From: Candidatus Magasanikbacteria bacterium UBA922
GTDB lineage: Bacteria; Patescibacteriota; Patescibacteriia; Magasanikbacterales; UBA922
Length of the DNA: 64,000 nucleotides
Direction of reading: 5' to 3'
Assembly: GCA_002293825.1 (NCBI GenBank)
Contig: DBDW01000011.1
Coordinates: forward strand, 9,436 to 73,435
Part shown: piece by piece, positions 1 through 64,000 of the stretch
Layout of the letters: each line of letters opens with the position of its first letter
How positions within the stretch are numbered: position 1 is the stretch's first letter
The notes under the pieces: model-generated
Told to the model about the DNA's origin: nothing
What the model saw: the letters and a program-made list of their open reading frames with translations, nothing else
Databases searched by the model: none
Program-made: the position numbers and the translations under genes

Positions 1-111
1 ACGCTTCAACAAAAGCACACCGCTACCCACAAGAATCATACACACAATCACGATTGCAAGTAGAATCCACGGCCATCGGCGTTTCTTTTTATGAAGCTGA
101 GAAAATGACAT
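1..111 (-). CDS. partial CDS at window edge; N-terminal membrane segment (translation MSFSQLHKKKRRWPWILLAIVIVCMILVGSGVLLLKR...)
   Basis: Manual reverse-complement translation of bases 1-111. An ATG at 109-111 is followed by a hydrophobic helix. The ORF runs off the window. Confidence 0.3.
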   Translation of the reverse strand, partial: MSFSQLHKKKRRWPWILLAIVIVCMILVGSGVLLLKR

Positions 112-129
112 ACAAAATATTCTAAATAT

Positions 130-1614
130 TTATCGCTTCTTCTGTGAAACATTGAACCCAAGATATTTTCCACGCATCAAATGCGTTACCGCATCAATTC
201 CAGGTAACGCAGCCACAAACAACATCGAAATTGGTAACAATATCCATTGCAACAACATGATAATATACAAATGCCGTGGATGAGATTCAGGACGAGGAGG
301 TAGCAAAGGAAAACTCAAAATAGCAGACAAAATCAATCCGAGCATTGCGCTCGTCATAAGAATTTCAAGTAAATGTGGCGCATTGAAATATAATGCACTT
401 TGTCGAATACTCGGACTCGCAATCCACAACGGAAAACGACCAAGTAATGTAATCATAAGTGCAGCAACACACCACGACCACTTTCCCTCCCACTCGATAA
501 ACACCCATTTGAATTTAGTATACCACGGTATCAGGTTACCCTTCTTCCGAAATTCCCACAATAAATACGGCACATGTTCCACTCCCCACGCCCATCGACG
601 CTGTTGTCGATATAAATTTTTAATACTCTGCCACCATGAATCATCTCGAACGGTATCCATAGATACCGGAATATACAGAGGAGTGACTTCGTATTTTCCA
701 TTATATGCAAGAAGACATTGATAAAAAATGCGTGAGTCCTCAGACACGATACGCTTATCATGAAATCCTGCATCCACCAATGCTCTAAAACTCATCGAAT
801 GAGAAGAAAAAGTCACCAGAGAATCTTGACGAGCAAGTGACATCATCATCCAAAAAGTCGTACCAAATGCCATGATACGAAGAACAGACGGTGATTCCCA
901 CATATTGTTGTTATACAATGCAATCGGCTGGTATGAGCTTCGTGTAGGATTGGGATGTGTCGCATACACATAGGTAAGATAACTAAAATAATCCGGATGA
1001 CACACGGTATCAATATCAAACACCGTAACAATCACGTCTTCATACTTCCACCCATTTCGATCCACATATTCTCGTGCTTTTCCTTCTGCATAGTGCAAGT
1101 TGGAACCCTTGCCTGGAATTTCATTCGGCAAATCTTTAGGATGAAGGGTAAACATAATATGATGAAACGAATCAGTAAAACGATGCTTCACCCGATCAAA
1201 AATATCTCGACAATGCGCTTCCTGAACTTCCTCTCCTGCTATCACGATGGTAAATGCACGCGGATCATATACCGATCGAGCCACACTCTGAATCGCATCT
1301 TCTACCACATCCCACGTCTCATTGAACACCGTCAAAAATACCACATGCTGATATCGATCTGCCGAAGCAATATCATGTACTAGTGCATCCTTCCAATCAA
1401 TAGAACGCACTCGACGATAACGTACCCACGAAACGATCAGATAAAACGCAAAATTAAATACCTTGAGCACCCAATAAATATCAAAAATGATGATGAAATA
1501 AATCATCGCTAATGGGTACACAAAAGACAAAAGAACACTTAAAATAAGCGTTCCCCACACCGTAAGTCCAGGGAGTATTTCATATAATCGATATCGCTGA
1601 TAGGGCGAAAGCAT
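130..1614 (-). CDS. membrane-bound processive family-2 glycosyltransferase (cellulose-synthase-like)
   Basis: 494-aa ORF with a GT-A catalytic region and several TM helices. It carries the QxxRW motif (QQRRWAWG) typical of processive GT2 enzymes. Confidence 0.65.
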   Translation of the reverse strand: MLSPYQRYRLYEILPGLTVWGTLILSVLLSFVYPLAMIYFIIIFDIYWVLKVFNFAFYLIVSWVRYRRVRSIDWKDALVHDIASADRYQHVVFLTVFNETWDVVEDAIQSVARSVYDPRAFTIVIAGEEVQEAHCRDIFDRVKHRFTDSFHHIMFTLHPKDLPNEIPGKGSNLHYAEGKAREYVDRNGWKYEDVIVTVFDIDTVCHPDYFSYLTYVYATHPNPTRSSYQPIALYNNNMWESPSVLRIMAFGTTFWMMMSLARQDSLVTFSSHSMSFRALVDAGFHDKRIVSEDSRIFYQCLLAYNGKYEVTPLYIPVSMDTVRDDSWWQSIKNLYRQQRRWAWGVEHVPYLLWEFRKKGNLIPWYTKFKWVFIEWEGKWSWCVAALMITLLGRFPLWIASPSIRQSALYFNAPHLLEILMTSAMLGLILSAILSFPLLPPRPESHPRHLYIIMLLQWILLPISMLFVAALPGIDAVTHLMRGKYLGFNVSQKKR

Positions 1615-1616
1615 AG

Positions 1617-2006
1617 TTACGTAGAAGTAGTAATGCCAATATGTGGCTCTCCACTATATGTAGGGCTCAAATATACACCCACAGGTACACGAGAAATATG
1701 TGCTTCGACTGATTGAAAGGTTACATTCGCATTCGAGAGAATCCCCACAACAGGGATATGTAATGCATACGCACATGCATTACCGATAACACTCGCAATA
1801 CGAGTACTCGAAAAAGAACCTTCACCCACTAAAATTACAATACCCGAGATATCCTGCGGACTCATACCTTCGGTCTCCAAAACAGTGGCAATAACACGTA
1901 ATAATTCCCTATTTTTTTCAGTCACCACCACCCGTTTTTCACGATCAGGAAAAAGTAGTGTTATACTAATTTCAGCATATACTGAAGGGTCAATAAACAA
2001 ATACAT
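1617..2006 (-). CDS. tsaB: tRNA threonylcarbamoyladenosine biosynthesis protein TsaB (YeaZ-like, inactive Kae1 paralog)
   Basis: 129 aa with the GSFSSTRIA motif matching the TsaB/YeaZ GSFTGLRIG signature. It is small and lacks metal-binding His residues. Confidence 0.6.
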   Translation of the reverse strand: MYLFIDPSVYAEISITLLFPDREKRVVVTEKNRELLRVIATVLETEGMSPQDISGIVILVGEGSFSSTRIASVIGNACAYALHIPVVGILSNANVTFQSVEAHISRVPVGVYLSPTYSGEPHIGITTST

Positions 2007-2054
2007 ACAGTAACAAAATGAAACCTATCTTAAAATTAGTACGTGTACACTGCA

Positions 2055-2663
2055 TTACCTCCCTTTCGTCACCCCAATCGTATCAACGACAGTAATATGT
2101 TCGGCCTCAAAAATCGAATATAAAAATTTATCCATCACATATCGTCGATCTGCAAATTCATCCTCACCCATAATCGTATACCGTATCTCAAATCCAAGCT
2201 CTTTTTGATAATGCTCGACCATTTTTGCCAACGCACGAAGCTTTACCGAACCCACAACCAATAAATCTGTCGGAACCTTGTGATCATTCGTGAACGATCC
2301 GGTCAAAACCAATAATTTGATTTCCCCAATCTTGGTTGATAAATCTTCGATAAACTGTTTTTGTTCGATAACAGTCTCCTTGATAAGAAGTGCTTGTAAT
2401 TCAGAGTACAAAAGTGACGCAGGATTAAGCTGATAATATTTTCGAAGTGAAGCACCTGCTTTTTCCATATCTTTTGGTTGCTCATCCATTTTTTCAAGGA
2501 TGATATCCAATCCTAATAACAATTCCAATTCACGACGTACTGCATTGATCTGGACACCGACCTCTCGAGAAAGTTCACGGACAAAAAAAGCTCGCTCTGG
2601 TTGACGGTAGAGGAGCTTGAGTATCTTGACTCGAGTCTTTGAGCCAAATAAGTGTTCGAGCAT
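2055..2663 (-). CDS. winged-helix (ArsR/MarR-like) transcriptional regulator with uncharacterised C-terminal domain
   Basis: N-terminal region (KTRVKILKLLYRQPERAFFVRELSREVGVQINAVRRELELL) has a typical wHTH pattern. It is divergent from the 2736..5036 gene. Confidence 0.45.
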   Translation of the reverse strand: MLEHLFGSKTRVKILKLLYRQPERAFFVRELSREVGVQINAVRRELELLLGLDIILEKMDEQPKDMEKAGASLRKYYQLNPASLLYSELQALLIKETVIEQKQFIEDLSTKIGEIKLLVLTGSFTNDHKVPTDLLVVGSVKLRALAKMVEHYQKELGFEIRYTIMGEDEFADRRYVMDKFLYSIFEAEHITVVDTIGVTKGR

Positions 2664-2735
2664 ACGAGAAAAAAAGACGTAACTGAGCGGAATTTCAAAA
2701 TATCATTGCCGACGTATAACGGGGTATAGTATACT

Positions 2736-5036
2736 ATGCTTATAAGCAACGTGTCAAAAGATATGCGAATCAAAAGTGACGTATACGAATTTTTTGTAGA
2801 AGGAAAAAATCATCACCTATCCCACGTGTTGCTCCATATCGCATCCCCTGGAAAACCAGATGGAGAAAATCAGGGATATTTTTTTGTACTCGCCGAAATG
2901 GATAACCCCGAAGCTGCAATCCTTCACACCCTTGAAGACCTTATTCGAGATGGAGAAAATTTATACTATGGAGGATATGACGGTGAAACCATGCAGGCAC
3001 CCGATCCTGAAACACGACACTTTGAATCAGTCATTGAAAAACTCAATCGCAAAGCAAAAACATTACTATCAAATGAGCGAGCCTACAAAATTCACATGGC
3101 TGTCGGGGTGATACGAAACAATCGACTCTCATTTGCATATCGAGGAGAACTGTGCGCATTACTCGCATATATGAGTGCAGAAGGCCCTTCATATACCTCA
3201 ATCACAGACGAAGCATCGTATCCAGAGCACATGTTTTTTTCGTCAGTTATCGAAGGAAATTTTACTACAGACGAAGCGGTATACCTCTCTACCCCGCACA
3301 TCACCAAATATCTCTCTTCTGATCGTATCGCAAAAATGATTGTGGGAAAACCTGCAAAACAATCAATACAACAAATCCAAAAGACACTCGAAGGAATCTC
3401 ATCTGAATATTCATTCGGTGGTATTGTAATCACTGGTTCTGAAATACACACCGAGATACCCAAAGCCCCAAAACCAAACTACCGCACCAATATCGGATCA
3501 GAAGAATCAATGGATCGACTACTAGACACCACCCGCTCGACTGAAGACACTTTGTCACCAAAAGTCTTTTCTCATATTGCAAAAACATTTGCAGGAGGAT
3601 TCAAAAAAAACGAAGAATCAGAAGAAGATGTTCCTGTACTACATGCAACAAAAGAAACCAATCCAGGCAAATACCGCCGAAAACGACGCGCCGAACAAAT
3701 ACCTACATACGATACAGGGGGCTCATTATTAATTATACTCGGGAAAATAATCGTATGGACAACAAAAGCATTGTTCTACGTAATAAAAACACTAAGTATC
3801 GCACTTGGTAAATTCCTCGCAATCTTCTGGACACTTGCCACCAATTACAATGGGGGTAGAAAAATCCTACTTGAACAATACGCTGATGCACGACAGCGAA
3901 TGGTAGATAAATTCACCGCACTGGGAATCTTCGGAAAAATTCTTCTTCTCATTCTCATTATCGGAATTGGCATTCTCACTGGAAGTATTATATATACCAA
4001 AGAAAAAGAAAAAGTAATGGCTCGTGAAGAAGCATATGCATCTGAAATGGCTCTCCTTATCGATACAAAAAAAGAAATTGACGCATATGTGCTGTATGGC
4101 GATCATGCGAAAGCGCTTGAATCACTTCGTACAATAGACGCAAAACTTGCAACACTCACACATGACACACCAGAAAAACAAAAACGTGCAGATGATCTAA
4201 AAAGTGAATTACACACACTCCTCTTGAAAGTACAAAAAATCACCGCTATCATCCCTGAGAAAATAGTCGACATTCGAGAAGCGCACGAAAATGCACGCAC
4301 TGACGCACTCGTATTCATGGGTGATCGCTTGGTGGCAAGCGGCACAAACGATACAGGCCTATACTTCATCTCCACTCTTACCGGTCTCATCGAAAAGAAA
4401 AATGTAGAAACTGCACACCGTCTCGCATATGGTTACGTAGCAAAAGATGCCTCACAACTCGTATTCACCTCTGGAGATAATACAATCGTGGCATACTCCA
4501 CAGACACCGATAGTATTGCTTCAAAAACAATCACCTATCCCAATCAAAATGTCGTACTCTCGGATATTGCGCTCTACAATGGACGTCTCTATACACTCGA
4601 CCGAGCAAATGGAGCACTCTATCGCCACAATCCCACACAAATAGGTTTCGATAATGGTACCTCATGGGTAACCTCACAAACCGACCCGACACAATTAAAA
4701 AACGCAATCTCATTTGCACTCGATGGAGACCTCTACGCACTTACCGAAAACGGAAAAGTACTCAAATATTCAGCCGGGGTAGAGCAACTATTTACCATAC
4801 AAGGCCTTGACCCAGTCCTCGAATCCCCTACTCAAATCGAGACCAAAAGTGAATTTGCAAATATCTACATTCTCGAACCATCAAAAAAACGTATTATTGT
4901 GCTCGATAAAAATGGAAATTTCAAAAAACAATTCCAATCAGACACATGGATCAATCCTACCGGATTTGCAATTACAGACACCGAAAAAGAAGCATACGTA
5001 CTCGATGCTACGACCGTGTATAAATTTAAATTGTAG
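2736..5036 (+). CDS. hypothetical membrane protein with C-terminal beta-propeller-like repeats
   Basis: 766 aa. Two or three central TM helices (LLIILGKIIVWTTKALFYVIKTLSIALGKFLAIFW; ILLLILIIGIGILTGSIIY). The C-terminus has repeated YxLD / DGxLYxL blades. Confidence 0.5.
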   Translation: MLISNVSKDMRIKSDVYEFFVEGKNHHLSHVLLHIASPGKPDGENQGYFFVLAEMDNPEAAILHTLEDLIRDGENLYYGGYDGETMQAPDPETRHFESVIEKLNRKAKTLLSNERAYKIHMAVGVIRNNRLSFAYRGELCALLAYMSAEGPSYTSITDEASYPEHMFFSSVIEGNFTTDEAVYLSTPHITKYLSSDRIAKMIVGKPAKQSIQQIQKTLEGISSEYSFGGIVITGSEIHTEIPKAPKPNYRTNIGSEESMDRLLDTTRSTEDTLSPKVFSHIAKTFAGGFKKNEESEEDVPVLHATKETNPGKYRRKRRAEQIPTYDTGGSLLIILGKIIVWTTKALFYVIKTLSIALGKFLAIFWTLATNYNGGRKILLEQYADARQRMVDKFTALGIFGKILLLILIIGIGILTGSIIYTKEKEKVMAREEAYASEMALLIDTKKEIDAYVLYGDHAKALESLRTIDAKLATLTHDTPEKQKRADDLKSELHTLLLKVQKITAIIPEKIVDIREAHENARTDALVFMGDRLVASGTNDTGLYFISTLTGLIEKKNVETAHRLAYGYVAKDASQLVFTSGDNTIVAYSTDTDSIASKTITYPNQNVVLSDIALYNGRLYTLDRANGALYRHNPTQIGFDNGTSWVTSQTDPTQLKNAISFALDGDLYALTENGKVLKYSAGVEQLFTIQGLDPVLESPTQIETKSEFANIYILEPSKKRIIVLDKNGNFKKQFQSDTWINPTGFAITDTEKEAYVLDATTVYKFKL

Positions 5037-5110
5037 TTGAGAGTCAGAAACCAAAAGTATCGTTAGTTTTTTATTTTACCTATTGACTCCTGACTTTGAA
5101 CTTCCCACTA

Positions 5111-5149
5111 AAAAAAACAAAAACTCCTCGATTTTCACGAGGAGTTTTT
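5111..5149. terminator. bidirectional rho-independent terminator between the 2736..5036 gene and rplL
   Basis: Perfect hairpin CTCCTCG-attttca-CGAGGAG flanked by A-run and T-run on both strands. Confidence 0.6.
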
Positions 5150-5165
5150 ATGAGTTGAGGTAAAA

Positions 5166-5570
5166 TTACTTCAAGGTAACTTTTCCACCAGCTTCTTCAA
5201 TTTTCTTTTTCATTTCTTCAGCTTCAGCTTTAGCTACTTTTTCCTTGACTGCTTTTGGAGCTCCGTCAACAAGTGCTTTTGCTTCAGCAAGTCCGAGACC
5301 AGTGATTTCCTTCACCACCTTGATCACCGCGATTTTGTTTGCACCTGCATCAGTAAGTTCTACGGTAAAATCACTCTTCTCTTCAGCCGCTGCTGCTCCT
5401 GCTGCTGCTGGAGCTGCCATCATCATTGCTGGCGCTGCTGCTGATACACCGAATTTTTCTTCAAGAACCTTTACAAGTTCTGAGAGATCGAGCACAGACA
5501 TCTTTTCAATCTCACTTACGAGAGACTGAAATTTTGCTGGTACTTCTACTACTTTCTTTTCGTCTGACAT
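5166..5570 (-). CDS. rplL: 50S ribosomal protein L7/L12
   Basis: 134 aa. It has an Ala-rich hinge and the canonical C-terminal domain ([32 protein letters not shown]). Confidence 0.95.
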
Positions 5571-5591
5571 AATAGAATAATTTAATATATA

Positions 5592-6116
5592 TTAAGCTGT
5601 TTTAGTATCTTTGATTGCATTAAGTGCGGTCACAAGTCCGCGGATATTTCCAGCAAGTACATTCACAAATCCAGATACTGGAGCATTGAGTGTACCGACC
5701 AATTGTCCGAGAAGTTGTTGCTTGTTTGGCAATTGTGACAATGCAGTTACTTTAGCACCATCGATAAATGCACCTTCGAGAATACCACCGAAGAGTTTTA
5801 CCGCTTCGTGAGTTTTCGCAAAATTTGCAAGAATCTGTGCAGGAGCAACCTCATCATTCAATCCAAATACGACAGACACAGCACCATCGAAACTTTTCGG
5901 ATCAGCTTCGATTCCAGCATCTTTGAGCGCACGCGCGACCAAGGTTTTCTTGGCAGCAACATACGAGACACCTTCTTTTCGGCACAATCGTCGAAGTTCT
6001 TCTGATTCTTTCACTTTGAGGCCCTGGAAGTTGGCAAATACGACCGACTTCGATTGCTTCATGGAGTCAACCAGGATACTAAACGCCTGTTCTTTTTGTT
6101 CTCTGGTTTTTGGCAT
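5592..6116 (-). CDS. rplJ: 50S ribosomal protein L10
   Basis: 174 aa L10 fold immediately upstream of rplL. Classical rplJ-rplL arrangement. Confidence 0.93.
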   Translation of the reverse strand: MPKTREQKEQAFSILVDSMKQSKSVVFANFQGLKVKESEELRRLCRKEGVSYVAAKKTLVARALKDAGIEADPKSFDGAVSVVFGLNDEVAPAQILANFAKTHEAVKLFGGILEGAFIDGAKVTALSQLPNKQQLLGQLVGTLNAPVSGFVNVLAGNIRGLVTALNAIKDTKTA

Positions 6117-6250
6117 ACAGAGTAATAAAAAATGTGGTTTTTTGAACCACAGACTTTTTCGGTATAACTCGACCTTTACCCGGTCGAATGACCGGATACG
6201 TGTTACCTCGGTAGCATATTTAATCCTCCAAATCAGAGGAAGCTACTGTC
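6117..6250 (-). promoter_or_regulatory. putative L10 (rplJ) leader, structured 5' UTR
   Basis: About 135-nt untranslated leader between the predicted promoter and the rplJ ATG. It contains hairpins (ccggtcattcgaccgg; tgtggttcaaaaaaccaca). The position matches the autoregulatory L10 leader. Assigned by position and structure only. Confidence 0.3.
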
Positions 6251-6253
6251 TAT

Positions 6254-6282
6254 GGTGAGAAGATAATACCAAGAAAAAAGAC
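6254..6282 (-). promoter_or_regulatory. consensus sigma70-type promoter for rplJ-rplL (TTGACA-17-TATTAT)
   Basis: Minus strand reads TTGACAgacgtcttttttcttggTATTAT. The -35 is perfect and the spacer is 17 bp. Confidence 0.5.
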
Positions 6283-6349
6283 GTCTGTCAAGTAATAAAA
6301 CCAATTGCTTAAAATAAGCTCCGCATAGCAAAAAAACAACGTCCTACAC

Positions 6350-6378
6350 TTGACAAAAAGGCTTAAATATGCTATTAT
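6350..6378 (+). promoter_or_regulatory. consensus sigma70-type promoter (TTGACA-17-TATTAT) driving the high-GC glycosyltransferase
   Basis: Plus strand reads TTGACAaaaaggcttaaatatgcTATTAT. It is divergent from the rplJ promoter and 67 bp from it. Confidence 0.5.
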
Positions 6379-6493
6379 ATACGGTTCACCATAGCGTGGT
6401 GGGCCGTCCCAAAATGCCTCAAATGGGTACCAAAGGATAAAGTGTCTAAGAACTTCCAAAAGCCCTTAAGAGGGGTCAAAAGGAGCACGCATC

Positions 6494-7267
6494 ATGCGTG
6501 ACAAGCTCGCCGCTACGGCGGCCATCGTTCGTTCGTTCAACAACAAACACGTCGAGAAGCAGGTCCGGAACCTCCGCAACGCCGGCATCAGCCGGGTGAT
6601 CGTCGTGTCCGACGCCACCCGTGACAAGGGTGCGACCCGTGGGTTCCTCGCGGGCCTCCTCGAGAGCGGCAACGTGCAGCTCATCGAGATGCACGAAGGG
6701 TACTCGTGGTCGAACGCCCTCAACATCGCCTTGAAGGCGGTGCTGATGGCGAACATCAGGACGCGGAACCAGTTCCGCTTCATCCTGAACGTTTCTGTGG
6801 AAGCGCAGTTCACGAGCACCCACCTCGAGACCATGCTCGATGCGGCGACCAACGACCTGTCGATCGGGGTCGTCGGAACCTCCTTCCAAGGGAAGCAGGA
6901 CGGCAACGTCATCTCCCTGGGCAGATCCTACCGCCACCCCCGAAATACGGGGATGCTGATCCGGATCGAAGCGTTCGGTCCGATGATGGGCGGCTTCGAC
7001 GCGCGCTGTGACTCGATCGGTGGGATGGAGGACATCGACTACATTCTCGGCATGTTGTCGGTGAGTAACTTCACCTACAAGATGCTGGACCTCCAGGTCC
7101 CACTCGTGGTCGGTGCAAACTACCACCAGCCGACCAAGGAGAAGAACGAGCAGGCGGCGATGGACAAGATCATCGCCCACTGGCTCGGGCTCTTCCCCGT
7201 CGGCACCAACGAGCGCCAGCGGATCGAGGACGCCATCTCGAAGATGGCTCTCGACCACCGCGACTAG
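6494..7267 (+). CDS. family-2 (GT-A fold) glycosyltransferase encoded by a ~65% GC, GC3-rich gene; compositionally foreign
   Basis: Strong SD (AAGGAG, 9 nt before the ATG). GT2 motifs are present: AAIVRSFNN resembles SIVIPTYN; RVIVVSDATRDKG resembles VVDDGSTDGT; SWSNALNIALKAV resembles GKGAALNAG; GGFDAR...GMEDIDYILGM resembles GGFDE...EDxDLxxR. Two terminators follow. Codon usage is of high-GC actinobacterial style. Confidence 0.75.
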   Translation: MRDKLAATAAIVRSFNNKHVEKQVRNLRNAGISRVIVVSDATRDKGATRGFLAGLLESGNVQLIEMHEGYSWSNALNIALKAVLMANIRTRNQFRFILNVSVEAQFTSTHLETMLDAATNDLSIGVVGTSFQGKQDGNVISLGRSYRHPRNTGMLIRIEAFGPMMGGFDARCDSIGGMEDIDYILGMLSVSNFTYKMLDLQVPLVVGANYHQPTKEKNEQAAMDKIIAHWLGLFPVGTNERQRIEDAISKMALDHRD

Positions 7268-7283
7268 CCGAATAAAACGGCAC

Positions 7284-7321
7284 GCCCTGTACTCACACGA
7301 GTACAGGGCTTCTTCATTTTT
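7284..7321 (+). terminator. rho-independent terminator (GCCCTGTACTC-acac-GAGTACAGGGC + TTCTTCATTTTT)
   Basis: 11-bp perfect GC-rich stem and a T-tract, 17 nt after the stop codon. Confidence 0.7.
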
Positions 7322-7329
7322 AGAAAACA

Positions 7330-7356
7330 AAAAATCGCCTTCTGGCGATTTTTATT
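7330..7356. terminator. second, bidirectional terminator (AAAATCGCC-ttct-GGCGATTTT)
   Basis: Stem flanked by A/T runs on both strands. It also serves the convergent minus-strand lipoprotein gene. Confidence 0.6.
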
Positions 7357-7369
7357 GTAGCGCTACGGG
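7357..7369 (-). repeat. 13-bp direct repeat identical to the 3' end of tRNA-Glu (putative attachment-site remnant)
   Basis: gtagcgctacggg at 7357-7369 equals 8455-8467 (last 12 nt of tRNA-Glu plus 1 nt). A chance 13-mer match in this window is expected about 0.002 times. Confidence 0.5.
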
Positions 7370-7507
7370 AACAAGATCTTGAAACCCTGGTGTAAGTGCC
7401 AACACAAATATGGATATCACCTGGTGCACAAAAATTAATTCAGCCAGCTAAAGATGATGCAAAGTCGTTCCAATTCGCTTGAGTCTTCGAAAAATCGAAG
7501 ACCTACG

Positions 7508-8077
7508 TTACTGTGCATTCCATGCATTCAATACTTCCTCATCAATAGGTCGTCGCATCTTTCGAATAGAACCATTTTCAACCCATGTAAGGACTGGTGC
7601 AGTGCGTGGAGTAAAAGTGTTTTCAATGAGATACGTGTATACCGGAACAAGTGCTTTTCCATCAGCCATCTGATACAGACTTGTAAGAGCGCTGAAAGTT
7701 TTGTCTGTGCTCCAAGCATTATATGAGAGACCAATGAATGGCACTCCTTCTGAATTAGTAAATACTCGATACGATTCTGGAGTTGGAGCATACGCATACC
7801 CAAGTGACTTGTAATGCTCAAGGAGTATAGAAAAATCATTGTTCGCAGCAATCGACGTCTCTATAAGTTTAATTGTCGATGTTGCTGCGATAGTTGCACC
7901 ACCACGAATATCATCATAATTTGCATATGATGGAACCTCGTCTGCACGCCAAGTTTCAATTTCTAGATCACTATTCGATGTATTGAGGGATGCAGCCTCA
8001 GGTGTTTTCGGTTCTAAACCACAACCAGTTAGTAACACGAGTAAGACAAGTAGTGAAACAGTGGAGATGAAACGCAT
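7508..8077 (-). CDS. hypothetical lipoprotein
   Basis: Signal peptide with lipobox LLTGC (MRFISTVSLLVLLVLLTGCG). 189 aa. Confidence 0.55.
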   Translation of the reverse strand: MRFISTVSLLVLLVLLTGCGLEPKTPEAASLNTSNSDLEIETWRADEVPSYANYDDIRGGATIAATSTIKLIETSIAANNDFSILLEHYKSLGYAYAPTPESYRVFTNSEGVPFIGLSYNAWSTDKTFSALTSLYQMADGKALVPVYTYLIENTFTPRTAPVLTWVENGSIRKMRRPIDEEVLNAWNAQ

Positions 8078-8083
8078 AATAGT

Positions 8084-8452
8084 CTAGTTAGATATGGAAG
8101 TGATTTGATCAGGTATCCCTGAGTCAACAATGTTGGGATGGGGACGTGTTGTCTCAGCGTCAACCATTCCAACGAACGCACGAACGAAACCTGAAAGTTC
8201 GACCAAGATCTTCATTCGTTCCTCATGCAATAAATTCGGATAAGCTTTCGTGAGTTTCTCTTGAATCTCTAGATTGTCAAAATCAAGATGCGGCATACTG
8301 AGTTGAGTGTAATACTCGAAAACCATGCAGTCAAGGGTCCACGGGGAATCGGACAACTCATAGTTCAATCTAGCGGAGGTCAATTTGAAAAAGTCCGAGC
8401 GAAAACGAAAACATCGCTCGGTTGAGCGATGTTTTCGAGGGAATTTCCCCAT
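8084..8452 (-). CDS. hypothetical protein (true start probably internal, near MVFEYYTQ)
   Basis: ORF present. However its first ~28 codons cover a perfect 13-bp terminator hairpin (8402-8431) that follows tRNA-Glu. The N-terminus is therefore likely over-called. Confidence 0.35.
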   Translation of the reverse strand: MGKFPRKHRSTERCFRFRSDFFKLTSARLNYELSDSPWTLDCMVFEYYTQLSMPHLDFDNLEIQEKLTKAYPNLLHEERMKILVELSGFVRAFVGMVDAETTRPHPNIVDSGIPDQITSISN

Positions 8453-8455
8453 GAG

Positions 8456-8527
8456 TAGCGCTACGGGGAATCGAACCCCGGTTACCAGGATGAAAACCTG
8501 ATGTCCTAACCACTAGACGATAGCGCC
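8456..8527 (-). tRNA. tRNA-Glu (anticodon UUC)
   Basis: Cloverleaf read manually: GGCGCTA acceptor stem, anticodon loop TTTTCAT, T-loop GGTTCGATTCC. The CCA end is not encoded. 72 nt. Confidence 0.88.
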
Positions 8528-8528
8528 A

Positions 8529-8822
8529 TTAAAAAATTCTATTGTATAACTCTTCTTTCTTTTTACTATTTTTCTTCAACTCAATTTCTCGTTTCCGAGC
8601 TTGAGTCTTTGAAAGATACGCCTCATAATAAACCAATCTAAACGGAACTTTGTGCTTGATTGATTTTGTCTTCCCTTGATTATGCTCTACCAATCTTCTT
8701 CTCAAATCTTCAGTAGAACCGATATACACAGTCCGATCTTGAAGACTTTCGATAACATATGTATAAAACATAGCTCCCTCTATAGTAACAGGTACACAGG
8801 ATGTCAGCCAGAGGCTGATCAC
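8529..8822 (-). CDS. GIY-YIG nuclease family protein (UPF0213-like small endonuclease)
   Basis: ...MFYTYVIESLQDRTVYIGSTEDLRRRLVEHNQG...FRLVYYEAY...REIELKK are classical GIY-YIG motifs. The probable start is the internal Met at 8771. Confidence 0.8.
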   Translation of the reverse strand: MISLWLTSCVPVTIEGAMFYTYVIESLQDRTVYIGSTEDLRRRLVEHNQGKTKSIKHKVPFRLVYYEAYLSKTQARKREIELKKNSKKKEELYNRIF

Positions 8823-8833
8823 CCTTCGGGTGA

Positions 8834-8870
8834 AAAACCTGATGTCCTAACCACTAGACGATAGCACCAT
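8834..8870 (-). repeat. 37-bp partial duplicate of the 5' part of tRNA-Glu (1 mismatch), upstream of the GIY-YIG gene
   Basis: 8834-8870 matches 8493-8529 (aaaacctgatgtcctaaccactagacgatagc[g/a]ccat). It covers the 5' acceptor strand, D-arm and anticodon-stem 5' side. Confidence 0.7.
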
Positions 8871-8977
8871 AACTTGGTAGCAAAAAGTATAGTAAAAAAG
8901 ATAAATCTTGTCAACATACACCTCATAAAAAGCAAAACGGGTACGGTGCAGATGCAACACATACCCGAACGAAGTCA

Positions 8978-9247
8978 TCAAATACCCTCTATATCGTCCC
9001 CCATTTCTCTGGGAGGCAGATAGGGTCCCCGATCGAAGGCAGTCCTCAGCTCACGACGCCCGACATACAGGCCGATCCCACTCAGAAGAAGAATCGCGAC
9101 ACACACCACCTTCGCATACGCACTGTCGACAACGATAATGCCGATCAGAGCAAAGATGATGAAGAGAACAAAAACCCAAGACAACTTGTAATATTTCACT
9201 GACGAAACCCTCCAGTCCTCGATAGTGAGGACAGACGAATATAGCAC
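8978..9247 (-). CDS. small 2-TM membrane protein (hypothetical), locally elevated GC (~50%)
   Basis: 89 aa with two hydrophobic helices. GC content is noticeably higher than in flanking DNA. Confidence 0.35.
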   Translation of the reverse strand: MLYSSVLTIEDWRVSSVKYYKLSWVFVLFIIFALIGIIVVDSAYAKVVCVAILLLSGIGLYVGRRELRTAFDRGPYLPPREMGDDIEGI

Positions 9248-9393
9248 ACAAATACTAGTATGTCAACATAGACACACAATATTGATTTAACCTTAGTCAC
9301 CTGCTACACTACGCACGCACTATATAAGGGAAAACAATAAACACACCTTCTGCAAACTCAGTATCACACTCCTCTCATACTAAAACGATATCT

Positions 9394-10449
9394 ATGAAAA
9401 TCCTCGGCATCGAATCATCCTGCGACGATACGTCTGTCGCATTGATAGAAATAAATGAAAAACATATTACAATCCTTGCAGAAAAAACCGCAAGCCAGAT
9501 TGAGGTACATGCAAAATACGGTGGAGTAATTCCAGAAATCGCCGGTCGAAAACACGCCGAACACATCATACCAGTCATCGAAGCAGTCATGGAAACACAC
9601 ACTCGACCAGATGCAATTGCAGTAACCTATGGACCAGGTCTTATTGCTGGTTTACTTGTGGGAGTAGAAGCAGCAAAAACACTGTCATATATCTGGAACG
9701 TACCCATAATCCCCGTCAATCATATTGAAGGACATTTCTATTCACCTGAAATTAATACAAAAACTCAAGAAAAAAATAGCATTCAATATCCTGCACTCGC
9801 ACTTATTGTAAGCGGTGGACATACTGAACTTGCATATTCACCCGTACCAGGAACATATGAAAAAGTCGGAGGGACACGAGATGATGCGGTCGGAGAATGT
9901 TTTGACAAAGTTGCAAAACTACTCGGAATACCCTATCCTGGTGGACCAAAAATCTCAAAACTAGCTGAACATGGTGATGGAAACAAAATCAATTTTCCTA
10001 GACCTATGGAACAATCTCCTGATTTCGACATGAGTTTTTCTGGTCTCAAAACCGCAGTACTCTATTGGCTACATGATCACCCGATTACAGTTGAAAATCC
10101 GAAATTTGAAAATGAAGAAGGCTCATTTACCATCGAAGATGTGTGTGCAAGTGTCCAATCAGCAATTACCGATGTGCTCATTTCAAAAACAACAGCAGCA
10201 ATCAAAAAATATTCCCCCCGCACACTTATTCTCGCCGGAGGAGTATCTGCAAACAAAAAACTCAGAGAAGAGCTCGAAGTGCTTACTACTAAACTTGGAA
10301 TTAATTTCAGACTTCCCGAACTTGCGTACACGACTGACAATGCTGCGATGATTGCAACTGCAGGATTTCATCGCTTCAATGAAAAGAAAACAGTATTATG
10401 GAAAAATGTAATCGCTGACCCTCAATCTTCATGGTACAAAGAAAACTAG
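9394..10449 (+). CDS. tsaD: tRNA N6-adenosine threonylcarbamoyltransferase TsaD (Kae1/Gcp)
   Basis: MKILGIESSCDDTSVALIE N-terminus. HxEGH metal site (VNHIEGHFYSP). 351 aa. Confidence 0.9.
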   Translation: MKILGIESSCDDTSVALIEINEKHITILAEKTASQIEVHAKYGGVIPEIAGRKHAEHIIPVIEAVMETHTRPDAIAVTYGPGLIAGLLVGVEAAKTLSYIWNVPIIPVNHIEGHFYSPEINTKTQEKNSIQYPALALIVSGGHTELAYSPVPGTYEKVGGTRDDAVGECFDKVAKLLGIPYPGGPKISKLAEHGDGNKINFPRPMEQSPDFDMSFSGLKTAVLYWLHDHPITVENPKFENEEGSFTIEDVCASVQSAITDVLISKTTAAIKKYSPRTLILAGGVSANKKLREELEVLTTKLGINFRLPELAYTTDNAAMIATAGFHRFNEKKTVLWKNVIADPQSSWYKEN

Positions 10450-10530
10450 TTCAATGCATTTCCAACACCACCATACTTAATCGCGCTCACCATTTTTACC
10501 ATTGCTATTTTTACAAAAATGATAAAAGTC

Positions 10531-13500
10531 TTATCCGCCACTAACTTCTATCGCCCCTTCCCCAAAAATTTCAGCAAGCTGTGCCACTACGGTATCAATC
10601 GGATCCACTAAAAATGGCATTTTGATATTTCCTCCTTCAACATGAATCAAAACCTCGTGAGATCCTGGATATTCACTGAGAATTTTTTTAACAGTCTCAG
10701 CATGTATTTTCAATAATTCCTTATTGGTCACAATAATAATCTGAGGTACAGTATATTCTTCAGGTTCTGGTACATACGAAACCGAACCACCAGACGCAAG
10801 TGATAAATACTGCGAAACCTCACGCACATTCTGTCGAGTAAGGGTATAAGCCTTTTCAACAAAAATTTTATTTTCCCCATCCTCTTTGGGTGTTTTACCT
10901 ACCACACATACCACATTCCCCACGACCCAGACATTCTTAGTCTGCTCATACGCTTTTGGAAATACGAGTAATTCCATCATACCTGTCATATCTTCAATCG
11001 TAACAAACATCATGATCGAACCTTTTTTGGTAATTTTCTTTTTGAGTGCAGCTACCACCCCTCCAGACACTACCCACATATCGCGTGCCGCATGTTCCAC
11101 GTCAGCAAGCATGGTTAATTTACCCTTCATCTGTGACTCGTAAAAAGCAAACGGATGACTCGAAAGATAAATACCCAGTAAATCTTTCTCCCATTTCAAT
11201 TTCTGATCAAGCGTTGCCTCTGGAGCAGGCTTGAGGGTTACTTTTGCATCAAGCGCAATTGAAGTGCCTGAAAACAAAGAATTCTGATTCGTAATCTTAC
11301 GTTCTCTATGCTGTCTCAAAAATCCCAAAATATTTTCACTATTAGAAAGTAACAATCCACGATCAAACCCAAAAGTATCTAATGCGCCGGCCTGAGCAAG
11401 ACTCTCAAGTGATTTTTTATTCAAATCTTTATCATCAATCCGTTCAAGTAAATTCTCCAGACTTGTATACCTTCCATGTGTTTTTCGCTCTTGATAAATC
11501 ACCTCACAGATATGTTCACCTACATTCTTAATTGCGGTCAAACCGAATCGAATACGACCTTTCTCACCAGGCTTCGATACCATTGCAAACGATCTAAAAC
11601 TTTCATTCACATCTGGAGGCAATACTTCGATCCCGATTCGACGACACTCTCCGACAATCTGTGCAATCTTGTCATTATCTCCAGATTCAGCCTGAAGCAC
11701 TGCCGTCATATACTGGACAGGATAATGCGCTTTCATATACGCAGTCTGATACGCCACAATTCCATAACTCGCCGCATGTGCTTTATTGAATCCATATGCA
11801 GCAAAAGGTTCAATTGCCCTCCACAATTCATCAATTTTTTCCTGCTTCAATTTTCCATATTCTTTACAGCCTTTGTAAAACTTTTCTTTTTGCAATGCCA
11901 TTTCCTCAGGAATCTTCTTACCCATGGCTTTGCGAAATTTATCTGCCTCCATCCAATCATATCCTGCAAGCTCAATTGCAGTAAGCATCACATCGTCTTG
12001 ATACACCAAAAGACCATATGACGCACCAAGAATTTTCTCAAGACGAGGATCAGGATATGTAACAGTCTCTGGATTATATTTTCGTTTAATATATTCAGGA
12101 ATTGATTCCATGGGACCTGGTCGATACAATGCGACCATCGCCATAATATCTTCAATTCGGTTCGGCTTCAATTCTTTGACCCAGCGTGTCATCCCAGACC
12201 CACCAAGCTGAAACGTGCCCATAGTTTCTCCACGAGCAAGCATGTCGAACGTGGTTTTATCGTCAAGTGGTAAATTATAAATATCAATTTTTTCACCTGT
12301 AGTTTTTTCTACAATCACAACCGCATTTCCAAGAATTGCCAAATTTCTAATTCCAAGAAAATCATTTTTCAAAACCCCCGCAGTCTCAACAGCCTTCATT
12401 TCGTATTGTGTCGTAATTTTTTCTCCTCCGGTTTCACGCTGGATTGGGGTGAAATCCGTAAGCGGAGTCGGCGAGATCACGACACCTGCCGCATGGATCG
12501 ACGTATGACGCGCACATCCTTCTACTTTTTGCGCCAAATCAAGCAAACGCTTAACCTCAGCATTTGTATCATAAATTTTTTTCAAATCAGGCTCTTCCTT
12601 GAGCGCACGCTCAATCGTCATCGGAAAACCTTGCGCACCCTGTGGAATCAATTTAGCCACCTGATCACAAAAACTATACGAAAGTCCCAATGCTCGCCCC
12701 ACATCACGCACACTTGCTCGAGCTGCCATGGTTCCAAACGTAATAATCTGCGCCACCCGATCAGCGCCATATTTCTTCGTAACATACTCGATCATCTCCT
12801 CACGACGATCGTCGGCAAAATCAGTATCAATATCAGGTGCAGATGGACGAAACGGATTGAGAAAACGCTCAAACGGAAGATTGAATCGCATCGGATCAAC
12901 AGTCGTAATTCCAAGAACATACGACACAAGCGAGCCTGCTGCTGAACCTCGAGTAGATTCCACAATTCCTACTTTTTTTGCATATCCTACATAATCTGCC
13001 ACACACAAAAAATACGGCGAATATCCTTTGGTCTTGATAATGTCAAGCTCATATTCAATACGTTGCTTGATTTCATCAGTAACAGGATTATAAAAATTAC
13101 CCACACATCGATACGCCTCATCACGCAAATGTTCATCATGTGTTTTTCCTGGAGGAACCTCAATTGGTGCAAAATGCCACACATTGAGTGGAATCTGAAT
13201 ATCCACCCGCGCAGCAATTTTCAATGTATTCTCAATCGCTTCTGGTACATGACGAAAACGAGAAATAATATCATCGCCCAGATTAAGAGAACGATCTACC
13301 TGACGATAGTCTTCACGATTAGTATATTCCACTTTCCAACCTTCAGATATACAGCGCAAAATATCCTGCGCCTCAGCATCATCAGGGTTGAGATAGTGTA
13401 CATCACGAGTTACGACCAACCCAACCCCACACTCTTTTGAAAGCTCAATTAAGGCAGTGTTAACCTGTAATTGCCCTTGAATTCCAGGATGATCTTGAAG

Positions 13501-14025
13501 TTCGAGAAAAAAATTATGTGGACCAAATATTGAGACATATTCAGCAATAACACGCTTTGCTTCATCACGATTGTGTTTCAAAATAAGTTGCGGAATCTCT
13601 CCCTCAATCGGACCAGACAATGCAATAATTCCTTTCCCCATGTTCCTGAGTATTTCCTTATCGATACGAGGTTTACCATTAAAAAATCCATCCAAATGCC
13701 CAATCGACGACAGACGCATGAGATTCTGATATCCTTCAAAATTTTCCGCGAGTAAAATCAGACGATGCATATCCTTATCGTACTCAGGATCTTTATCTGT
13801 CAATCTCCGCGGAGCAATAAAAGCCTCAAAACCAATAATTGGTTTAATCTCATGCTCAAGACACGCTTGATAGAATTCAATCGCCCCATACAACGATCCA
13901 TAATCAGTCAAAGCAAGCGCACTAAATCCTCGTTTTTTCGCAACCTTAACCAGAGCCTTTGGTTTTGCAAGCCCATTCAATAATGAATAATGCGAGTGTA
14001 CATGTAAATGCACGAAATCAGACAT
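10531..14025 (-). CDS. dnaE: DNA polymerase III alpha subunit
   Basis: 1164 aa. PHP domain N-terminus (HLHVHSHYSLLNG). Polymerase core and OB-fold. Confidence 0.95.
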   Translation of the reverse strand: MSDFVHLHVHSHYSLLNGLAKPKALVKVAKKRGFSALALTDYGSLYGAIEFYQACLEHEIKPIIGFEAFIAPRRLTDKDPEYDKDMHRLILLAENFEGYQNLMRLSSIGHLDGFFNGKPRIDKEILRNMGKGIIALSGPIEGEIPQLILKHNRDEAKRVIAEYVSIFGPHNFFLELQDHPGIQGQLQVNTALIELSKECGVGLVVTRDVHYLNPDDAEAQDILRCISEGWKVEYTNREDYRQVDRSLNLGDDIISRFRHVPEAIENTLKIAARVDIQIPLNVWHFAPIEVPPGKTHDEHLRDEAYRCVGNFYNPVTDEIKQRIEYELDIIKTKGYSPYFLCVADYVGYAKKVGIVESTRGSAAGSLVSYVLGITTVDPMRFNLPFERFLNPFRPSAPDIDTDFADDRREEMIEYVTKKYGADRVAQIITFGTMAARASVRDVGRALGLSYSFCDQVAKLIPQGAQGFPMTIERALKEEPDLKKIYDTNAEVKRLLDLAQKVEGCARHTSIHAAGVVISPTPLTDFTPIQRETGGEKITTQYEMKAVETAGVLKNDFLGIRNLAILGNAVVIVEKTTGEKIDIYNLPLDDKTTFDMLARGETMGTFQLGGSGMTRWVKELKPNRIEDIMAMVALYRPGPMESIPEYIKRKYNPETVTYPDPRLEKILGASYGLLVYQDDVMLTAIELAGYDWMEADKFRKAMGKKIPEEMALQKEKFYKGCKEYGKLKQEKIDELWRAIEPFAAYGFNKAHAASYGIVAYQTAYMKAHYPVQYMTAVLQAESGDNDKIAQIVGECRRIGIEVLPPDVNESFRSFAMVSKPGEKGRIRFGLTAIKNVGEHICEVIYQERKTHGRYTSLENLLERIDDKDLNKKSLESLAQAGALDTFGFDRGLLLSNSENILGFLRQHRERKITNQNSLFSGTSIALDAKVTLKPAPEATLDQKLKWEKDLLGIYLSSHPFAFYESQMKGKLTMLADVEHAARDMWVVSGGVVAALKKKITKKGSIMMFVTIEDMTGMMELLVFPKAYEQTKNVWVVGNVVCVVGKTPKEDGENKIFVEKAYTLTRQNVREVSQYLSLASGGSVSYVPEPEEYTVPQIIIVTNKELLKIHAETVKKILSEYPGSHEVLIHVEGGNIKMPFLVDPIDTVVAQLAEIFGEGAIEVSGG

Positions 14026-14114
14026 ACAAACAGTAATCTATTAGCACATGCTATAGTACAAGGTACAAGGATTACTGTCTAGATAGAGCACACCAAGAAA
14101 TACACAGGCGCCCC

Positions 14115-14150
14115 AATAAAAAACAGGTAGTGTATATTCTACCTGTTTTT
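14115..14150 (-). terminator. rho-independent terminator downstream of htrA
   Basis: Hairpin AACAGGTAG-tgtatattc-CTACCTGTT followed by a T-tract on the minus strand. Confidence 0.5.
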
Positions 14151-14154
14151 ACCA

Positions 14155-15387
14155 CTATTTTGTAAGTTCTTCAGGCATTTCTTCAAGCCTCACCTCGACT
14201 TCCCTCTCCTCACCTTTGTGCAACACATTCACGACAATAGTATCCCCGATACTATACTTCATAACCAATTTTGACAAAGAATCAATGTCTTCTATTCTCT
14301 CACCATTTATTGAAAGCAATATGTCATTCTCGACAATACCAGCCTTATCCGCAGGAGACCCGGGAATAACCGCCAAATCTTCTTCATTCACCCCGCGCTG
14401 AACGAGCACACCATATGTCACAGGCAAGTTATTCGCCTGAGCGAGTCGTGGAGTAATGGGAATATATCTCACCCCAAGCCACGGACGAACCAAGCGCCCT
14501 TCTTGCTCGACTGTTTCTATTGTTTTACGGACACTATTAATTGGTATAGCAAATCCTACGAGCTGACCTTTTTCAGAGACAGCAGTATTAATACCAATAA
14601 CCTTACCTGATAAATCGAGCAATGGACCACCAGAATTACCCGGATTAATAGCTGCGTCAGTCTGAATCGCACTCTCAAGAATTTCTACAGCGCCCATACG
14701 ATCCCCCGCCTCCACACGTCTCCCAATTCCACTAATAACACCTTTGGTAAGAGTATTGCCATATTCCGCAAGTGCATTACCAATCGCGAGCACGGTCTGA
14801 CCAATACGCAATTCATCAGAATTACCCAATTCAAGAACAGGAAGATTATCAGCCTCAATACGAATAAGCGCAACATCGATAGAAGGATCTTTTGCAATCA
14901 CTGTTGCTGGATGTCGAGTACCATCACTCAATACAACAGTGTATACGGCCTCCTCATCAGATACCACATGACGATTCGTCACAATCAAACCGTCAGAAGT
15001 AACCACAAACCCACTCCCACCACCAATCTGCTCAAGCCCAGATTGATCACGAGTGGATGATACACTCTCTTCGGGAATCATAAGCCATGGAGGAAGGAAT
15101 CCTAAAAAATCATCAAACATTCGACGAGAACTAAAAGTCCCCACTTCTTTCTCAATAATAATATTTACAACCGCTGGATTTACCTTCTCCACCAGTTCGA
15201 CCACACCACGCTCCTCAGAATCAATAACTATTGGTTCAGAATTACGAACCGTAGGTGTAATAAAATTTGAAAATTGTGGCACATGTGAAAGTACAAAAAA
15301 AGAAAAAACACCGCCCACAATGCCTGCTAAAAAACCAAATAAGCCACTTGTACGAAGTACAATACCTGATGATTGCTGTTGTGACAT
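14155..15387 (-). CDS. htrA: HtrA/DegP-family serine protease with PDZ domain
   Basis: N-terminal TM. Trypsin-like catalytic region (GNSGGPL). C-terminal PDZ. Confidence 0.85.
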   Translation of the reverse strand: MSQQQSSGIVLRTSGLFGFLAGIVGGVFSFFVLSHVPQFSNFITPTVRNSEPIVIDSEERGVVELVEKVNPAVVNIIIEKEVGTFSSRRMFDDFLGFLPPWLMIPEESVSSTRDQSGLEQIGGGSGFVVTSDGLIVTNRHVVSDEEAVYTVVLSDGTRHPATVIAKDPSIDVALIRIEADNLPVLELGNSDELRIGQTVLAIGNALAEYGNTLTKGVISGIGRRVEAGDRMGAVEILESAIQTDAAINPGNSGGPLLDLSGKVIGINTAVSEKGQLVGFAIPINSVRKTIETVEQEGRLVRPWLGVRYIPITPRLAQANNLPVTYGVLVQRGVNEEDLAVIPGSPADKAGIVENDILLSINGERIEDIDSLSKLVMKYSIGDTIVVNVLHKGEEREVEVRLEEMPEELTK

Positions 15388-15424
15388 AAAAAAATACTAA
15401 TTTAAAAAAATTAATATACAAAAA

Positions 15425-15739
15425 TTAGTCAGTAAACATATACCCAAAAATTTTTAAATCAACTTTACCATTGCACACTATCACACCCTCAGAAGAAAGT
15501 AGGTGTATTTTTTTCTCAAGCCCAAATGCATACCCTACAAGCATTCCCGTGCTTCCGACCACACGATGGCACGGCACATGCGGTGCATACGGATTGCAAT
15601 TAAGGGCACGGCCTACCGCTCTCGCACCATAAGGCACTCCCACGTAGCGAGCAAGCGCTCCATAGGTCGTTACTTTTCCCTCAGGAATACGCTTCAGTGC
15701 AGCGTATACCCGCCCCTCAAAAGGAGTTGGACTACGCAT
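15425..15739 (-). CDS. methylated-DNA-protein-cysteine methyltransferase (MGMT/Ogt) DNA-binding domain protein
   Basis: 104 aa with the PCHRVV active-site motif and a helix-turn-helix (TTYGALARYVG). Confidence 0.7.
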   Translation of the reverse strand: MRSPTPFEGRVYAALKRIPEGKVTTYGALARYVGVPYGARAVGRALNCNPYAPHVPCHRVVGSTGMLVGYAFGLEKKIHLLSSEGVIVCNGKVDLKIFGYMFTD

Positions 15740-15750
15740 ATATAGTACTA

Positions 15751-16146
15751 CTATGGTGATTGAAATATTTCAAGATATTCTTGCCAGTGTTTGAGAGCAC
15801 CGCTCACAAACTCGCCATTCTGTGACAAAAAATCAGATATGAAGAATACGCCCAAAATAAGTGGCAACAAAATCAAAAACAGACGAATATAATTCCCAAC
15901 AGTCATCCATGTGAGTCTTCGTTGAATTTTCCTATTCTGATGATAAATAACCTGCGACCATTTGATATTCTTTTCAAGAAGTTCTTGAAAATTAGGAGTT
16001 GCCTTTTCAGAAGAAGCAGGTACGATAGGAACATCGTGTACCGGCACAGGTGAGACATCCGTGTGTGTGTCTGATGAACCGTGCTTTTTTTTAGATGCAT
16101 CCTCAATTTGGTGAGGGGTATGCGAGGAAACTGGTGATTGTGTCAT
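15751..16146 (-). CDS. hypothetical membrane protein
   Basis: 131 aa with a C-terminal TM helix. No recognisable domain. Confidence 0.35.
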   Translation of the reverse strand: MTQSPVSSHTPHQIEDASKKKHGSSDTHTDVSPVPVHDVPIVPASSEKATPNFQELLEKNIKWSQVIYHQNRKIQRRLTWMTVGNYIRLFLILLPLILGVFFISDFLSQNGEFVSGALKHWQEYLEIFQSP

Positions 16147-16198
16147 ACAACAAATTTACTTACATGCAAATTAGACTTTGTTTTTTCAAAAATCGTTA

Positions 16199-16654
16199 TC
16201 ACACCCTACCTTCCAAATCACGAACTTCTTTTTGAAACTTCTTCACATCCTCAAATGCCCGATAAATAGAGGCAAATCGTATATATGCTACTTTATCAAA
16301 TCTACGCAAATGTGTCATTACAATATCTCCAATCTCAGCACTCGGTATTTCTTTACGATTTTTCTTTTGAATTTTACGCTCAATTGAATGAATCATTTTG
16401 TCAAAATTTTCTTGCGTATACGGACGCTTAGTCAGCGAATGTAAAATACCAGACTCAAGCTTCTTACGCGAATACACTTCACGCCGACCATCATTTTTAA
16501 CCACCGTAATATCAAGCAATTCTATTTCTTCCATGGTTGAAAAACGATACTGACACTTCACACATTCGCGTCTACGACGAATTGCATATCCTTCATGAGT
16601 AAGACGAGAATCGATAACTTTACTATCCTGTGAAGGACATATGGGACAATGCAT
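16199..16654 (-). CDS. nrdR: transcriptional repressor NrdR
   Basis: MHCPICPS...CVKC zinc ribbon plus ATP-cone. The start is taken at the internal Met and not the ORF-track start. Confidence 0.9.
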   Translation of the reverse strand: MHCPICPSQDSKVIDSRLTHEGYAIRRRRECVKCQYRFSTMEEIELLDITVVKNDGRREVYSRKKLESGILHSLTKRPYTQENFDKMIHSIERKIQKKNRKEIPSAEIGDIVMTHLRRFDKVAYIRFASIYRAFEDVKKFQKEVRDLEGRV

Positions 16655-16757
16655 ACATACGAGAATTATGAATTGGGCATGAGGTGTACAACGCCAAAAA
16701 AATACTGAAATCAACACTCAAAAGAATATACCGTTCCCAAACATTCTACTTCCAATC

Positions 16758-18044
16758 TCACATGCCCATCTTTTTTCTCAAAAATGTTGGAATTTCCAAA
16801 TCCTCTTCAGAAGAATCATCAGTAACCTTCCGTTGCGGCACGGTTGTTGATGGAGCAGTTGCACGAGTTGGAATATCTTCAGCAACTGTTTTTTTGATAA
16901 ATGGACGACGAGGTTGTTCGGACTGCACCGACAAAACTTCTTCTTCTGTTTGTACAGTGTCCTGATTTTTTTTGGCAAACAATCCTGATTTGATACCAAG
17001 CGGACGAGCGGTAAATACATCAAGACCCGGATCAGAACTTTGCTCAAGCACCACTGCGTGTTCACGCTCAGCTGGTGAAAAATCTAATTGATCAAATCCA
17101 GTCGCAACCACGGTAACACGAACATCCTCTCCCATACGTTCATCAACCACCGCACCAAAAATAACTTTTACATTTTCATCAGCAGAACTCGTAATTACTT
17201 TTGCTGCATCAGCAACTTCCTGCATACCCAATCCAGCGCCTCCGGTAATCGTAAAGAGAATACCTCGCGCACCATCAATCGAAATTTCAAGTAACGGACT
17301 TGAAATTGCAGATTTTGCAGCCTCTACCGCACGATTCTCTCCAGTACCGATACCAATACCCATAAGTGCTGAACCAGTATTACTCATAATCGTCTTTACA
17401 TCAGCAAAGTCAACATTGATCAATCCGGGCACAGTAATGAGTTCTGAAATTCCTTGTACACCCTGTCGCAACACGTCATCAACAATTTTAAACGCATCGA
17501 GCAAAGAAGTTTTCTTATCAATAATCTGAAGAATACGATCATTTGGAATCGTAATAATCGTGTCGACATATTTTGATAACTGTGCGTGCGCTTGTTCAGC
17601 AATCGCTTTTCGTTGTGGTCCCTCAAATGAAAATGGTTTAGTAACGACTGCAACCGTAAGTATTCCCATATCCTGAGCAATCGAGGCAACAATCGGCGCA
17701 GCACCTGATCCAGTACCACCACCAAGTCCGCAGGTGATAAAAATCATGTCAGTATCCTTGAGCGCTTCTCTAATCTCATTTTGAGATTCTTCAGCACTTC
17801 GTTTTCCCAGTTCTGGATTCATTCCCGCACCCAATCCACGTGTAATTGTTCTCCCAATATGTATTTTTTTTGCAGCAGGATTATGATGAAGTGCCTGTAC
17901 ATCCGTATTAAAGGCCAAAAATTCAACACCACGAATATTGCTCTCGACCATTCGAGCAACCGCACTCCCTCCGGATCCACCGACACCTACTACTTTTATT
18001 TTTGCAAATGTTTCAATATCTGGTTTTACTTGAGGCATACACAT
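16758..18044 (-). CDS. ftsZ: cell division protein FtsZ
   Basis: GGGTGSGAAP tubulin signature and the GLGAGMNPELG motif. Confidence 0.95.
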   Translation of the reverse strand: MCMPQVKPDIETFAKIKVVGVGGSGGSAVARMVESNIRGVEFLAFNTDVQALHHNPAAKKIHIGRTITRGLGAGMNPELGKRSAEESQNEIREALKDTDMIFITCGLGGGTGSGAAPIVASIAQDMGILTVAVVTKPFSFEGPQRKAIAEQAHAQLSKYVDTIITIPNDRILQIIDKKTSLLDAFKIVDDVLRQGVQGISELITVPGLINVDFADVKTIMSNTGSALMGIGIGTGENRAVEAAKSAISSPLLEISIDGARGILFTITGGAGLGMQEVADAAKVITSSADENVKVIFGAVVDERMGEDVRVTVVATGFDQLDFSPAEREHAVVLEQSSDPGLDVFTARPLGIKSGLFAKKNQDTVQTEEEVLSVQSEQPRRPFIKKTVAEDIPTRATAPSTTVPQRKVTDDSSEEDLEIPTFLRKKMGM

Positions 18045-18194
18045 CTGTTAGTGAGTACTTTTTGTATTCAAATTTACCATATCTAAACAAGTATACTATG
18101 GAAACACCATCGCTGTAAAGCAATGATGGTATACAGAATAAAAAATACACGAAATTATGCGTGTATTATATGTTCTTCGCTAAAACAGACTCTG

Positions 18195-19454
18195 CTAGGG
18201 TACTAAATTTTTAAATATCATTTTTATTTTATCAGCCACCTTTCCACCAATATGAGCCGTAGGAGCGTGTCTTCCAGGAGAATATGTAAACGCACTCCCC
18301 CATTTCACCAGCCCAATCGCAGGAACAAATGCAATATCGTTTACTTTATCAGTAATACTCTCAATTCCAAGTGGATACCCAATTTGTGAAGGAAGCGCCA
18401 ACACCTCTTTAGCGCAGTCGGTAAGTCCTTGAATTTTTGAGCCACCCCCCACAAACAATGCCCCAGCTGGAAGCATCTGACTTCGACCAATTAAAGAAAG
18501 TTCATCATCAACTTTTTCAAGTATTTCAGAAACACGAGCCTCAATAATCTGTGCGATATAATAACGAGAAACAATTTCAGACTGATCAGCACCTGATTCA
18601 AATAAATCAATAGTATCTTTTTTATTTAATTTTTTACTCACACACTCACCATGCTGACATTTTACCTTCTCTGCAATATCAATCGACGTACGAAGACCTA
18701 GTGCCAAATCATTGGTAATATGGGAAGACCCAATCGGAATAACCGCACTATGAATCACATCCCCATCTTCATACACCACCATACTTGTGGTCGGTCCACC
18801 AATATTGATCACCACGCAACCCAATTCTTTTTGACGAGACGTCGCGACCACATCTCCTGATGCGAGAATAGATAATACAAAATCATCAATATCTACTCCT
18901 GCTCGATATACCACCTTACTCAAATTCTTCACATGTGAAGAAACACTGTGAATAATTTTAGTATCCACTTCGAGTCGCATACCAGTCATACCGATCGGGT
19001 CTTTGATACCTGACTGAGTGTCTACTGAATATGTCCGAGGAAGTACATGGAGAATCTCATAATTCAAAGGTGTCGCAATATTTTTTGCAGCTTCAACTGC
19101 CCGCTCAATATCATCTTCAGTAATCTCACTATTTGCTCGAGATACTGCAATCACACCCTTACTTTCTTGTGAAATTATTTGGGTACCCGAGACACCTACC
19201 CACACATGCTCAATCGGAAGTCCCACAATTTTTTCAGCATGCTCAAGAGCACCAGATACCGATGACACCGCATCTTCAATGCTTGCTATTTGTCCTTTTT
19301 GAATTCCTTCTGAAACCACCTCTGCTGCACCAATTAATTGCAATTCAGAACTCATTTCTCTAGAAGAAGTCAATTGCCCTACCACAACACGAACAGCAGT
19401 AGATCCGATATCAAGTCCTACAATAAGTTCAGTATGTACTTTAGTTCGTGCCAT
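18195..19454 (-). CDS. ftsA: cell division protein FtsA
   Basis: Actin-like ATPase (GLDIGSTAVRVVVGQ) immediately upstream of ftsZ. Confidence 0.9.
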   Translation of the reverse strand: MARTKVHTELIVGLDIGSTAVRVVVGQLTSSREMSSELQLIGAAEVVSEGIQKGQIASIEDAVSSVSGALEHAEKIVGLPIEHVWVGVSGTQIISQESKGVIAVSRANSEITEDDIERAVEAAKNIATPLNYEILHVLPRTYSVDTQSGIKDPIGMTGMRLEVDTKIIHSVSSHVKNLSKVVYRAGVDIDDFVLSILASGDVVATSRQKELGCVVINIGGPTTSMVVYEDGDVIHSAVIPIGSSHITNDLALGLRTSIDIAEKVKCQHGECVSKKLNKKDTIDLFESGADQSEIVSRYYIAQIIEARVSEILEKVDDELSLIGRSQMLPAGALFVGGGSKIQGLTDCAKEVLALPSQIGYPLGIESITDKVNDIAFVPAIGLVKWGSAFTYSPGRHAPTAHIGGKVADKIKMIFKNLVP

Positions 19455-19493
19455 AGATACTTCTAAAAGTAATGTTACAATAGTATATCATTT

Positions 19494-19850
19494 TTATGAT
19501 AAGAGCTCAACAATATACGGAAAAAAGATAATACATCCGACAATAATCGATCCTAATGCTGCAATAAAAACCGCTCCAGCCATAATATCTTTCACTAACT
19601 CCACCTGATAATTTAATCGAGGTTTAAGTAAATCAAGAAACATTTCAATCGTAGTGTTCATAAGTTCAAGCACCAGCACAAACGCAACCATCATCGCCAA
19701 AATAATTTTTTCATACGTGCGCATATCAAGAACAAAAGAACTCACAATAACCAACAGACCCACAAAACATTGAATACGAAAATTGCGCTCATGACGAAAC
19801 GCATACGCAATTCCTTTAGAAGCAAATCCCACGCTTTTATCAAATCGCAT
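19494..19850 (-). CDS. dgkA: diacylglycerol kinase / undecaprenol kinase family (DgkA)
   Basis: 118 aa and 3 TM helices. The pattern SFxYAxxGI...ERNFRIQ matches prokaryotic DAGK. It sits next to ybeY as in the Firmicutes phoH-ybeY-dgkA locus. Confidence 0.65.
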   Translation of the reverse strand: MRFDKSVGFASKGIAYAFRHERNFRIQCFVGLLVIVSSFVLDMRTYEKIILAMMVAFVLVLELMNTTIEMFLDLLKPRLNYQVELVKDIMAGAVFIAALGSIIVGCIIFFPYIVELLS

Positions 19851-19853
19851 AAC

Positions 19854-20294
19854 TCAATTCAATTGAATAAGTAATTTTTCTTGAAGTTCAAACATGCGCG
19901 TAGCGTCACTAGACGTCTCATGATCGTACCCAAGAAGATGCAAGATACCATGAACAAGCATTCGAATAAACTCTTCTTTTGTTGAAACTGAAAATCTACG
20001 TGCCTGCCGAATAATTTGTGGAACACAAATAAAGATATCACCTAATTCATTTCCCTGCGCCCGCGAAGATTCACCTTCATACAAACCAAAAGAAAGCACG
20101 TCTGTCGTACGATCTTTTCCTCGATACTGAAAATTCATCCGTCTCATCCGTCGATCTCCAATACAATGCACACTAAGCGACCCGCTAATCTTCAATACAC
20201 GAAGAGTCGAACACGCAATCTGTTCAATACGGACCAAAGAAAGTGGTACTTTTTTTACCGTTCGAAACACAAGACATTCAGACCGATGATTCAT
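19854..20294 (-). CDS. ybeY: rRNA maturation endoribonuclease YbeY
   Basis: HGILHLLGYDHE metal-binding motif. Confidence 0.85.
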   Translation of the reverse strand: MNHRSECLVFRTVKKVPLSLVRIEQIACSTLRVLKISGSLSVHCIGDRRMRRMNFQYRGKDRTTDVLSFGLYEGESSRAQGNELGDIFICVPQIIRQARRFSVSTKEEFIRMLVHGILHLLGYDHETSSDATRMFELQEKLLIQLN

Positions 20295-20305
20295 AAAAAA
20301 AATAA

Positions 20306-21481
20306 TTATGGAGAAGTGGTCACCATGCTTGACGAAACCATCGTATCGACCACAGTCTCACCCACACTCTCAATAACAGACTGTTCTGGTAGCTGAGCGC
20401 TCGTACCAGAAGGCCTGAAACTCTGATACATCATTTCAAAAGTAGTACGAAATGGAATTGGCGCACGAGAGTCAGGTTGTTGATACAACAATACAAACAC
20501 ATACGCATCTGTAGAAAAATAAGCGACCAGATTATCACTCCGACGAAAACCTTGTATACCAAAACGATTCGTAAAAGATGAAAGTGAGGAAAACTGCTCA
20601 GTCGAAGCATTCACTTGAAACCACTCAGCAAACGATACTGTCTGATTTTTAGAAAACACTCGCACTTCCACGTACTCACCAGTGAGAGTACTAAATAATA
20701 CATGACGAGCTTCTGAATCCACCACACCCTCACGCCATTGAATCGGATAATAGATACGATATCCAGCAAAAGAATTAGTATATTCACGAACCAATCCAGA
20801 ATCCACAATTCGTACTGGTGCAAAACCACGCGGATTGTATAAATTCACAATTTCAAGACCATCGTAATACCCATCCTCATCAGTATCCCACCCACCACTA
20901 TCTGTACTATACAAAACCTCTTCAATATCAGTCACCTGATCCAAATCTACATCAGCTGTAGTTCCCAAATTAACAGGCGGGAATTCAAGAAAATTTGATG
21001 TAAGAGAAATGGTGGTAGAAACAGTGTCGATCATGGTGGAGGTTGTAACAAGATCTATTGAATTTGAGGTAGAGGATGGTAATACCACACCAGATGGTAC
21101 AGTTGTAGAAGATAACGCCGTAGATGAAGTAGAAATCGGTACCACACTGACAGTATTTTTTGCAGACAAATACTGAATCACAAAATATGCAGAAGCGCCC
21201 CCAACAACAAGAATCCCCACACTCACGACTAATACAATTAACTTTGAAATAGGTACCTGTTTTGAAGGTTCAGAAAATTGAGTAGCGCGAGGAGGTGTAG
21301 GGGTACCAGCAGACTTCACAACAAAATCTTTGGAAGGTGCAAGAGTATCATAAATAACAGGATTATTTCCGCCATAAAAAAGATCGGGAATCTTCTGAAT
21401 ATCAAGTGACTCATGTTCATTCACACTTTCAGAAGAAGTCGCTGATTTTGACTTAAATAATCCCATACGTAGCATCTTCAA
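20306..21481 (-). CDS. hypothetical single-pass membrane protein with Ser/Thr-rich stalk and a thrombospondin-type-3-like Ca-binding motif
   Basis: N-in TM (LIVLVVSVGILVVGG), S/T-rich region and a DTDEDGYYDGLE motif. Confidence 0.5.
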   Translation of the reverse strand: MKMLRMGLFKSKSATSSESVNEHESLDIQKIPDLFYGGNNPVIYDTLAPSKDFVVKSAGTPTPPRATQFSEPSKQVPISKLIVLVVSVGILVVGGASAYFVIQYLSAKNTVSVVPISTSSTALSSTTVPSGVVLPSSTSNSIDLVTTSTMIDTVSTTISLTSNFLEFPPVNLGTTADVDLDQVTDIEEVLYSTDSGGWDTDEDGYYDGLEIVNLYNPRGFAPVRIVDSGLVREYTNSFAGYRIYYPIQWREGVVDSEARHVLFSTLTGEYVEVRVFSKNQTVSFAEWFQVNASTEQFSSLSSFTNRFGIQGFRRSDNLVAYFSTDAYVFVLLYQQPDSRAPIPFRTTFEMMYQSFRPSGTSAQLPEQSVIESVGETVVDTMVSSSMVTTSP

Positions 21482-22339
21482 TTACAACGTCGTTGTCGAA
21501 CTTTCTGTTGTAGTAGGTGGCTCAAAAAGTTTTCCCGTACCAAGCGGACTATACCCATTACGAATCTCTTCAGAATCGGTATATCCATCAGTATCAGTAT
21601 CCGAGTTAAGTGGATTTGTTTTCCAAATCAACACCTCATCACCATCAGATAATCCATCACCATCAGTATCCCAATTCAACGTATCAGTTCCATACTGAGA
21701 CTCATCAACATCAATAATTCCATCACTATCAGTATCAGTAGGTTCTCCAAAGAGAATACTATTTTCAGAATTACTCGAAGTAGTCTGCTCTACTGCGGTC
21801 GGAACATTAGAAAGTGGTTCAGTCGTAATCGACGGAGTATCAACAGTGGTATTATTAGTAGTATTTCCGTTCGAAAAACCACTTTCTCCCACCGTATTTT
21901 TAATATATCGTGTATAAATAGAAAAACTACCAAAACCAAGAAGGGCAATAATTAAAATAATTCCAATAAGAACTAAAATCTTACGCGCACTAAAAGGTGT
22001 CTCTTCTGTGGCCTGCTCCATGATATGTTGGTCAGCGTTTTGTTGCTGCTGTAAAAACGGTGCAGATGGTGTCTGAATAGAATACGTAGAATTACTAGAA
22101 GATGCTACTGGAGCAGAATTCGTCTCAGTACTAGCTTGATACGTCACTGGTGCTTTTGGGCGTAAAACTCCTGCATCAAGTGCAGTATTTGGAATCGAAT
22201 TAATCGGCTCTTCGACTGGCTCGTTGTTTTGAGAAATCTGAGATACAGGTTCTGCCTGTTCAAAAATATCCTCAGGCTCTCCAAGGGGAAGATTATTAGG
22301 GGTATTTCCTGTTTTAGGTGGCTGTATATCATCAAACAT
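21482..22339 (-). CDS. hypothetical membrane-anchored protein with tandem TSP3-like (DxDxDGxxDxxE) repeats
   Basis: DTDSDGIIDVDE...DTDGDGLSDGDE...DTDTDGYTDSEE repeats and a single TM. Confidence 0.5.
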   Translation of the reverse strand: MFDDIQPPKTGNTPNNLPLGEPEDIFEQAEPVSQISQNNEPVEEPINSIPNTALDAGVLRPKAPVTYQASTETNSAPVASSSNSTYSIQTPSAPFLQQQQNADQHIMEQATEETPFSARKILVLIGIILIIALLGFGSFSIYTRYIKNTVGESGFSNGNTTNNTTVDTPSITTEPLSNVPTAVEQTTSSNSENSILFGEPTDTDSDGIIDVDESQYGTDTLNWDTDGDGLSDGDEVLIWKTNPLNSDTDTDGYTDSEEIRNGYSPLGTGKLFEPPTTTESSTTTL

Positions 22340-22370
22340 AAAGCAAAAAGTGAGTATTAAAAAATGAAAA

Positions 22371-22727
22371 TTATTTAATCAAAGGATCATATCCTTGAAT
22401 TATCTCTAGACCATCTGGGAATCCATCACCATCAGTGTCAGGATTAGCAGGGTCAGTCTTATAAACCTCAATCTCCAACTTATCAGAAATACCATCGCCA
22501 TCAGTGTCAGATTCCACAGTACTTGTACCATGCACATCTTCATCACTATCAGAAATACCATCGCCATCTCGATCAGAATACCACCAATCAGGAATCTCAA
22601 GCTGTTCCTCGACACCCAAACCCTTATCAGCGCTCTTTGATTGTGTCGTGTACCACCATACCCCCACACCTAAAAATCCAACACCTACGACTAAAGAAAT
22701 TAAAGATATAAAAACTTTTTTTGACAT
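22371..22727 (-). CDS. hypothetical secreted/anchored protein with TSP3-like repeats (paralog of 21482..22339)
   Basis: Signal-anchor plus DRDGDGISDSDE, DTDGDGISDKLE and DTDGDGFPDGLE. Confidence 0.5.
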   Translation of the reverse strand: MSKKVFISLISLVVGVGFLGVGVWWYTTQSKSADKGLGVEEQLEIPDWWYSDRDGDGISDSDEDVHGTSTVESDTDGDGISDKLEIEVYKTDPANPDTDGDGFPDGLEIIQGYDPLIK

Positions 22728-22758
22728 AAAATATATCTAAACGTAGTATATCACACTA

Positions 22759-25700
22759 TCACTGACCCGACAGTGTACATGGCGTGGTATTTGGCATACC
22801 AGCACGAACCTCACATTCACTCGTTACAATCTTACCATGCGGAGCTCCAACAATTGGCACTACTTCATATCCAATTCCAAGGGCAGCACCACTAGAGGCT
22901 GTCCGTACATTTAAATTAAACGCATGCCAATACCGCGCAAGAGGATTTGCACTTGGTATTGCATTTTTAAACACAAACGAATGAGTTGGTTTATAAATTG
23001 AATGTTCAGGAACTTGTCCAAGACGATACTCATACACATCAACCCAAAGCTCATAGTCTTTTAATTGATTAAGTGGACCATTTGGAGACGACACATAAAA
23101 TCCAATCGTATTAAGCGACATCACCTGAGAAGTGCGAAATGTAAACGCCTGAAGACCTTGTGTGGTCGAGGTGGGATTAAGAATTTTATGAATCCAAACA
23201 TTTCCAACTTGCACACAATTACTCGGCACATAATAACCCTGTGAATCTTTCACGGCTTCACCACACCAAGTATTACCTCCTGAAGTAGAAGTGGAAATAT
23301 AGTTAATTGTATTATACGGTCTACCATTATCCTGATACACATTGCCTGTAAATAACACGGTACCGTTCTGCTTCCAGCGCACCACCACACGAATCTGATT
23401 TTCTGGAACTGCAGGAGACATGACTACTTCATTTGTCACCATTCCTGCCTCGCCTCGAACTGAATACTCGAACAAGTCTCCAAGACCTCGCTCTACTACC
23501 TGTACCGGGGTTGTGTTCGATATACTTCCTGAAACCGCCTGACTAATATGATTTTTATTAAATAAAAGAGCATACTCACCATCGCACAAAGAGTTAGTCT
23601 CAAGACCGCGATCAGTAATTGGTTGAAAATTTGAATTAATAAGCAATGTGTAAGGTTCAAACGGATCAATATATGTGTTATCAGAAGCTGTCCGATAATT
23701 GATCTTTCGATACCCAAGCCAATCAAGCGTAAAAGAAGAGTTTGTGTTTTTCTTTCGATATAAATCCACATACCCGACCGTCGGAGTAAATGGCGACTTA
23801 CCCTCTTGAGTCATGGGATTTAATATTGAAATACGTGGAGTGGGTAATGCTAGACCAAGTCCACATGTCGCACACTGCATGCTCAAATTCTGACAAGAAT
23901 TCAAACACGCAACAGTGCCTTTGTCACTACAACGTATAGGTTCTGTGGAAGTGGGCCCATACACAGCAGTTCCCACATAATCACATCTCTCAGTTAATGA
24001 AGAGTTCATTGAATCAATTCTCCCATTACCACAATACGCCACCGCTTCAACAGTCACCGTTTTACACGTATTACTGCAATACGTACAAGAGGTATTATAT
24101 CCTGGAACACACGCACTTCCATTCTGACTTCCCAGATCACACTCTTCCCCAGGATCCAGACGTGACAAACCACTCGCAGGATCATTACTTTGAGGACCAT
24201 TTCCACACAACGCCCCCACAGATTCACGTCGACACTGAGATGAGCACCCATCGCCATTTGACACATTTCCATCATCACACTCTTCCCCACCTTCTATAAT
24301 CCTGTTTCCACAGACCATATTAGTCGCAGTGTTCACAGGAAGTTTACAATACGCGGTACATCCAGACCCGCCACCATTCTGACTTCCCAGATCGCACTCT
24401 TCTCCGTATTGAACCTGTACAATACGATCTCCACAATACGCTCCATAATCCTGACAATTCCATGAACACGAGTTTTGCTTATACTGACTATACTCAAAAC
24501 AACCAAGTATCCCATCAAATGCAGTTACAAATTCATGTGCTCGATCTGCTCTAAAAAACAAATCACCTGTAGTAGACAATGGATTAGAAGTGCCTCCCGC
24601 AGACGCAAATAAATTCAACGTTGACGTGGGAACACCACTAAAACCAATCACGTATGTAGTAATACTATTTTCATTAAGTAATCTAATCACTTCAGCAACC
24701 TGTTCGTCATTCGCGTCGGTAGGCGTACCATCAGTGATAAAAACTAGTTTTTTAGGCACCGCATCATTGGTACCAAAAATAGCATTTCTTTGATCAAGTA
24801 CTGTTTGAAGTGCACAACGTGAAGGTGTTTTTCCATTAGGACTCACACTATCAAGAATGAATCTTGAGTTAGCATCAGTAACAGTACCCAGACCCTGATA
24901 ACACACATCAGTAGAGCTCGAAAAAACACTCAATGAAAAATCAACCTGTGAAAGTAAGTCACTAAAGATGGTGGTCAATCCTGTCTTTGCACTTGCCCAT
25001 CTATTACCCGCACTCATAGAGCTCGAGCGATCGAGCAAAATATGGACCCGAGACTTAATTATCTGTCCATTATCATTTAAGTGTAAACACGCACCCTCAA
25101 CCTCTTCACAAAATTCAAGAGGAGAACCATTGCTATTTCGATCAAGCTCACCATTCCCACAAAACTGTCCAGTAGGAGGATTTCTCCCAATTCGAGGACT
25201 GTCACTCGTACACTGGGTAGTACATCTACTTCCATATTGTCCATTACGCGTGCCTGCATCACACTCTTCCCCATCCTCAACAATGCCATTACCACACATC
25301 TGTGGTGCACCGACACAAGCATTGACATATGAATACTGACACGACGCATTACACGTCACGGTAGCATAAGATCCTACCGGACACACCTGTCCATCAGGTC
25401 CAATTGAAACCACTCTATTTCTCCCTGGAGGATCACATTCCTCCCCCACATTCACAGTACCGTCCCCACACCTACCTCCAATAGGGGTAATGACAGTTTC
25501 AGGAACACAAAATCGATTAAAACTCAGATTATTTAGTCGAGCGTATTGTGAAACAAACGCACCATCAGTGGGTCGTATAAACTCAAATGGAACATGGTAT
25601 TGATATGATTGAGTCGAGGTTACGTATGAATACTCATACATCTGCGCAAATACCGGACATTTGAATGTCGTCGAAGCTACACTCCAACATGTCGCATCAT

Positions 25701-26022
25701 CATACCCTTCACATCCAGCCCAGCGATTCACCGGATCAATTGGCGCTCCACCGATCACACTTCCCAATTTACCCCACGAGGGCCATTTTGAATTAGTATA
25801 TCCAGGAATATAGCTTCCACTTGAAAAGTTCAGATCTGGATTAATATTCTGCGCAGTAACTCGCACTGTCGCGAGACCAAAAAAAATAACAAAAACTATA
25901 CAGAAAAAATAAAACCCAAAACGATAATTCATACAAAACAATAATCGAGCTATATAACTAGTATAACACATTTCAATTGAACTGTTGATCTGTCCGATCT
26001 TGAGCAGATTGCAATTGCTCAA
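22759..26022 (-). CDS. large secreted protein with vWA domain and Cys-rich CGNGxxExGEECD repeats
   Basis: 1087 aa. MIDAS-type motif (LLDRSSSMS...ITDGTPTD). Repeats CGDGTVNVGEECD, CGNGIVEDGEECD, CGNRIIEGGEECD and CGNGRID. The 5' end overlaps the upstream gene, so the true start is probably a later Met. Confidence 0.6.
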   Translation of the reverse strand: MSNCNLLKIGQINSSIEMCYTSYIARLLFCMNYRFGFYFFCIVFVIFFGLATVRVTAQNINPDLNFSSGSYIPGYTNSKWPSWGKLGSVIGGAPIDPVNRWAGCEGYDDATCWSVASTTFKCPVFAQMYEYSYVTSTQSYQYHVPFEFIRPTDGAFVSQYARLNNLSFNRFCVPETVITPIGGRCGDGTVNVGEECDPPGRNRVVSIGPDGQVCPVGSYATVTCNASCQYSYVNACVGAPQMCGNGIVEDGEECDAGTRNGQYGSRCTTQCTSDSPRIGRNPPTGQFCGNGELDRNSNGSPLEFCEEVEGACLHLNDNGQIIKSRVHILLDRSSSMSAGNRWASAKTGLTTIFSDLLSQVDFSLSVFSSSTDVCYQGLGTVTDANSRFILDSVSPNGKTPSRCALQTVLDQRNAIFGTNDAVPKKLVFITDGTPTDANDEQVAEVIRLLNENSITTYVIGFSGVPTSTLNLFASAGGTSNPLSTTGDLFFRADRAHEFVTAFDGILGCFEYSQYKQNSCSWNCQDYGAYCGDRIVQVQYGEECDLGSQNGGGSGCTAYCKLPVNTATNMVCGNRIIEGGEECDDGNVSNGDGCSSQCRRESVGALCGNGPQSNDPASGLSRLDPGEECDLGSQNGSACVPGYNTSCTYCSNTCKTVTVEAVAYCGNGRIDSMNSSLTERCDYVGTAVYGPTSTEPIRCSDKGTVACLNSCQNLSMQCATCGLGLALPTPRISILNPMTQEGKSPFTPTVGYVDLYRKKNTNSSFTLDWLGYRKINYRTASDNTYIDPFEPYTLLINSNFQPITDRGLETNSLCDGEYALLFNKNHISQAVSGSISNTTPVQVVERGLGDLFEYSVRGEAGMVTNEVVMSPAVPENQIRVVVRWKQNGTVLFTGNVYQDNGRPYNTINYISTSTSGGNTWCGEAVKDSQGYYVPSNCVQVGNVWIHKILNPTSTTQGLQAFTFRTSQVMSLNTIGFYVSSPNGPLNQLKDYELWVDVYEYRLGQVPEHSIYKPTHSFVFKNAIPSANPLARYWHAFNLNVRTASSGAALGIGYEVVPIVGAPHGKIVTSECEVRAGMPNTTPCTLSGQ

Positions 26023-29000
26023 GCCGCTGTATATCTCTCATAAACTTAGTTGCAGCATTAGAACAAATACCATTCGTTCCTGTTTTTGGGAACCCATCAT
26101 TATTTCTACAATCGAAGTCCGTGACACATGCCAGATTGGTAATTGCCTCAGGAGTGTCGCGAACCGTATATTGATTACCCTCCTGCAAACAACGACCAAA
26201 ATTAGTAAGATTGGTATTAAACACAAGAGAGCCGAGGAGCTGTTCAAAAACCGCACGAGTATCACCACCAGCATTCGCATCAATAGTGAATAAATAAATA
26301 TTATTGTAGATAGAATCGTCTTCAATATTATATGCATTAACATACACACTCGTCTGACTAATCAATGCCGGGTAACCACCTACCGTGGTCTTTGTCATAC
26401 CTACGGTACTTCCAAATCGATCCGTATACCATTCTTCAATAGTTTTGCGTGATCCATCACGCGCGACAGGATTTGCAAAAATCTGAATACCTACCACATC
26501 ATTAGTGGTCTGAGAGAAAAATAAATATCGTCGAAGTGCATCAGGCATATCCATGTCAGAGATTGCACCTAATTCAGCAGGGTCTGTAACCACCTCAATT
26601 GAATTAAAGAATGGTAAATCATCAGTAACGGTAAGTGGATTTCCCTTATCCGCACAATAGGAAAAAGAAAAATTATATTTCGTATCTCTAAAGAGAGTAT
26701 CAACAAACGCCACATCTTCAGAGAGCGTTACATTTCCTGCAGGCCATGGTCGTTGACAAAATAGTGCATCGAGACTAATTATTGATGAATGTGTACGACC
26801 TTGTTGATTATTCTCCGTAGAGGTATCTACGGTAACACGCGCAGTAACCACACCATCAGTATGCCCCTTGAACCCTTTTGACGTGATACGATTATACGCA
26901 GTACTTGTAGCTGGTATATCAAATAATTGATCGTTATTTGGACCCCATGCCCATTCCCACTGATATGTACCAGTTACCGAGACAATTTTCTGTTCTGCAA
27001 AATTGGAAATTGCATACGCAATAAAGTCTTTTGAACTATTAGGTATCGTATACAAACTTTCTTCTGGGTCTACGGTTATGTGAGAAATCTTACAAACCTG
27101 CTCACTCGTTTTGAACATCCACTGATCAGATAAACTCGATGTAAACGGAGATTTTATACTTACCCCCAACGAGTTTCTAATTCCTTCAGTACCACCATTC
27201 AAAAGAACAGAGACATACCGATCACCATCCAATAGTTTTGTAGGATACACAGACACACGAGTAGAACCATCATCTGAATATGAAGCTTTCAATTCAAAAG
27301 GAATATTGGCAGTACACCACACCAAATCAGCAGGAACCTCTTGATTCGGCTCTGACGCAAAAACCGTAACTCGAATTAATCGGGCAAAAAAATTCTTTAT
27401 ATGACTCCACGCACGTACCCAAATACTCTCAGATACCTCTGTGGTCCTATCAAGTAATTCGTTCATAGCAAGTGTCACATTCGTACCACCATGAGAAGAA
27501 CATTCATAGCCCTGCGGATAACCCTGCACCAATTCAATATTATCTTGTGCATATTCAATTGGAATATTTTGATTAAACTCAACTTCAACGTATGTATTTC
27601 GACACACAGGAGCAGTACCAGGCGCAATTCCAGCATTTGCAGCAGGATATTCAGACACACGAATCGGACGCTCTACACAACATGAATTCCGTCCGACACC
27701 AAGCACATTACCCGGATTAGAAGGGCAATCATTGTATATACCACCACGATTCTCGGTATACTCTGTGTATCCACATCTGAGATAATAATCAGCATTTCCA
27801 GAAACAGGAGTAATATCAGTCGCAGCAAGACCAGATTCCAAAAATCTCGAAGTCTGAGCCACAACTTCTGTTTGCAGAAGTCCCACAACCTCTGTACCCG
27901 TATCACTCACCCCACCAACCGACGTAACCACTTGCACAGGATTATCTCCCAATGTTATACGTCTATCATCAGGTTCAGATTCACACGAAAGTACCTCATC
28001 ATCAAAATTACGATATTCGCCAATTCCAGTAATTCCATCTGCACACACGGATGGATTGATATATGTAATTGACGATCCTGCAAAAGTACAATCAGAAAGA
28101 CAGCCTGGCGCACCAGCTTGACACTGGGCAGCTGCTGTATCACATGCGTTTTGCACCAAACATCGATCAGAACATGTGTCTTTTCCATCGACATCCTGCT
28201 CACACTCTTCACCTTGTTCAATAATTCCATTACCACACACACTCAAAGCAGTACCACATACCTGCTGGACTTGTATTCGATTTACATTCTGATATCGTGG
28301 ATCATTAGGATTTCTGAGATATCCATCACACCACTGCTGTGAAAGCTGTGTGCCCCTATTAAGACACTGTACTGAACAATAGTTCGTACCATTAGAGTTA
28401 TCGATTTCACAGTCTTCTCCATACCCTACCTGACCACTCATACATACAGGAATAATGGTATTTTCGGTCAACTCTTGAGAAGATCCAGTATACAGACACG
28501 TGTTGGAACAAAAACCACTCAAGCCTTCAGGGGCACTTGCAGGATCGCATTCTTCACCCACACTCACATCAACCACACCATTACCACACTGCAAAAGTCC
28601 TGTACCAGTATTTGGCACACGCATACCATCGGCACCCATACTGGTATTACCAGGTCTAAGACAACTAAAGTTACAACTACTACCAGGAATTTCTCCTGCA
28701 CGTGCAATATCACAATCTTCACCGAGTTCCACAATACCATTTCCACAAATTGGGTATGGTGCAATAGCGCGCGCAATGTCACTTCCTGCTGGAGTACATC
28801 CAATGGTACAGGTATTTTTTGGACTTCCAGAAAAACTAAATTCACTCACTTTTGCAACACTTTGATTTGCTACCGACCAATCCCAACCAAACTGCCACGG
28901 ATTGAGAAGTTGTCCTTGTGGACTACACGAATCAGGAGAACCAATCGGTTGTGCTCGATATATTTTTGCTTGACCAATAAAAGTCGCAGTAAACGGATCA

Positions 29001-32000
29001 GGTTCCACTCGCACACTATCAGCCAAACAGAGCTGAGCCGAATCTTTAGTTTTAAATTTCCACTGTTTTGATTCAGCACTATTACCAAAACGTACCTCAG
29101 TAACACCTTCAGGATTATTACTCACGACCCCACCAATCGAACGGATACCAGAGCCCATCTGGACTAGATACCAACTATTTTTTTCAAGCGGTACATCTGG
29201 ATATGCACGAAAATATGACGCACTTTGTGAACCTACATTAATATCAAGTTTAAGTTGTGGACCAAGCGTTGCGGGATTGCAACTCTCATCTGCACATTTA
29301 CGCAGAGTAATATTTACTGGCGTAAAATCACCAATATTCATATATTGGCTAAATTCGATACCAATTTCAGCATTAACACATGCTTCGAGACACAATGGCC
29401 ACACACTCTTAGCATACGGATTACCCAAATCAATCACAAGAGTACTCGTAGCTACAATAGTTTCATCATTTTCAATAATTTGGGCTTCAATATCACTCCC
29501 CGTGGGACTATATTGCCAGGCAGTAGCATACCCATGTGAATTAGGTGCTCCTGATTTCTGTGCAGCAGTAGCTGGAGCATTTGTAGTAGGTCCCCACACC
29601 CACGGCTTATCATCTACATTAATAACCGTACACAACAAATTACTCGTACCCACCACCGTGTATGTTAATGGAACAACCGCATCGATATTGAATACCGCAT
29701 TCAAATCTTGATTTAATCCATAACGAGGATCTTGTACAATTCCAAGAAATTTAGTGGTACGTAAACTAGGATTGAGTAGCGCATCAGTGAGCGTACACAT
29801 AAAATCAGCAGGGCCTGTCCTAAAGTCGAAACAATATGCCCATTCACGACCACCCAACTCACAAGATTTTGTTTTTGCAAGAGGATCTCGATTCGAAACA
29901 AGTTGTCCAAACTCAGTACCACCTCGAAGAGATGTAACATCTGAGGAAAGCGCGACACGGTACCATGTATTTGGAAGCAAACGTTGTTCACTATCACGTA
30001 AATCAAAGAAAATGGTGTCATCAGAACTAAACGTTGGAACAAACTGTGTAGTAACATCAGACGAACCATTCGCACAGTTAATCACATTCTCATCTCCTCC
30101 ACAGGTAGCGATCGATACATTACGAATAGCATTTTCAAAAAATACAGAAGAAGGATCAATGGGAAGATTAAATGTAATTGCCAATCGTGAATTGACACAC
30201 TGATTTTTCCCTTCATTTATAGTGGTAGCAGGATCGTCCCACATCACCGAAGGACTGGGTGTAGGAACACTTCCCACCTTACACGACTCAACCACCTCAA
30301 ACGTTCGTGGCATTTTACCAGTCGTAAATCTCCACACATACCCTGCTTCACGTGGAATTCCTTGACATGCAAAATTTCCATGTTTCCACCGACCTTGATC
30401 TGGACCTTCAGTACAGCAGTGAAAGCCAGGTTTTGGTCCAGTATCTTCACGACAATCTAATACCGTATAATCAAGACCATTGCTCACCACCCCGGCTTCA
30501 TTCTCGACTTTGATAGGGCCTGTTGTCATTGAATATCCCGTTACCGGATCATATGGAATTGTAGTACGTATTTCCTGTCCATTAGCAGACGCACTCACAA
30601 TTGACGCACCCCCATATGCCTCGCCATATGCAAGAGAAAGCCAGGTAGTAGGATTAGCTGCCTGCGCAAGCGGATACCAAAATCGTACGACCGGATCAAT
30701 CGTTGTGCCTGCCACAAAATTTTCACCAATAATCTTGAGCGGTTTTGAAACATCAGAAAAAGGAGCAAAGCCACGAGTCGGTTCAATACGGCAAATACTT
30801 GGAGCAGGTGCACCATCGACAATAACTACAGACTCCTTTCCAGAACTTGCAAGCGCATTAACTCCGTCCCCACGTCTCACAATCACAAAATATGAACCAA
30901 GAGTAAATTCAGAAATATTAGGTACTCGTGCAACAATACTTGTATCACTCCACACATCTCCACACACAAGCGGCAATTCACCTGCAGTAAAACAACCACT
31001 TCCTGGACATGTGGTATTTGCATTTTGTGTAAAATACACCGTACCGTCATTCCCAAAACGATTTCCGGTAATTGTGATAAAACTACCTTTTGTAGTAGTA
31101 GACGGTTCAATTTTTGAAATCACCGGAGGAAACAAATCATCAATAGATGTAATCATGAAGGGCACCGGATTACTACGTTCACCACCCTGAGCAGTGACGT
31201 AGACTGGAACCCGATCCTCAATACCAAACGGAACATCTGCTGAAACCAACTCTGTACTCCAAGAAGAAACAGGTGCATTTTGTTGCCCAAACAAAGCGTC
31301 GCCCTGACCAGTTCCAAATCCCGCACCCTCAAGTGATAAGGTAGTACCTTGTGGCGCAGCAGTAGAACCTTTGGTAGAAGTTACCGTCCTACCATCATCA
31401 AGCGTAACCACTCGATCATTTGCAACAGTAACAGAACAAAGATTCGGACGTTGAGTAGTATTATAGGTAAACAACCCGAGCAAAGGCCCAAACAGATCAT
31501 TAGTAGAATCACTCAATCCATTCGCATCAGAAACAGAGATGGCAGGATTATTTGCAAACTGTGTCCCAATACCACCTGCATCAATAATTCGAAAACTTCT
31601 GTCAGAAAAATTGGTAACATAGACATATTTACCCACTGAAGCAACGCCAAATGGTTGCGATAAATCCACATTATTCTGAACGCTTCCTACAATACGCGGA
31701 GCCTGTGGATTGGTAAAATCGACAACGGCAAGACTATTCCCTCTACGATTAATAACAAATCCTTGTGTACCAAAAGTAGAAATTGCAAATGGGCCTGAAA
31801 AATACGTGTTATCCTGCAAAGAGCCAACAATAACTGGAGACACTGGATTACCCACATCGATTACGGCGACACTATTTCGATCAAATACAGTTACATAGGC
31901 ATACCGTCCAGCAACTGCGATTCCCGAAATATGGAACAAGGTATTATCATCCTTAACACTACCGACAATGACTGGATTTTGTTTATCAGAAATACGAATA

Positions 32001-34153
32001 ACATGCAAACTATTAGTGTAATAACTCGTAACATACGCATATTCACCTGAAACTGCAACATTTCGTATCGCCCCTAATCGATCATCAGTAATACTACCCA
32101 CTACCGAAGGAGTAGTTTTATTAGACACATCAATAATAAAAAAACTGTTTGTGCCTTCACTTGCGACATACGCATAATTACCAGAAACCGCTACGCCACG
32201 TGCAATCGAAAACAACTGAGGATTAACAAGATTTCCAACTACTACTGGTCTTGTCTTATCAGTAACATCAACAACACCAAAGCCATTTCCAAAAACCACA
32301 TATGCGTAATTACCAACCGTATGAACAAAATATGCACCAGGAATAGAGATTTTACTAACAACTTGCGGATTAGCAGGATTGGATATGTTAACTATATGCA
32401 AAAATCCAGACTGTTGCGCAGTGACATATGCATAATTTCCAGAAACAGAGACCGAACTCGCCCCATTCAATTCAAGATTATTTTTAATCCCACCTAAAAT
32501 TTCAAGTTGAGACACCCCACCTTCCTGCGTACTAATCTCAACAGGTAGTGGAACCTCAGCAATAATCCACGAGTCATTCCAGCTCCCACCCTCACGACAC
32601 TGAGCAAGACCAGCACCGACCGATGAATCAATGGTGCCGTTTTGATTATGATCATAATCAAAACGAATCGTACCAGGAGTAGTGCCAAAATTTCGCCCTG
32701 TAATCGTAATAAAATTCCCAGGAGCACCATTCATGTACTCAACTTTTGAAATATAAGGAGTCGCTGTACAGGTACAAGAAGTAGAACCATTACACACATT
32801 ATTAGAAGCATCAAGACATTTGAGCCAGTGAGAGCAGTCAGCGTGTGTTTCACAACTACCCCCCTCTCCTCCACCACACATTCCACCCTGATCAATCTCA
32901 TCCTCATCAGGATCCAAGACACCATTAAGACACGTGGGAGGAGTGACTCTAAAGCGCACAGTGTCTGAGATGGTATTAGTATCAATATCATGTGCAACCA
33001 CTTCTACCACATACACAGGACCAACCTCAAATCGATTTTCGAGAATAGTAATTCCACGCACAACCTCAAACGGCGCAGATGAACCCAAACTCAATCGAGG
33101 ACCATCAAGATAAAATTCAGTCACTGCACTCGTATCACCTTCTTTATACACACGAATACGTGCGTACGAATTACCATGGTCATCCCGAAGCGCAGTACGA
33201 ATAGAGTACGTTCTTCCAAGAATTACTGCATGAACACCATCCCCACTATACCCATTGATAGATACGGGGTCGAGTCCAGTAAAAGAAGTGTCCGAGACTG
33301 GTTCATTTCCAGTCCTAAACTGTGCAGTTGTAGCAAAAATTCCACAGGCTGTCTCAGTCGTAAGCTCACGACCGGTACGATCTCGTAACCCTTCTCTAAT
33401 ATTAACCGTATACGTTCCCACAGGAATAGTACCTGCCACAGGTATAGCCTCGACCAAACTTCCATCCTCATCAAAAGAAAATGTAAATTCACCACTTACG
33501 TCAGTTGAACCTAATTCAGTTGTTCGTGAGATAGAAAAAATTTCACCAGGCTGTCCTGCCACTGGATTACTAAAGAGTGCACGTACCACCACATTATTCA
33601 TGCCTGTAACGTCGTTCTCAGTCGGTGCATGCGGAGTAATACTTTTTACCACAAAATTAGCATCCACACACACCTGATCAGGTGGAAAACATCCGAGAGG
33701 ATCTTGACATCCATTTCCCGATCCACCAGCACCTCCACCACTAGTACTATCAGATCCATCAATTGCTCCTTGCAATCGATTCAACACAAATGAGGTAATA
33801 GCAAACGATGACATGATGATAGCCAACCCAATACCCGCATTGATCAATAATTTTTTTGCAGTAGTAATCTTTTCCTCATTTCCACCTGCAGTCATCCAGA
33901 CAAAACCAGCATAAAGCACAATACTCACACCAATAACACCAAGGAAACCCAAAAATATATTAATAATACGAACTACCGTGATTCGCAAATCAGAAGTATC
34001 TGAGGCAGAAATTGCAATAGAATCTCCGACAGGTTGTAATCCAAAATCATCTCCAGCTTGCGCATACACCACAAAAGAACCAGAAAAAATAGTACCTGCA
34101 ATTATCAGAAAAAAGAAAAAGGCAAGAGAGAAAATTATGGAAAAACGTTTCAT
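25973..34153 (-). CDS. giant (2726 aa) cell-surface protein: pilin-like double-TM N-terminal module, LVIVD-type beta-propeller repeats, IPT/TIG-like and Cys-rich repeats
   Basis: Continuous ORF. It has a signal peptide, then two TM helices separated by MTAGGNEEK, then repeated ~40-aa GNYAYV...VIDVSN units and CGNGIVELGEDCD repeats. Confidence 0.7.
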   Translation of the reverse strand: MKRFSIIFSLAFFFFLIIAGTIFSGSFVVYAQAGDDFGLQPVGDSIAISASDTSDLRITVVRIINIFLGFLGVIGVSIVLYAGFVWMTAGGNEEKITTAKKLLINAGIGLAIIMSSFAITSFVLNRLQGAIDGSDSTSGGGAGGSGNGCQDPLGCFPPDQVCVDANFVVKSITPHAPTENDVTGMNNVVVRALFSNPVAGQPGEIFSISRTTELGSTDVSGEFTFSFDEDGSLVEAIPVAGTIPVGTYTVNIREGLRDRTGRELTTETACGIFATTAQFRTGNEPVSDTSFTGLDPVSINGYSGDGVHAVILGRTYSIRTALRDDHGNSYARIRVYKEGDTSAVTEFYLDGPRLSLGSSAPFEVVRGITILENRFEVGPVYVVEVVAHDIDTNTISDTVRFRVTPPTCLNGVLDPDEDEIDQGGMCGGGEGGSCETHADCSHWLKCLDASNNVCNGSTSCTCTATPYISKVEYMNGAPGNFITITGRNFGTTPGTIRFDYDHNQNGTIDSSVGAGLAQCREGGSWNDSWIIAEVPLPVEISTQEGGVSQLEILGGIKNNLELNGASSVSVSGNYAYVTAQQSGFLHIVNISNPANPQVVSKISIPGAYFVHTVGNYAYVVFGNGFGVVDVTDKTRPVVVGNLVNPQLFSIARGVAVSGNYAYVASEGTNSFFIIDVSNKTTPSVVGSITDDRLGAIRNVAVSGEYAYVTSYYTNSLHVIRISDKQNPVIVGSVKDDNTLFHISGIAVAGRYAYVTVFDRNSVAVIDVGNPVSPVIVGSLQDNTYFSGPFAISTFGTQGFVINRRGNSLAVVDFTNPQAPRIVGSVQNNVDLSQPFGVASVGKYVYVTNFSDRSFRIIDAGGIGTQFANNPAISVSDANGLSDSTNDLFGPLLGLFTYNTTQRPNLCSVTVANDRVVTLDDGRTVTSTKGSTAAPQGTTLSLEGAGFGTGQGDALFGQQNAPVSSWSTELVSADVPFGIEDRVPVYVTAQGGERSNPVPFMITSIDDLFPPVISKIEPSTTTKGSFITITGNRFGNDGTVYFTQNANTTCPGSGCFTAGELPLVCGDVWSDTSIVARVPNISEFTLGSYFVIVRRGDGVNALASSGKESVVIVDGAPAPSICRIEPTRGFAPFSDVSKPLKIIGENFVAGTTIDPVVRFWYPLAQAANPTTWLSLAYGEAYGGASIVSASANGQEIRTTIPYDPVTGYSMTTGPIKVENEAGVVSNGLDYTVLDCREDTGPKPGFHCCTEGPDQGRWKHGNFACQGIPREAGYVWRFTTGKMPRTFEVVESCKVGSVPTPSPSVMWDDPATTINEGKNQCVNSRLAITFNLPIDPSSVFFENAIRNVSIATCGGDENVINCANGSSDVTTQFVPTFSSDDTIFFDLRDSEQRLLPNTWYRVALSSDVTSLRGGTEFGQLVSNRDPLAKTKSCELGGREWAYCFDFRTGPADFMCTLTDALLNPSLRTTKFLGIVQDPRYGLNQDLNAVFNIDAVVPLTYTVVGTSNLLCTVINVDDKPWVWGPTTNAPATAAQKSGAPNSHGYATAWQYSPTGSDIEAQIIENDETIVATSTLVIDLGNPYAKSVWPLCLEACVNAEIGIEFSQYMNIGDFTPVNITLRKCADESCNPATLGPQLKLDINVGSQSASYFRAYPDVPLEKNSWYLVQMGSGIRSIGGVVSNNPEGVTEVRFGNSAESKQWKFKTKDSAQLCLADSVRVEPDPFTATFIGQAKIYRAQPIGSPDSCSPQGQLLNPWQFGWDWSVANQSVAKVSEFSFSGSPKNTCTIGCTPAGSDIARAIAPYPICGNGIVELGEDCDIARAGEIPGSSCNFSCLRPGNTSMGADGMRVPNTGTGLLQCGNGVVDVSVGEECDPASAPEGLSGFCSNTCLYTGSSQELTENTIIPVCMSGQVGYGEDCEIDNSNGTNYCSVQCLNRGTQLSQQWCDGYLRNPNDPRYQNVNRIQVQQVCGTALSVCGNGIIEQGEECEQDVDGKDTCSDRCLVQNACDTAAAQCQAGAPGCLSDCTFAGSSITYINPSVCADGITGIGEYRNFDDEVLSCESEPDDRRITLGDNPVQVVTSVGGVSDTGTEVVGLLQTEVVAQTSRFLESGLAATDITPVSGNADYYLRCGYTEYTENRGGIYNDCPSNPGNVLGVGRNSCCVERPIRVSEYPAANAGIAPGTAPVCRNTYVEVEFNQNIPIEYAQDNIELVQGYPQGYECSSHGGTNVTLAMNELLDRTTEVSESIWVRAWSHIKNFFARLIRVTVFASEPNQEVPADLVWCTANIPFELKASYSDDGSTRVSVYPTKLLDGDRYVSVLLNGGTEGIRNSLGVSIKSPFTSSLSDQWMFKTSEQVCKISHITVDPEESLYTIPNSSKDFIAYAISNFAEQKIVSVTGTYQWEWAWGPNNDQLFDIPATSTAYNRITSKGFKGHTDGVVTARVTVDTSTENNQQGRTHSSIISLDALFCQRPWPAGNVTLSEDVAFVDTLFRDTKYNFSFSYCADKGNPLTVTDDLPFFNSIEVVTDPAELGAISDMDMPDALRRYLFFSQTTNDVVGIQIFANPVARDGSRKTIEEWYTDRFGSTVGMTKTTVGGYPALISQTSVYVNAYNIEDDSIYNNIYLFTIDANAGGDTRAVFEQLLGSLVFNTNLTNFGRCLQEGNQYTVRDTPEAITNLACVTDFDCRNNDGFPKTGTNGICSNAATKFMRDIQRLEQLQSAQDRTDQQFN

Positions 34154-34165
34154 AGTAAAATAATA

Positions 34166-36406
34166 TCAATAAGAAGAGGGGCTTCGATCTCTAGTACGAA
34201 GCATGTTCAAACATTCAGCAATATTAGAAGACGACTGTTCAGACGCACCCGGATCATACACACATGCCGTATCCATCTCAGGATCATCAGAGCTCACCTC
34301 AGCACACCCCACACCCTCGACATAATTACCCTCAGCATCAAAAACAGCAGTACAAGTAGAAGGGGTCTCGGGCGTAGTAAGAATATTTGCAGAAGGCCCT
34401 CGTCCAGGATAGAGACAATTTTGATTAACACTCTTTACAGTACTTGGAATAGAAGGTAAATAGTACAGATCAAGATTGTTCGGACCAAAATCACGATGGC
34501 TAATACGTGTCAATGTAGTATCGCCCCCAAACTCAGAATTAATCCAATATGCAATTGGAGGTAATTTTTTTTCATCCGCACACACGTTTGTGCCATCTCC
34601 ATCACTATCGATCGCAGCATCAGCACACACACCCGCAGGATATTCTTCAAGTGCAATTCCTGATGACGAACCATACCCTGACACACTATGGGCAATCATG
34701 CGTTTACTAAATTTGATATACATAGGAGCATCAGAAGAAATATCTTCAGCAGCTGCACCAGGAGTAATTTCTTGGACATAAGGCACACTTCGATCAATCG
34801 TATTTTCGACCAAAAAACCCCATGAATAATTATCAGGTGCTTTTTCAGTATTTCTAATAATCACAGAAGTTTGTGGATCGGGACGAACCAATCGATTAGT
34901 CGCAGCATTATTAGAAACATTATCAAGACCGTTAAAAGCAAGATCATAGATACCAGAAAATGGAACTGCTTCAAACGGAGCATCACTATTATTCGTAGAA
35001 ACCCCTGTTCTCAACAATACTTCATACGGATTCGTACATGCAGGACCCTGACACGAAACCGGCAGACAAAACATTTGCTCGCCACAACTATTCACTCCAC
35101 AAGCTTCTCCAGACACAAACTCAAGTGTTCTGTAACCATTTGATAATCTCCATGATCCTGGAGGAGAAACTCTATTTTCTGCAAAAACCTGATTTACTGG
35201 AGTAAAGGTGGAAAGTGTAGTTGCAGTTATCACAGACTCAGCAACCGTAGGGTCTATAGGCTCACTAAAAGTAATTTGAAGAATAGTATTTCGAGAAGTA
35301 GTCGCGCTTGCTCGAGGATAGACATCGACAACAGTAGGAGGATCAACATCGATAAAATTACCGGTGGTAAAATTCCATGTATACGGAACTCCATTACTAA
35401 AAATACTCTGATTCTGATCTGAGCGCACGATTGAAGTATTAAGACGCACTCGATACTGCACATCTTCAGTAGAAGATCCCAAATATTGATGAGGCTTAAA
35501 CACAAATGAAAACACGTTCCGCTCACTCGTGTATGTAGCAAGCGCAGCACTCGATACCCCAAGTGTATCAACAGTACTTGAGGTAAAATTTGATTCTGTA
35601 TCAATAGTAACCGCACTAGTTTTCAATTGATCACATTCAGCAGTTTTCGTATCTAGAATCCCATCACGATTGAGGTCTGCACAATCACCGAGATATGGAC
35701 GTGCTATCTCTTCAACAGGGGTCGCACTAGTCACTGGTACATCAGTAAGATCAACACATGTGGTAGTAGGTCCCATAAAATTAGCATCCCAGCATGTTCG
35801 ATTGGAATTTTCAATAATACTCAATGGATTGATTGGTAGACCAAACGTAACCACAATACTCGTATTACGAGCAACATTGAGCTGATTGCGAAGCGGATAA
35901 TGATCTTTTACCGATCGACCAAGTGCACCACTAAATGCATATGTTTGTACAGGAGGTGGAGATGAAGCAGATGGCGGAGTATATGTTTCTTGACCAGTAA
36001 GTGATCGCAAAATAAAACTAGTAATAACAAAAGCAGACATGATAATCGCAAGACCAATCACCCCATTGATCAACATTTTTTTTGCACTACTAATCTGCTC
36101 TTCATTTCCACGAGAAGTCATCCATAAATATCCCGCATATAACACAATAGACACTGCAACCAACCCTAAAAATCCTAAAAAGAAATTTATAATTCTCACC
36201 ACTAGAACACGCAAGTCCGCATTTGGATTAGCAGGAATATTGATATTCTCACCAACCCCAACAACCCCAAAATCATCCTGCTGTGCATGTGCCAACAGTG
36301 CGCTCCCAAAAAATAAAAAGCAGGCTAAAAACACAAAAGCGACCATACGACGAAATCGCATAGTAGCTTGCGTGTGTGTAGCTTGTGATCGAGTCTTCGG
36401 GAGCAT
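34166..36406 (-). CDS. large (746 aa) surface protein with the same pilin-like N-terminal module
   Basis: The N-terminal 140 aa are about 65% identical to the N-terminus of 25973..34153 (DDFGV...DLRVLVVRIINFFLGFLGLVAVSIVLYAGYLWMTSRGNEEQISSAKKMLINGVIGLAIIMSAFVITSF). Confidence 0.65.
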   Translation of the reverse strand: MLPKTRSQATHTQATMRFRRMVAFVFLACFLFFGSALLAHAQQDDFGVVGVGENINIPANPNADLRVLVVRIINFFLGFLGLVAVSIVLYAGYLWMTSRGNEEQISSAKKMLINGVIGLAIIMSAFVITSFILRSLTGQETYTPPSASSPPPVQTYAFSGALGRSVKDHYPLRNQLNVARNTSIVVTFGLPINPLSIIENSNRTCWDANFMGPTTTCVDLTDVPVTSATPVEEIARPYLGDCADLNRDGILDTKTAECDQLKTSAVTIDTESNFTSSTVDTLGVSSAALATYTSERNVFSFVFKPHQYLGSSTEDVQYRVRLNTSIVRSDQNQSIFSNGVPYTWNFTTGNFIDVDPPTVVDVYPRASATTSRNTILQITFSEPIDPTVAESVITATTLSTFTPVNQVFAENRVSPPGSWRLSNGYRTLEFVSGEACGVNSCGEQMFCLPVSCQGPACTNPYEVLLRTGVSTNNSDAPFEAVPFSGIYDLAFNGLDNVSNNAATNRLVRPDPQTSVIIRNTEKAPDNYSWGFLVENTIDRSVPYVQEITPGAAAEDISSDAPMYIKFSKRMIAHSVSGYGSSSGIALEEYPAGVCADAAIDSDGDGTNVCADEKKLPPIAYWINSEFGGDTTLTRISHRDFGPNNLDLYYLPSIPSTVKSVNQNCLYPGRGPSANILTTPETPSTCTAVFDAEGNYVEGVGCAEVSSDDPEMDTACVYDPGASEQSSSNIAECLNMLRTRDRSPSSY

Positions 36407-36432
36407 GGGAAAACCGAATAACTCACACTGAA

Positions 36433-36888
36433 TTAAGCTGATGGCAATAGTTTCTTTACAATTGACTGTATGAGCGTTCCATCTGCACGCCCTGCAACTT
36501 GTTTGACTACCAAGCCCATTACACGTCCAAAATCTTTCTGACTGGTAGCTTGTGTTTGTTCAATTATCTGTTTTACAATTTGTTCAACCTCTGATTCATC
36601 CATCATGCGAGGAAGATACTGAGTCACGAACGTGATCTCAGTCTCTGCTGCTTCAATAAGATCAGTTCTTCCAGCTTTTTCAAAATCAATAATTGCATCT
36701 TTCTGCTGTTTGATAAATCTGCGCATTACTGAAAAAACTTCTTCATCTGTCAAACCGTCTCGCTTCATAAGATTGATTTCCTCATTCTTAATCTGCGATA
36801 ACAACATCTGAATAGTACCAAGCATTACCTGGTTTTTTTCTTTACGCGCACGAAGCTGATCATGTTGCAATGTCTGGATAATTGACAT
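36433..36888 (-). CDS. yqeY: GatB/YqeY domain protein
   Basis: 151 aa with YqeY family pattern. It follows rpsU as in Bacillus (rpsU-yqeY). Confidence 0.7.
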   Translation of the reverse strand: MSIIQTLQHDQLRARKEKNQVMLGTIQMLLSQIKNEEINLMKRDGLTDEEVFSVMRRFIKQQKDAIIDFEKAGRTDLIEAAETEITFVTQYLPRMMDESEVEQIVKQIIEQTQATSQKDFGRVMGLVVKQVAGRADGTLIQSIVKKLLPSA

Positions 36889-36896
36889 ACAAAAAA

Positions 36897-37154
36897 TTAG
36901 CGTTTTTGTGTTCGTTTGTTCAATTTATTTAACTCTTCTTGCGGAAGTTTGCCGGTTTTACGCAAGTATTCTGTTTTTGCTTGCTTTTTGGCATAATTAA
37001 CCGCTTGCGTACGCTTCACGTTATCACTTTTCTTTGGCACAAAATATTGTTTTTTTCGTGCCTCAAGCAATTTTCCTGAGCGCTGCCATTGTTGTTTCAC
37101 ACGGCGCATGAATCCTTCAAAAGATTCATTTTTTTTGCGTTTTAATTCTGACAC
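36897..37154 (-). CDS. rpsU: 30S ribosomal protein S21
   Basis: 85 aa. RKKNESFEGFMRRVKQQWQRSGKLLEARKKQYF aligns to E. coli S21 [33 protein letters not shown]. Confidence 0.7.
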   Translation of the reverse strand: MSELKRKKNESFEGFMRRVKQQWQRSGKLLEARKKQYFVPKKSDNVKRTQAVNYAKKQAKTEYLRKTGKLPQEELNKLNKRTQKR

Positions 37155-37229
37155 AGGTGTTCACCTCCCGAGGTGATTAATAATAAAGTGTTTTAGCTAA
37201 GGATACACAAAAAAAACAAAAAAGTCAAA

Positions 37230-38663
37230 TTATATCCCCAACAACTTCTTCACAACCGTCTCGATCTTCTTTTGGTCGACAATTTCTTGAATACCTGATT
37301 CCATATTACGAGTAATAATCGTACCATCCTGAACCTCTTTTTGCCCCAAAATAAGTGTATAGGTAGCACCTACTTTATGTGCAAGCTCAAGCTGTGCCTT
37401 AATTGAGGACTTTGCAAGATTATGAGAAACTACAATACCAGCACGACGCAAACGTTCGATAAGCAATAACGCGCGTTTACGTGCCTGTTCACCCAATTGA
37501 GCAAAAAATACCTGTTGTTTTTCTGCGGTGTCAACAAACGTTCCGTTTTTTCGAGCCTCTTCCTCTTTTCGCTTAAGTGCGAGAAGTATGCGCTCCACCC
37601 CAAGAGAAAATCCTGCTGCAGGAGTCGATTGTCCTCCTAGCTGCGCAACGAGACCGTTATATCTACCACCTCCACCAAGAGAACCTTGTTGCGTCTCAGG
37701 AACTCCTTCTTCAACAAACTCAAATACGGTGTCAGTATAATAATCAAGTCCTCGTACAAGCGTAGGGGTAAGCACGTACGGAATCTCAACCTCATCAAGA
37801 TACTCAAGTACTGACATAAAAAACTTTTTTGAAGGTTCAGAAAGCCAATCCACAATTTGTGGCGCATCCTCAATCACCGCTCGATCTTGCTCATCTTTTG
37901 AATCAAGAATTCTTAGTGGGTTCTTCTGAAGTCGTTTTTTTGACTCTTCACTGAGATAACTACGCTTACTTTTCAAGTACCCCACAAGTTCTACGAGATA
38001 ATTTTCTCGATCTTCAGGTGTTCCAATACTATTAATACGCACTGACGCTTCAATGCCAAGATCTCGAAGAGTGTTATATGCTACAGAAATCAACTCAGCA
38101 TCTACTACCGGAGAATGCTCACCCAATGTCTCACAACTAAATTGATGAAACATACGATAACGCCCTGCTTGCGGACGATCATGTCTAAACATTGACCCCC
38201 ATGACCACATTTTTACTGGCTGTGGCATGGTATGCATGCCTTGATTGATATACATGCGAGCAATTGGCGCAGTTCCTTCGGGACGAAGACACACTTTTGA
38301 TCCATCTTTATCATCAAACGTATACATCTCTTTATCGACCACATCAGTACCCTTCCCTATTGAACGCACAAAAAGTGAAGTCTGCTCAACAATTGGTGTT
38401 TCGACATATGAAAAACCATAGGCCCGAGCCACAGACTCAGACACGCGGTATACCCGTTGAAACATTCGCCCTTCTTTACCAAACACATCCTTCATTCCTC
38501 GAAGTGTTGCATATGGAGTATTCTTGTGCGACTCTTTATCTTCATCTTTAATTTTTGTAGTTGAAACAACTTTTTTAGAAACAACAGGTCGAGACGTTTT
38601 TAATAACGCTTTCTGTTTTGTTTTCAACGAAGGTGTCTTTTTGGCATTCTTTTTTGGAGGCAT
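37230..38663 (-). CDS. hisS: histidyl-tRNA synthetase (with ~60-aa Lys-rich N-terminal extension)
   Basis: Class II motifs, the HisRS LRPEGTA motif and RGLDYY. Confidence 0.88.
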   Translation of the reverse strand: MPPKKNAKKTPSLKTKQKALLKTSRPVVSKKVVSTTKIKDEDKESHKNTPYATLRGMKDVFGKEGRMFQRVYRVSESVARAYGFSYVETPIVEQTSLFVRSIGKGTDVVDKEMYTFDDKDGSKVCLRPEGTAPIARMYINQGMHTMPQPVKMWSWGSMFRHDRPQAGRYRMFHQFSCETLGEHSPVVDAELISVAYNTLRDLGIEASVRINSIGTPEDRENYLVELVGYLKSKRSYLSEESKKRLQKNPLRILDSKDEQDRAVIEDAPQIVDWLSEPSKKFFMSVLEYLDEVEIPYVLTPTLVRGLDYYTDTVFEFVEEGVPETQQGSLGGGGRYNGLVAQLGGQSTPAAGFSLGVERILLALKRKEEEARKNGTFVDTAEKQQVFFAQLGEQARKRALLLIERLRRAGIVVSHNLAKSSIKAQLELAHKVGATYTLILGQKEVQDGTIITRNMESGIQEIVDQKKIETVVKKLLGI

Positions 38664-38689
38664 ACACTGAAATGGTACAATAATTAAAT

Positions 38690-39325
38690 CTAAGATTGAG
38701 TAGTGGAAACCCCAGTCATATATTCAGGATGTTCAAACGTAGAAATACGACTAAATGGCCACCCACGAAACCATACTCGCCCAACAATATATTCTTCCTT
38801 AATTGCCCCAAAACGTCGAGAGTCGAAACTCGCATCACGATTATCTCCTAGGACAAAATATTCATCAGGACCGAGCGTAGTGGACAAAGAACCTGGTGTT
38901 TCTTCGACAAGATATGATTCAGAAAGAACCCATCCACGAGGATTTTCTTCGTTATAAATAATCACCTTATTATTCTCAACCTTAATCCGCTCTCCAGGTA
39001 ATGCAATAATACGCTTGAGATAATAATCAGTGTTAATCGGTGATTTAAATACTACCACTTCTCCACGTTGTGGAGTGCGCATACGATAACTAATTTCATC
39101 AATAATCAAATAATCTTTTTCATGAAACGTGGGCTCCATCGACTGTCCTTTTACATAAAATGGCTTAAAAAGAAAGTACCGAACCAAACCAATCGTAATT
39201 CCCGCTAAAATCGAAATCTTAATAATTTCAAGAAAAAAAAGCGCGATCTTACTCAGCAACCCCTTCTCATGTACATCATCATTAAAATTCTCAGTAGACT
39301 GAAAATTTTGATTAAACTCGGCCAT
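38690..39325 (-). CDS. lepB: signal peptidase I
   Basis: GQSMEPTF (S26 catalytic Ser box) and VLGDNRDASFDSRRFG. Confidence 0.85.
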   Translation of the reverse strand: MAEFNQNFQSTENFNDDVHEKGLLSKIALFFLEIIKISILAGITIGLVRYFLFKPFYVKGQSMEPTFHEKDYLIIDEISYRMRTPQRGEVVVFKSPINTDYYLKRIIALPGERIKVENNKVIIYNEENPRGWVLSESYLVEETPGSLSTTLGPDEYFVLGDNRDASFDSRRFGAIKEEYIVGRVWFRGWPFSRISTFEHPEYMTGVSTTQS

Positions 39326-39478
39326 AGATGATAAATAATACTACAATATAAAAGCAGAGGTTAGTATACCTATTTTTGAGAAAAAAGCAAATATAATACC
39401 ACACTCATACGCAGATATAAAAAAAGATCACTCACGCGACCATGCCAATTTTCCTATATATTTCTACCAAATCAATTG

Positions 39479-39552
39479 TGGGCATGCCTGGAATCGAACC
39501 GGGGACCTCGTCATTATCAGTGACGCGCTCTAGCCAACTGAGCTACATGCCC
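39479..39552 (-). tRNA. tRNA-Ile (anticodon GAU)
   Basis: Manual fold: GGGCATG acceptor stem, anticodon loop CTGATAA, T-loop GGTTCGATTCC. 74 nt. Confidence 0.85.
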
Positions 39553-39683
39553 TTTATGGTAACACTTTTAACTTCGACAGTATACCAAAAAATATTTTTT
39601 TTGCAAGTCTACGCAGATCCAAGAGGATCCAAAGAGTGAGTTCCCTCTCTCCCTCGATTAAACTGGCAATAAAACATCTTCCG

Positions 39684-39757
39684 TGGTCGTTAGTGGATTC
39701 GAACCACTGACCTTCACAATGTCAATGTGACGCTCTAACCAACTGAGCTAAACGACC
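39684..39757 (-). tRNA. tRNA-Val (anticodon GAC)
   Basis: Manual fold: GGTCGTT acceptor stem, anticodon loop TTGACAT, T-loop GGTTCGAATCC. 74 nt. Confidence 0.8.
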
Positions 39758-39959
39758 GTAATCGTATAATAATATAATAAAATCAAAAACAGCCTACTGA
39801 ATTATGAATTCACACCGTTCTCAATCCACTTTTCTATAACACAGAAAAATTATAAGTGGCAAAAACTATACGATATATACACAAAAAAGTCAACAAGATA
39901 CTAAAACTCCCTACCATAAGCAGGGAGTTTTTATTTCTGGACACTCTTGAAAATAGTAC

Positions 39960-40304
39960 TTAAATACCCAAATCATCAATTGCACTTGTGTCAACATCAT
40001 CAAGTGAAGAAGATGATGTACTATGTGAATCTTCAGAGCGGTGTCGTCGTCCACCTTCTGGTTCATTGATCTTGAGATTAACGAGTGCATTATTCTTCGC
40101 ACCTACTACTTTGAGTAGTGTACGAATCGCTCGAACAGTGTTACCACGTCGACCGATCACATATCCAATATCAGTTGGTTCTACGTCGAGGGTAATGAGG
40201 ACTCCGCGTTCATCTACGGTGCGGGTTACTTTTACTTTATCTGGATGATTGACGATCGCTTTGATTACAAACTCAATAAATACTTGGTCCTGATGTTCTG
40301 CCAT
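39960..40304 (-). CDS. KH-domain RNA-binding protein (KhpA/YlqC-like)
   Basis: GYVIGRRGNTVRAIRTL KH motif. It lies downstream of rpsP as in the rpsP-ylqC operon. Start taken at MAEHQDQ. Confidence 0.7.
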   Translation of the reverse strand: MAEHQDQVFIEFVIKAIVNHPDKVKVTRTVDERGVLITLDVEPTDIGYVIGRRGNTVRAIRTLLKVVGAKNNALVNLKINEPEGGRRHRSEDSHSTSSSSLDDVDTSAIDDLGI

Positions 40305-40495
40305 ATCATGAATAAAATTAACAAAAAATAAATAAAATAAAGAGAACCGTCGACTCCTGAGCAATTCCCAGGCAATTCCCGCATAGAATCCTACCAAAAT
40401 ACAGCACACGCGTCAATAAAAATCACCCTACTATCCACAAAAAAATCCTGTACCAGAGAGTACGGTACAGGATTTTGATATGCACAACATGCGTA

Positions 40496-40819
40496 TTACG
40501 CTGCTGGTGCTTCAGTAGCTTTTGCAGCTTCGATTTTTTCTCGGCGTTTTTTAGTAAGACTTACCGAGAGTTTTTTCTTTTCCTTGATGATTCCATTCTT
40601 CACAAACAAGTTATGTACAGTATCAGACATTTGTGAACCTTTCGAAATCCAGTACAATACTCGTTCCTGATCAACATCAAATTTCTTTTCTCCCAATGGG
40701 TTATATGAACCCAAAATTTCAAGGTTTCGAGCCTGGGTATCTCTTCCTTTTTCAGAAATAATCACGCGATAACTTGGTCGCTTGTTCTTTCCGATTCTCT
40801 GTAGACGAATAGTCAGCAT
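40496..40819 (-). CDS. rpsP: 30S ribosomal protein S16
   Basis: MLTIRLQRIGKNKRPSYRVIISE is the canonical S16 N-terminus. Confidence 0.9.
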   Translation of the reverse strand: MLTIRLQRIGKNKRPSYRVIISEKGRDTQARNLEILGSYNPLGEKKFDVDQERVLYWISKGSQMSDTVHNLFVKNGIIKEKKKLSVSLTKKRREKIEAAKATEAPAA

Positions 40820-40986
40820 AATATAATTTGATTCATTAAACAGTCTAAATAGAGCGTAAAGACGGTTTGTATAGAGCGTAAGATACCAGAATTACCCTAT
40901 ATTGTCAAGCACTCCACACTCTCCCACAATAATGACTTACTAAGAGAGAATAATAATCCCTAAAAACAGGTCAACAGTCTAGACAA

Positions 40987-43900
40987 TTAAGACGTTTGGA
41001 CTTCAGTTTCCTCAAGTGTTACCCCTACAAGCTTACTAATTCCCCCCGCCCCCATCGTAACACCATACATACTATCACCCGCATGCATCGTCACTCGATT
41101 ATGTGTAATGATGATAAATTGAGACTGAAATGCAAGCTCTTGTAAAATGGTAGTAAAACGAAGTGTGTTCGCCTCATCAAGTGCAGCTTCCACCTCGTCT
41201 AGTAACACAAATGGTGAAGGATTGGTATGTAAAATAGCGCACAACAAAGCAATTGAGGTAAGTGTGCGCTCTCCACCAGAAAGTGCTGCTAAATTTTTAA
41301 TCTTTTTTCCCGGAGGAGTTGCTACCACCTCAATACCTGAAAGTACCTCTGACACATTCTTTCGAGAAGATTTCTGCGCAAGTTCATCTCCTGATTCAGT
41401 CACAGAAGCATTCAATAGAGACTCCTCTTCAGATTCAGCGTTCGAGGTGCCATATAGTTCTACCAATTCCGCCTTACCTCCCTCAAACAATATTTCAAAA
41501 TAACGAGAAAATTCTTTTTTAATTTTTTTAAACACTGTTGCATGTTTTTTCTTCATGATTCCATCCAATTCTTCAATAATCGCATACAAATCATGAGAAG
41601 CTTTTTTGAGATCAGCCAATTGAGTGCGCAAATGTTCATAACGAGCACTTGTTTCCTGATACTCTTTCAAAACCTCTTCATCAATTCCACCAATCAAACT
41701 CAACGTATATTTATATTTCTCAATCTCTGCTTTTGCTTCATCGTGAGTAAATTTCAACTCAGGTACACCTTTCTCAATCAGAGAAGTGGCACTTACCTTG
41801 AGCTCAGCATACACCTCTTCTTCAAGATCTTCTCGATGAGTCGTATACTTGGTCATTTCCATCTCGAGTACATGCTTACGATCAGCGACCTGATTCAATG
41901 ACTCTTGTCGTTTTTGCATTTCATCCTGAAGCGCAAATACACGAGCACGCTTTTCTTCTTCTTCATGATTAAACGCTTGAATCTTATGTTGAATTTCCTG
42001 CATCTGTGCCTCACCGACTGCGATATCAGCTTCAAGTACTTCACGTGAATGTAAAAACTCTGTCATCATGAGACTATACTCATCCTTGCTCAGGGTGTGC
42101 ATTTTCTGCTCACCCGATAAGCGAGAAATTTCACGAGCAATCTCACGGATACGTTCATCAATCGCAGATACTGCGTGTTGCGCAATCTGCAACTCAGTAG
42201 AACACTGTGTCTCTTCATTTTTCAATAACTCAATTTCCTGTTCAAGTAGAGATAATTTCTCTCGAAGGCGTGATACCGACTCTGTCACATCATCAATTGA
42301 AAATGTAGGTAATTGATGTGCGGTAGTGGCAAAAGTTATTCCCTGAGCACGTTTATGTCGAAAGCCACCTTTCATAGAACCTGAAGTTTCGACAATGTCG
42401 CCCTCAAGAGTTACCATACGCACTTTACCAATACCAATTTCTCGTGCAACGGCAATATTTTCGACCACCAATGTTGATCCAAACACGTATGAAAAAATAG
42501 TATCAAACAAAGAATCGTGTGATACCAATTGTGCAGCAAGACCATATACACCTGGACGATGTGCAAGTGACTCAATTTCAGAGGACACAAATCGAGCTCG
42601 AATCGTATTGAGTGGTAAAAAAGTGGCAAACCCTAAATGATGTTGTTTCAAAAATTGAATACATGCTTCAGCAACCCGATCATCCTCCACCACCAGTGAA
42701 GTGAGATGAGCAGCAGCAGCCACTTCGAGTGCCACCCGATACGTGTCATCCACCTGTGCAAGCTCAGCTAAAATTCCATATACACGGCCACCAAACGTAT
42801 GTGTTGGCTGTGTCACAATAGCATTCACTGCACGCAATCCTTCGTATGAAAACGTATCTCGCTCTCGCACAATATCTCGCATCGACTGTTCCAATCGTGT
42901 AACTTCTTGCTGTAACTGAATTTTTTCTCGCTGTCGTTCTGCGAGTTGCGCGGTGCGTTCGTGCAGTCTGGTACGAAGTGCCTGCACCTGCGCCTCATGG
43001 AGCCCACGTTCTGATTCAAAATTTTTCTCCGCTGACTGTAGTTCAGCCAATTTACTTTCAATCCAAGCAACATTCTGTTTACCTGCTTTTCCATACTCAG
43101 TTTCAAGTTTTGCCTGTAGAATTGCGCGATCTTTTTCTCTAGTGTGTTGAAGTTGCTGAATCTCATATAATTCTTTTTGAAGAGATTCAAAAATATCTGT
43201 GCGAGATTTTTCTTGAGCACTTCGAGCGAGCTCAGTCTGCACCACCTGAAGTGCTTCGAGCTCACTCGCATACTGAGTGCCAACCTGTGCCAATTCTGTC
43301 TGAAGATTCTGAATTGCTTCGTATAAAGCACGATACAGCGAGCCGTAATACGCTTCCTGTAATTCACGAAGTGAATGTTCCACCTCTTGACGTTGTTCCA
43401 ATTTACTCACTTGTCGTTTCAATGATTTGAGTCGTGGTTCAATTTCTATCACAATTGCATCAGCATGTGCAATATTTTCTTCAGTGCGAGCAAGCTTGAG
43501 CTCTGCATGATGACGTTTAATCTGAAACTCTTTGATACCTACAGCCTCATCAAAAAATTCTTTACGCTCCGCAGGAGATTGAAGCAATAATCGATCAATC
43601 GTACCTTGCCCAATTACTGAATATGAGCCCTGTCCGAATTGTGCACGTGCAAGGAGTAATTGCAAATCGACCAGTCGAACTTTATTTCCATTCAATAGAT
43701 ATTCACTCTCACCTGATCGATACAATCGACGAGAAATCGACAACTCTTCATATGGCACATCTGCACGCTTATCCGTATTATCAAGTACCATAGTCACTGT
43801 AGCCAGACTCATCTTACCCTTTCCTTCGCTTCCAGCAAAAATAATATCTTCGCTTTTTTTGCCACGAAGATTTTTCATACTCTGTTCACCAAGCACCCAA

Positions 43901-44055
43901 CGGATTGCGTCCGCCACATTACTTTTTCCACTTCCATTTGGCCCTACAATCACAGTCACACCTTGCTTACCACCCTTGGCAGGTTTTGGAAATTCAATAA
44001 CCGTATGCTCTGCAAACGACTTGAAACCATTAATTTCGATTCGGGTAACAAACAT
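40987..44055 (-). CDS. smc: chromosome partition protein SMC
   Basis: 1022 aa. N-terminal Walker A (GPNGSGKSN), long coiled coils, hinge, and C-terminal signature (LSGGERTLTSIALL) plus D-loop. Confidence 0.9.
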   Translation of the reverse strand: MFVTRIEINGFKSFAEHTVIEFPKPAKGGKQGVTVIVGPNGSGKSNVADAIRWVLGEQSMKNLRGKKSEDIIFAGSEGKGKMSLATVTMVLDNTDKRADVPYEELSISRRLYRSGESEYLLNGNKVRLVDLQLLLARAQFGQGSYSVIGQGTIDRLLLQSPAERKEFFDEAVGIKEFQIKRHHAELKLARTEENIAHADAIVIEIEPRLKSLKRQVSKLEQRQEVEHSLRELQEAYYGSLYRALYEAIQNLQTELAQVGTQYASELEALQVVQTELARSAQEKSRTDIFESLQKELYEIQQLQHTREKDRAILQAKLETEYGKAGKQNVAWIESKLAELQSAEKNFESERGLHEAQVQALRTRLHERTAQLAERQREKIQLQQEVTRLEQSMRDIVRERDTFSYEGLRAVNAIVTQPTHTFGGRVYGILAELAQVDDTYRVALEVAAAAHLTSLVVEDDRVAEACIQFLKQHHLGFATFLPLNTIRARFVSSEIESLAHRPGVYGLAAQLVSHDSLFDTIFSYVFGSTLVVENIAVAREIGIGKVRMVTLEGDIVETSGSMKGGFRHKRAQGITFATTAHQLPTFSIDDVTESVSRLREKLSLLEQEIELLKNEETQCSTELQIAQHAVSAIDERIREIAREISRLSGEQKMHTLSKDEYSLMMTEFLHSREVLEADIAVGEAQMQEIQHKIQAFNHEEEEKRARVFALQDEMQKRQESLNQVADRKHVLEMEMTKYTTHREDLEEEVYAELKVSATSLIEKGVPELKFTHDEAKAEIEKYKYTLSLIGGIDEEVLKEYQETSARYEHLRTQLADLKKASHDLYAIIEELDGIMKKKHATVFKKIKKEFSRYFEILFEGGKAELVELYGTSNAESEEESLLNASVTESGDELAQKSSRKNVSEVLSGIEVVATPPGKKIKNLAALSGGERTLTSIALLCAILHTNPSPFVLLDEVEAALDEANTLRFTTILQELAFQSQFIIITHNRVTMHAGDSMYGVTMGAGGISKLVGVTLEETEVQTS

Positions 44056-44176
44056 AACAATACATTCAAAACCTCACACTCAAAAACTAAAAAAGTGAGT
44101 TACACTACATACGATATCTAAGTTTGTACTACAGTATATCACCCTTGACAAACATGGGCAACCCATTTATACTCCT

Positions 44177-45175
44177 GTGTTCTATATATCTATGCCACAG
44201 AGAATTGGAAAACAAATACACGAGCTCCTCATGAGGAGTACGACAATCCGTCTTATCCCACACCAAAATCCTGATGGAGATGCAATTGGGGCTGTGTCAG
44301 CACTTGGACAATATCTTAGAGCTGCTGGGAAAAAAGTAGAATTTTTTTGTGCGACTGAAACTCCTCAACAACTCCAATTTATCACCCTTGCACACGAGAT
44401 ATCTCACAATCCGCAGATATGGGATACTCCGTGCGACGTGATCGTAGTATGCGACTCTGGCGACCCGGTGTACGCTGGAATTGATCAATATTTAAAAAAA
44501 AACCCTCATACACCAGTCGTAGTTATTGATCATCATGAGACCAATACATTTTTCGGCACACTCAATCTAGTGTCCACTGCACATTCTTCTACGGGTGAGC
44601 TACTGTACGATTATTTCAAGGCAAATAATATTCAAATAACTCCCGACATCGCCACGGCTCTATTATGTGGCATCATGTACGATACAGGATCATTCTCAAA
44701 CTCAGCAACATCGAACAAAAGTCTTTCTGTTGCAGGCATACTCATAAAATCAGGAGCATCTATAAAAAAAATAGTGCAATATATATACAAAGATAAATAT
44801 ATCAATGTATTAAAATTATGGGGAAAAGCACTCGCCAATCTCTCCTACGACCGCGAACTCGACATTGCATCTATCAGTATCTCACTCGAAGACATGTTTG
44901 TATCTGGAGTCGATGAAGAACGTGCAAATGGTATTGCAAATTTTATGCACACACTCAAAGATGGAAGTGTACATATGGTATTCAGAGAAAAAACCGATCA
45001 TACCGTGAAAGTAAGTATGCGCACCACCAAAGATACAATTGATGTGTCGCTGATCGCACGAGAATTCGGTGGAGGCGGACACAAAAAAGCAGCGGGATGC
45101 ACGATATCAGCCCCCCTATCACACGCATATGAAACCATGCTCCCAATCTTGAAAAAACACCTAAAAAAGATATAA
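44177..45175 (+). CDS. DHH-DHHA1 phosphoesterase (NrnA-like)
   Basis: DGDAIGA and VIDHHETN motifs. C-terminal GGGH motif. Confidence 0.75.
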   Translation: MFYISMPQRIGKQIHELLMRSTTIRLIPHQNPDGDAIGAVSALGQYLRAAGKKVEFFCATETPQQLQFITLAHEISHNPQIWDTPCDVIVVCDSGDPVYAGIDQYLKKNPHTPVVVIDHHETNTFFGTLNLVSTAHSSTGELLYDYFKANNIQITPDIATALLCGIMYDTGSFSNSATSNKSLSVAGILIKSGASIKKIVQYIYKDKYINVLKLWGKALANLSYDRELDIASISISLEDMFVSGVDEERANGIANFMHTLKDGSVHMVFREKTDHTVKVSMRTTKDTIDVSLIAREFGGGGHKKAAGCTISAPLSHAYETMLPILKKHLKKI

Positions 45176-45235
45176 TGAGTACGTGTTATATACAATTTAA
45201 GAAAAGTTAACATTATTTAGGATAATTTCAATTCT

Positions 45236-45826
45236 ATGGATATCACATCTCAGATCCTTATCCCGACCGTGATAGAAAAAACTACGTATGGTGAACGAGC
45301 ATACGATATCTACTCACGCTTACTCAAAGATCGTATTATTTTTCTCGGAACCGCAATTGATGACCATGTCGCAAATATTGTCGTAGCACAACTACTATTC
45401 CTCGCAAACCAAGATCCCGAACAAGATATCAAACTCTATATCAACTCACCTGGTGGCTCAGTCACCGCCGGACTTGCAATCTATGATACGATGCAATTTA
45501 TCGAACCTGCAGTATCTACAATCTGCGTAGGAATGGCAGCAAGTATGGGGTCAGTACTTCTCGCTGCAGGAGAAAAAGGTAAACGATTCTGTCTCCCAAA
45601 CAGTGAAGTCATGATCCATCAAGTCATGGGAGGAGCGCAGGGACAAGCAAGTGATATTCAGATACATGCGGAACGCATTGTAAAAATGAAAAAACATTTA
45701 AACAGTATCCTTGCAAAACACTCAGGTCAAAAAGTAGAAAAAGTAGAAAAAGATGCTGACCGAGATTACTTCATGAGCGCCGAGGAAGCAGTGGCGTATG
45801 GACTCGTAGACAAGGTGATCACGTAA
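45236..45826 (+). CDS. clpP: ATP-dependent Clp protease proteolytic subunit
   Basis: [20 protein letters not shown]...MAASMGS...MIHQ is the canonical catalytic triad context. Confidence 0.95.
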
Positions 45827-45838
45827 AAAAACAAAAAA

Positions 45839-45866
45839 AATCCCCCAATAAAGGGGGATTTTGTTA
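45839..45866 (+). terminator. rho-independent terminator after clpP
   Basis: ATCCCCC-aataaa-GGGGGAT followed by TTTTGTT. Confidence 0.6.
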
Positions 45867-46107
45867 TAGTTAAGGGTTTTGAACCTTACCCGTACCAAGA
45901 AGATGTGTGAAAGGAGAAGACGAGCCGAAGCCTGAACTATCCTTCTACACATCCCCATGCTTGTCGTGGTACAGGTGGTAAAGATTGTATACAGCAATCA
46001 CTACCACCTATACAAGACTCACTGGAATCTGGATACACTCGTATCGTGTAACGACATATAATAGCATACCCAGAGTTTTTTGTCAAGTGTTTGAGGGTAA
46101 ATAATAC

Positions 46108-46135
46108 AAAAAATGGCTTATTTAAGCCATTTTTA
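46108..46135 (-). terminator. terminator after the VanW-family gene
   Basis: ATGGCTTA-tt-TAAGCCAT hairpin with flanking A/T runs. Confidence 0.5.
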
Positions 46136-46156
46136 TATATTTTTAACCCTTCATCT

Positions 46157-48166
46157 TTATGGAACAAGCGGAGAAGTTCCACCTGTAGAAGAAGTCGACG
46201 CACTCTCAATAGGCTGTACAGGAACAATACTCTCAGTAGATGTAGTACTTGAAGATACACCCTCTTCTACCTTTTTTGCAACACCCACGAGACACGTTTC
46301 AGGTAGCGGACGATAATAACTATCATATACCACCTCTTTCTTTTCACCTGTCGGAAGTTCTCGAACGTAGGTAAATGAAGCTACTGCCCCAGGATATGCA
46401 TGCTGACATTCTTTTTTACCAGGAGGAAGTTCTGTAGTTTCAATAATTTTAGTAGGCCCTGCAGGCATACGTCTCGAGACAGTCGGTGGAATAAAATATC
46501 CTTTTCTTCCGTCACTCGTTCCCCATAATGTGAAAAACAAATCACCAGTCTGATCATTGAGTTCTGACGTAATTAAAATATGATGACCAGTATCATTCCG
46601 AAAACGAAAATCTGTACCAGGATCATAAATAGTAGCATCAGTTCCTGGAAGTCCATTAGTAAGATCATTGTAATACGAGATCATCAATGAATGATTCCTT
46701 CGCTCAGTAATCTCAAGCCCTGCATTCATCGCAGCACGAAACATCGTTGTACCGATCTGACACAGTCCTCCACCAATTTCTGGAACCAAGCGATCACCCT
46801 TGATCGTAAGTTCAGGTAGATATCCTCCTTCAAGGGTAAATGGTTTCAATGCGTTGAGTAATGAAAAGTTTTCACCAGGTTTAATAATAAGACCATTCAA
46901 TTTATTAAAAGCTGCATGCCGAATATTTTTATATCGATTTCCAGGACTACCCTTGAAGACCGATTGACCCACACCAAGCACTTCAGTGATTCCAAGATCA
47001 TTCACGTCTGCAGTTTTAATATCAGGCTCAACTTCTTTAACACGCAAGGTAAGACGCTGTGTACTGGTAGGTGCACGCTCTTCATCGAATCGACTAGCAA
47101 ATACTTCACGCAACGCCTCATATGTCGCTTCGACATCTACGGTGAGACCAGGATGAGATCCATGAAATTCCGTCACTCGCCCATCATCACCTACAATAAA
47201 TCGTGCATCCTGCGGAGCAATGTCTATATCAGGAGCTACAGTCTCTCGGAGAAATGCATAGGTAGAAGAAGGAGAAAGCCCAAAAACCAAATCCCCCTCC
47301 TCATCATTCACAACTTCAAGCATACGAGCAAGCATATTCGCATTCAATTTCCATGTATACATGCGCTTGGTAGAAGAATTAAAATACTCTACCGTCAATG
47401 CACCGCGATCGAAAGCTTGGGGTAAAGTTTCAATAATACGCTCAACATCAGATTCGGTAATAAGAGGATCAGTCTCAATCGAAACAATACGAATGTGGGG
47501 CTGCTCTAGACGTGCCCACTGCTCACTAATCTGATCCACAATATGGTTGTAATCAAATGCAGTTCCTCGAGAAGATGAGGTAATCTCATATTCAAGCGGT
47601 GACACCGAAGACACCGACACATTGGCATTGACCATGGGTGTGATGTACGGAGAAACATTTCGATCAATTTCTGCAAATAACTTATCTTTGTGTATTGTGT
47701 GTATCCCAAGATCAATCGAGGGACGTGTACTTAATGTAGTAAATACCCCAACAAAATTTCTAAAAAAATTATTCGTTTGATACTGTGAAATAATTTCACG
47801 AGCAAGTAATGGTGCATCAATCTCAATAAGCTCAGACACCATATCCTCACCAATTGATTGTGGATATAATACAAATTCTTTCACAGACGTTGTCGTATCG
47901 AAAGTAACAGGTATTCCTTGTGCAAGTAATTTTGCTTCCATCTGTTCGATAAATGCAGTAAGTTCCACATCAGTCATTCCTCCAATCGAATATTGGCCAA
48001 TCCGAACCCCTGGAAATACGCGCCCAGAAAACGACTGTGCATACGCAATTCCAATTCCAAAGATGATTACAAGTACAGTAACAACGATAGCGCCTATCGT
48101 TACCATTTTTTTGACGTATTTTTTCTCACCCGGAATCAGATGTGCTGGCGTAATAGTATCAGACAT
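46157..48166 (-). CDS. VanW-family protein with N-terminal TM anchor
   Basis: GGGLCQIGTTMFRAAMNAGLEITERRNHS matches the VanW signature. Confidence 0.7.
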   Translation of the reverse strand: MSDTITPAHLIPGEKKYVKKMVTIGAIVVTVLVIIFGIGIAYAQSFSGRVFPGVRIGQYSIGGMTDVELTAFIEQMEAKLLAQGIPVTFDTTTSVKEFVLYPQSIGEDMVSELIEIDAPLLAREIISQYQTNNFFRNFVGVFTTLSTRPSIDLGIHTIHKDKLFAEIDRNVSPYITPMVNANVSVSSVSPLEYEITSSSRGTAFDYNHIVDQISEQWARLEQPHIRIVSIETDPLITESDVERIIETLPQAFDRGALTVEYFNSSTKRMYTWKLNANMLARMLEVVNDEEGDLVFGLSPSSTYAFLRETVAPDIDIAPQDARFIVGDDGRVTEFHGSHPGLTVDVEATYEALREVFASRFDEERAPTSTQRLTLRVKEVEPDIKTADVNDLGITEVLGVGQSVFKGSPGNRYKNIRHAAFNKLNGLIIKPGENFSLLNALKPFTLEGGYLPELTIKGDRLVPEIGGGLCQIGTTMFRAAMNAGLEITERRNHSLMISYYNDLTNGLPGTDATIYDPGTDFRFRNDTGHHILITSELNDQTGDLFFTLWGTSDGRKGYFIPPTVSRRMPAGPTKIIETTELPPGKKECQHAYPGAVASFTYVRELPTGEKKEVVYDSYYRPLPETCLVGVAKKVEEGVSSSTTSTESIVPVQPIESASTSSTGGTSPLVP

Positions 48167-48177
48167 ATTATAAAAAA

Positions 48178-48654
48178 CTACTCTTCTACAATTTCAATCG
48201 GAATTTTTCGATCCTGAGTGCGTTTCGGCACAATAATTTCCAAAATTCCATTTTTATACTGTGCACGTGCCGCGTCCCCATTGACCTCAACAGGTAATAC
48301 AATCGTGCGTGAAAAATGCCCCCAAAAACATTCACGGTGATAAAACTCGATCGACGATTCCGTCTCGACAGGATTTACACGCTCACCACGAAGTGTCAAA
48401 AGATCATTATGTATATATACCTCAATACGATCAGGAAGCGCACCTGCGACCGTAGACACAATATAAACATTTTTTTCATCATGCGCAACATCCACCGAAA
48501 GTTTACCTTCTTCGAGACGTTCATGCCATTCAGCGGTCGCTGATGCCACAACCGAAGAAGTGGATGCTTCCACAGGGTCAGTGGAGACATGCTCCACAAT
48601 CATAGCATATGAAGGATGTGAGGGTTTGTGCTGCATATAGAGGGAAGTATACAA
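48178..48654 (-). CDS. Hsp20/alpha-crystallin small heat-shock protein
   Basis: Alpha-crystallin domain (LTLRGERV...YKNGILEIIVPK). Confidence 0.85.
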   Translation of the reverse strand: MYTSLYMQHKPSHPSYAMIVEHVSTDPVEASTSSVVASATAEWHERLEEGKLSVDVAHDEKNVYIVSTVAGALPDRIEVYIHNDLLTLRGERVNPVETESSIEFYHRECFWGHFSRTIVLPVEVNGDAARAQYKNGILEIIVPKRTQDRKIPIEIVEE

Positions 48655-48746
48655 AGTATACGCCTAATTTACAATAGTAAATAGAAGGTTGACGAATGGA
48701 AAAATATACGCTACACTACTCCAGTCTTTATAATGCGGAAATAAAT

Positions 48747-48834
48747 GGAGAGGTGGCTGAGCGGTTGAAGGCGGCAGTCTTGAAAACTGTTGTAGGCTTT
48801 TAGTCTACCGTGGGTTCGAATCCCACCCTCTCCG
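48747..48834 (+). tRNA. tRNA-Ser (anticodon UGA)
   Basis: Class II tRNA with long variable arm. Acceptor GGAGAGG/CCTCTCC with G73. Anticodon loop CTTGAAA. Confidence 0.85.
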
Positions 48835-48883
48835 CACAAAAGACAATATTGTGGTACGTTTCAGTATACGCTATTGGCAAAAT

Positions 48884-48972
48884 GGAGAGGTGTCAGAGTG
48901 GTCTATCGTGCAGCTTTGCTAAAGCTGTGTCCGAATAATATCGGACCGAGGGTTCGAATCCCTCCCTCTCCG
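48884..48972 (+). tRNA. tRNA-Ser (anticodon GCU)
   Basis: Same acceptor stem. Anticodon loop TTGCTAA. Long variable arm. Confidence 0.85.
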
Positions 48973-49001
48973 CATGGAGAAAAACGCTACTACACGACAA
49001 T

Positions 49002-49088
49002 GGAGAGGTGGTTGAGTGGTTGAAAACAGCAGTTTACTAAACTGCCGTCCCTTTCGGGGGACCGTGGGTTCGAATCCCACCCTCTCCG
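49002..49088 (+). tRNA. tRNA-Ser-like, unusual anticodon loop TTACTAA (anticodon ACU)
   Basis: Same acceptor stem, G73 and long variable arm. The anticodon stem GCAGT/ACTGC gives a 7-nt loop TTACTAA. It differs from the GCU gene's loop by G34 to A34. Confidence 0.65.
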
Positions 49089-49173
49089 CACAGATAGACA
49101 GTATCCACCATTTGGCATACTGTCTTTTTTTTAGTATAGTAAAAATCCACTTGGATCACATAATACCTCTTAT

Positions 49174-49770
49174 ATGTTTACCGGAATCATCACTGCAACG
49201 GCTCGAGTAGTCAAAAAAAACCTTACAAAAAAAGGAATGATCCTCACGGTTACAAAACCTAAAAAATGGAAGGTGTCTGTCGGCGCAAGTATTACCGTAA
49301 ATGGCGTATGCTCAACACTCAAAAAAACCATTCGAGGACTCACGTTCGAATACATGCCCGAAAGCCTTGAGCGCACCGACATACAATCTCTTGAAATAGA
49401 CTCAATCGTAAATCTCGAACAATCACTCAAAGCACACGATCGACTCGATGGACATATTGTCCAAGGACATGTAGATACCACAGGAAAAATTATATCACTC
49501 ACACCTGAAGGAAACTCATACATGTTCACCATTGAACCACGAGAGAAAAAATATATACCCATGATCGCCGAAAAAGGTTCAATTGCAATCGATGGTATTA
49601 GTCTTACCGTTACTGCAGTAACAAAAAAATCATTTACCTTCAAAATAATTCCCTACACCTGGGAACATACGAACTTGTCAACCAAAAAAAAGGGTGATAC
49701 GGTAAATATTGAAATTGATGTGCTTGCAAAATATCTTAACCAATTAACTCGCTATGCAACTCGAACATAA
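49174..49770 (+). CDS. ribE: riboflavin synthase (alpha subunit)
   Basis: MFTGII start. Two lumazine-binding repeats (VNGVCSTL / IDGISLTV). Confidence 0.85.
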   Translation: MFTGIITATARVVKKNLTKKGMILTVTKPKKWKVSVGASITVNGVCSTLKKTIRGLTFEYMPESLERTDIQSLEIDSIVNLEQSLKAHDRLDGHIVQGHVDTTGKIISLTPEGNSYMFTIEPREKKYIPMIAEKGSIAIDGISLTVTAVTKKSFTFKIIPYTWEHTNLSTKKKGDTVNIEIDVLAKYLNQLTRYATRT

Positions 49771-50197
49771 ACCCTCACTCATCGTAGACGGACACACTCT
49801 CACCGTAGGAATTGTCACCGCACGATTCAATGAAGAAATCACACACGCCCTACACACACATGCCATAGACAGATTACACGAATGCAATGTAGAAGAAAAA
49901 AATATCCGAAGCGTGACAGTGGCAGGAGCAGCAGAAATCCCAATCGCACTCCAAAAACTTGCCCGTACAAAAAAATATGACTGTCTTATCGCACTCGGAT
50001 GCGTGATTCGTGGAGAAACTCCCCATTTTGAATACGTATGCACAATGGTACAGCAAGGAATACTCCGCGTCTCTCTCGACGAAGGAATACCAATAGGTTT
50101 TGGGATTATTACTGTACACACACTCGAACAAGCACTCGCACGAAAAAATCTTGGTGCAGACGCTGCGAGCGCAGCACTTGAATGCGCATTGATCTAA
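49754..50197 (+). CDS. ribH: 6,7-dimethyl-8-ribityllumazine synthase
   Basis: VGIVTARFNEEIT...GAAEIP...ALGCVIRGETPHFEYV. Overlaps the ribE end by 17 nt. Confidence 0.85.
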   Translation: MQLEHKPSLIVDGHTLTVGIVTARFNEEITHALHTHAIDRLHECNVEEKNIRSVTVAGAAEIPIALQKLARTKKYDCLIALGCVIRGETPHFEYVCTMVQQGILRVSLDEGIPIGFGIITVHTLEQALARKNLGADAASAALECALI

Positions 50198-50256
50198 CCT
50201 AGACTATATACAAAAAATACACGATACTCTCGTGTATTTTTTCACACACAATTCAC

Positions 50257-50958
50257 CTACCCTCGAGCAATACTAAACCCAGACACTGCTTCCACCCCCA
50301 CCAAATGCAATGCTCGTGCACATTCGAATACCGTACTTCCTGTGGTAAACACATCATCGACAACTAGCAGTCTCTTCCCACGTATCAAAGGAATATAGGT
50401 GGGTATGACCGAAAACACCCCACTCACATTCATAATTCTACCCTGCCGATCAAGTGTAGCCTGCTGTACCGTGTGTACTACACGCTGAAGCGGATCGAGA
50501 AACGGAACACCGGTAACACGACTCACCGATAAGGCAAAAGATTTACTCTGATTAAATCCACGCTCAACAAATCGTTTTCGATGCAATGGCACCGGCACGA
50601 CAATATCCACGCCAGACAATTGGTGTGTGAAAAAAAATTTCTCAATCAAAAAATTAAATGAAGTTTCAAGAGACTCCAAATATTCATATTTATACAAATG
50701 AATCATCTGGTGAATAGGTGAAGTTTCTGTAAACGGTACGATAGCCACATGACGAACAAGCGGAGAATTTTTTCTACAAGAAAGACAAGACACTCCTTCA
50801 GCACTCGGTGTATGGCACACTGGACAGCAAAAAATACCTGTGCAATCAATCGCAGCAAGGCACGCACTACACACATTCTCACCCTCCCGACCACACGCAA
50901 CACAAAAACGAGGAAAAATATACTCAAAAAAACGACGTACCAGTGCCTGCCCCTCCAT
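50257..50958 (-). CDS. comFC: ComF-family protein (ComFC, phosphoribosyltransferase-type competence protein)
   Basis: N-terminal 4-Cys zinc finger (CVACG...CPVC). C-terminal PRTase motif LLVVDDVFTTGST. Confidence 0.75.
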   Translation of the reverse strand: MEGQALVRRFFEYIFPRFCVACGREGENVCSACLAAIDCTGIFCCPVCHTPSAEGVSCLSCRKNSPLVRHVAIVPFTETSPIHQMIHLYKYEYLESLETSFNFLIEKFFFTHQLSGVDIVVPVPLHRKRFVERGFNQSKSFALSVSRVTGVPFLDPLQRVVHTVQQATLDRQGRIMNVSGVFSVIPTYIPLIRGKRLLVVDDVFTTGSTVFECARALHLVGVEAVSGFSIARG

Positions 50959-50985
50959 AAGCTAGACGTAAAAAACGTTCACGTA

Positions 50986-51582
50986 TTATTGCAACCAGAC
51001 ACCCGCTACGAGCCACTGAGTGCCTGACTTGAGCATATCGACCTGTGCAGTAATCATCACCGTCTCAGAACTAGAATCAATTCCTCGAGTAGTCTGTCGG
51101 GCTCCGACTTCCACCTGCGCTTTTTCTGGTGTGTACGACACAATACGTGTACTCAAAACTTCGGTAGTAACCCCCTGATACGTGAGATGCTGTTCTTGTG
51201 AATGAGATCTAATCCATTCGTGCATTCCCGATGCAGCGAGTGCCAACGCATCTTCAATATGCTGATTATCATTTTGATTCGAGTAACTCCAAAAACGTTC
51301 TACAAATATACGTGCAGACTGTTTTGCATAAATTTCATCTGGACTTTCCTGCACACTCGTCTCTGACTGAGGAAGCGTATCAGGACGCCTAAATTCTACA
51401 TTCTCAATCGGGGGTAGCTCGACCTCTACACGCTCGTCAGCCAGAGGTGGAATTTCGACGGTCTCAGGATCACGAAGGATCAGAAAAAACAATATTCCAA
51501 GAATACTGAGTATGCCCCCACCCCCAATCAGTAAAATACGTGTTCGTAATGTAAGCATATAGTACAAATTAGTAGATAACAA
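50986..51582 (-). CDS. hypothetical bitopic membrane protein, possibly VirB8-like (N-terminal TM + periplasmic domain)
   Basis: Single N-terminal TM (ILLIGGGGILSILGILFFLIL) and a ~150-aa soluble domain. The VirB8 assignment rests on position and topology only. Confidence 0.3.
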   Translation of the reverse strand: MLSTNLYYMLTLRTRILLIGGGGILSILGILFFLILRDPETVEIPPLADERVEVELPPIENVEFRRPDTLPQSETSVQESPDEIYAKQSARIFVERFWSYSNQNDNQHIEDALALAASGMHEWIRSHSQEQHLTYQGVTTEVLSTRIVSYTPEKAQVEVGARQTTRGIDSSSETVMITAQVDMLKSGTQWLVAGVWLQ

Positions 51583-51587
51583 TCACA

Positions 51588-53453
51588 TTATGATCGGCGT
51601 TCTCCCAGTTGACTTGATTTAAATTCTTTTTTCGCCCGCTCAATTTCTAATAATTGTTGTGGATTCGAGGTAACCAACTGATCTTCGGTATACGAAGCTA
51701 CAATCTGTATTGCAGCATGACGATTTCCTGCAAAGAAAATCCCCTGCCCCACTCCACTATCAAGTAACAAGTATTTCTCACCCTCAGTCAACATAAATGT
51801 TTTCTGAATCATATCCACTGCCGAAGGAGATTGTCTCAACAATAATTGCATAGCAGAGTTATTTACAATTGCCTGACCATAGGGTGATCGAAGAAAATCA
51901 TTCACATCCTGTGTAATCGTCGTCACTCCGAGATAATATTTACGACATCGTTTTACCAATGCGTACATAAATTTAGCACTATCTTCATGAAGCATGAGCC
52001 ACCACGCTTCATCAATAATCAACAATCGACGTTTCTTCTCTGAACGCACAATATTCCAAATATAATTAATCAATGTATAAATGGCCATCGGGCGTAATTC
52101 ATCTTCAAGATCACGCACACTAAATATAACCAATTGATTATTCATATTCACATTAGTCGGCGAATTGAACAATCCTGAAAACGTACCTTCAGTGTATTTT
52201 CGCAATTTGAGTGCCAATGTCTCAGCACCATCCATTCCTTCGAGCACATCAAGCAAATCCTGCATAATCGGAACTTCGACGGTCGACAAATCAGACAATG
52301 TAGTAATATCTTTCTTTGCATACGCTTCCAATACTGCTCGATCGAGAATTGAGTCTTCCTGTGCAGTCATCGTACCAAACATGATACGGAGCAATCCTTT
52401 GAGCGTAATAACTGCACTGCGAATAATATCTTCAGTCGAAATTTGCTGACCCACCGGTCGAGGCAAATCAAATGGATTAACTTTACTTTCTGACGCAAGT
52501 GAAATATTGATATACGTACCACCCACTGCTTCAGAAAGATGTACATATTCCATTTCAGGATCAATCACAATGATATCAGTACCCATCATAAGACTACGAA
52601 GAATTTCCAACTTCACTGCATATGATTTTCCTGCACCAGATGTAGCAAATACCACCATATTCGCATTCTGGAGAGAAAACCGATCAAACAAAATCAAACT
52701 ATTATTATGCTTATTGATTCCATACAAAATACCATTATCACTCGTAAGTTCCGTTGAAATAAATGGAAACGATGCAGCAATCGGACTCGAATTCATGTTG
52801 AATGAAATAACCAGCTCATCCATACCAAGCGGAACAGTAGAATTGAATCCTTGCTCTGATTGATACAGCACGTGTTTACTGTGAATCAATTTGGAACCAA
52901 AAATATTATGAATATCCTCAGTCACTCGTTCGAGCTCTTCTTTTGAAGAAGCATACAGAGTAACATAAAAAGCAAACTGAAAAAAATGCTCAATTCCCTG
53001 AGTCAAATCATCTCGAAGCTGTTCAACATCTCTCAAGGCAGTTTCCCGAATCGGATCACGTGGCGCACCCTTCTCAGTATCTGCATTGATCTGTGCTTGT
53101 AGGGCACCTACCTTTTTTTTCAATTGTTTCAAAATAACGGTAGCATTGACTGGATAAAAAAACATCGAGACATCCATGGTAAGATTCAAATTGAGAATCG
53201 GACTCGACCACCCAATAGAAATATATCGAGGATATGATACGACAAAAATCGTACGCAAAAAGATGCTTCCTAATTGTAAAAAATTAGACTCTACATTGAA
53301 GGCAGAAGGTGCAATGAGATCCCGAAGTGCAACCGTACCTTCACGATAGACACGTTCTTCTTCAAGCGTAACCAAAGTCTCATCAGTATGGGGTACTGAA
53401 CGCCCTTTATTTTTGCGACTTCGTGAATCAAGTGATACGGGTTGGAATGGCAT
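51588..53453 (-). CDS. VirB4/TraC/PrgJ-family conjugal-transfer-type ATPase (ATPase portion)
   Basis: Walker A VFATSGAGKSY, Walker B LLIIDEAWW, and VirB4 C-terminal motifs. Confidence 0.85.
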   Translation of the reverse strand: MPFQPVSLDSRSRKNKGRSVPHTDETLVTLEEERVYREGTVALRDLIAPSAFNVESNFLQLGSIFLRTIFVVSYPRYISIGWSSPILNLNLTMDVSMFFYPVNATVILKQLKKKVGALQAQINADTEKGAPRDPIRETALRDVEQLRDDLTQGIEHFFQFAFYVTLYASSKEELERVTEDIHNIFGSKLIHSKHVLYQSEQGFNSTVPLGMDELVISFNMNSSPIAASFPFISTELTSDNGILYGINKHNNSLILFDRFSLQNANMVVFATSGAGKSYAVKLEILRSLMMGTDIIVIDPEMEYVHLSEAVGGTYINISLASESKVNPFDLPRPVGQQISTEDIIRSAVITLKGLLRIMFGTMTAQEDSILDRAVLEAYAKKDITTLSDLSTVEVPIMQDLLDVLEGMDGAETLALKLRKYTEGTFSGLFNSPTNVNMNNQLVIFSVRDLEDELRPMAIYTLINYIWNIVRSEKKRRLLIIDEAWWLMLHEDSAKFMYALVKRCRKYYLGVTTITQDVNDFLRSPYGQAIVNNSAMQLLLRQSPSAVDMIQKTFMLTEGEKYLLLDSGVGQGIFFAGNRHAAIQIVASYTEDQLVTSNPQQLLEIERAKKEFKSSQLGERRS

Positions 53454-53522
53454 ACATAAATCGTAAGTCTATAAAATCTTCAGAGAAAAAGTGGAAAACT
53501 GAAAATACATCACCACCTCTCT

Positions 53523-54218
53523 TTACATAGGCAAATCATCTTCCACCTGCTGACTACGGATGTCACCCAATTGCTCAGCATAGGAAATATCTGGATTATA
53601 GGTACTATAATACAATTCAATCAATGCTTGCGTATCGAGTGCCACCACCTCGAGCCCCATACTAGTAAGACCACTCTCAATCTGCCGCACTCGTAAATCA
53701 AGATTTTCTTTTCGTCGCCTAAACTGTTCTTCTTTCAATTTGAGTGTAAACGTAGGTGTAAGCACTTCTTTAAAACGAGACCAAAAACCTTTTTTCTGAT
53801 CGTCCAATGGAGAATACGGTACGACCACAAAATATCGTTTCGTCATGATTTTACCAATATCGACCAACTCTTCGATAAACAATCGATAATCAGCTATCTG
53901 CACACGAAGCAATTCATTGGGCTGTTCACGTTCCAATTTTGCCAAATTATCCAAATACGGCTTAATCTGCAAACGTCGAGACTGTACCACCACCTGAATC
54001 GGAAAATCTAATGAATTCAAAAAACCAACGTATGCCGAAATAATCGCATTCTGCTCGTCTTCTGATTTCAAAGCAAAATTAATACTCGACGTGAGAAGCA
54101 CCCGTCGCATCGTACCATCCTTCAGAACCACGACCCCATCTTTTATTTCAGCAATCGGTAAATGAGCCTGACTACTCGGCTGTGAAATTCTTTTTTGTAC
54201 TGCTTTCTTATCTTTCAT
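53523..54218 (-). CDS. VirB4-family N-terminal domain encoded as a separate ORF
   Basis: LPIAEIKDGVVVLKDGTMRRVLLTSSINFALKSEDEQNAIISAYVGFLNSLDFPIQVVV matches the conserved N-terminal region of Gram-positive VirB4 homologs. It lies 70 bp upstream of the ATPase ORF. Confidence 0.5.
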   Translation of the reverse strand: MKDKKAVQKRISQPSSQAHLPIAEIKDGVVVLKDGTMRRVLLTSSINFALKSEDEQNAIISAYVGFLNSLDFPIQVVVQSRRLQIKPYLDNLAKLEREQPNELLRVQIADYRLFIEELVDIGKIMTKRYFVVVPYSPLDDQKKGFWSRFKEVLTPTFTLKLKEEQFRRRKENLDLRVRQIESGLTSMGLEVVALDTQALIELYYSTYNPDISYAEQLGDIRSQQVEDDLPM

Positions 54219-54300
54219 AACATGTTAGTAGTATACCACGATGACCCCATTCTTGACACATCATTCCTGGACACACATGAATGATGAAAAAATATATACA

Positions 54301-54735
54301 TTATGAATCCGTATCCTCTTCTCGATAATACCCTCCCGTGTTCACAAGTAAAGACAAATCTTGAATACGCTCACGTTTTACCGGTTTTACCTCAGGCCGT
54401 GCTTCAGGCTCTTCAGGAACATACTTTCTCAATACATGTAATTCTTTGCTACTCAAAGTTTTATGCCAGACTCGTCGACTTGGACGTCTCAGTGTCTGAA
54501 TCATATTCAACAAAAAATAATGAAACGCCTGACCATTAACTTTGACAAATGCAATTACCAATCCTCCACCTCCAAAAAAAATAAGAGAAAAAAGAAATAA
54601 CGAAAAATCACCAAATCGAAATGACAAAAAAACCACGAGCCCCACTACCAACAAAATTAAAAACTGCCGAGTCGTAATCGGACCCAAAATTCGATCTTCT
54701 ACATCAATAAATTGTGGAACGACAAATTGTTGCAT
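54301..54735 (-). CDS. PrgI/VirB3-like small membrane protein
   Basis: FIDVEDRILGPITTRQFLILLVVGLVVF pattern plus a second TM. It lies upstream of VirB4, as for prgI-prgJ. Confidence 0.5.
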   Translation of the reverse strand: MQQFVVPQFIDVEDRILGPITTRQFLILLVVGLVVFLSFRFGDFSLFLFSLIFFGGGGLVIAFVKVNGQAFHYFLLNMIQTLRRPSRRVWHKTLSSKELHVLRKYVPEEPEARPEVKPVKRERIQDLSLLVNTGGYYREEDTDS

Positions 54736-54835
54736 GAAACAATACTTAACACAAGATATTACAAAATTTACACAGAATATTCGATACGTACCGACAAAAC
54801 TATACAGGTAATGAATACCACCAATCTATTCATGA

Positions 54836-56059
54836 TCAATCCATCATTTCGAATTTTCGATTCACCTCGATAAGTGCTTGGTATTCAGTATATGACAACT
54901 GACCTTCTCGCAATACAGTAGCTACCGTCTGCCGTGTCTCGAGTGCCCTGACCGTGCATTCAATGTACATACGATATAATGGACTCTGTCTCCAACTATC
55001 TCGCACCTGCAAGTATAACAAGTATGATTCATCTTTCCAACCACTAAATTTTGACAACACCATGTCTCCTGCAGTTTTCGGATCACGTGACAGACGTCTA
55101 AAATCATCAATCGAAAATGAAAGTATTTCTTCTCGTGGCCCCATAACCGCAGGAACAGTATCACCTGAACGCACCTCCTGAATAACACGAGCAGGTGCAT
55201 GTACTGGAGGAATACTCGGTTTCGGCGGAAGCGGAGGAGCCGATGATGCACGTGGTGGTACAGGTTTCGGTGCAGACGCACTCACCAACGTAGCATTGCC
55301 GGATATTTCAAAAAATAATTTCTGTGTATCATCAAGAGACAATCCCAATCCACCATCAGCAGGAGATTTCATCGCATACTCACGAAACTGATGCTCATCT
55401 CGAATACCTTTTTTCCACGACAAAACCAATGCGTTCAGACGAGCTTCCAAATCTTTGGGAAAAGTTACTGAACTAGAAAAATTCACCTGTGTAGTAGGTA
55501 GGTGATACACACTCTCTCGCTCACGCAAAGAATTGATTTCAGACACATCTTCATCGAGCAATGAGCGAAGATCTTCTTTTTTTGTACTCACCACAGGCAC
55601 TGCGACCGATGATTGCGGATGCTGAAATATCCGAGCTACCGGAGTAGTAGTCGCGAGATGTTGTTCGGGCACTACCTGAGGAACGGCAGACGAAGGAATA
55701 GACACATTCGTCTCAGAGGTAGAAGCGGATACAGTAGTAGGGATAATCGGGATCACACGTCGAGGGGTAGGAGACGAAGGTTTTGAAGTGGCGACAGTAG
55801 GGATAATCGGAATTGGACGACGTACCTCACCCTTGTGAGCCACCAGTGGTTTTACATGCGGCACATCTTTATGAGGAATAGAAGAAACTGTACTCGTCTC
55901 ACGAGCAGAATTACTACGATCTTTTGTGTCAGATACCCCGCTTTCCGTACGTTTCATCTGTTTACGCTTCTTGAATTCCTCGAGCGTGATACGCTCGGTC
56001 GTACCATCTGATTTCTTGATAAGGATGGTGGGTTGTTGCTTGATAATTGAATCTGTCAT
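54836..56059 (-). CDS. hypothetical Pro/Ser-rich protein in T4SS-like cluster
   Basis: 407 aa. Low-complexity P/S/T-rich central region. No recognised domain. Confidence 0.4.
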   Translation of the reverse strand: MTDSIIKQQPTILIKKSDGTTERITLEEFKKRKQMKRTESGVSDTKDRSNSARETSTVSSIPHKDVPHVKPLVAHKGEVRRPIPIIPTVATSKPSSPTPRRVIPIIPTTVSASTSETNVSIPSSAVPQVVPEQHLATTTPVARIFQHPQSSVAVPVVSTKKEDLRSLLDEDVSEINSLRERESVYHLPTTQVNFSSSVTFPKDLEARLNALVLSWKKGIRDEHQFREYAMKSPADGGLGLSLDDTQKLFFEISGNATLVSASAPKPVPPRASSAPPLPPKPSIPPVHAPARVIQEVRSGDTVPAVMGPREEILSFSIDDFRRLSRDPKTAGDMVLSKFSGWKDESYLLYLQVRDSWRQSPLYRMYIECTVRALETRQTVATVLREGQLSYTEYQALIEVNRKFEMMD

Positions 56060-56088
56060 ATAAATTCGATCTTAGAATAATTGGAGTC

Positions 56089-57114
56089 CTACTGGTTTTC
56101 CAATTCATCTTGTCTCAAAAATTCTTCATTCCATGTAAATACATCCATCTCATCATCGTAATAATACAAATCTCGAATTTTTTCATCCTGATATTCTTCT
56201 GATAATTCCATTAGTCGAGTAATAATATACTCATCTTTCTCATCTTCAGAAAGAGATGAAAGTTGTCGCAATAACCCAAGATACACCTCATAATATAACG
56301 ATCTTTTCTTTTTTTTACCCCCCAGAAAAATAGTATTATCTTCGACAAAATCAGAATTTTTCTGTCTCTCTTCATTAGAGCGCAAAAAATTAAAACCAAG
56401 ACTGCCCAAAATAACACTCTCAACACTAGTAGAAAGATAAGTAGCTGTATTTAAATATTGAATACGAAGATCTGCTACAGACCTTGTGTCAGTAATAATA
56501 CCAATAAACTGAAAAAAAACTCTTATTCTCTCCACTTTCTTATCTGAAGAATAAAGCTCAAATTCAGGTTCTTGAAATAAAAATTTTTCAATATCAGCAT
56601 ATAGGGCGGATCGTTCAAAAATATCTAACGAAGTTGCATCTTGTATATCCTTAACCAAAGAAAGCATATTCTTTCCACCATGATAATCATACGGATAATT
56701 AAAATCTTTAATAGAATTAACTATCGCAGCATGAAAACTATTTTGAACACTTTCATCCGGAATAGACCCGATAAGAAAATTTCTATACAAATTTGAAACA
56801 TCAAAACCAAGCCTAAATGCCATCGCAAACTGCGTAGAAACAATTTCTGAAATTTGATCTGGGGTTCGAGAAAAAAAATGTTGCCAAGAAACTATCGTAT
56901 ACCACTTCCAATAACTATCGTAAGTATCACGTATCAAATCGAGACTAAAATTTTGTTTTTTAAAGAAATCATGCCATGCATTAAAAAAATTCTCAGAAAC
57001 TTTAGGGTCATAGAGAATACCATAAATCACAGACTCAATTTCTTGTTTCTTCTCAGTATCAAGAGGTGGTAATGTACGTAAAAATTGTAAATCAATCATA
57101 GAGTTTATAATCAA
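56089..57114 (-). CDS. hypothetical cytoplasmic protein in T4SS-like cluster
   Basis: 341 aa with no TM. Overlaps the VirB6-like gene stop by 4 nt, consistent with translational coupling. Confidence 0.4.
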   Translation of the reverse strand: MIINSMIDLQFLRTLPPLDTEKKQEIESVIYGILYDPKVSENFFNAWHDFFKKQNFSLDLIRDTYDSYWKWYTIVSWQHFFSRTPDQISEIVSTQFAMAFRLGFDVSNLYRNFLIGSIPDESVQNSFHAAIVNSIKDFNYPYDYHGGKNMLSLVKDIQDATSLDIFERSALYADIEKFLFQEPEFELYSSDKKVERIRVFFQFIGIITDTRSVADLRIQYLNTATYLSTSVESVILGSLGFNFLRSNEERQKNSDFVEDNTIFLGGKKKKRSLYYEVYLGLLRQLSSLSEDEKDEYIITRLMELSEEYQDEKIRDLYYYDDEMDVFTWNEEFLRQDELENQ

Positions 57115-60100
57115 AGCATTCCACTTTTTCTTGCAATGTCGACCAATTCTCTATGCGACAAAGCACCGATTTTTTCAGGAGGAAAGCCAAACTGGGTATA
57201 CAATTCTTTCCACGCACTTAAAACATTAGCTTTCACCGCAGGAGATTCATCTTGATTTTGAGGATCAGATATTTTTTTCCACTCAGAAAAAACAGGTTTC
57301 CATTCTTCTTTAAAGTCAGGTGGTACCTTGTGAAAGGAATTCGAGGTTTCATCATACAAACCACTTTCTCCATATTCTCGAGCACCTAAAAGATATCTCA
57401 ATTTAGGCGTACCCATCTTCTTTATCCCATCAGCACTTCGAATACGAGCAATGGTTGCGATCTGTCCTTTTGCACGCTGCTTAATCGTTACACCGGAAGC
57501 AGTAATATTCGTATATTCTCTTCCATCTGCAGCTGATAAAATATCAAAATTAGGTTCCATATAATCTTTAACATCTGACTTTATCATTTGAACCCCATCT
57601 TCCTTTTTGCCAGTTCCCAAAACACCTTTAGTTCCAACCCCATTTTTCATAGCAACCGCAGCACCTACAACTTTTGCACCAAATTCATTGCGCCCTTCAG
57701 CAAACTGATGAAACAAATGAATATTACCTTTTTGCTCAGCAGAATCTTGTACCCCTTTTTGTATAGTACGAAAAAGAATACCAGCTTTTTCCTTGAGATT
57801 TTTTCGATATTCTTCCTGAACCCGAGACGCATCCTCAGGGGTTTTTAGTTCTGTTGCACTTCGTGCAGTAAGTGCTCCCAATAAGAGTTTACCTGCACCA
57901 TCTTCATCATCAATAATCTCATCATAAGAAGTGTCACCAATAGATTGGTTAAAAGATCTCAAAGCACCTACCATCGAATGGTGGTAACCTCTCTGCTGTA
58001 TACTTGCAACAACTCGTGCCTGACTCTGGCTTCGATTCTTTAGAAAATCTTTCTCCTGATCACTGAGAGTTTCCCCGTTTTTTTGCTTATCAGTCAATTC
58101 TCTAATATCTTTCAAATTTCGTTGAAATAATTCAAATATTTCTTCATAAGAAATTCCCTCAAGTTCTTTTAACTCTTCAGATATTTTTGCTCGTTCCATA
58201 TTTCTAATCTCATCCATTTCTTTCCCTTGTAAACCTCTCAAAATATCTGAAATCTTAAGACCAATATTTTTTTCTTCTGACTCAGCTTTCTTAGTTTTTT
58301 GTTCAGCACTTTTAATACTAGTCTGGGCTTGAATTTTAAGCCATTGTGGATTGTTAGCAATTACATCAGCCATCACATTAACACGTTGTTTCTCATCAAT
58401 ATTCTTAATCGCTTCTTCACGATTATCATTGATGAATTTTTCAAAATTTTTCTGTGCATATTTGGTTTTAAATTCTTTCTTCTCATAATCATAACCGTAA
58501 TCCATCTCTTTAATCTCTTTCTTTTTTGCCTGTATTTGATCTTGATAATTTCCTTTACGTATCTCATTTTCAGTTTTACCTAATTGTTGTGAAAGCTTTT
58601 GTATAGCCACCAATTCAAGAACGGTATTCTGTACCAATTCCTCATTTGCCTTTTCCAAAGCTTCCTCAAATTCACGAGTTTCTTTCATTACATATCCAAG
58701 ATTCATGATACCAAAAAATTTATCTTCATCGCCTTTAAGTTTATTTTCAATTTCTTTAAAAGACATCTGATCTAAATGAGTGGCCACAAACGGAGTAGAT
58801 TCTGCTGCCTGCTCTTGAAACTCTCTTAATTTATCTACGTTAAATTTTTTACTCAATTCTTCAAGTCTTAACTCTGGATCTGAAATATTCTTAATTTTTT
58901 CAGCTTCTTTAGGATCAATATTTTTTATTAAAATATTCTCAAGATTTTTATCAAATTTTTGCCTCTGCTCACCCGAAATCTGAACTCGTGCATCAATTCT
59001 TTGCCTATTAAATGCAGTTTCTTTCTGTTTTTCTATCATTTCAGTTTTTTCAGTTGCCATCGCACGGGTTTTTGCATCTGGCGCAAACAAACCTGCAAAC
59101 CCACCACCCTTAGCTGTTACAGCACGAGCCTTCATGTCACGTAAATAATCCACTTTTTTCAACGCAGCATCCCTTCTCAATTTTTCTCTTCCAAAATAAT
59201 CCTTAACAGCCAATAGACCAGTTTTAGATGCTGCAAGTTTTCCATATGCACCACCCACTTCTACCCCCTTACCCACCAACCATCTACCCGCAGCATACCC
59301 AGTAGCAATCGTTGCCACTTTCTTCGTAAAATCTACTGCTCCACCAATAAGCCCAGAACCTGTGGCACCAGTATCCTGCGTCTTCTTGATACCTACCCAG
59401 AGAAACGCAATTCCGAGAAGAAAACTCGCCATATTCTCCCACGTAGTAATCTCGAGAATAGAGACAGACTGCTGAAATTGTGCATTCTCTCCAGTAGCAT
59501 CGATCTTGATCACATTCGGACCACTCTGAATCTCAGAAATAATCTGCCCAGTACCAAAGGTGGCAAACGCAAGCCACAAGAAAAATACCATTATCGGAGC
59601 CACAATCACATGCTTGGTAAATTCACTCCACCACTCACGAGCATAATCCTCACCTTTCGGAAGCGCATAAAGCATGAATGCGAGAGGAGAAAGAATAATC
59701 AGTGCCCACAAGACCACAATACGAGCAATCATGGTAACGAGATACGCTCCAATCGTAACCGCTGCAAGAAGTGCAAACAGAAACGACATCACACTTGCGG
59801 CAAAAAGTGCAAGCGAAGCATTTTCAGGAGTCGTACCAAGGGCATCTCCCGAAACCAAGCCTAAAATTTTATCAAATTGAAACAAATTAATAAGATTCCC
59901 ACCTGCAGTAGCAGAGACAGGATTCAAAAAAGTGATGGTAAAAATATGTGCCACATCGATCACGAGCTGTGCGATCAAATTACTAAAATTGATTAATATT
60001 GCCATCAACACAATCTTCACCAATCCTCGCTTCCACTCATACCCCTCGAGACCGAGAATCGTGGCAAAGGCAATCACCAACAGCCCCACAATAAAGAACA

Positions 60101-60494
60101 TATTTGCCACATCACGAACCATGACCCACCCCAATCGCACCACACTCACGTCAATATAATTATTGTACGATGCCAAGGTGATAAAAAATCGCAAGAAAAA
60201 AATCGCAAGAAAAATACACAATTTTGCCAATTCCAAAAGAATACTCGCCAAAATACGCCCGACCCATCCAAACACAGTCGTAAAATCAATCGCCGCAAAC
60301 ACCAAAGTTACCGACACAATACTAATCAAAAAAATACCTACCAGAAAAACCGGCCACCACGTCCGTTTTTTGAGTACATTCGGAAATAATTTGTCGTACG
60401 CTTGACGCACACCGCTCACAAACGATGCAAAAAAGCGTTGCATGTGATGATAATTAGAATACTTGAGACCTAGTATACCACAAAACAAAAACAC
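57111..60494 (-). CDS. VirB6/TrbL-like polytopic membrane protein with ~700-aa coiled-coil-rich C-terminal extension
   Basis: The N-terminal ~430 aa has at least 8 TM helices in TrbL/VirB6-like arrangement. The C-terminal part is K/E-rich with predicted coiled coils. Confidence 0.55.
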   Translation of the reverse strand: MFLFCGILGLKYSNYHHMQRFFASFVSGVRQAYDKLFPNVLKKRTWWPVFLVGIFLISIVSVTLVFAAIDFTTVFGWVGRILASILLELAKLCIFLAIFFLRFFITLASYNNYIDVSVVRLGWVMVRDVANMFFIVGLLVIAFATILGLEGYEWKRGLVKIVLMAILINFSNLIAQLVIDVAHIFTITFLNPVSATAGGNLINLFQFDKILGLVSGDALGTTPENASLALFAASVMSFLFALLAAVTIGAYLVTMIARIVVLWALIILSPLAFMLYALPKGEDYAREWWSEFTKHVIVAPIMVFFLWLAFATFGTGQIISEIQSGPNVIKIDATGENAQFQQSVSILEITTWENMASFLLGIAFLWVGIKKTQDTGATGSGLIGGAVDFTKKVATIATGYAAGRWLVGKGVEVGGAYGKLAASKTGLLAVKDYFGREKLRRDAALKKVDYLRDMKARAVTAKGGGFAGLFAPDAKTRAMATEKTEMIEKQKETAFNRQRIDARVQISGEQRQKFDKNLENILIKNIDPKEAEKIKNISDPELRLEELSKKFNVDKLREFQEQAAESTPFVATHLDQMSFKEIENKLKGDEDKFFGIMNLGYVMKETREFEEALEKANEELVQNTVLELVAIQKLSQQLGKTENEIRKGNYQDQIQAKKKEIKEMDYGYDYEKKEFKTKYAQKNFEKFINDNREEAIKNIDEKQRVNVMADVIANNPQWLKIQAQTSIKSAEQKTKKAESEEKNIGLKISDILRGLQGKEMDEIRNMERAKISEELKELEGISYEEIFELFQRNLKDIRELTDKQKNGETLSDQEKDFLKNRSQSQARVVASIQQRGYHHSMVGALRSFNQSIGDTSYDEIIDDEDGAGKLLLGALTARSATELKTPEDASRVQEEYRKNLKEKAGILFRTIQKGVQDSAEQKGNIHLFHQFAEGRNEFGAKVVGAAVAMKNGVGTKGVLGTGKKEDGVQMIKSDVKDYMEPNFDILSAADGREYTNITASGVTIKQRAKGQIATIARIRSADGIKKMGTPKLRYLLGAREYGESGLYDETSNSFHKVPPDFKEEWKPVFSEWKKISDPQNQDESPAVKANVLSAWKELYTQFGFPPEKIGALSHRELVDIARKSGML

Positions 60495-60512
60495 ACGCTA
60501 TCAAAGGTGTGA

Positions 60513-60536
60513 GTCATTCCCGCGAAAGCGGGAATC
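60513..60536. repeat. 24-bp terminal inverted repeat, left copy (GTCATTCCCGCGAAAGCGGGAATC; itself a hairpin)
   Basis: Exact reverse-complement copy at 60752-60775. Confidence 0.7.
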
Positions 60537-60541
60537 CTCAT

Positions 60542-60737
60542 TTAAGAAGCACGGTCCAGCCAATTTGGATTTTCCTTTTCAATAAGCGAAATTTTCCACG
60601 TTCGATTCCATTTCTTCAGCTGTTTCTCTCGAAAAATACTTATGTTCAGTAACTCGCCGCTGTAAATCATTAGTCATACCAATATACAAAACACCATTTT
60701 TTCTACTTGCCAATATATAAACATAAAAATATCTCAT
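60542..60737 (-). pseudogene. degenerate GIY-YIG nuclease gene (frameshifted, internally deleted)
   Basis: Manual translation gives MRYFYVYILASRKNGVLYIGMTNDLQRRVTEHKYFSRETAEEMESNVENFAY*. After a -1 shift it reads LIEKENPNWLDRAS*. This is a GIY-YIG core plus the family C-terminal tail, but it lacks the central ~20 aa. Confidence 0.6.
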
Positions 60738-60751
60738 ACCCCTCCAAATTA

Positions 60752-60775
60752 GATTCCCGCTTTCGCGGGAATGAC
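60752..60775. repeat. 24-bp terminal inverted repeat, right copy (GATTCCCGCTTTCGCGGGAATGAC)
   Basis: Reverse complement of 60513-60536. Confidence 0.7.
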
Positions 60776-60778
60776 ATA

Positions 60779-61768
60779 TTAAGATAGTTTTTTGATTTTC
60801 ACGACAAAAAATCCTTCAATCTGTGGTGTAGGAAGAATTCGCAAAGCGTGCGTCCGCACATCATCACGAAATGTAAGCGCTTTAAAAGCATGTACGATGG
60901 GTGCGCGTGGAATGTCTAACACAATCGGCTCGACCGACGCATCGGGAGTACGATCGAGAAATTTTTGTACCTGTACTTCATTTTCTTCAGGAGCAAATGT
61001 ACAGGTAGAATACACGAGCACTCCACCTGGACGGAGCATGTGCCATGCAGCTCGAAGCAAAATTCGCTGTGTATAGGCCATTTCCTTGATTTTTCGCTCG
61101 CTCCAATACCCGAAACTCTTGGGATCAGTGGTGTCAAACCGAGCTTCAGCACTACACGGAGCATCGAGCAAGATTTTATCAAAATAATCAGTATATTCAC
61201 GAGACAATTGGGCTCCATGCTCCATCCGAAGTGTGAACTGCCATTCGGGAGACTCATCAGTTACTCCCAAAAGCTCCATATTATGCTTGAGTTTGAAAAA
61301 ACGTATCTTGTTCTTATCATTGGCCACAAGTTCACCGTGTCTACCCATCAACGCAGTAATCTGACTCGTCTTACTACCTGGCGCCGCAGTAAGATCCAAT
61401 ACCCGATCTCCTGATTTCGGCTCAAGCACAAGCGGAGGTACCATACTCGCAAGACTCTGGATATATATCTTCCCCTCTGCATAGATGTGACACTCAGTAA
61501 GTTCACGCTTGCTTTTGTTCAACAAAACATACGCATCGGGATACCATGCGATTTTTTGCACTTTGAATCCATGTGAGGATAAAAATGGAATAACCTCAGT
61601 AGACGAAGCCTTTAATCGATTTATCCGAAAAGTGGTAGGGCGACCCACAAATGTCTTCTCAATCTCACGAAACCGAGATAGACCAAACAATGCAGTCATT
61701 CGTTCGACAAACTTCTCAGGCAATTCTTTCCTCACTCCATGACTATGTTTCTTCTTTTTCTTCGCCAT
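60779..61768 (-). CDS. rRNA m5C methyltransferase, RsmB/RsmF (NOL1/NOP2/Sun) family
   Basis: SAM-binding motif VLDLTAAPGSKTSQI. Catalytic region CTFAPEENE. Basic N-terminus. Confidence 0.8.
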   Translation of the reverse strand: MAKKKKKHSHGVRKELPEKFVERMTALFGLSRFREIEKTFVGRPTTFRINRLKASSTEVIPFLSSHGFKVQKIAWYPDAYVLLNKSKRELTECHIYAEGKIYIQSLASMVPPLVLEPKSGDRVLDLTAAPGSKTSQITALMGRHGELVANDKNKIRFFKLKHNMELLGVTDESPEWQFTLRMEHGAQLSREYTDYFDKILLDAPCSAEARFDTTDPKSFGYWSERKIKEMAYTQRILLRAAWHMLRPGGVLVYSTCTFAPEENEVQVQKFLDRTPDASVEPIVLDIPRAPIVHAFKALTFRDDVRTHALRILPTPQIEGFFVVKIKKLS

Positions 61769-61769
61769 A

Positions 61770-63062
61770 TTATGGTCGTACTCTATTCACCAATCGAGGA
61801 AATGGAATACACTCACGAATATGCTCAACCCCGGTCATCCACCGTACCATACGCTCGACTCCAATCCCAAATCCTGAATGTGGTACACTGCCATATTTCC
61901 GAAGATCCATGTACCATGAATACTCTTCAGGTGAAAGTCCTTCTTCACGAATACGCTCGAGCAGTAGGTCAAAATTATCTTCACGCTGTGACCCACCAAT
62001 AATTTCTCCCGACCCTTCGATTCCAATCAAATCATTATTCAGGACACGTGTGGGATCGGTGGGATCCAATTTCATATAAAACGGCTTAATGGTTTTCGGC
62101 CATTTATGGATAAACACGGGTACTGGACTGTCTTTGGTCAGAAGCGCCTCATCATCATTTCCCAAATCTTCACCCAGCTCAATATCACTTCCCCGTTCAC
62201 GAAGCCATGGAATCGCCTCTTCATAGGTAAGTTTCACAAATGGAAGTTCCACCATTTTTTTCAAAGGTTCACTATCACGCTCGAGAATTGCAAATTCTTC
62301 AGTACATTTTTCAATACATGCAGACGCAATATATTTCACCAATCCTTCCTGGATCCGCATATTCTCTTCATGTTCTACAAACGCAGCTTCGGCATCCATC
62401 ATCCAGAATTCAGTCAAATGTCGCTTAGTCACTGATTTTTCTGCACGAAATACGGGTCCAAAATCATAACATCTACCCACACTTGCAATTGCAGCCTCGA
62501 TATAGAGTTGTCCTGATTGTGACAAATACGCTTCACCAAGATCAAAGTATGGAACAGGAAACAAAGTGGTTGTCCCTTCGACAGAATTAGGTGTAAATAC
62601 TGGAGAATCGGTACGAATAAATTTTTGTTGATGTAAATATTCATTGATAGCAGTCTCGACCACATCACGAACACGCAAAATAGCCCATTGACGCTTACTT
62701 CGAAGCCACAAATGTCGATTCTCAAGGAGAAATTCAGGGCCATGCTCCTTGTGTGCAATCGGATATTCGACCGCCTGATGAATCAAGACCACATGAGTTA
62801 CTGAAATTTCAAAGACACCAGCCTTCTTAGGATGTTCTTTAGGAATTCCAGTAATCGCAACAGATGATTCCTGTCCTGCCCGAGTAATGGCATTCCACGC
62901 ATCATCGCTCAACTCTTGTTTTGAGGCAACACATTGGATAAAACCACTACCATCACGGATCTCTACAAATGCCAAAGAACCGCTCGATCGAGTATTGTAT
63001 ACCCACCCTTTAATTTCAACAGTCTGCCCAATATGCTGTCTAATATCTGAAATAAAAACCAT
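61770..63062 (-). CDS. asnS: asparaginyl-tRNA synthetase (class IIb)
   Basis: FRAEKSVTKRHLTEFWMMDAEAAF contains the AsnRS-specific EFWM signature. N-terminal OB fold. 430 aa. Confidence 0.75.
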   Translation of the reverse strand: MVFISDIRQHIGQTVEIKGWVYNTRSSGSLAFVEIRDGSGFIQCVASKQELSDDAWNAITRAGQESSVAITGIPKEHPKKAGVFEISVTHVVLIHQAVEYPIAHKEHGPEFLLENRHLWLRSKRQWAILRVRDVVETAINEYLHQQKFIRTDSPVFTPNSVEGTTTLFPVPYFDLGEAYLSQSGQLYIEAAIASVGRCYDFGPVFRAEKSVTKRHLTEFWMMDAEAAFVEHEENMRIQEGLVKYIASACIEKCTEEFAILERDSEPLKKMVELPFVKLTYEEAIPWLRERGSDIELGEDLGNDDEALLTKDSPVPVFIHKWPKTIKPFYMKLDPTDPTRVLNNDLIGIEGSGEIIGGSQREDNFDLLLERIREEGLSPEEYSWYMDLRKYGSVPHSGFGIGVERMVRWMTGVEHIRECIPFPRLVNRVRP

Positions 63063-63214
63063 ACAAAATAAGTTTCTAATTATTCCAATTGAACTAAGAA
63101 AATTCTAAAATGTTAGAATCATGTAGTCAAATTAGAATACACAGAAACCATGTGTACACACACCTAGACACACTACCCTATTTCACCCATCTCCGCAAGT
63201 TCCAAACAGGGCAA

Positions 63215-63949
63215 TTATGCAGGAACACACGTATGTGTCCAATTACCAATATCCACAGGGGCGTGATACTGTATATGCCCCCAGATGAGCTGATGAACCG
63301 CTGGACTCAGCGCATCTATCCGAGCAAGTTCGTGAGGCAATGCATATTCCAAGCGATACATATCATCAAGCACGTGTGACGAAATTCGATACACACTTCC
63401 CCGCTCACAATACTGAGACTCCACACATCCTCGACATACCACACCTCCCTGCGCAAATGACCAGAAACCGAGACCTTCTGATCGAGCACACCCTACACAT
63501 ACCCGATATCGTGGAGGAAAACCCAATTCACGTACGAGACTTAGCATCAGCCAATCCAAAAATCGTGTATCACAAGGCACACATTCTCGATCGAGAATAT
63601 CTAACCATGAAGCGAGCACATCGAATATTCCATGTTCTACAGTACCTGGTAATGTAAGCGCGTGTACTGCATGCGCTGCAAAACCTGCATGCAAACTCTT
63701 CGCATAATCATGCCGAAGCGAAGAAAATGACGTAATCAATCGAGCAGTACGGAGAAGCATCATCTCTTTTCCATGCGCAATTTCAAACCATACCAACGAA
63801 CATGGTTCGAGATGAGCAGACAATTTACTGGTGATTTTTTTTACCCCACGCGCACGCACATCTATACGTCCATACTCACGCGTAATGATAGAGATGAGCT
63901 CATCATGTTCCCGAAAATCACGACGTGCAAGAATAATACCTTCGGGCAT
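63215..63949 (-). CDS. recO: DNA repair protein RecO
   Basis: N-terminal OB fold (REYGRIDVRARG) and C-terminal CxxC...CxxC zinc finger (CVGCARSEG...CRGC). Confidence 0.85.
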   Translation of the reverse strand: MPEGIILARRDFREHDELISIITREYGRIDVRARGVKKITSKLSAHLEPCSLVWFEIAHGKEMMLLRTARLITSFSSLRHDYAKSLHAGFAAHAVHALTLPGTVEHGIFDVLASWLDILDRECVPCDTRFLDWLMLSLVRELGFPPRYRVCVGCARSEGLGFWSFAQGGVVCRGCVESQYCERGSVYRISSHVLDDMYRLEYALPHELARIDALSPAVHQLIWGHIQYHAPVDIGNWTHTCVPA

Positions 63950-64000
63950 ACACGGTAATGTAGAAAATAAAAAAACTAGTCTGTTGCACTCAGATACTGC

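Follow-up and report, generated by a model that had tools for sequence, protein, structure and literature searches.

Deviant GC content in a bacterial gene is routinely read as a sign of recent transfer. Genomic islets and phage-type 'morons' are the closest described units of this kind: each occupies its own transcription unit, has deviant GC, sits at a tRNA-adjacent variable locus, and is patchily present. Two other groups of described systems are relevant here. Specifically, the inverting GT-A enzymes of CAZy GT2/PF00535, including SpsA, PcManGT (6yv7), the Leptospira protein 6p61, and the BcsA catalytic domain, have a Rossmann-like GT-A fold in common. On the RNA side, Guanidine-II (mini-ykkC), other tandem small-hairpin riboswitches, and the ROSE/fourU thermometers feature two tandem, short, G+C-rich hairpins in the 5' UTR. 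Their stems covary and their loops show conservation, and the second of the pair either abuts or masks the Shine-Dalgarno sequence. In Patescibacteria, little is known about gene regulation.

Here, we describe a cassette that partly resembles all three. It lies in a 64-kb stretch of DNA, called the window below, whose host belongs to the Patescibacteria and is a relative of Candidatus Magasanikbacteria. The cassette is a genuine chromosomal single-gene unit of ~1 kb (about 6300-7322) built around a glycosyltransferase gene. The features of the locus, by window position, are the following:

5592-6116, minus strand: rplJ, immediately left of the cassette, together with rplL, an L10-leader-like element, and the divergent rplJ promoter.
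6291-6263, minus strand: the host rplJ promoter, with hexamers identical to those of the glycosyltransferase promoter.
6300-6349, plus strand: upstream spacer between the divergent rplJ and glycosyltransferase promoters, carrying a small hairpin-like gcttaaaataagc and catagc.
6350-6378, plus strand: sigma-70-type promoter, TTGACA-17-TATTAT with a TG extended -10 (score 11/12).
6384-6404, plus strand: predicted 5'-terminal stem-loop P0, starting GUUC, located where the transcript is predicted to begin; the MFE structure gives it 9 bp.
6406-6438, plus strand: predicted leader hairpin A, with basal stem GUCC:GGAU, an A-rich 5x5 internal loop, and apical UGCCU-CAAAU-GGGUA.
6454-6485, plus strand: predicted leader hairpin B, with apical GCCCU-UAAGA-GGGGU and a basal UUCC:GGAG that takes in the Shine-Dalgarno (AGGAG, 6481-6485).
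6480-6485, plus strand: Shine-Dalgarno AAGGAG, 8 nt before the ATG.
6486-6500, plus strand: small predicted start-codon hairpin CACGCA-UCA-UGCGUG, enclosing the AUG (6494-6496).
6494-7267, plus strand: glycosyltransferase coding sequence, 257 aa, GT-A fold, GC3 89%, from a small Patescibacteria-restricted family.
7284-7322, plus strand: intrinsic terminator belonging to the glycosyltransferase gene, a hairpin with an 11-bp stem (7284-7309) ahead of a T-run.
7330-7368, minus strand: tRNA-Glu terminator (possibly bidirectional), then a 12-nt tRNA-Glu 3'-end remnant (7357-7368); the right border of the host locus, outside the cassette.

Much of this anatomy agrees with the initial annotation, which had described a self-contained unit with a perfect TTGACA-17-TATTAT promoter and an AAGGAG at ideal spacing, located next to the rplJL promoter. 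Indeed, the single gene possesses its own promoter, leader, and terminator. Across the family, TTGAC(A/T)-17-TAnnnT lies upstream of the gene in 32 unique loci, and the spacer is 17 nt long in 31 of them. To the left, the sequence at 6300-6349 is similar in the relative L007 (compared loci are labeled L) and in the GC-rich-host loci L001 and L003, and is shortened in L006. We thus infer that this spacer is the left edge of the transferred unit. To the right, analogous 3' hairpins follow the gene in L001, L003, L004, and L006. Two tandem terminators had been proposed, of which only the first (7284-7309) is the cassette's own. The hairpin at 7330-7353 scores on the minus strand and adjoins the tRNA-Glu 3' end in the near-identical strain L051 and in L006; thus, it is the tRNA terminator, or it is bidirectional. 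Similarly, a tRNA-associated scar does exist at the right, but it belongs to other, strain-specific insertions (7369-8455 and 8530-8833), which tRNA-Glu repeats flank, and not to the cassette. Neither integrase- or transposase-type ORFs in or beside 6300-7330 nor direct repeats flanking the cassette were found.

The composition of the cassette is foreign to its host. Specifically, ORF 6494-7267 has a GC content of 61.6% (57, 38, and 89% at the first, second, and third codon positions), compared to ~41%, with a GC3 of 32%, in the remainder of the window. The whole window has 41.2% GC, and in windows of 774 bp the mean is 0.412 and the standard deviation 0.032. The ORF therefore lies ~6 sd from the mean and is the sole such outlier across the 64 kb. 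Its GC3 z-score, relative to the 47 other ORFs in the window, is 12. The enrichment ends exactly at the borders of the coding sequence: the promoter region has 34% GC and the UTRs 47-49%. The profile is thus strongly deviant, and third codon positions are mostly G or C, as had been claimed. The contrast first reported, 65% versus 38% or ~25 points, shrinks to 62% versus 41%, or ~20 points.

The product is a soluble, divergent GT-A-fold enzyme that probably functions as a nucleotide-sugar-dependent glycosyltransferase. The AF2 model of the 257-aa protein (pLDDT 96.1) has the single Rossmann-like fold of GT-A enzymes, and every top Foldseek match in the PDB is a GT2-type GT-A enzyme (E = 2e-10 to 1e-8, TM 0.6-0.67). 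The Pfam PF00535 score, 16.6 bits (E = 0.0078), falls below the gathering cut-off of 23.3, and 31 of 86 family members match PF00535 weakly at E <= 0.01 (best 9.7e-6). The position of the DXD motif, placed by model topology rather than residue superposition, follows strand 96-100 and reads S101-V102-E103; within the family S101 never varies, and conservation of E103 reaches at least 90%. In the GGMED motif (176-180), three residues (G177, E179, and D180) never vary and the other two (G176 and M178) almost never do, and E179-D180 falls in the region expected for the GT2 catalytic base, an assignment made by region and not by superposition. Two further invariant motifs, SYRHPRNTGM and YHQPxKE, are specific to the family. 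NCBIfam, PADLOC, and PHROGs yielded no match to the protein, and PDB sequence searches with the protein and the family profile yielded no meaningful match. The full set of GT2/GT-A motifs claimed in the initial annotation is thus overstated, given the Pfam score and the S-V-E at DXD.

Every source-named homologue or carrier contig is from Patescibacteria, with the exception of records titled 'uncultured Gammaproteobacteria bacterium' or 'uncultured Bdellovibrionales bacterium', titles that we suggest are placeholders. Because the named homologues are patescibacterial, the earlier notion of an actinobacterial-like origin is not borne out. Among ~27 independent loci of this small family, the glycosyltransferase gene has the top GC3 of its neighborhood in 14, and in none is it clearly below host GC3. 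Some members in AT-rich hosts (L004, L013, L016, L041, and L047) have near host-like GC3 (0.40-0.54). Thus, high GC is not obligatory. A GalE-like epimerase adjoins the gene in L001, L003, L011, L012, L017, and L021 and lies within ~1.5 kb in L020 and L042, and a SemiSWEET gene adjoins it in four distinct loci. The block GroEL-prfA-glycosyltransferase-epimerase-Sua5-KsgA is conserved in hosts whose GC contents are 62, 55, and 46%. In the last of these, L020, the GC3 of the glycosyltransferase gene is 0.78, versus 0.39-0.58 for its neighbors.

As judged from comparative sequence analysis, the 5' leader is conserved across the family and previously undescribed, and its second hairpin is predicted to sequester the Shine-Dalgarno. 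The two hairpins are located at -75 to -83 and -30 to -35 relative to the start codon in ~30 loci. Pairing is retained in 86.6% of cells, compared to 32-56% when the partners are slid. Compensatory changes on both sides occur in 8 of 11 leader pairs, the apical stem of hairpin A covaries across loci, and none of 500 shuffles reached the observed score. Its conserved position, combined with compensatory base changes among diverged sequences, qualifies the leader generically as a cis-regulatory structured RNA. In addition, a hairpin lies within 2 nt of the predicted start site in ~22 of 32 loci, usually opening with GUUC or GUUG. The start-codon hairpin is identical in L007 and weaker in L006, and is clade-specific. 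An AUG within hairpin A was considered as an alternative start and rejected: it is in frame in L001 and L003, but in other loci it is missing or lies in another frame, which shows that the motif is non-coding.

A covariance model of the leader finds one copy per locus, before the gene. Among the matches listed, further copies precede a SemiSWEET gene in L033 and a gene encoding a 400-aa protein in L004 and L058. The predicted model of the 400-aa protein, built from a 6-sequence alignment, reached a pLDDT of only 35 and was unusable. Rfam searches over 5000-9500 and, permissively, over 6340-6520 gave no match for the leader. In the comparison with Guanidine-II (RF01068), the sole Rfam hit lay on the minus strand, at 9.7 bits versus a gathering score of 32. 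Literature searches on SemiSWEET with riboswitches, and on Patescibacteria with riboswitches or glycosyltransferases, returned nothing on this leader or family. The association with sugar-related genes hints that the leader is possibly a sugar-related riboswitch. With regard to expression, the cassette had been proposed to be tuned for high output. Its promoter hexamers, however, are those of host rplJ, and both the Shine-Dalgarno and the AUG are buried in conserved predicted structure, which suggests gated rather than maximal translation.

How old is the insertion? Two GTDB MAGs from other samples and studies, L006 and L007, carry the same cassette and leader at the same rplJ/tRNA-Glu site. 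Two relatives at similar distance, L053 and L054/55, have no cassette at the syntenic locus, and L054 carries a different island (57-68% GC) at the rplJ/tRNA-Glu site, which, from these comparisons, is a variable hot spot. A host tree of five flanking proteins has the topology ((window,L007),(L006,L054)),L053. In the glycosyltransferase tree, ((window,L007),L006) forms the sister group of L001 and L003, which come from hosts of ~62% GC. In the available sequence of L054, the sister of L006, the gene was not found; thus, either one loss or two gains are needed. Amino-acid identity of the glycosyltransferase to L007 and L006 is 83 and 73%, and that of the flanking proteins is 83 and 74.5%. The closest sequence from a GC-rich host is 69% identical.

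Four-fold sites also speak to recency. Between the window and L006, the excess identity is 0.18 in the flanking genes (n = 1126; GC4 0.34 and 0.33) and likewise 0.18 in the glycosyltransferase gene (n = 89; GC4 0.87 and 0.87). Of the 45 four-fold differences in the glycosyltransferase gene, 31 are G<->C exchanges. Under neutral amelioration, the expected GC4 is 0.57 for an ancestor with 90% G+C at four-fold sites, and no more than 0.62 for one with 100%. The orthologous site in L006 and L007, together with divergence equal to that of the flanks, indicates that the acquisition is old and that something maintains GC-richness. Thus, of the very recent horizontal acquisition initially proposed, the 'very recent' part is not supported. 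A horizontal origin remains plausible, given the foreign composition, the variable spot, the absence from L053 and L054, and the sister hosts of ~62% GC. In terms of a genomic island, deviant composition and absence from relatives (L053 and L054/55) are present, while recency and mobility machinery are not.

A possible clue to what maintains GC-richness comes from mRNA folding. Relative to synonymous-codon shuffles, the folding energy of family members has a mean z of -3.29 (n = 15), compared to -0.84 for low-GC and high-GC control genes (n = 20; Mann-Whitney p = 1.3e-5). The whole transcript has a z of -7.1 relative to dinucleotide shuffles, and excess mRNA folding also occurs in GC-rich hosts. 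A specific conserved RNA structure inside the coding sequence was considered and rejected: the energy that RNAalifold assigned to 13 coding sequences was only -28 kcal/mol, and the covariation term -1.5. Selection for structure, as gauged solely from predicted energies, would be generic.

The explanation that we prefer as a whole, and whose chances we put at about even, is that of an old, horizontally gained cassette with a gated leader, whose GC is kept by selection on the mRNA. Transcription would initiate at a strong host-type promoter, and the mRNA would open with a 5'-terminal hairpin followed by two similar stem/internal-loop/stem modules. The basal stem of the second module would pair UUCC with the Shine-Dalgarno GGAG, and translation is probably gated by an effector that remodels the leader, with a metabolite, a protein, or temperature as candidates. 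The intrinsic terminator would close the transcript. Horizontal transfer from a GC-rich lineage of Patescibacteria probably brought the cassette into the rplJ/tRNA-Glu hot spot, prior to the split of the window, L007, and L006 lineages. Since then, its G+C-rich synonymous sites have turned over while staying G or C. The notion is that selection acts for a G+C-rich, strongly folded mRNA that is stable while translationally silent. This selection is the cause of sustained GC-richness that we favor, but it is not proven. A broader formulation, which we offer tentatively and consider rather doubtful, is that of a Patescibacteria-specific cassette in which an undescribed tandem-hairpin leader gates GT-A enzyme, SemiSWEET, and 400-aa genes, with the coding sequence held GC3-rich and folded by selection regardless of host.

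The strongest competitor, one that we deem unlikely yet take seriously, is repeated import or allelic replacement from a GC-rich Patescibacteria reservoir, perhaps with GC-biased gene conversion as an aid. Under this model, any copy in an AT-rich host would always be fairly young and its composition unselected. The cassette is self-contained, its promoter, leader, and terminator travel together, and the gene occurs in many different genomic contexts. Moreover, L001/L003 and L017/L020 carry the cassette in opposite orientations within a syntenic block that is otherwise conserved. Thus, cassette replacement does occur, and repeated GC-rich import could mimic retention. The other GC-rich island at the hot spot in L054, the continuum from host-like to GC-rich copies, and the G<->C differences, which are expected from divergence inside GC-rich donors, likewise fit import. 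However, IMG/VR, INPHARED phages, and PLSDB plasmids contain no relatives of the protein, and so offer no evidence for a phage or plasmid vector, and neither integrase nor flanking repeats were found. For the window, L007, and L006, distances between the genes agree with those between the hosts. GC enrichment that ends exactly at the coding sequence also counts against import, a model that does not predict excess mRNA folding, which is present even in GC-rich hosts.

Recent acquisition from a high-GC donor, with no time yet to ameliorate, is largely refuted, and we consider it quite improbable. The sharp GC jump limited to one gene, the lack of the gene at the locus in L053 and L054, the tRNA neighbor and variable region, and the nearest clade residing in hosts of ~62% GC would all suit it. 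Countering these are the shared site and leader in L007 and L006, amino-acid identity that follows the host, four-fold-site memory that is alike in gene and flanks, and the modest identity of the best GC-rich-host sequence.

More improbable still is that an overlapping antisense gene (ORF 6476-7330, minus strand, 284 aa) constrains the synonymous sites. A long ORF does span the whole gene in the window, in L006 and L007, and in many GC-rich members. High GC3 entails avoidance of TTA, CTA, and TCA, so the antisense frame is open automatically. Many members lack an intact frame, among them the GC-rich L011 (95 codons), L026, and L015, and antisense-frame identity is below sense-frame identity. 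Finally, an assembly chimera, contaminant read-through, or engineered insert, for which the sole arguments are the contrast in composition and the textbook look of promoter and terminator, is for practical purposes refuted and scarcely conceivable, because Logan assemblies from two independent runs (L051 and L052) are 99.3% identical over the left junction, that of L051 also spans the cassette end, the two GTDB MAGs show the same arrangement, and the host rplJ promoter has the same consensus hexamers.

The locus presents a gene whose four-fold sites have 87% G+C in two AT-rich lineages despite near-saturated divergence. Its composition reflects a sustained force, be it mRNA selection, biased conversion, or continual re-import, and not age. 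Composition-based dating of transfers would mislead here. If the coding sequence is indeed held GC-rich by selection, a 'foreign-looking' gene that never ameliorates is a counter-example to GC deviation as a horizontal-transfer clock. The literature on composition and amelioration that we searched contained nothing on GC retention in Patescibacteria. The structured 5' leader, new to Rfam and linked to a GT-A enzyme, a SemiSWEET, and a 400-aa protein, provides a new object of study. In addition, a small DXD-less GT-A family could inform the sugar handling and cell-surface chemistry of ultra-small, mostly uncultured bacteria.

Set beside the described systems, the leader has the tandem arrangement, the Shine-Dalgarno contact, the covarying stems, and the conserved loops of Guanidine-II and the thermometers. 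It is not Guanidine-II: in place of ACGR tetraloops, it has 5-nt loops, CAAAU and UAAGA, of the YNRAU/UAAGA types and with CCU...GGG closing them, and it matches no Rfam model. Unlike in Guanidine-II, each of its hairpins has an internal loop and a basal stem beneath it, and its associated genes differ from those of any described class. With the GT2/PF00535 enzymes, the protein shares the fold, recurring weak similarity, and, putatively, the acidic ED pair in the catalytic-base region. It departs from them in its score below the gathering threshold, its S-V-E at DXD, its own two motifs, its small size and solubility, and its restriction, as far as known, to Patescibacteria. From islets and 'morons', which it matches in all of the traits listed at the outset, the cassette differs in lying outside a prophage, in the absence of a detected integrase and repeats, and in having co-diverged with its host through synonymous saturation with no amelioration.

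The feature is real: it is an autonomously regulated cassette of a small Patescibacteria family, equipped with a previously undescribed structured leader and marked by a sustained GC3 and mRNA-folding anomaly. The unit spans about 1 kb and carries a single glycosyltransferase gene between rplJ and tRNA-Glu.

Features of the cassette and its surroundings (window coordinates)
5166-5570, minus strand: rplL, left of the cassette
5592-6116, minus strand: rplJ, left of the cassette
6119-6273, minus strand: L10-leader-like element (Rfam match of 37 bits, under the 44-bit gathering score)
6291-6263, minus strand: rplJ promoter, TTGACA-17-TATTAT with TG
6350-6378, plus strand: glycosyltransferase promoter, TTGACA-17-TATTAT with extended -10 TG
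6384-6404: P0 hairpin of the leader
6406-6438: hairpin A of the leader
6454-6485: hairpin B of the leader
6486-6500: clade-specific hairpin over the AUG
6494-7267, plus strand: glycosyltransferase ORF, 257 aa
7284-7309, plus strand: terminator of the glycosyltransferase gene, 11-bp stem
7330-7353, minus strand: second hairpin
7357-7368: 12-nt remnant of the tRNA-Glu 3' end
7369-8455: 1.1-kb insertion with two ORFs, between the remnant and the intact tRNA-Glu
7508-8077, minus strand: putative lipoprotein ORF, 189 aa, within the insertion
8084-8452, minus strand: ORF, 122 aa, within the insertion
8455-8527, minus strand: intact tRNA-Glu
8529-8822, minus strand: GIY-YIG ORF (PF01541, 61 bits)

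The initial annotation, made from the sequence alone, described a 65%-GC gene with G/C-rich third codon positions in a 38%-GC genome. The outlier is genuine, although the contrast was somewhat exaggerated: the ORF has 61.6% GC (57%, 38%, and 89% at codon positions 1, 2, and 3) and the window 41.2%, a jump of about 20 points. Among 774-bp windows across the 64 kb (mean 0.412, sd 0.032), no region except this gene exceeds 0.47, and its GC3 has a z of 12 relative to the 47 other window ORFs (0.32 +/- 0.05). The enrichment goes no further than the coding sequence: GC is 34% in the promoter region and 47-49% in the UTRs. The consensus promoter is present as described, as is a Shine-Dalgarno sequence, AAGGAG, 8 nt 5' of the ATG. 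The cassette does lie next to the rplJL promoter: the two promoters are divergent, 59 bp apart, and identical in their hexamers. Thus, the "perfect" promoter is how the host's own strong promoters look, and the suggestion that the cassette is tuned for high expression is judged wrong.

An engineered insertion, a contaminant, or an assembly chimera can be dismissed, because the junctions are reproduced elsewhere. Specifically, two independent Logan assemblies (L051 and L052) match the window at 99.3% identity over the junction on the rplJ side; the longer one, L051, continues past the cassette end into tRNA-Glu, and in two related MAGs from other studies (L006 and L007) the cassette occupies the same position. 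The coding sequences of L051 (1050-1823) and the window (6494-7267) differ at 5 nucleotides, affecting 4 codons, all non-synonymously (S33G; C-terminal ALDHRD to GLDRHD). The lack of synonymous differences is compatible with constrained synonymous sites, with numbers too small to interpret.

On the tRNA-Glu side, the proposed pair of tandem terminators resolves into one that serves the gene (7284-7309) and a second hairpin, which scores on the minus strand and directly abuts the tRNA-Glu 3' end in L051 and L006. The latter is the tRNA-Glu terminator, possibly a bidirectional one. The tRNA-associated integration scar is likewise real, but it belongs to two other insertions rather than to the cassette. 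Since L051 and L006 lack the 1.1-kb segment, it is a strain-specific insertion, located at the 3' end of the tRNA. A 37-nt direct repeat of the tRNA-Glu 5' half (8493-8529 and 8834-8870, 97% identical) flanks the GIY-YIG ORF on both sides, and the ORF is missing in L051, where the downstream sequence directly follows the tRNA; it looks like a mobile homing-endonuclease-type insertion. A GIY-YIG gene 68% identical to it occurs in the same region of L053, a relative that lacks the cassette at this locus. On the rplJ side, a 766-aa protein (2736-5036, plus strand) with weak matches to DUF6923/DUF6242 beta-propeller-like repeats evolves far faster than its neighbors: it is 78, 64, 63, and 50% identical to its counterparts in L007, L054, L006, and L053, respectively, compared to 84-99% for RplJ.

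The acquisition is old, and the cassette is anciently resident. On either side of the cassette, L006 and L007 share synteny with the window, and the glycosyltransferase has diverged as its surroundings have: 83% identity to L007, equal to that of three flanking proteins, and 73% to L006, where five flanking proteins give 74.5%. Four-fold sites of conserved residues give the same excess identity for the gene and its flanks.

Four-fold sites of conserved residues, window vs. L006
Seven flanking genes pooled: 1126 sites; identity observed 0.41, expected at saturation 0.28, excess 0.18; GC4 0.34/0.33 (window/L006)
Glycosyltransferase: 89 sites; identity observed 0.49, expected at saturation 0.38, excess 0.18; GC4 0.87/0.87 (window/L006)

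This shared divergence at a shared site is at odds with the very recent acquisition first proposed. The glycosyltransferase tree is ((window,L007),L006), and the host tree built from the flanking proteins is ((window,L007),(L006,L054)),L053. The gene is absent at the syntenic locus in L053 and L054/L055. The simplest history has one insertion predating the divergence of the window and L006, with the gene then lost or replaced in L054; two independent gains are a less parsimonious alternative. At the cassette's position upstream of rplJ, L054 (GCA_964435035.1, 1-4800; same as L055) harbors a different island of at least 4.8 kb, 57-68% GC, encoding a 1040-aa DEAD/ResIII helicase and a 283-aa protein. 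Thus, the site is a hot spot for GC-rich foreign DNA.

Residence has not eroded the composition of the gene. Over the time implied by the flanks, per-lineage memory under the host mutational regime is about 0.42, so neutral drift predicts a GC4 of 0.57 from a 90% G+C ancestor and 0.62 even from a 100% one; 0.87 is observed. G-C exchanges account for 31 of the 45 four-fold-site differences between the window and L006 genes. Across the family, gene GC exceeds that of the flanks by 12-21 points in the window, L006, L007, L009, L011, L012, L020, L026-L030, L035, and L048, approximates it in 61-63%-GC hosts, and is never clearly lower than that of the host. In 14 of 27 independent loci, each 8 kb or longer, no neighbor exceeds the gene in GC3, and its z is >= 4 in 10. 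The block GroEL-prfA-[glycosyltransferase]-epimerase-Sua5-KsgA is kept in L001 and L003 (62% GC), L017 (55%), and L020 (46%). L020, where the gene's GC3 is 0.78 and its neighbors' 0.39-0.58, is a second, independent case of GC retention.

We favor selection for a message that is G+C-rich overall and tightly folded as what maintains GC, given excess folding and an enrichment confined to the coding sequence. When synonymous codons were permuted, leaving protein, codon usage, and GC3 unchanged, the mean MFE z was -3.29 for the family (n = 15) and -0.84 for controls, flanking genes taken from both AT-rich and GC-rich hosts (n = 20; Mann-Whitney p = 1.3e-5). Individual values reach -4.4 (window), -4.7 (L006), -5.4 (L011), and -5.3 (L028), and for the full-length transcript (6384-7325), comparison with dinucleotide shuffles gives z = -7.1; a search for a single conserved fold in the coding region returned none. 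The chief competing explanation is that GC-rich donors have supplied the cassette repeatedly, whether or not biased gene conversion also took part. The cassettes of L001/L003 and L017/L020, which belong to different subclades at about 40% identity, lie in opposite orientations within the GroEL-KsgA block, by inversion or replacement at a fixed site; cassette replacement does, then, happen. A few members from AT-rich hosts (L004, L013, L016, L041, and L047) are nearly host-like in composition, and these, with the inverted cassettes, call for caution on GC retention. Constraint from an overlapping antisense ORF (6476-7330) was rejected: the ORF is a by-product of high GC3, and its frame is broken in many members. 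Other isolated small genes of GC3 0.76-0.86 occur in L028 (10997-11617, 16313-16741, and 20120-20758) and L042 (4598-5215), whose genomes have a mean GC3 of about 0.54-0.57. It may be that some Patescibacteria genomes more generally contain GC-rich islets of a single gene.

The leader is a candidate translational riboregulator. In 32 unique loci, a TTGAC(A/T)-17-TAnnnT promoter lies about 90-140 nt 5' of the gene, and in about 22 of them the predicted transcript begins with a GUUC/GUUG-initial hairpin. Two more hairpins follow at fixed spacing from the start codon (-75 to -83 and -30 to -35), both with the apical part CCU-[~5 nt, YNRAU-like]-GGG. In most loci, the MFE structure pairs UUUCC or CUUCC in the basal stem of hairpin B with the Shine-Dalgarno GGAG; the same module recurs as hairpin A, with a pseudo-Shine-Dalgarno GGA. 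The stems vary among loci in compensatory fashion: 86.6% of cells are paired, versus 32-56% in slid controls (model-fitted alignment), 8 of 11 pairs show double changes, and none of 500 shuffles reached the observed score. An Rfam 15 search with the leader gave no match, and its covariance model finds exactly one copy within the window. Elsewhere, extra copies precede a SemiSWEET gene (L033 587-681) and the gene for a 400-aa protein (L004 9669-9764, minus strand; orthologue in L058, 1533-1625). That protein has no Pfam match and only 6 homologues in 5.8 billion proteins; a more distant one (43% identity, L057) lies among glycolytic genes, between GAPDH and PGK/enolase. L058 resembles the L004 locus minus the cassette.

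The glycosyltransferase family is small. Searching 5.8 billion proteins yielded 86 homologues, nearly all unannotated, and only 210 of 1.84 billion cluster representatives matched the family profile at E <= 1e-3. The few named homologues are Patescibacteria (Liptonbacteria, Moraniibacteriota), and gene-bearing contigs are labeled Paceibacteria, Doudnabacteria, Uhrbacteria, Saccharibacteria, and similar; we take the "uncultured Gammaproteobacteria" titles of some to be placeholders. By its RplJ, the organism of the window itself falls nearest to Candidatus Magasanikbacteria. A GalE-like NAD-dependent epimerase gene adjoins the gene in L001, L003, L011, L012, L017, and L021 and is no more than about 1.5 kb away in L020 and L042, with farther epimerase-like matches in several other loci; a SemiSWEET gene (PF03083, 35.6 bits) adjoins it in L033, L010, L019/L046, and L013. 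These neighbors suggest a role in sugar or nucleotide-sugar metabolism. Finally, the claim that the product has all GT2/GT-A signature motifs holds for the predicted fold and fails for the full set of motifs. The Pfam GT2 score, 16.6 bits, falls below the 23.3-bit threshold (31 of the 86 members match weakly), and NCBIfam, PADLOC, PHROGs, and PDB sequence searches gave no matches. After strand 4, S101-V-E103 (S101 invariant, E103 nearly so) occupies the usual GT-A DXD position. In a GGMED motif (176-180), G177, E179, and D180 never vary and G176 and M178 are close to invariant; SYRHPRNTGM and YHQPxKE contain more such residues. An AlphaFold2 model built from the family alignment (pLDDT 96) has as Foldseek neighbors the GT2-type GT-A enzymes 6yv7, 6p61, BcsA, K4CP, and SpsA (E down to 2e-10, TM 0.6-0.67, identity 10-18%). 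Thus, the protein is predicted to be a divergent GT-A enzyme rather than a textbook GT2.

Follow-up and report, generated by a model that had tools for sequence, protein, structure and literature searches.

Islands that target tRNA genes leave a recognisable trace, an intact tDNA and, at some distance, a copy of its 3' fragment that keeps the orientation of the gene, and this signature is used to map tyrosine-integrase islands with a length between 2 and 200 kb (Islander, PMC4383910). Three sublocations are known within tDNAs, and the asymmetric 3' end is among them, according to a survey that cites Williams 2002 on this point (10.1101/2020.11.02.365908). In Klebsiella, the same survey gives repeats of 15-221 bp (mode 20-25) for tDNA islands and minimal sizes of 2.5-3.5 kb (10.1101/2020.11.02.365908). 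Elements that keep attL and attR without integration genes are called CIMEs in the literature on streptococcal ICEs and IMEs (PMC5704250).

We describe here a 1085-bp islet located at the 3' end of a tRNA-Glu(UUC) gene, in a stretch of 64,000 nt that was analysed as a whole (hereafter the window; positions are counted from its first letter). The window has ~41% GC and a gene content typical of a small-genome, Patescibacteria-like bacterium, and Moranbacteria and Patescibacteria records are among the nearest relatives of the tRNA. The features of the locus are collected in Table 1. As in tDNA islands, the islet has an intact tRNA and a direct, displaced 3' fragment at its ends, the tRNA would be regenerated by element sequence, the site is uninterrupted in sister genomes and the cargo at this site differs across strains. 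Unlike these islands, it has no integrase gene and a host-like composition, it falls under the 2-kb filter of Islander and its identity block is only 13 bp long, compared with 15-221 bp. Of what Islander demands, the tRNA with its cognate fragment and the empty attB are present, whereas the tyrosine integrase (PF00589) and a length of 2-200 kb are not.

Like a CIME, the islet retains attL- and attR-like repeats at the 3' end of its target gene and carries cargo only, without genes for integration, recombination or transfer. In contrast to a CIME, it shows no sign of ICE or IME genes in decay: no remnant of an integrase or of transfer genes of such elements was found in the islet, and its 8084-8454 region is orphan. 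CIMEs have been described in Firmicutes and not in a Patescibacteria-like lineage. With integron attC cassettes, Xer-dependent dif modules and IMEX, the islet shares one or two ORFs, a conserved non-coding end and the lack of its own recombinase, but its target is a tRNA 3' end and not attI or dif, and no attC-type core (GTTRRRY/RYYYAAC) was seen in it by eye. The islet is real but a fairly ordinary strain-specific insertion, which belongs to the known class of tDNA islets without being equipped with an integrase; it is best read as an integrase-less, CIME-like tRNA-gene islet.

Table 1. Features of the tRNA-Glu locus, in window coordinates
Feature	Positions	Strand	Basis or remark
rplL	5166-5570	minus	
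rplJ	5592-6116	minus	
L10 leader-like region	6119-6273		Rfam 37 bits, below threshold
Divergent promoter	6350-6378	plus	
GT2-like ORF, 61.6% GC	6494-7267	plus	weak GT2 match, Pfam E 0.008, below threshold
Terminator of GT2-like gene	7284-7309		
Bidirectional terminator hairpin	7330-7353	both	terminator scan; host DNA just beyond the islet
Distal 13-mer copy (attR-like; displaced tRNA 3' end)	7357-7369	minus	
Conserved non-coding tail of lipoprotein module, into distal 13-mer	7370-7507	minus	
Islet proper, 1085 bp	7370-8454	minus	blastn of L005, L007, L008 and L028 against the window
Lipoprotein ORF, 189 aa, signal peptide and LLTGC lipobox	7508-8077	minus	
Orphan ORF, 80 aa (alternative 70-aa start)	8084-8326	minus	gene calls in L001
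Weak promoter-like site	8334..8306	minus	promoter scan
Islet-borne intrinsic terminator, 14-bp stem and T run	8437-8406	minus	terminator scan and inverted-repeat search
tRNA-Glu(UUC), intact	8455-8527	minus	ARAGORN; Rfam tRNA 64.5 bits
Proximal 13-mer copy (attL-like), tRNA sense CCCGTAGCGCTAC	8455-8467	minus	
GIY-YIG ORF, 80 aa	8529-8771	minus	
Copy of tRNA 5' part, 37 nt, 97%	8834-8870		
Promoter	8914..8886	minus	
Small membrane-protein ORF, then tsaD, dnaE	beyond promoter 8914..8886		

The 13-nt repeat and the empty sites

The sequence-only reading had placed one 13-mer at the end of tRNA-Glu and again at the second terminator of a GT2 cassette, and had regarded the pair as the attL/attR scar of an integration. 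Both copies are exact: GTAGCGCTACGGG is present on the plus strand at 7357-7369 and at 8455-8467, the latter being the 3' end of tRNA-Glu(UUC), and no third copy was found in the 64-kb window, even at 2 mismatches. The distal copy lies downstream of the tRNA in direct orientation and does abut the terminator, at 3 nt from the bidirectional hairpin. The exact 13-mer occurred in none of 100 dinucleotide-preserving shuffles, and an exact direct copy within 3 kb is a property of only 93 of the 63,988 window 13-mers (0.15%); the repeat is beyond chance. It corresponds to tRNA nucleotides 61-73, composed of CCCG (3' strand of the T-stem), TAGCGCT (3' strand of the acceptor), the discriminator A and one further C. 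Its GTAGCGCTAC core is a perfect 10-bp palindrome, the orientation of the 13-mer being set by GGG alone.

Strain variants of the locus were defined as contigs encoding an identical L10 protein and were aligned to the window. Three of them (L005, L007 and L008), which belong to the same species and come from three separate sequencing runs, are islet-free, with flanks 99.3-99.8% identical to the window and a tRNA-Glu gene that is 100% identical. L005 and L007 contain the tRNA-Glu gene, a single 13-mer and then the window from 7369 downward at 99.3-99.5% identity, and L008 presents the membrane-protein gene, the promoter and one intact tRNA ahead of the same junction. This junction was read as tRNA...CCCCGTAGCGCTAC / AATAAAAATCGCC, that is the tRNA joined to window 7356 downward with one 13-mer, and in the three contigs as ...GGTTCGATTCCCCGTAGCGCTAC / AATAAAAATCGCCTTCTGGCGATTTTTTG...; positions 7370-8454 are missing base for base, and a single copy of the repeat is left. 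We take these contigs to be Logan assemblies at k=31, and at this k a 13-nt repeat cannot produce a false join. Consistent with the att interpretation, the indel boundaries fall on the repeats, and the two 13-mers mark off the insertion in the way expected of attL and attR.

The empty arrangement is also found outside the species. The GTDB representative of another species (L028, dnaE ~81% identical at the nucleotide level) has the order tRNA, bidirectional terminator and terminator of the GT2-like gene, with 92% identity over window 7369-7284, and a further related species (L069) is without the islet as well. Exact-protein look-ups returned the islet in the window lineage only, in 5 contigs with one shared context (islet-bearing samples JGI 3300014773 and SRR5325111). 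Since the outgroup L028 is empty, insertion is the derived state, and the islet is a derived, strain-specific insertion. The check that had been proposed, a comparison with related genomes, was thus carried out: tRNA-Glu directly precedes the sequence found after 7357 in L005, L007, L008 and L028, and the same lipoprotein and hypothetical genes beside a tRNA-Glu without repeat, which would have spoken against an integration, were not encountered in this comparison. The locus offers a clean, base-exact case in which an uncultivated bacterium with a small genome has recently gained DNA with genes at a tRNA gene, and for which both the occupied and the empty alleles were recovered from environmental assemblies.

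Contents of the islet and a relative of its module

The islet has 42.1% GC and a GC3 of 28%, both equal to the host values, so that composition gives no independent sign of a foreign origin. Its intrinsic terminator begins 17 nt past the tRNA 3' end and is missing from the empty-site alleles, in which the tRNA runs directly into the hairpin 7353-7330. This hairpin is the native tRNA-Glu terminator in the empty alleles, shared with the convergent GT2-like gene, and in the occupied allele it now closes the lipoprotein transcript. The islet terminator takes over from it and, being strong and placed directly after the tRNA, leaves the tRNA transcription unit complete.

A 122-aa ORF (8084-8452) overlaps this terminator, and gene callers take from it an 80-aa (8084-8326) or a 70-aa version. 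The 80-aa ORF has no Pfam or NCBIfam match, its sole database match is itself, and it is possibly not a real gene. The 189-aa lipoprotein, for which Pfam and NCBIfam gave no match either, belongs to a very rare family (13 matches at E<=1e-3 among 1.84 billion representatives) and has one close homolog only, P0002, with 65% aa identity; its structure prediction has a pLDDT of 44 and is unusable. No integrase or transposase domain was found by Pfam in any islet ORF, and no integrase among 20 further window proteins, of which 6 are without any Pfam match. Terminal inverted repeats were not found at the islet ends (best 15-nt inverted match, 10/15). Viral contigs contained neither relatives of the islet nor a circular attP junction, and phage and plasmid collections gave no islet match. 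The description of the bounded segment as one carrying a lipoprotein and a hypothetical gene, at 42-44% GC and without integrase, is thus borne out, and the idea of a decayed island only in part: the integrase is indeed absent from the islet, but decay from a larger island is one possibility among others. No integrase remnant was seen, both GC and GC3 are host-like, and it is just as possible that the islet was small and non-autonomous when it arose.

The homolog P0002 sits on a 3.2-kb contig (L014, from SRR34217543). Nucleotide identity between this contig and the window is 66.6% over the coding sequence, 70% over the non-coding tail of ~150 nt and ~57% in the flanks, which is noise. Where the homology ends, L014 has GTTCCAGTCGCTCTAC, which agrees with the 13-mer in 10/13 positions and is followed by a different terminator. 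Because the homology stops exactly there, the comparison suggests that the mobile module itself includes the 13-mer-like end, in the manner of an attP core, and is not a duplication made by the insertion; the non-coding tail 7370-7507 may then be the element-side arm of a recombination site. No partner repeat, tRNA or tRNA remnant was found within the 3.2 kb of L014, so that this evidence from the module end is suggestive. If the L014 module lay downstream of a tRNA with the 3' end CCAGTCGCTCTAC, it would define a tRNA-targeting element family; otherwise, the 13-mer similarity in L014 would be residual.

The interval between tRNA-Glu and rplJ

The islet is not the only variable content of this interval. 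In L006, a contig of the same species with an identical L10, the sequence ...GCTAC is followed by a different terminator, a promoter and a gene for a 206-aa secreted protein, which extends to the rplJ promoter, and window homology returns at 6274. L069 has yet another lipoprotein gene at this place, and the proteins encoded there in the window, L006 and L069 are mutually unrelated. The four alleles (window, L008, L006 and L069) part at one nucleotide, right after ...GCTAC, which fits a defined crossover point; two other contigs, L009 and L010, stop within the variable region, at 6367 and 6343 respectively. The interval from the tRNA-Glu 3' end to the rplJ promoter is thus a variable slot, occupied by unrelated secreted-protein genes in other strains and species. 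Its contents across strains and species include genes for surface or secreted proteins and a horizontally acquired glycosyltransferase-like gene.

This GT2-like gene has a GC3 of 89%, against ~30% for the genome. Its homologs in L015 and L017 (69% aa identity) belong to genomes of ~60% GC, where such a composition is native, and a 74% homolog in another low-GC host (L145), again beside an rplJ leader, still has 60.5% GC; the gene is therefore foreign to its host. The GT2 cassette is variable as well as foreign. In L145, an IS200-type Y1 transposase adjoins the related cassette.

A weaker match to the 13-mer, atagcgtggtggg, had been noticed at the start of the GT2 cassette (6393-6405, 8/12) and proposed as a degenerate att copy, which would have made the cassette a second tandem islet. 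The match exists, at 6391-6403 and with 8/13 identical positions, but we rejected a second att for the cassette. The window contains 332 matches of at least 8/13, roughly one every 193 nt, and this one is at the level of chance. It falls on a hairpin, of which it makes up the loop and the 3' arm, within the ~115-nt 5' leader of the GT2-like gene; GT2-like genes in five unrelated genomic contexts are preceded by this conserved leader, with compensatory changes in the hairpin. The match thus lies within the cassette and not at its edge, and no att-type repeat bounds the cassette.

Mode of entry and the GIY-YIG element

We consider it probable, at roughly 60%, that the islet is a small non-autonomous element which entered the chromosome by recombining with the very end of tRNA-Glu, on its 3' side. 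The incoming DNA would have brought a copy of the last 13 tRNA nucleotides as an attP-like core, and this core would have recombined with the same 13 nt in the resident tRNA gene (attB). The predicted junctions are ...AGATCTTGTT-CCCGTAGCGCTAC-TCATGGGGAAATT... for attP and ...GATTCCCCGTAGCGCTAC-AATAAAAATCGCC... for attB. The outcome would be an intact tRNA at 8455-8527 (attL), with the original 3' end and the native terminator shifted 1.1 kb downstream (attR, 7357-7369), and the islet would furnish a new tRNA terminator, then the orphan ORF and the lipoprotein gene. Since the islet has no recombinase gene, the enzyme for this step would have acted in trans. Its likeliest source is a tyrosine integrase encoded by another element or by the host, the alternative being a gene that has been lost in the meantime. 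Directly established are the repeat, the base-exact polymorphism of presence and absence with its derived polarity, the absence of an integrase and the related module ending at the same sequence; a site-specific recombinase as catalyst, and an element that is still movable, are what we infer. Against a recombinase speak the absence of its gene, the 13-bp identity block, the size of 1.1 kb and the host-like composition. If a trans-acting recombinase for the 13-mer were identified, it would provide a defined attB/attP pair for a group without genetic tools.

Among the other explanations, we first weigh a capture independent of any integrase, in which a break at tRNA-Glu, possibly made by the GIY-YIG nuclease, would have been repaired through the 13-nt microhomology with foreign or ectopic DNA, the tRNA end being duplicated as a by-product. 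We hold this to be rather unlikely. A polymorphic GIY-YIG gene does lie directly upstream of the tRNA, bracketed by the 37-nt duplication of the tRNA 5' part; the window has both the islet and the GIY-YIG insertion and L008 has neither; and no integrase was found in the islet or in the 20 other window proteins. The survey of other tRNA-Glu loci, which had also been proposed, is relevant here. A pattern of the 25 nt at the tRNA 3' end was too general for a genome scan, as it matched 120+ species across phyla, and it yielded L028 and L069. In 6 of 120 other genomes, the 3' end is indeed repeated in direct orientation over 14-19 nt, 135-200 nt downstream and with no integrase between. A single tRNA is detectable at each of these six loci; the copy is a T-arm fragment broken by GC-rich hairpins in L025 and L049, and the units are in tandem in L049 and L107. 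These lineages thus show recurrent duplication at the 3' end of tRNA-Glu. A metagenome scan with a 52-nt pattern returned 7 loci, none of which had the islet.

Several observations do not fit such a break repair. The GIY-YIG/tRNA-Glu loci L021, L064 and L120 show no downstream copy of the 13-mer in the sequence available, L125 and L140 extending too little downstream to contribute here. The points at which the L005 and L007 contigs break hint at genotypes that have the GIY-YIG gene but not the islet, short of proving them. The L014 module has its att-like end with no GIY-YIG gene in the 3.2-kb contig. Finally, the 80-aa GIY-YIG protein is only a minimal catalytic domain without DNA-binding domain, and its cleavage activity is putative. 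A more general version, in which insertions that need no integrase are directed at the single tRNA-Glu gene of these Patescibacteria-like bacteria and each time keep the tRNA intact through partial duplication, strikes us as improbable. Under it, the GIY-YIG gene would travel upstream with the copied 5' part and the cassettes downstream would lie between copies of the 3' end; the duplicated tRNA pieces may be portable homology arms for a nuclease-driven homing across species, and the islet captured cargo.

It is likewise improbable that the polarity is reversed, with an islet older in the species and islet-free strains produced by deletion between the 13-nt repeats, through excision or replication slippage. 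Deletion or site-specific excision between direct repeats would indeed leave one copy, as seen in L005, L007 and L008. However, the outgroup L028 is empty, L069 has no islet, and the islet is confined to the five contigs of the window lineage, in one context. Moreover, the second 13-mer requires an earlier integration even under this scenario, which alters the order of events only.

Recombination at the tRNA end is also to be compared with transposition, that is a non-autonomous transposon landing just after the tRNA with a 13-bp target-site duplication, which is very unlikely. The direct repeat is short, some IS families make target duplications of about 13 bp, and a Y1 transposase of IS200 type is found beside the related GT2 cassette of L145. 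An IS or a MITE is recognised by terminal inverted repeats and/or a transposase, but the islet has neither (best inverted match 10/15), the duplicated sequence is, apart from one extra base, the functional 3' terminus of the tRNA, and in the L014 relative the corresponding end of the module bears a similar sequence. Lastly, a remnant of a tandem tRNA-Glu duplicate, at which the marginal tRNA-Glu similarity of the 40 nt upstream of the distal copy (p~0.05) might hint, or a repeat without mechanistic meaning, is hardly credible: an exact 13-mer is not expected by chance, no complete or recognisably decayed tRNA was detected at 7357-7440 (ARAGORN, Rfam), the indel boundaries are exactly on the repeats, the outgroup has a single copy and the empty-site alleles disfavour it.

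The locus holds several other mobile features, and the element made of the GIY-YIG gene and the tRNA fragment may merit its own study. Its closest known analogue is a free-standing GIY-YIG homing endonuclease such as SegB of T4, reported from the tRNA cluster of the phage (PMC2330249). The GIY-YIG gene is polymorphic and is absent in L008, where the promoter is joined directly to the tRNA with GGCGC; the pseudo-copy of the window starts with GGTGC, so that L008 is not explained by chimeric assembly of the window allele. A single composite insertion, made of the GIY-YIG gene, the tRNA and the islet and splitting an older tRNA, was considered and rejected: other lineages have the GIY-YIG/pseudo-tRNA module by itself, the L014 module has no GIY-YIG gene in its contig, and the absence of tRNA nucleotides 44-60 would need an extra deletion. 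The GIY-YIG block is composed of tRNA nucleotides -2 to 35, two hairpins, nucleotides 36-42 and finally the ORF, with 1 nt between its stop codon and the real tRNA; the pseudo-copy covers tRNA nucleotides 1 to ~43, its anticodon loop being broken by the GC-rich hairpins. The same GIY-YIG/pseudo-tRNA architecture is found in L125, L140, L021, L064 and L120, where the pseudo-copies follow the local tRNA sequence and the hairpins covary.

Block upstream of tRNA-Glu

A minimal GIY-YIG gene of 80 aa is placed between tRNA-Glu and the tRNA-Glu promoter in the window, and is preceded by a pseudo-copy of tRNA-Glu nt 1 to ~43, the anticodon loop of which is split by two GC-rich hairpins. Strain L008, of the same species, lacks the whole block. 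An identical layout was found again in the distant Patescibacteria-type genomes named in the table, where each pseudo-copy agrees with the local tRNA of its genome. This GIY-YIG/pseudo-tRNA block looks like a mobile element targeting tRNA-Glu.

A GC hairpin brackets the second GIY-YIG ORF of the window in the form of 20-bp copies in inverted orientation, ATTCCCGCGAAAGCGGGAAT and ATTCCCGCTTTCGCGGGAAT. The GIY-YIG/pseudo-tRNA region of L064 (another lineage) contains a hairpin that resembles them.

Features of the window and their occurrence in other genomes
Feature	Window position	Strand	Remarks
GT2-like cassette	6345-7312		
GT2-like leader	6379-6493	+	also L145, L015, L017, L149, L150
GIY-YIG/pseudo-tRNA block	8530-8870	minus	same in L125, L140, L021, L064, L120
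Three consecutive tRNA-Ser genes	48747-49089		one called with anticodon ACT
Second GIY-YIG ORF, truncated	~60514-60769	minus	

Repeats of the tRNA-Glu 3' end and the lipoprotein tail

The tRNA-Glu 3' end (14-19 nt) recurs as a direct repeat 135-200 nt downstream in 6 of 120 other species (L025, L049, L050, L060, L107 and L137), and no second tRNA was detectable at the repeats of these six species. Some of the copies are T-arm fragments with GC hairpins breaking in, and tandem units are present in some cases. Furthermore, an antisense T-arm-like motif, GGAATCGAA, is often located 3' of the tRNA-Glu terminator.

The non-coding tail of the islet lipoprotein gene (window 7370-7507) shares 70% identity with positions 2464-2613 of L014, the contig that carries its sole close homolog, compared with 66.6% for the coding region, and terminates at the att-like sequence. 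The tail is conserved as much as the coding region, across two otherwise unrelated contexts; a recombination arm and an RNA element are both possibilities.

The GT2-like gene and its 5' leader

The GC content of the genome is 41%, against 61.6% (GC3 89%) for the GT2-like gene, which marks the gene clearly as foreign to its host. Members of the family keep to a GC content of 60.5-63.6%, while that of their hosts runs from 41 to 61%. In the JGI annotation of the contig, the ORF antisense to the GT2-like gene was called in its place. In L145, another low-GC host, an IS200-type Y1 transposase gene (1204-1662) adjoins the GT2 cassette, in place of tRNA-Glu.

The promoter and a ~115-nt 5' leader are both conserved among the GT2-like genes of the window and of the genomes listed for the leader in the table. 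Briefly, hairpin 1 is covarying, the GCCTCAAATGGG hairpin is invariant and the GCCCTYGAGRGGGGC hairpin lies upstream of the ribosome-binding site. Since the leader has no match in Rfam, it may be an undescribed cis-regulatory RNA.

Terminator loop and tRNA-Ser genes

The bidirectional terminator has a 4-nt loop (window 7340-7343) whose sequence is reverse-complemented between the window and the islet-free strains L008 and L005, reading AGAA versus TTCT in the tRNA sense on the same stem; the change is a hairpin-loop flip. Among the tRNA-Ser genes, the first and third have a 20-nt 3' end in common.

Follow-up and report, generated by a model that had tools for sequence, protein, structure and literature searches.

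A cassette encoding a predicted minimal GIY-YIG nuclease as a putative parasite of tRNA-Glu genes in candidate-phyla-radiation and Bacteroidota genomes

Analysis of a 64,000-nt stretch of contig DBDW01000011.1 of Candidatus Magasanikbacteria bacterium UBA922 (hereafter the window) has revealed a 341-bp cassette, encoding a GIY-YIG protein of only 80 residues, between the promoter of tRNA-Glu and the tRNA itself, with a crippled copy of the front part of the tRNA left behind that carries a 30-nt double hairpin. The same design recurs in dozens of candidate-phyla-radiation (CPR) and Bacteroidota genomes, while sister genomes lack it, and full-text literature searches, which covered open-access papers only, returned no description of a GIY-YIG/tRNA-Glu/hairpin cassette in bacteria. 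We favor, with reasonable but not firm confidence, the reading that this is a tRNA-gene-specific selfish cassette that keeps an intact tRNA and uses its promoter, with nuclease-driven homing being inferred rather than demonstrated.

Results

The original prediction described a GIY-YIG endonuclease gene lying exactly between tRNA-Glu and a 37-bp duplicate of the tRNA 5' portion with one mismatch, and this observation proved to be real. Both ARAGORN and Rfam identified tRNA-Glu(UUC) at 8455-8527 on the minus strand (Rfam tRNA 64.5 bits), the only tRNA-Glu in the window, and a repeat search yielded a 37-nt direct repeat, 8493-8529 vs. 8834-8870, at 97% identity (36/37). No comparable match to the tRNA occurs elsewhere in the 64-kb window, where only short fragments of 13 nt (7357-7369) and 11 nt (8341-8351, extended on reading of the sequence to a 16-nt match at 8339-8354) were found. 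The ORF at 8771-8529 (minus strand) most likely begins with the ATG at 8771 and comprises 80 residues, with its TAA stop codon at 8531-8529 ending one base before the tRNA. Two corrections to the original description are warranted. First, the upstream copy is longer than had been proposed: the segment at 8834-8870 (minus strand), comprising 2 nt of leader plus tRNA positions 1-35 (acceptor 5' strand, D arm, anticodon stem 5' side and the first four loop bases), is followed by a 30-nt insert of two hairpins at 8833-8804 and then by resumed tRNA homology, CATCCTG at 8803-8797, corresponding to positions 36-42 (rest of the anticodon loop and 3' side of the anticodon stem). The copy therefore covers tRNA positions -2 to 42, scoring 21.5 bits as a tRNA in Rfam, and in other loci this homology runs on to positions 43-54. 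Second, the ORF is not flush with the upstream copy, as 62 nt lie between the 37-nt repeat and the ATG, comprising the 30-nt hairpins, the 7 nt of tRNA 36-42 and a 25-nt spacer (8772-8796) that contains the ribosome-binding site GAGGGAG (8780-8774) and is poorly conserved between the window and L007, a second locus with the cassette (designations with the prefix L denote the loci compared in this study).

The original prediction had missed the double hairpin, the tRNA homology that resumes after it, the promoter upstream of the partial copy and a 13-nt copy of the tRNA 3' end. A sigma-70-type promoter, TTGACA-17-TATACT at 8886-8914 (minus strand; 11 of 12 consensus positions), is the only strong promoter in 8300-9050; it is the native tRNA-Glu promoter and now abuts the truncated copy. 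An intrinsic terminator with a 14-bp stem followed by a T-run (8406-8437, minus strand) closes the promoter-truncated copy-ORF-tRNA unit, and with one strong promoter and one terminator we infer that the ORF and the tRNA are co-transcribed; in L007 and L008 the ORF reads into the tRNA. Downstream, a 16-nt T-arm fragment, GTCCGATTCCCCGTGG (8339-8354, minus strand), matches the tRNA-Glu variant of sister lineages (L145, L149, L151) and not the tRNA of the window itself, with a related fragment at the equivalent place in L007. A 13-nt copy of the tRNA-Glu 3' end, CCCGTAGCGCTAC (7357-7369, minus strand), lies 1.1 kb downstream and is followed by a terminator (about 7334-7349), after which the syntenic gene order of the empty alleles resumes.

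The double-hairpin element (8804-8833, minus strand) consists of TCACCCgaaGGGTGA followed by TCAGCCtctGGCTGA, inserted between positions 35 and 36 of the truncated tRNA copy, and is the only element of this kind in the window. Two adjacent, short, G+C-rich stem-loops conserved in structure were recognized across loci, with 86 unique double hairpins counted. Both hairpins are 100% paired in 19 loci, six pairs show changes on both sides, and 0 of 500 shuffles reached the observed score, indicating that the stems covary. Nearly all pairs are Watson-Crick, so that G.T wobble counts did not discriminate between an RNA and a DNA role. The leader folds better than shuffled sequence (z = -2.5 as RNA, -3.2 as DNA).

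To find out whether the cassette is a discrete insertion, we looked for orthologous sites without it. An exact search of metagenome contigs with the 21-nt leader gave 0 hits, and TsaD relatives in metagenome contigs were at most 53% identical and gave no close relatives, but TsaD homologues in the protein collection, together with their contigs, yielded six sister genomes (L143, L145, L147, L149, L151 and L152; TsaD 75-79% identical; synteny L12-L10-x-tRNA-Glu-TsaD-DnaE). In these genomes the same promoter and leader are joined directly to an intact tRNA-Glu, with no GIY-YIG gene, no truncated copy and no hairpin, and the tRNA of L143 is 73/73 identical to that of the window. Two filled and six empty genomes thus occur in one clade, constituting an insertion/deletion polymorphism bounded by the repeat, and the filled genomes (the window and L007) are not sisters on a TsaD tree. 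The partial copy occupies the native position next to the leader. The population of the window is also represented in the metagenomes JGI 3300014773 and SRR5325111.

Among 82 loci encoding relatives of the protein, 72 have an adjacent tRNA, mostly tRNA-Glu, 54 have a same-strand tRNA within 50 nt of the stop codon (48 of them tRNA-Glu), and 62 have a double hairpin within 250 nt; in L028 the adjacent tRNA is interrupted. With the same arrangement present in about 50 independent loci from different phyla, chance is excluded. The design recurs across many CPR/Patescibacteria classes and Bacteroidota, with variants on tRNA-Ala, Asp, Cys, Leu and Tyr, so that six tRNA species are represented, and Cytophagales carry a mirror-image 3' version. 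Tandem arrays exist, for example in Marivirga; L037 has at least five units with a 383-bp period, and L038, L065, L071, L055 and L056 also carry arrays. The truncated copy follows its own tRNA, with an average identity of 33.9/35 vs. 30.2/35 to the tRNAs of other loci and 18 of 28 being perfect, although synonymous sites of the ORF are saturated (dS 1.1-2.0). The original prediction would have been undermined had the upstream copy belonged to a different, degraded tRNA gene, but this covariation with the resident tRNA indicates a duplicate of the same tRNA-Glu. In four loci (L014, L032, L043 and L058) the truncated copy carries a foreign acceptor strand, whereas in the window the two duplicates differ at 1 of 37 positions.

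The protein matches the Pfam GIY-YIG profile (PF01541, E = 1e-16, 61.4 bits vs. a cut-off of 22.6), and Y5, Y16, I17, G18, R26, N31 and E62 are invariant in 47 sequences, with H30 and N68 at least 90% conserved; the two motif tyrosines, an arginine and the metal-binding glutamate are therefore retained. An AlphaFold2 model (pLDDT 97.8) predicts the alpha/beta fold with a three-stranded sheet, for which Foldseek returned 1ZG2, Slx1, I-TevI and UvrC. The closest relatives in sequence (1ZG2, E = 6e-12; 1YWL, E = 1e-8) and predicted structure (query-normalised TM-score of 0.65-0.72 for Slx1 vs. 0.47 for I-TevI) are UPF0213 and Slx1, in keeping with a minimal stand-alone domain without accessory domains. 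The C-terminal DNA-binding domain that gives site specificity to classical homing enzymes of the I-TevI and Seg type is absent, and NCBIfam TIGR01453 scored 24 bits vs. a cut-off of 56. With dN/dS of 0.05-0.09 against L007 and L008, an active enzyme is likely, albeit inferred from sequence and model alone. Searches for a vector revealed one weak viral contig and nothing in the phage and plasmid collections, while defence-system and phage-family libraries gave only weak motif-level hits.

Other identities were considered and ruled out. A group I or other intron in the anticodon loop was rejected because Rfam at E <= 1 finds only tRNA, an uninterrupted tRNA follows the ORF and the insert apart from the ORF is under 100 nt. 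A split or alternative tRNA 5' half was rejected because the truncated copy has no 3' partner. tRNA genes are common integration sites and leave partial tRNA copies (bioRxiv 10.1101/2022.07.05.498093), and the 13-nt copy of the tRNA 3' end would fit a remnant of an integrase-mediated island; however, no integrase or other recombinase lies in the flanks, the duplicated part is the 5' part, the insert is only 341 bp and the arrangement recurs with the same nuclease family and the same hairpin, making such a remnant, or a decaying tandem tRNA duplicate that happens to have a GIY-YIG gene beside it, very unlikely.

Discussion

The original interpretation, that a homing endonuclease had inserted with target duplication or co-conversion, is only partly supported by our data. 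The ORF plus the duplicated tRNA part is indeed a discrete insertion relative to empty sites, but classical homing does not create target duplications, the enzyme is a minimal Slx1/UPF0213-like domain rather than an I-TevI-type homing enzyme, and the phage analogy that had been drawn does not share the architecture. What our comparison establishes is that, relative to empty orthologous sites, 341 bp (the double hairpin, tRNA positions 36-42, a spacer, the ORF and a second copy of leader-AT plus tRNA 1-35) are inserted between the native promoter/leader and the tRNA, that the native promoter is consequently followed by a truncated, hairpin-interrupted tRNA copy, then the ORF, an intact tRNA and a terminator, and that this design recurs across phyla, on other tRNAs and in arrays. 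Beyond this, we infer that the ORF is expressed by read-through from the tRNA promoter and separated from the tRNA by RNase P processing, and that the Slx1-like nuclease cuts cassette-free tRNA-Glu DNA in or near the cloverleaf loops, with the break being repaired from a filled allele for which the truncated copy and the intact tRNA serve as homology arms, thereby copying the cassette and restoring it after loss. In this view, recombination between the 37-nt repeats would give precise loss, the double hairpin would mark and disrupt the cut site in the truncated copy or would be the structure bound by the nuclease, and retention of one intact tRNA would render insertion into an essential single-copy gene survivable. 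The chimeric copies and the sister-lineage T-arm fragment both point to exchange between lineages, and the occurrence on six tRNA species to target switching.

A number of findings sit uneasily with this model. The protein has no DNA-binding domain, leaving sequence-specific recognition unexplained, and since the intact tRNA of the filled allele is identical to that of an empty allele, a nuclease that recognised the tRNA gene would also cut its own host copy, with the sequence giving no sign of donor immunity. Protein similarity mostly follows host clades, and cassette DNA divergence between the window and L007 (78%) is like that of housekeeping genes (72-80%); vertical descent with repeated precise loss therefore explains the patchiness as well as repeated gain does, and divergence, with saturated synonymous sites, did not decide between the two. 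In addition, nothing that could act as a vector was found in the phage and plasmid collections, and strong long-term purifying selection is unusual for homing endonuclease genes, which normally decay.

Recognizing this selection, we also considered, as an unlikely alternative, that the nuclease is a domesticated host gene, resolving branched DNA or R-loops at a highly transcribed tRNA gene or serving some role in tRNA-Glu metabolism, and kept in the tRNA-Glu operon by selection, with the truncated copy and hairpins acting as a structured leader RNA that controls expression or processing and with absence in relatives reflecting loss. The low dN/dS, the clustering by host clade, the conserved position in one transcription unit with the tRNA, the folding of the leader and the covarying hairpins are in accord with this view, as is a prokaryotic Slx1-like domain fused to a tRNA methyltransferase (Dunin-Horkawicz et al. 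2006, PMC1564403). However, the distribution is patchy even among close relatives, with six of eight genomes of the clade lacking the gene, and arrays of five or more copies, the same architecture on six tRNA species, chimeric truncated copies and mirror-image versions are hallmarks of a selfish element rather than a housekeeping gene.

It is also possible, although doubtful, that the hairpins are the primary mobile element, i.e. that short palindromic mini-elements (15-nt hairpins, 30-nt double hairpins and longer inverted repeats that enclose the ORF) are mobilised by the structure-specific GIY-YIG nuclease encoded next to them, resembling REP sequences and their RAYT transposase or MITEs and their parent transposon, with the truncated tRNA copies being duplicates killed by hairpin insertion into their loops. 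Hairpin inserts occur at several loop positions of truncated copies (D loop, position 8^9, anticodon loop 35^36 and T loop), up to three in one copy (L075, L015, L016, L034), and ORF-less hairpin-bearing copies exist (L016, L034). In the tRNA-Ala/Tyr subfamily and in L076, L083 and L084, 13-22-bp inverted repeats enclose the ORF, and short hairpins with the same end motif occur without an ORF (L081, L087). The predicted fold is closest to Slx1, which processes branched DNA, and a second, degenerate GIY-YIG ORF in the window is flanked by perfect 24-bp hairpin-forming inverted repeats. On the other hand, the single double hairpin in the window argues against genome-wide spread as seen with REP sequences or MITEs, GIY-YIG enzymes are not known to carry out transposition, and this view does not by itself explain the clean 341-bp filled/empty difference, although it can be combined with the model that we favor. 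We also speculate that this may be a new class of bacterial mobile element, in which a minimal Slx1-like nuclease with no DNA-binding domain finds tRNA genes by their DNA structure (extruded cloverleaf or hairpin loops) rather than by sequence, inserts itself and 15-30-nt hairpin mini-elements at loop positions, and survives in an essential single-copy gene by always leaving one intact tRNA beside hairpin-crippled copies; it would be the first bacterial counterpart of mitochondrial double-hairpin elements and the first enzyme linked to them.

If our reading is right, the element would represent a new way to colonise an essential gene, inserting into what may be the only tRNA-Glu gene of small CPR genomes, and also in Bacteroidota, without killing the host, by keeping an intact copy of the tRNA and taking over its promoter. 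It would also provide a candidate enzyme for double-hairpin elements, which have had no known mobility mechanism since the 1990s, and a function for the large family of UPF0213/YhbQ-like minimal GIY-YIG proteins, which have no established role. Truncated tRNA copies next to real tRNAs, with contigs breaking at the repeat, are a pitfall for annotation and assembly. The presence of the cassette in a cultivable organism, Marivirga tractuosa, offers an experimental system, and an 80-residue nuclease that recognises DNA structure, if this is what the protein does, could be of practical interest.

Among known systems, the stand-alone Slx1 and bacterial UPF0213 (YhbQ-like) proteins (PDB 1ZG2, 1YWL; Slx1-Slx4 structures 6SEH, 7CQ2; PMC1564403) are the best sequence and fold matches and are likewise minimal domains without accessory domains, with Slx1 being specific for branched DNA; however, no UPF0213 protein is known to be tied to tRNA genes or to mobile cassettes, and Slx1 needs Slx4 as a partner. 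Free-standing GIY-YIG homing endonucleases of T-even phages, such as SegB in the T4 tRNA gene cluster (PMC2330249; PMC13096335 on SegB-driven amplification), also lie next to tRNA genes and are inherited preferentially by cutting the allele that lacks them, as we infer here, and segmental amplification can follow, but Seg enzymes have a C-terminal DNA-binding domain and leave no partial tRNA duplicate or hairpin, and the present family is absent from the phage collections searched. The double-hairpin elements of fungal mitochondrial genomes (Allomyces, chytrids and Schizosaccharomyces; PMC10085805, citing Paquin & Lang 1996, Paquin et al. 2000 and Bullerwell et al. 2003; DHE-like elements in Candida, PMC4618339) are short G+C-rich elements of two adjacent stem-loops, found in non-coding DNA and in structural RNA genes, suspected to be mobile and conserved across species; they are not reported from bacteria and have no assigned enzyme, and the element described here is 30 nt long and sits at defined loop positions of truncated tRNA copies, typically next to a GIY-YIG gene. 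Together with these elements, the closest analogues are mobile endonuclease ORFs that create gene hybrids in fungal mitochondria, exemplified by Allomyces macrogynus atp6 and Glomus atp6/atp9/cox2/nad3 (Beaudet et al. 2013, PMC3630166, citing Paquin et al. 1994), where a free-standing endonuclease ORF (LAGLIDADG, or GIY-YIG in atp9) is inserted into an essential gene together with a replacement copy of part of that gene, the displaced native part stays next door as a non-functional duplicate, the gene remains functional and co-transcribed with the ORF, and horizontal origin is inferred from sequence differences between the duplicates. Our cassette has this arrangement of an ORF flanked by an intact target gene and a displaced partial duplicate, with co-transcription inferred, but it differs in that the host is bacterial, the target is a tRNA gene, the predicted nuclease is a minimal 80-residue Slx1-like domain, the duplicated part in the window version is the 5' part, which captures the promoter, the duplicates are kept nearly identical rather than diverging, and the displaced copy carries a double hairpin in a loop.

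Organization of the tRNA-Glu locus

Analysis of the minus strand of the window revealed tRNA-Glu(UUC) at 8527-8455 (ARAGORN; Rfam tRNA, 64.5 bits), immediately preceded by an ORF that ends at 8529, one base before the tRNA, and matches Pfam GIY-YIG at E = 1e-16. A 37-nt direct repeat joins 8493-8529, comprising 2 nt of leader plus tRNA positions 1-35, to 8834-8870, with one mismatch. The original prediction, in which a GIY-YIG gene was placed between tRNA-Glu and a 37-bp duplicate of its 5' portion with one mismatch, is therefore a correct description of the locus. However, reading the strand 5' to 3' added a number of features that had been missed: a promoter, TTGACA-17-TATACT, at 8914-8886, matching 11 of 12 consensus positions and the only strong promoter nearby; a 30-nt insert after position 35 of the upstream copy, consisting of two adjacent hairpins, TCACCCgaaGGGTGA and TCAGCCtctGGCTGA (8833-8804); the stretch CATCCTG (8803-8797), corresponding to tRNA positions 36-42; a 25-nt spacer with a GAGGGAG ribosome-binding site, followed by the ATG at 8771; and, after the tRNA, a terminator at 8437-8406. 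The unit thus comprises a promoter, a truncated tRNA copy interrupted by a double hairpin, the predicted nuclease ORF, an intact tRNA and a terminator. In the predicted RNA fold of 8772-8870, the acceptor strand and D-arm region of the truncated copy pair with the spacer and the ribosome-binding site (z = -2.5), and a CTATAGA motif in the spacer is shared with L007 (a second cassette-bearing locus), which may reflect translational control. We also noticed that contigs L002 and L003, which are Logan assemblies of the same population, both start inside the upstream 37-nt repeat (window 8836 and 8841); the repeat therefore breaks short-read assemblies, and such cassettes may be under-assembled.

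Empty sites in related genomes

TsaD lies 870 nt from the tRNA on the other strand, and its homologues at 75-79% identity define the clade of the window, with the nearest named relatives being 'Candidatus' CPR bacteria such as Magasanikbacteria, at 57%. Among the contigs of seven of these relatives, six (designated L143, L145, L147, L149/L150, L151 and L152) keep the synteny L12-L10-x-tRNA-Glu-TsaD-DnaE and have tRNA-Glu(UUC), but have no GIY-YIG gene (tblastn E > 0.1), no truncated copy and no hairpin. In L143, the promoter and leader read ttgacaagtttgatcttttttactatacttttcgctaccaagttat and directly abut a tRNA that is 73/73 identical to that of the window; in the window, the same promoter and leader abut the truncated copy. 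Alignment of two filled and four empty alleles showed one clean gap, 341 bp in the window and 367 bp in L007, bounded by the repeat. The truncated copy therefore sits at the native position, and the inserted DNA is the hairpin, tRNA 36-42, spacer, ORF, and leader-AT plus tRNA 1-35, or a circular permutation of these. On a TsaD neighbour-joining tree, the two filled genomes are not sisters and the empty ones lie between them, requiring at least two gains, or three to four precise losses. Divergence does not tell which, as the cassette is 78% identical between the window and L007 while housekeeping genes are 72-80% identical.

The 3' side of the insertion

After the terminator there is a 16-nt T-arm fragment (8339-8354; L007 4418-4433 at the same place for a related fragment) that matches 16/16 the tRNA-Glu variant of the sister genomes L145, L149 and L151 but differs from the window's own tRNA at two positions; it looks like a fossil of residence in, or exchange with, another lineage. 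About 1.1 kb with two small ORFs (80 and 189 aa, no family matches) follows, and the DNA between the intact tRNA and the 3' copy (7370-8454; 1,085 nt) is absent from the empty alleles. This stretch ends in a 13-nt copy of the tRNA-Glu 3' end (7369-7357) and a terminator, after which the syntenic 257-aa gene of L145 resumes. Either one roughly 1.46-kb element split the native tRNA, or a second insertion hit the 3' end; L151 has an empty 5' side but a flank downstream of its tRNA that resembles the one in the window and L007, and this favours two events. The neighbouring stretch at 6000-8000 is a G+C-rich patch (0.52 and 0.47 vs. about 0.41 elsewhere) with long overlapping ORFs on both strands (6494-7267 on the plus strand and 6476-7330 on the minus strand), of which the plus-strand ORF is syntenic with a 255-aa gene of L145. 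Elsewhere in the window, three tandem tRNA-Ser genes are found at 48747-49089, one of them with the unusual anticodon ACT.

Recurrence of the cassette

Using an alignment of 47 homologues, we retrieved 80 loci from one-genome-per-species bacterial genomes, in which at least 565 stretches encode a relative; with L007 and L008 (another locus with a relative), this makes 82 loci. Of these 82, 54 have a same-strand tRNA within 50 nt of the stop codon (48 are tRNA-Glu), 72 have any adjacent tRNA, 62 have a double hairpin within 250 nt, and about 50 have a truncated 5' copy upstream of the ORF. The hosts are many CPR/Patescibacteria classes (44 loci), Bacteroidota (17 loci, including the complete genome of Marivirga tractuosa) and metagenome-assembled genomes with doubtful labels.

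The hairpin sits at TTTT^CATC, in the anticodon loop at position 35^36, in 49 of 86 unique elements, and no hairpin insert was seen in a tRNA that ARAGORN calls intact. Among the variants, an extra hairpin lies in the D loop, or the double hairpin lies in the D loop, at position 8^9, or in the T loop; a tRNA-Asp locus (L085) has a 58-nt duplicate with the hairpin in the T loop; and tRNA-Cys, Leu, Ala and Tyr loci have their own truncated copies. In the tRNA-Ala/Tyr subfamily and some loci with unknown targets, 13-22-bp inverted repeats enclose the ORF; in the more distant family members L074, L076, L083, L084, L087 and L088, these repeats have ends like CCCCCACAC...GTGTGGGGG, and short ORF-less hairpins with the same ends sit between an 11-nt tRNA start and the full tRNA, while in L076, L083 and L084 the target is not a tRNA that ARAGORN recognises. 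A second association of nuclease and hairpins in the window's own genome was found at 60513-60775, where a GIY-YIG ORF of a different subfamily is present but degenerate, starting MRYFYVYILASRKNGVLYIGMTNDLQRRVTEH with its C-terminal part in another frame, and flanked by a perfect 24-bp inverted repeat, GTCATTCCCGCGAAAGCGGGAATC, each arm of which is itself a hairpin.

In contrast to the arrangement in the window, Cytophagales have a mirror image, in which an intact tRNA-Glu with its terminator comes first, followed by the ORF, a truncated 3' copy (positions 51-73) with the hairpin in the T loop, and then a copy of the terminator. This unit is repeated at a 383-bp period, at least five times in Marivirga; in Marivirga tractuosa ac6 (L037 1183-3237; NZ_CP159478.1, about 2,078,500-2,080,584), a cultivable host for experiments, two tandem tRNA-Glu genes are followed by at least five tandem 383-bp units, each holding the ORF, a T-loop double hairpin, the tRNA 3' end and a terminator. 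In addition, locus L016 has truncated copies on both sides of the tRNA, and fifteen loci also have a copy of the tRNA 3' end downstream of the intact tRNA, usually 50-280 nt away and right after a hairpin. In Moranbacteria GW2011_GWF2_35_54 (L028 1740-1960), the nuclease is 99% identical to that of locus L024, but the tRNA-Glu after it has about 160 nt in place of the T loop and ARAGORN calls no tRNA.

Constraint on the hairpins, the truncated copy and the ORF

Both hairpins are 100% paired in 19 length-matched loci, with six base pairs changing on both sides and a covariation score of 0.239 vs. 0.076 in shuffles (0 of 500 shuffles reach it), while sliding the partners destroys the pairing. 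Over 86 unique elements, stem pairs 3 and 4 switch between A-T, C-G and G-C. The loops of the two hairpins are often complementary, and in some loci the 30 nt form a perfect palindrome. Nearly all pairs are Watson-Crick, so that pairing does not separate an RNA role from a DNA role. The truncated copy matches its own tRNA at 33.9 of 35 positions on average, against 30.2 for tRNAs of other loci, and 18 of 28 are perfect, although the synonymous sites of the ORF are saturated among the window, L007 and L008 (dS 1.1-2.0). The copy is therefore kept in step with the tRNA, by gene conversion or by selection. Mismatches cluster in the acceptor strand, and in loci L014, L032, L043 and L058 that strand is the acceptor strand of a different tRNA-Glu lineage, which suggests exchange between lineages. 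The ORF itself is under strong purifying selection (dN/dS 0.05-0.09).

The predicted nuclease

The protein comprises 80 aa, with an invariant GIY-YIG motif and invariant catalytic residues. The best solved relatives by sequence are the UPF0213 proteins BH0048 (1ZG2, E = 6e-12) and EF2693 (1YWL). An AlphaFold2 model (pLDDT 97.8) matches 1ZG2 and the nuclease domain of Slx1 (TM-score 0.65-0.72), and matches I-TevI (0.47) and UvrC less well; in addition, the group I intron endonuclease model of NCBIfam scores far below its cut-off. Dunin-Horkawicz et al. (PMC1564403) place such stand-alone prokaryotic proteins in the Slx1 family, as the minimal form of the domain. The protein is thus a member of the GIY-YIG superfamily and of its Slx1/UPF0213 branch, but not of the classical homing endonuclease family, which is defined by an added DNA-binding domain.

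Proposed mechanism

Our data establish that the cassette is a discrete insertion in the tRNA-Glu transcription unit, that it is bounded by a duplicate of the tRNA's front part and keeps an intact tRNA, and that it recurs across phyla and on several tRNA species and forms arrays; what follows on expression, cleavage and homing is inferred. We surmise that the ORF is transcribed from the captured tRNA promoter and released when RNase P matures the tRNA; in L007 and L008, the ORF even reads 21 nt into the tRNA. We postulate that the nuclease breaks cassette-free tRNA-Glu DNA, and that repair from a filled allele uses the truncated copy as the left arm and the intact tRNA as the right arm, copying everything between. 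The same reaction would restore a cassette lost by recombination between the repeats, and mis-pairing of the repeats would give arrays. In this view, the hairpin interrupts the truncated copy at the position where a cut is expected, but the intact tRNA, identical in filled and empty alleles, would somehow have to be spared. As to how an 80-aa domain may find tRNA genes, a structure-specific, Slx1-like recognition of extruded hairpins or cloverleaf DNA is attractive, given that the inserts sit in loops and share no sequence motif, but this remains speculation. The original interpretation, that the pattern reflects insertion of a homing endonuclease with target duplication or co-conversion, is thus supported only in part, with the insertion being established but homing being inferred and the protein falling outside the classical homing family.

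Comparison with known systems

The finding is real and much larger than originally recognized, being a widespread tRNA-gene cassette built from a minimal nuclease gene, a hairpin-crippled tRNA copy and an intact tRNA. We found no paper describing this bacterial cassette within the open-access literature searched. Free-standing endonuclease cassettes with partial target duplication are already known, and we regard the present one as a new form of these, with a substantial chance that the recognition and hairpin biology are new. With respect to GIY-YIG genes near tRNAs, T4 SegB is a GIY-YIG homing enzyme in a tRNA cluster (PMC2330249), but it has a DNA-binding domain and leaves no duplicate. The closest match for the hairpin is the mitochondrial double-hairpin element, which is considered potentially mobile and has no known enzyme (PMC10085805 and PMC4618339). 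The closest architecture is the mobile endonuclease ORF of fungal mitochondria, which inserts into atp6, atp9, cox2 or nad3 together with a replacement gene end and leaves the native end as a duplicate (PMC3630166).
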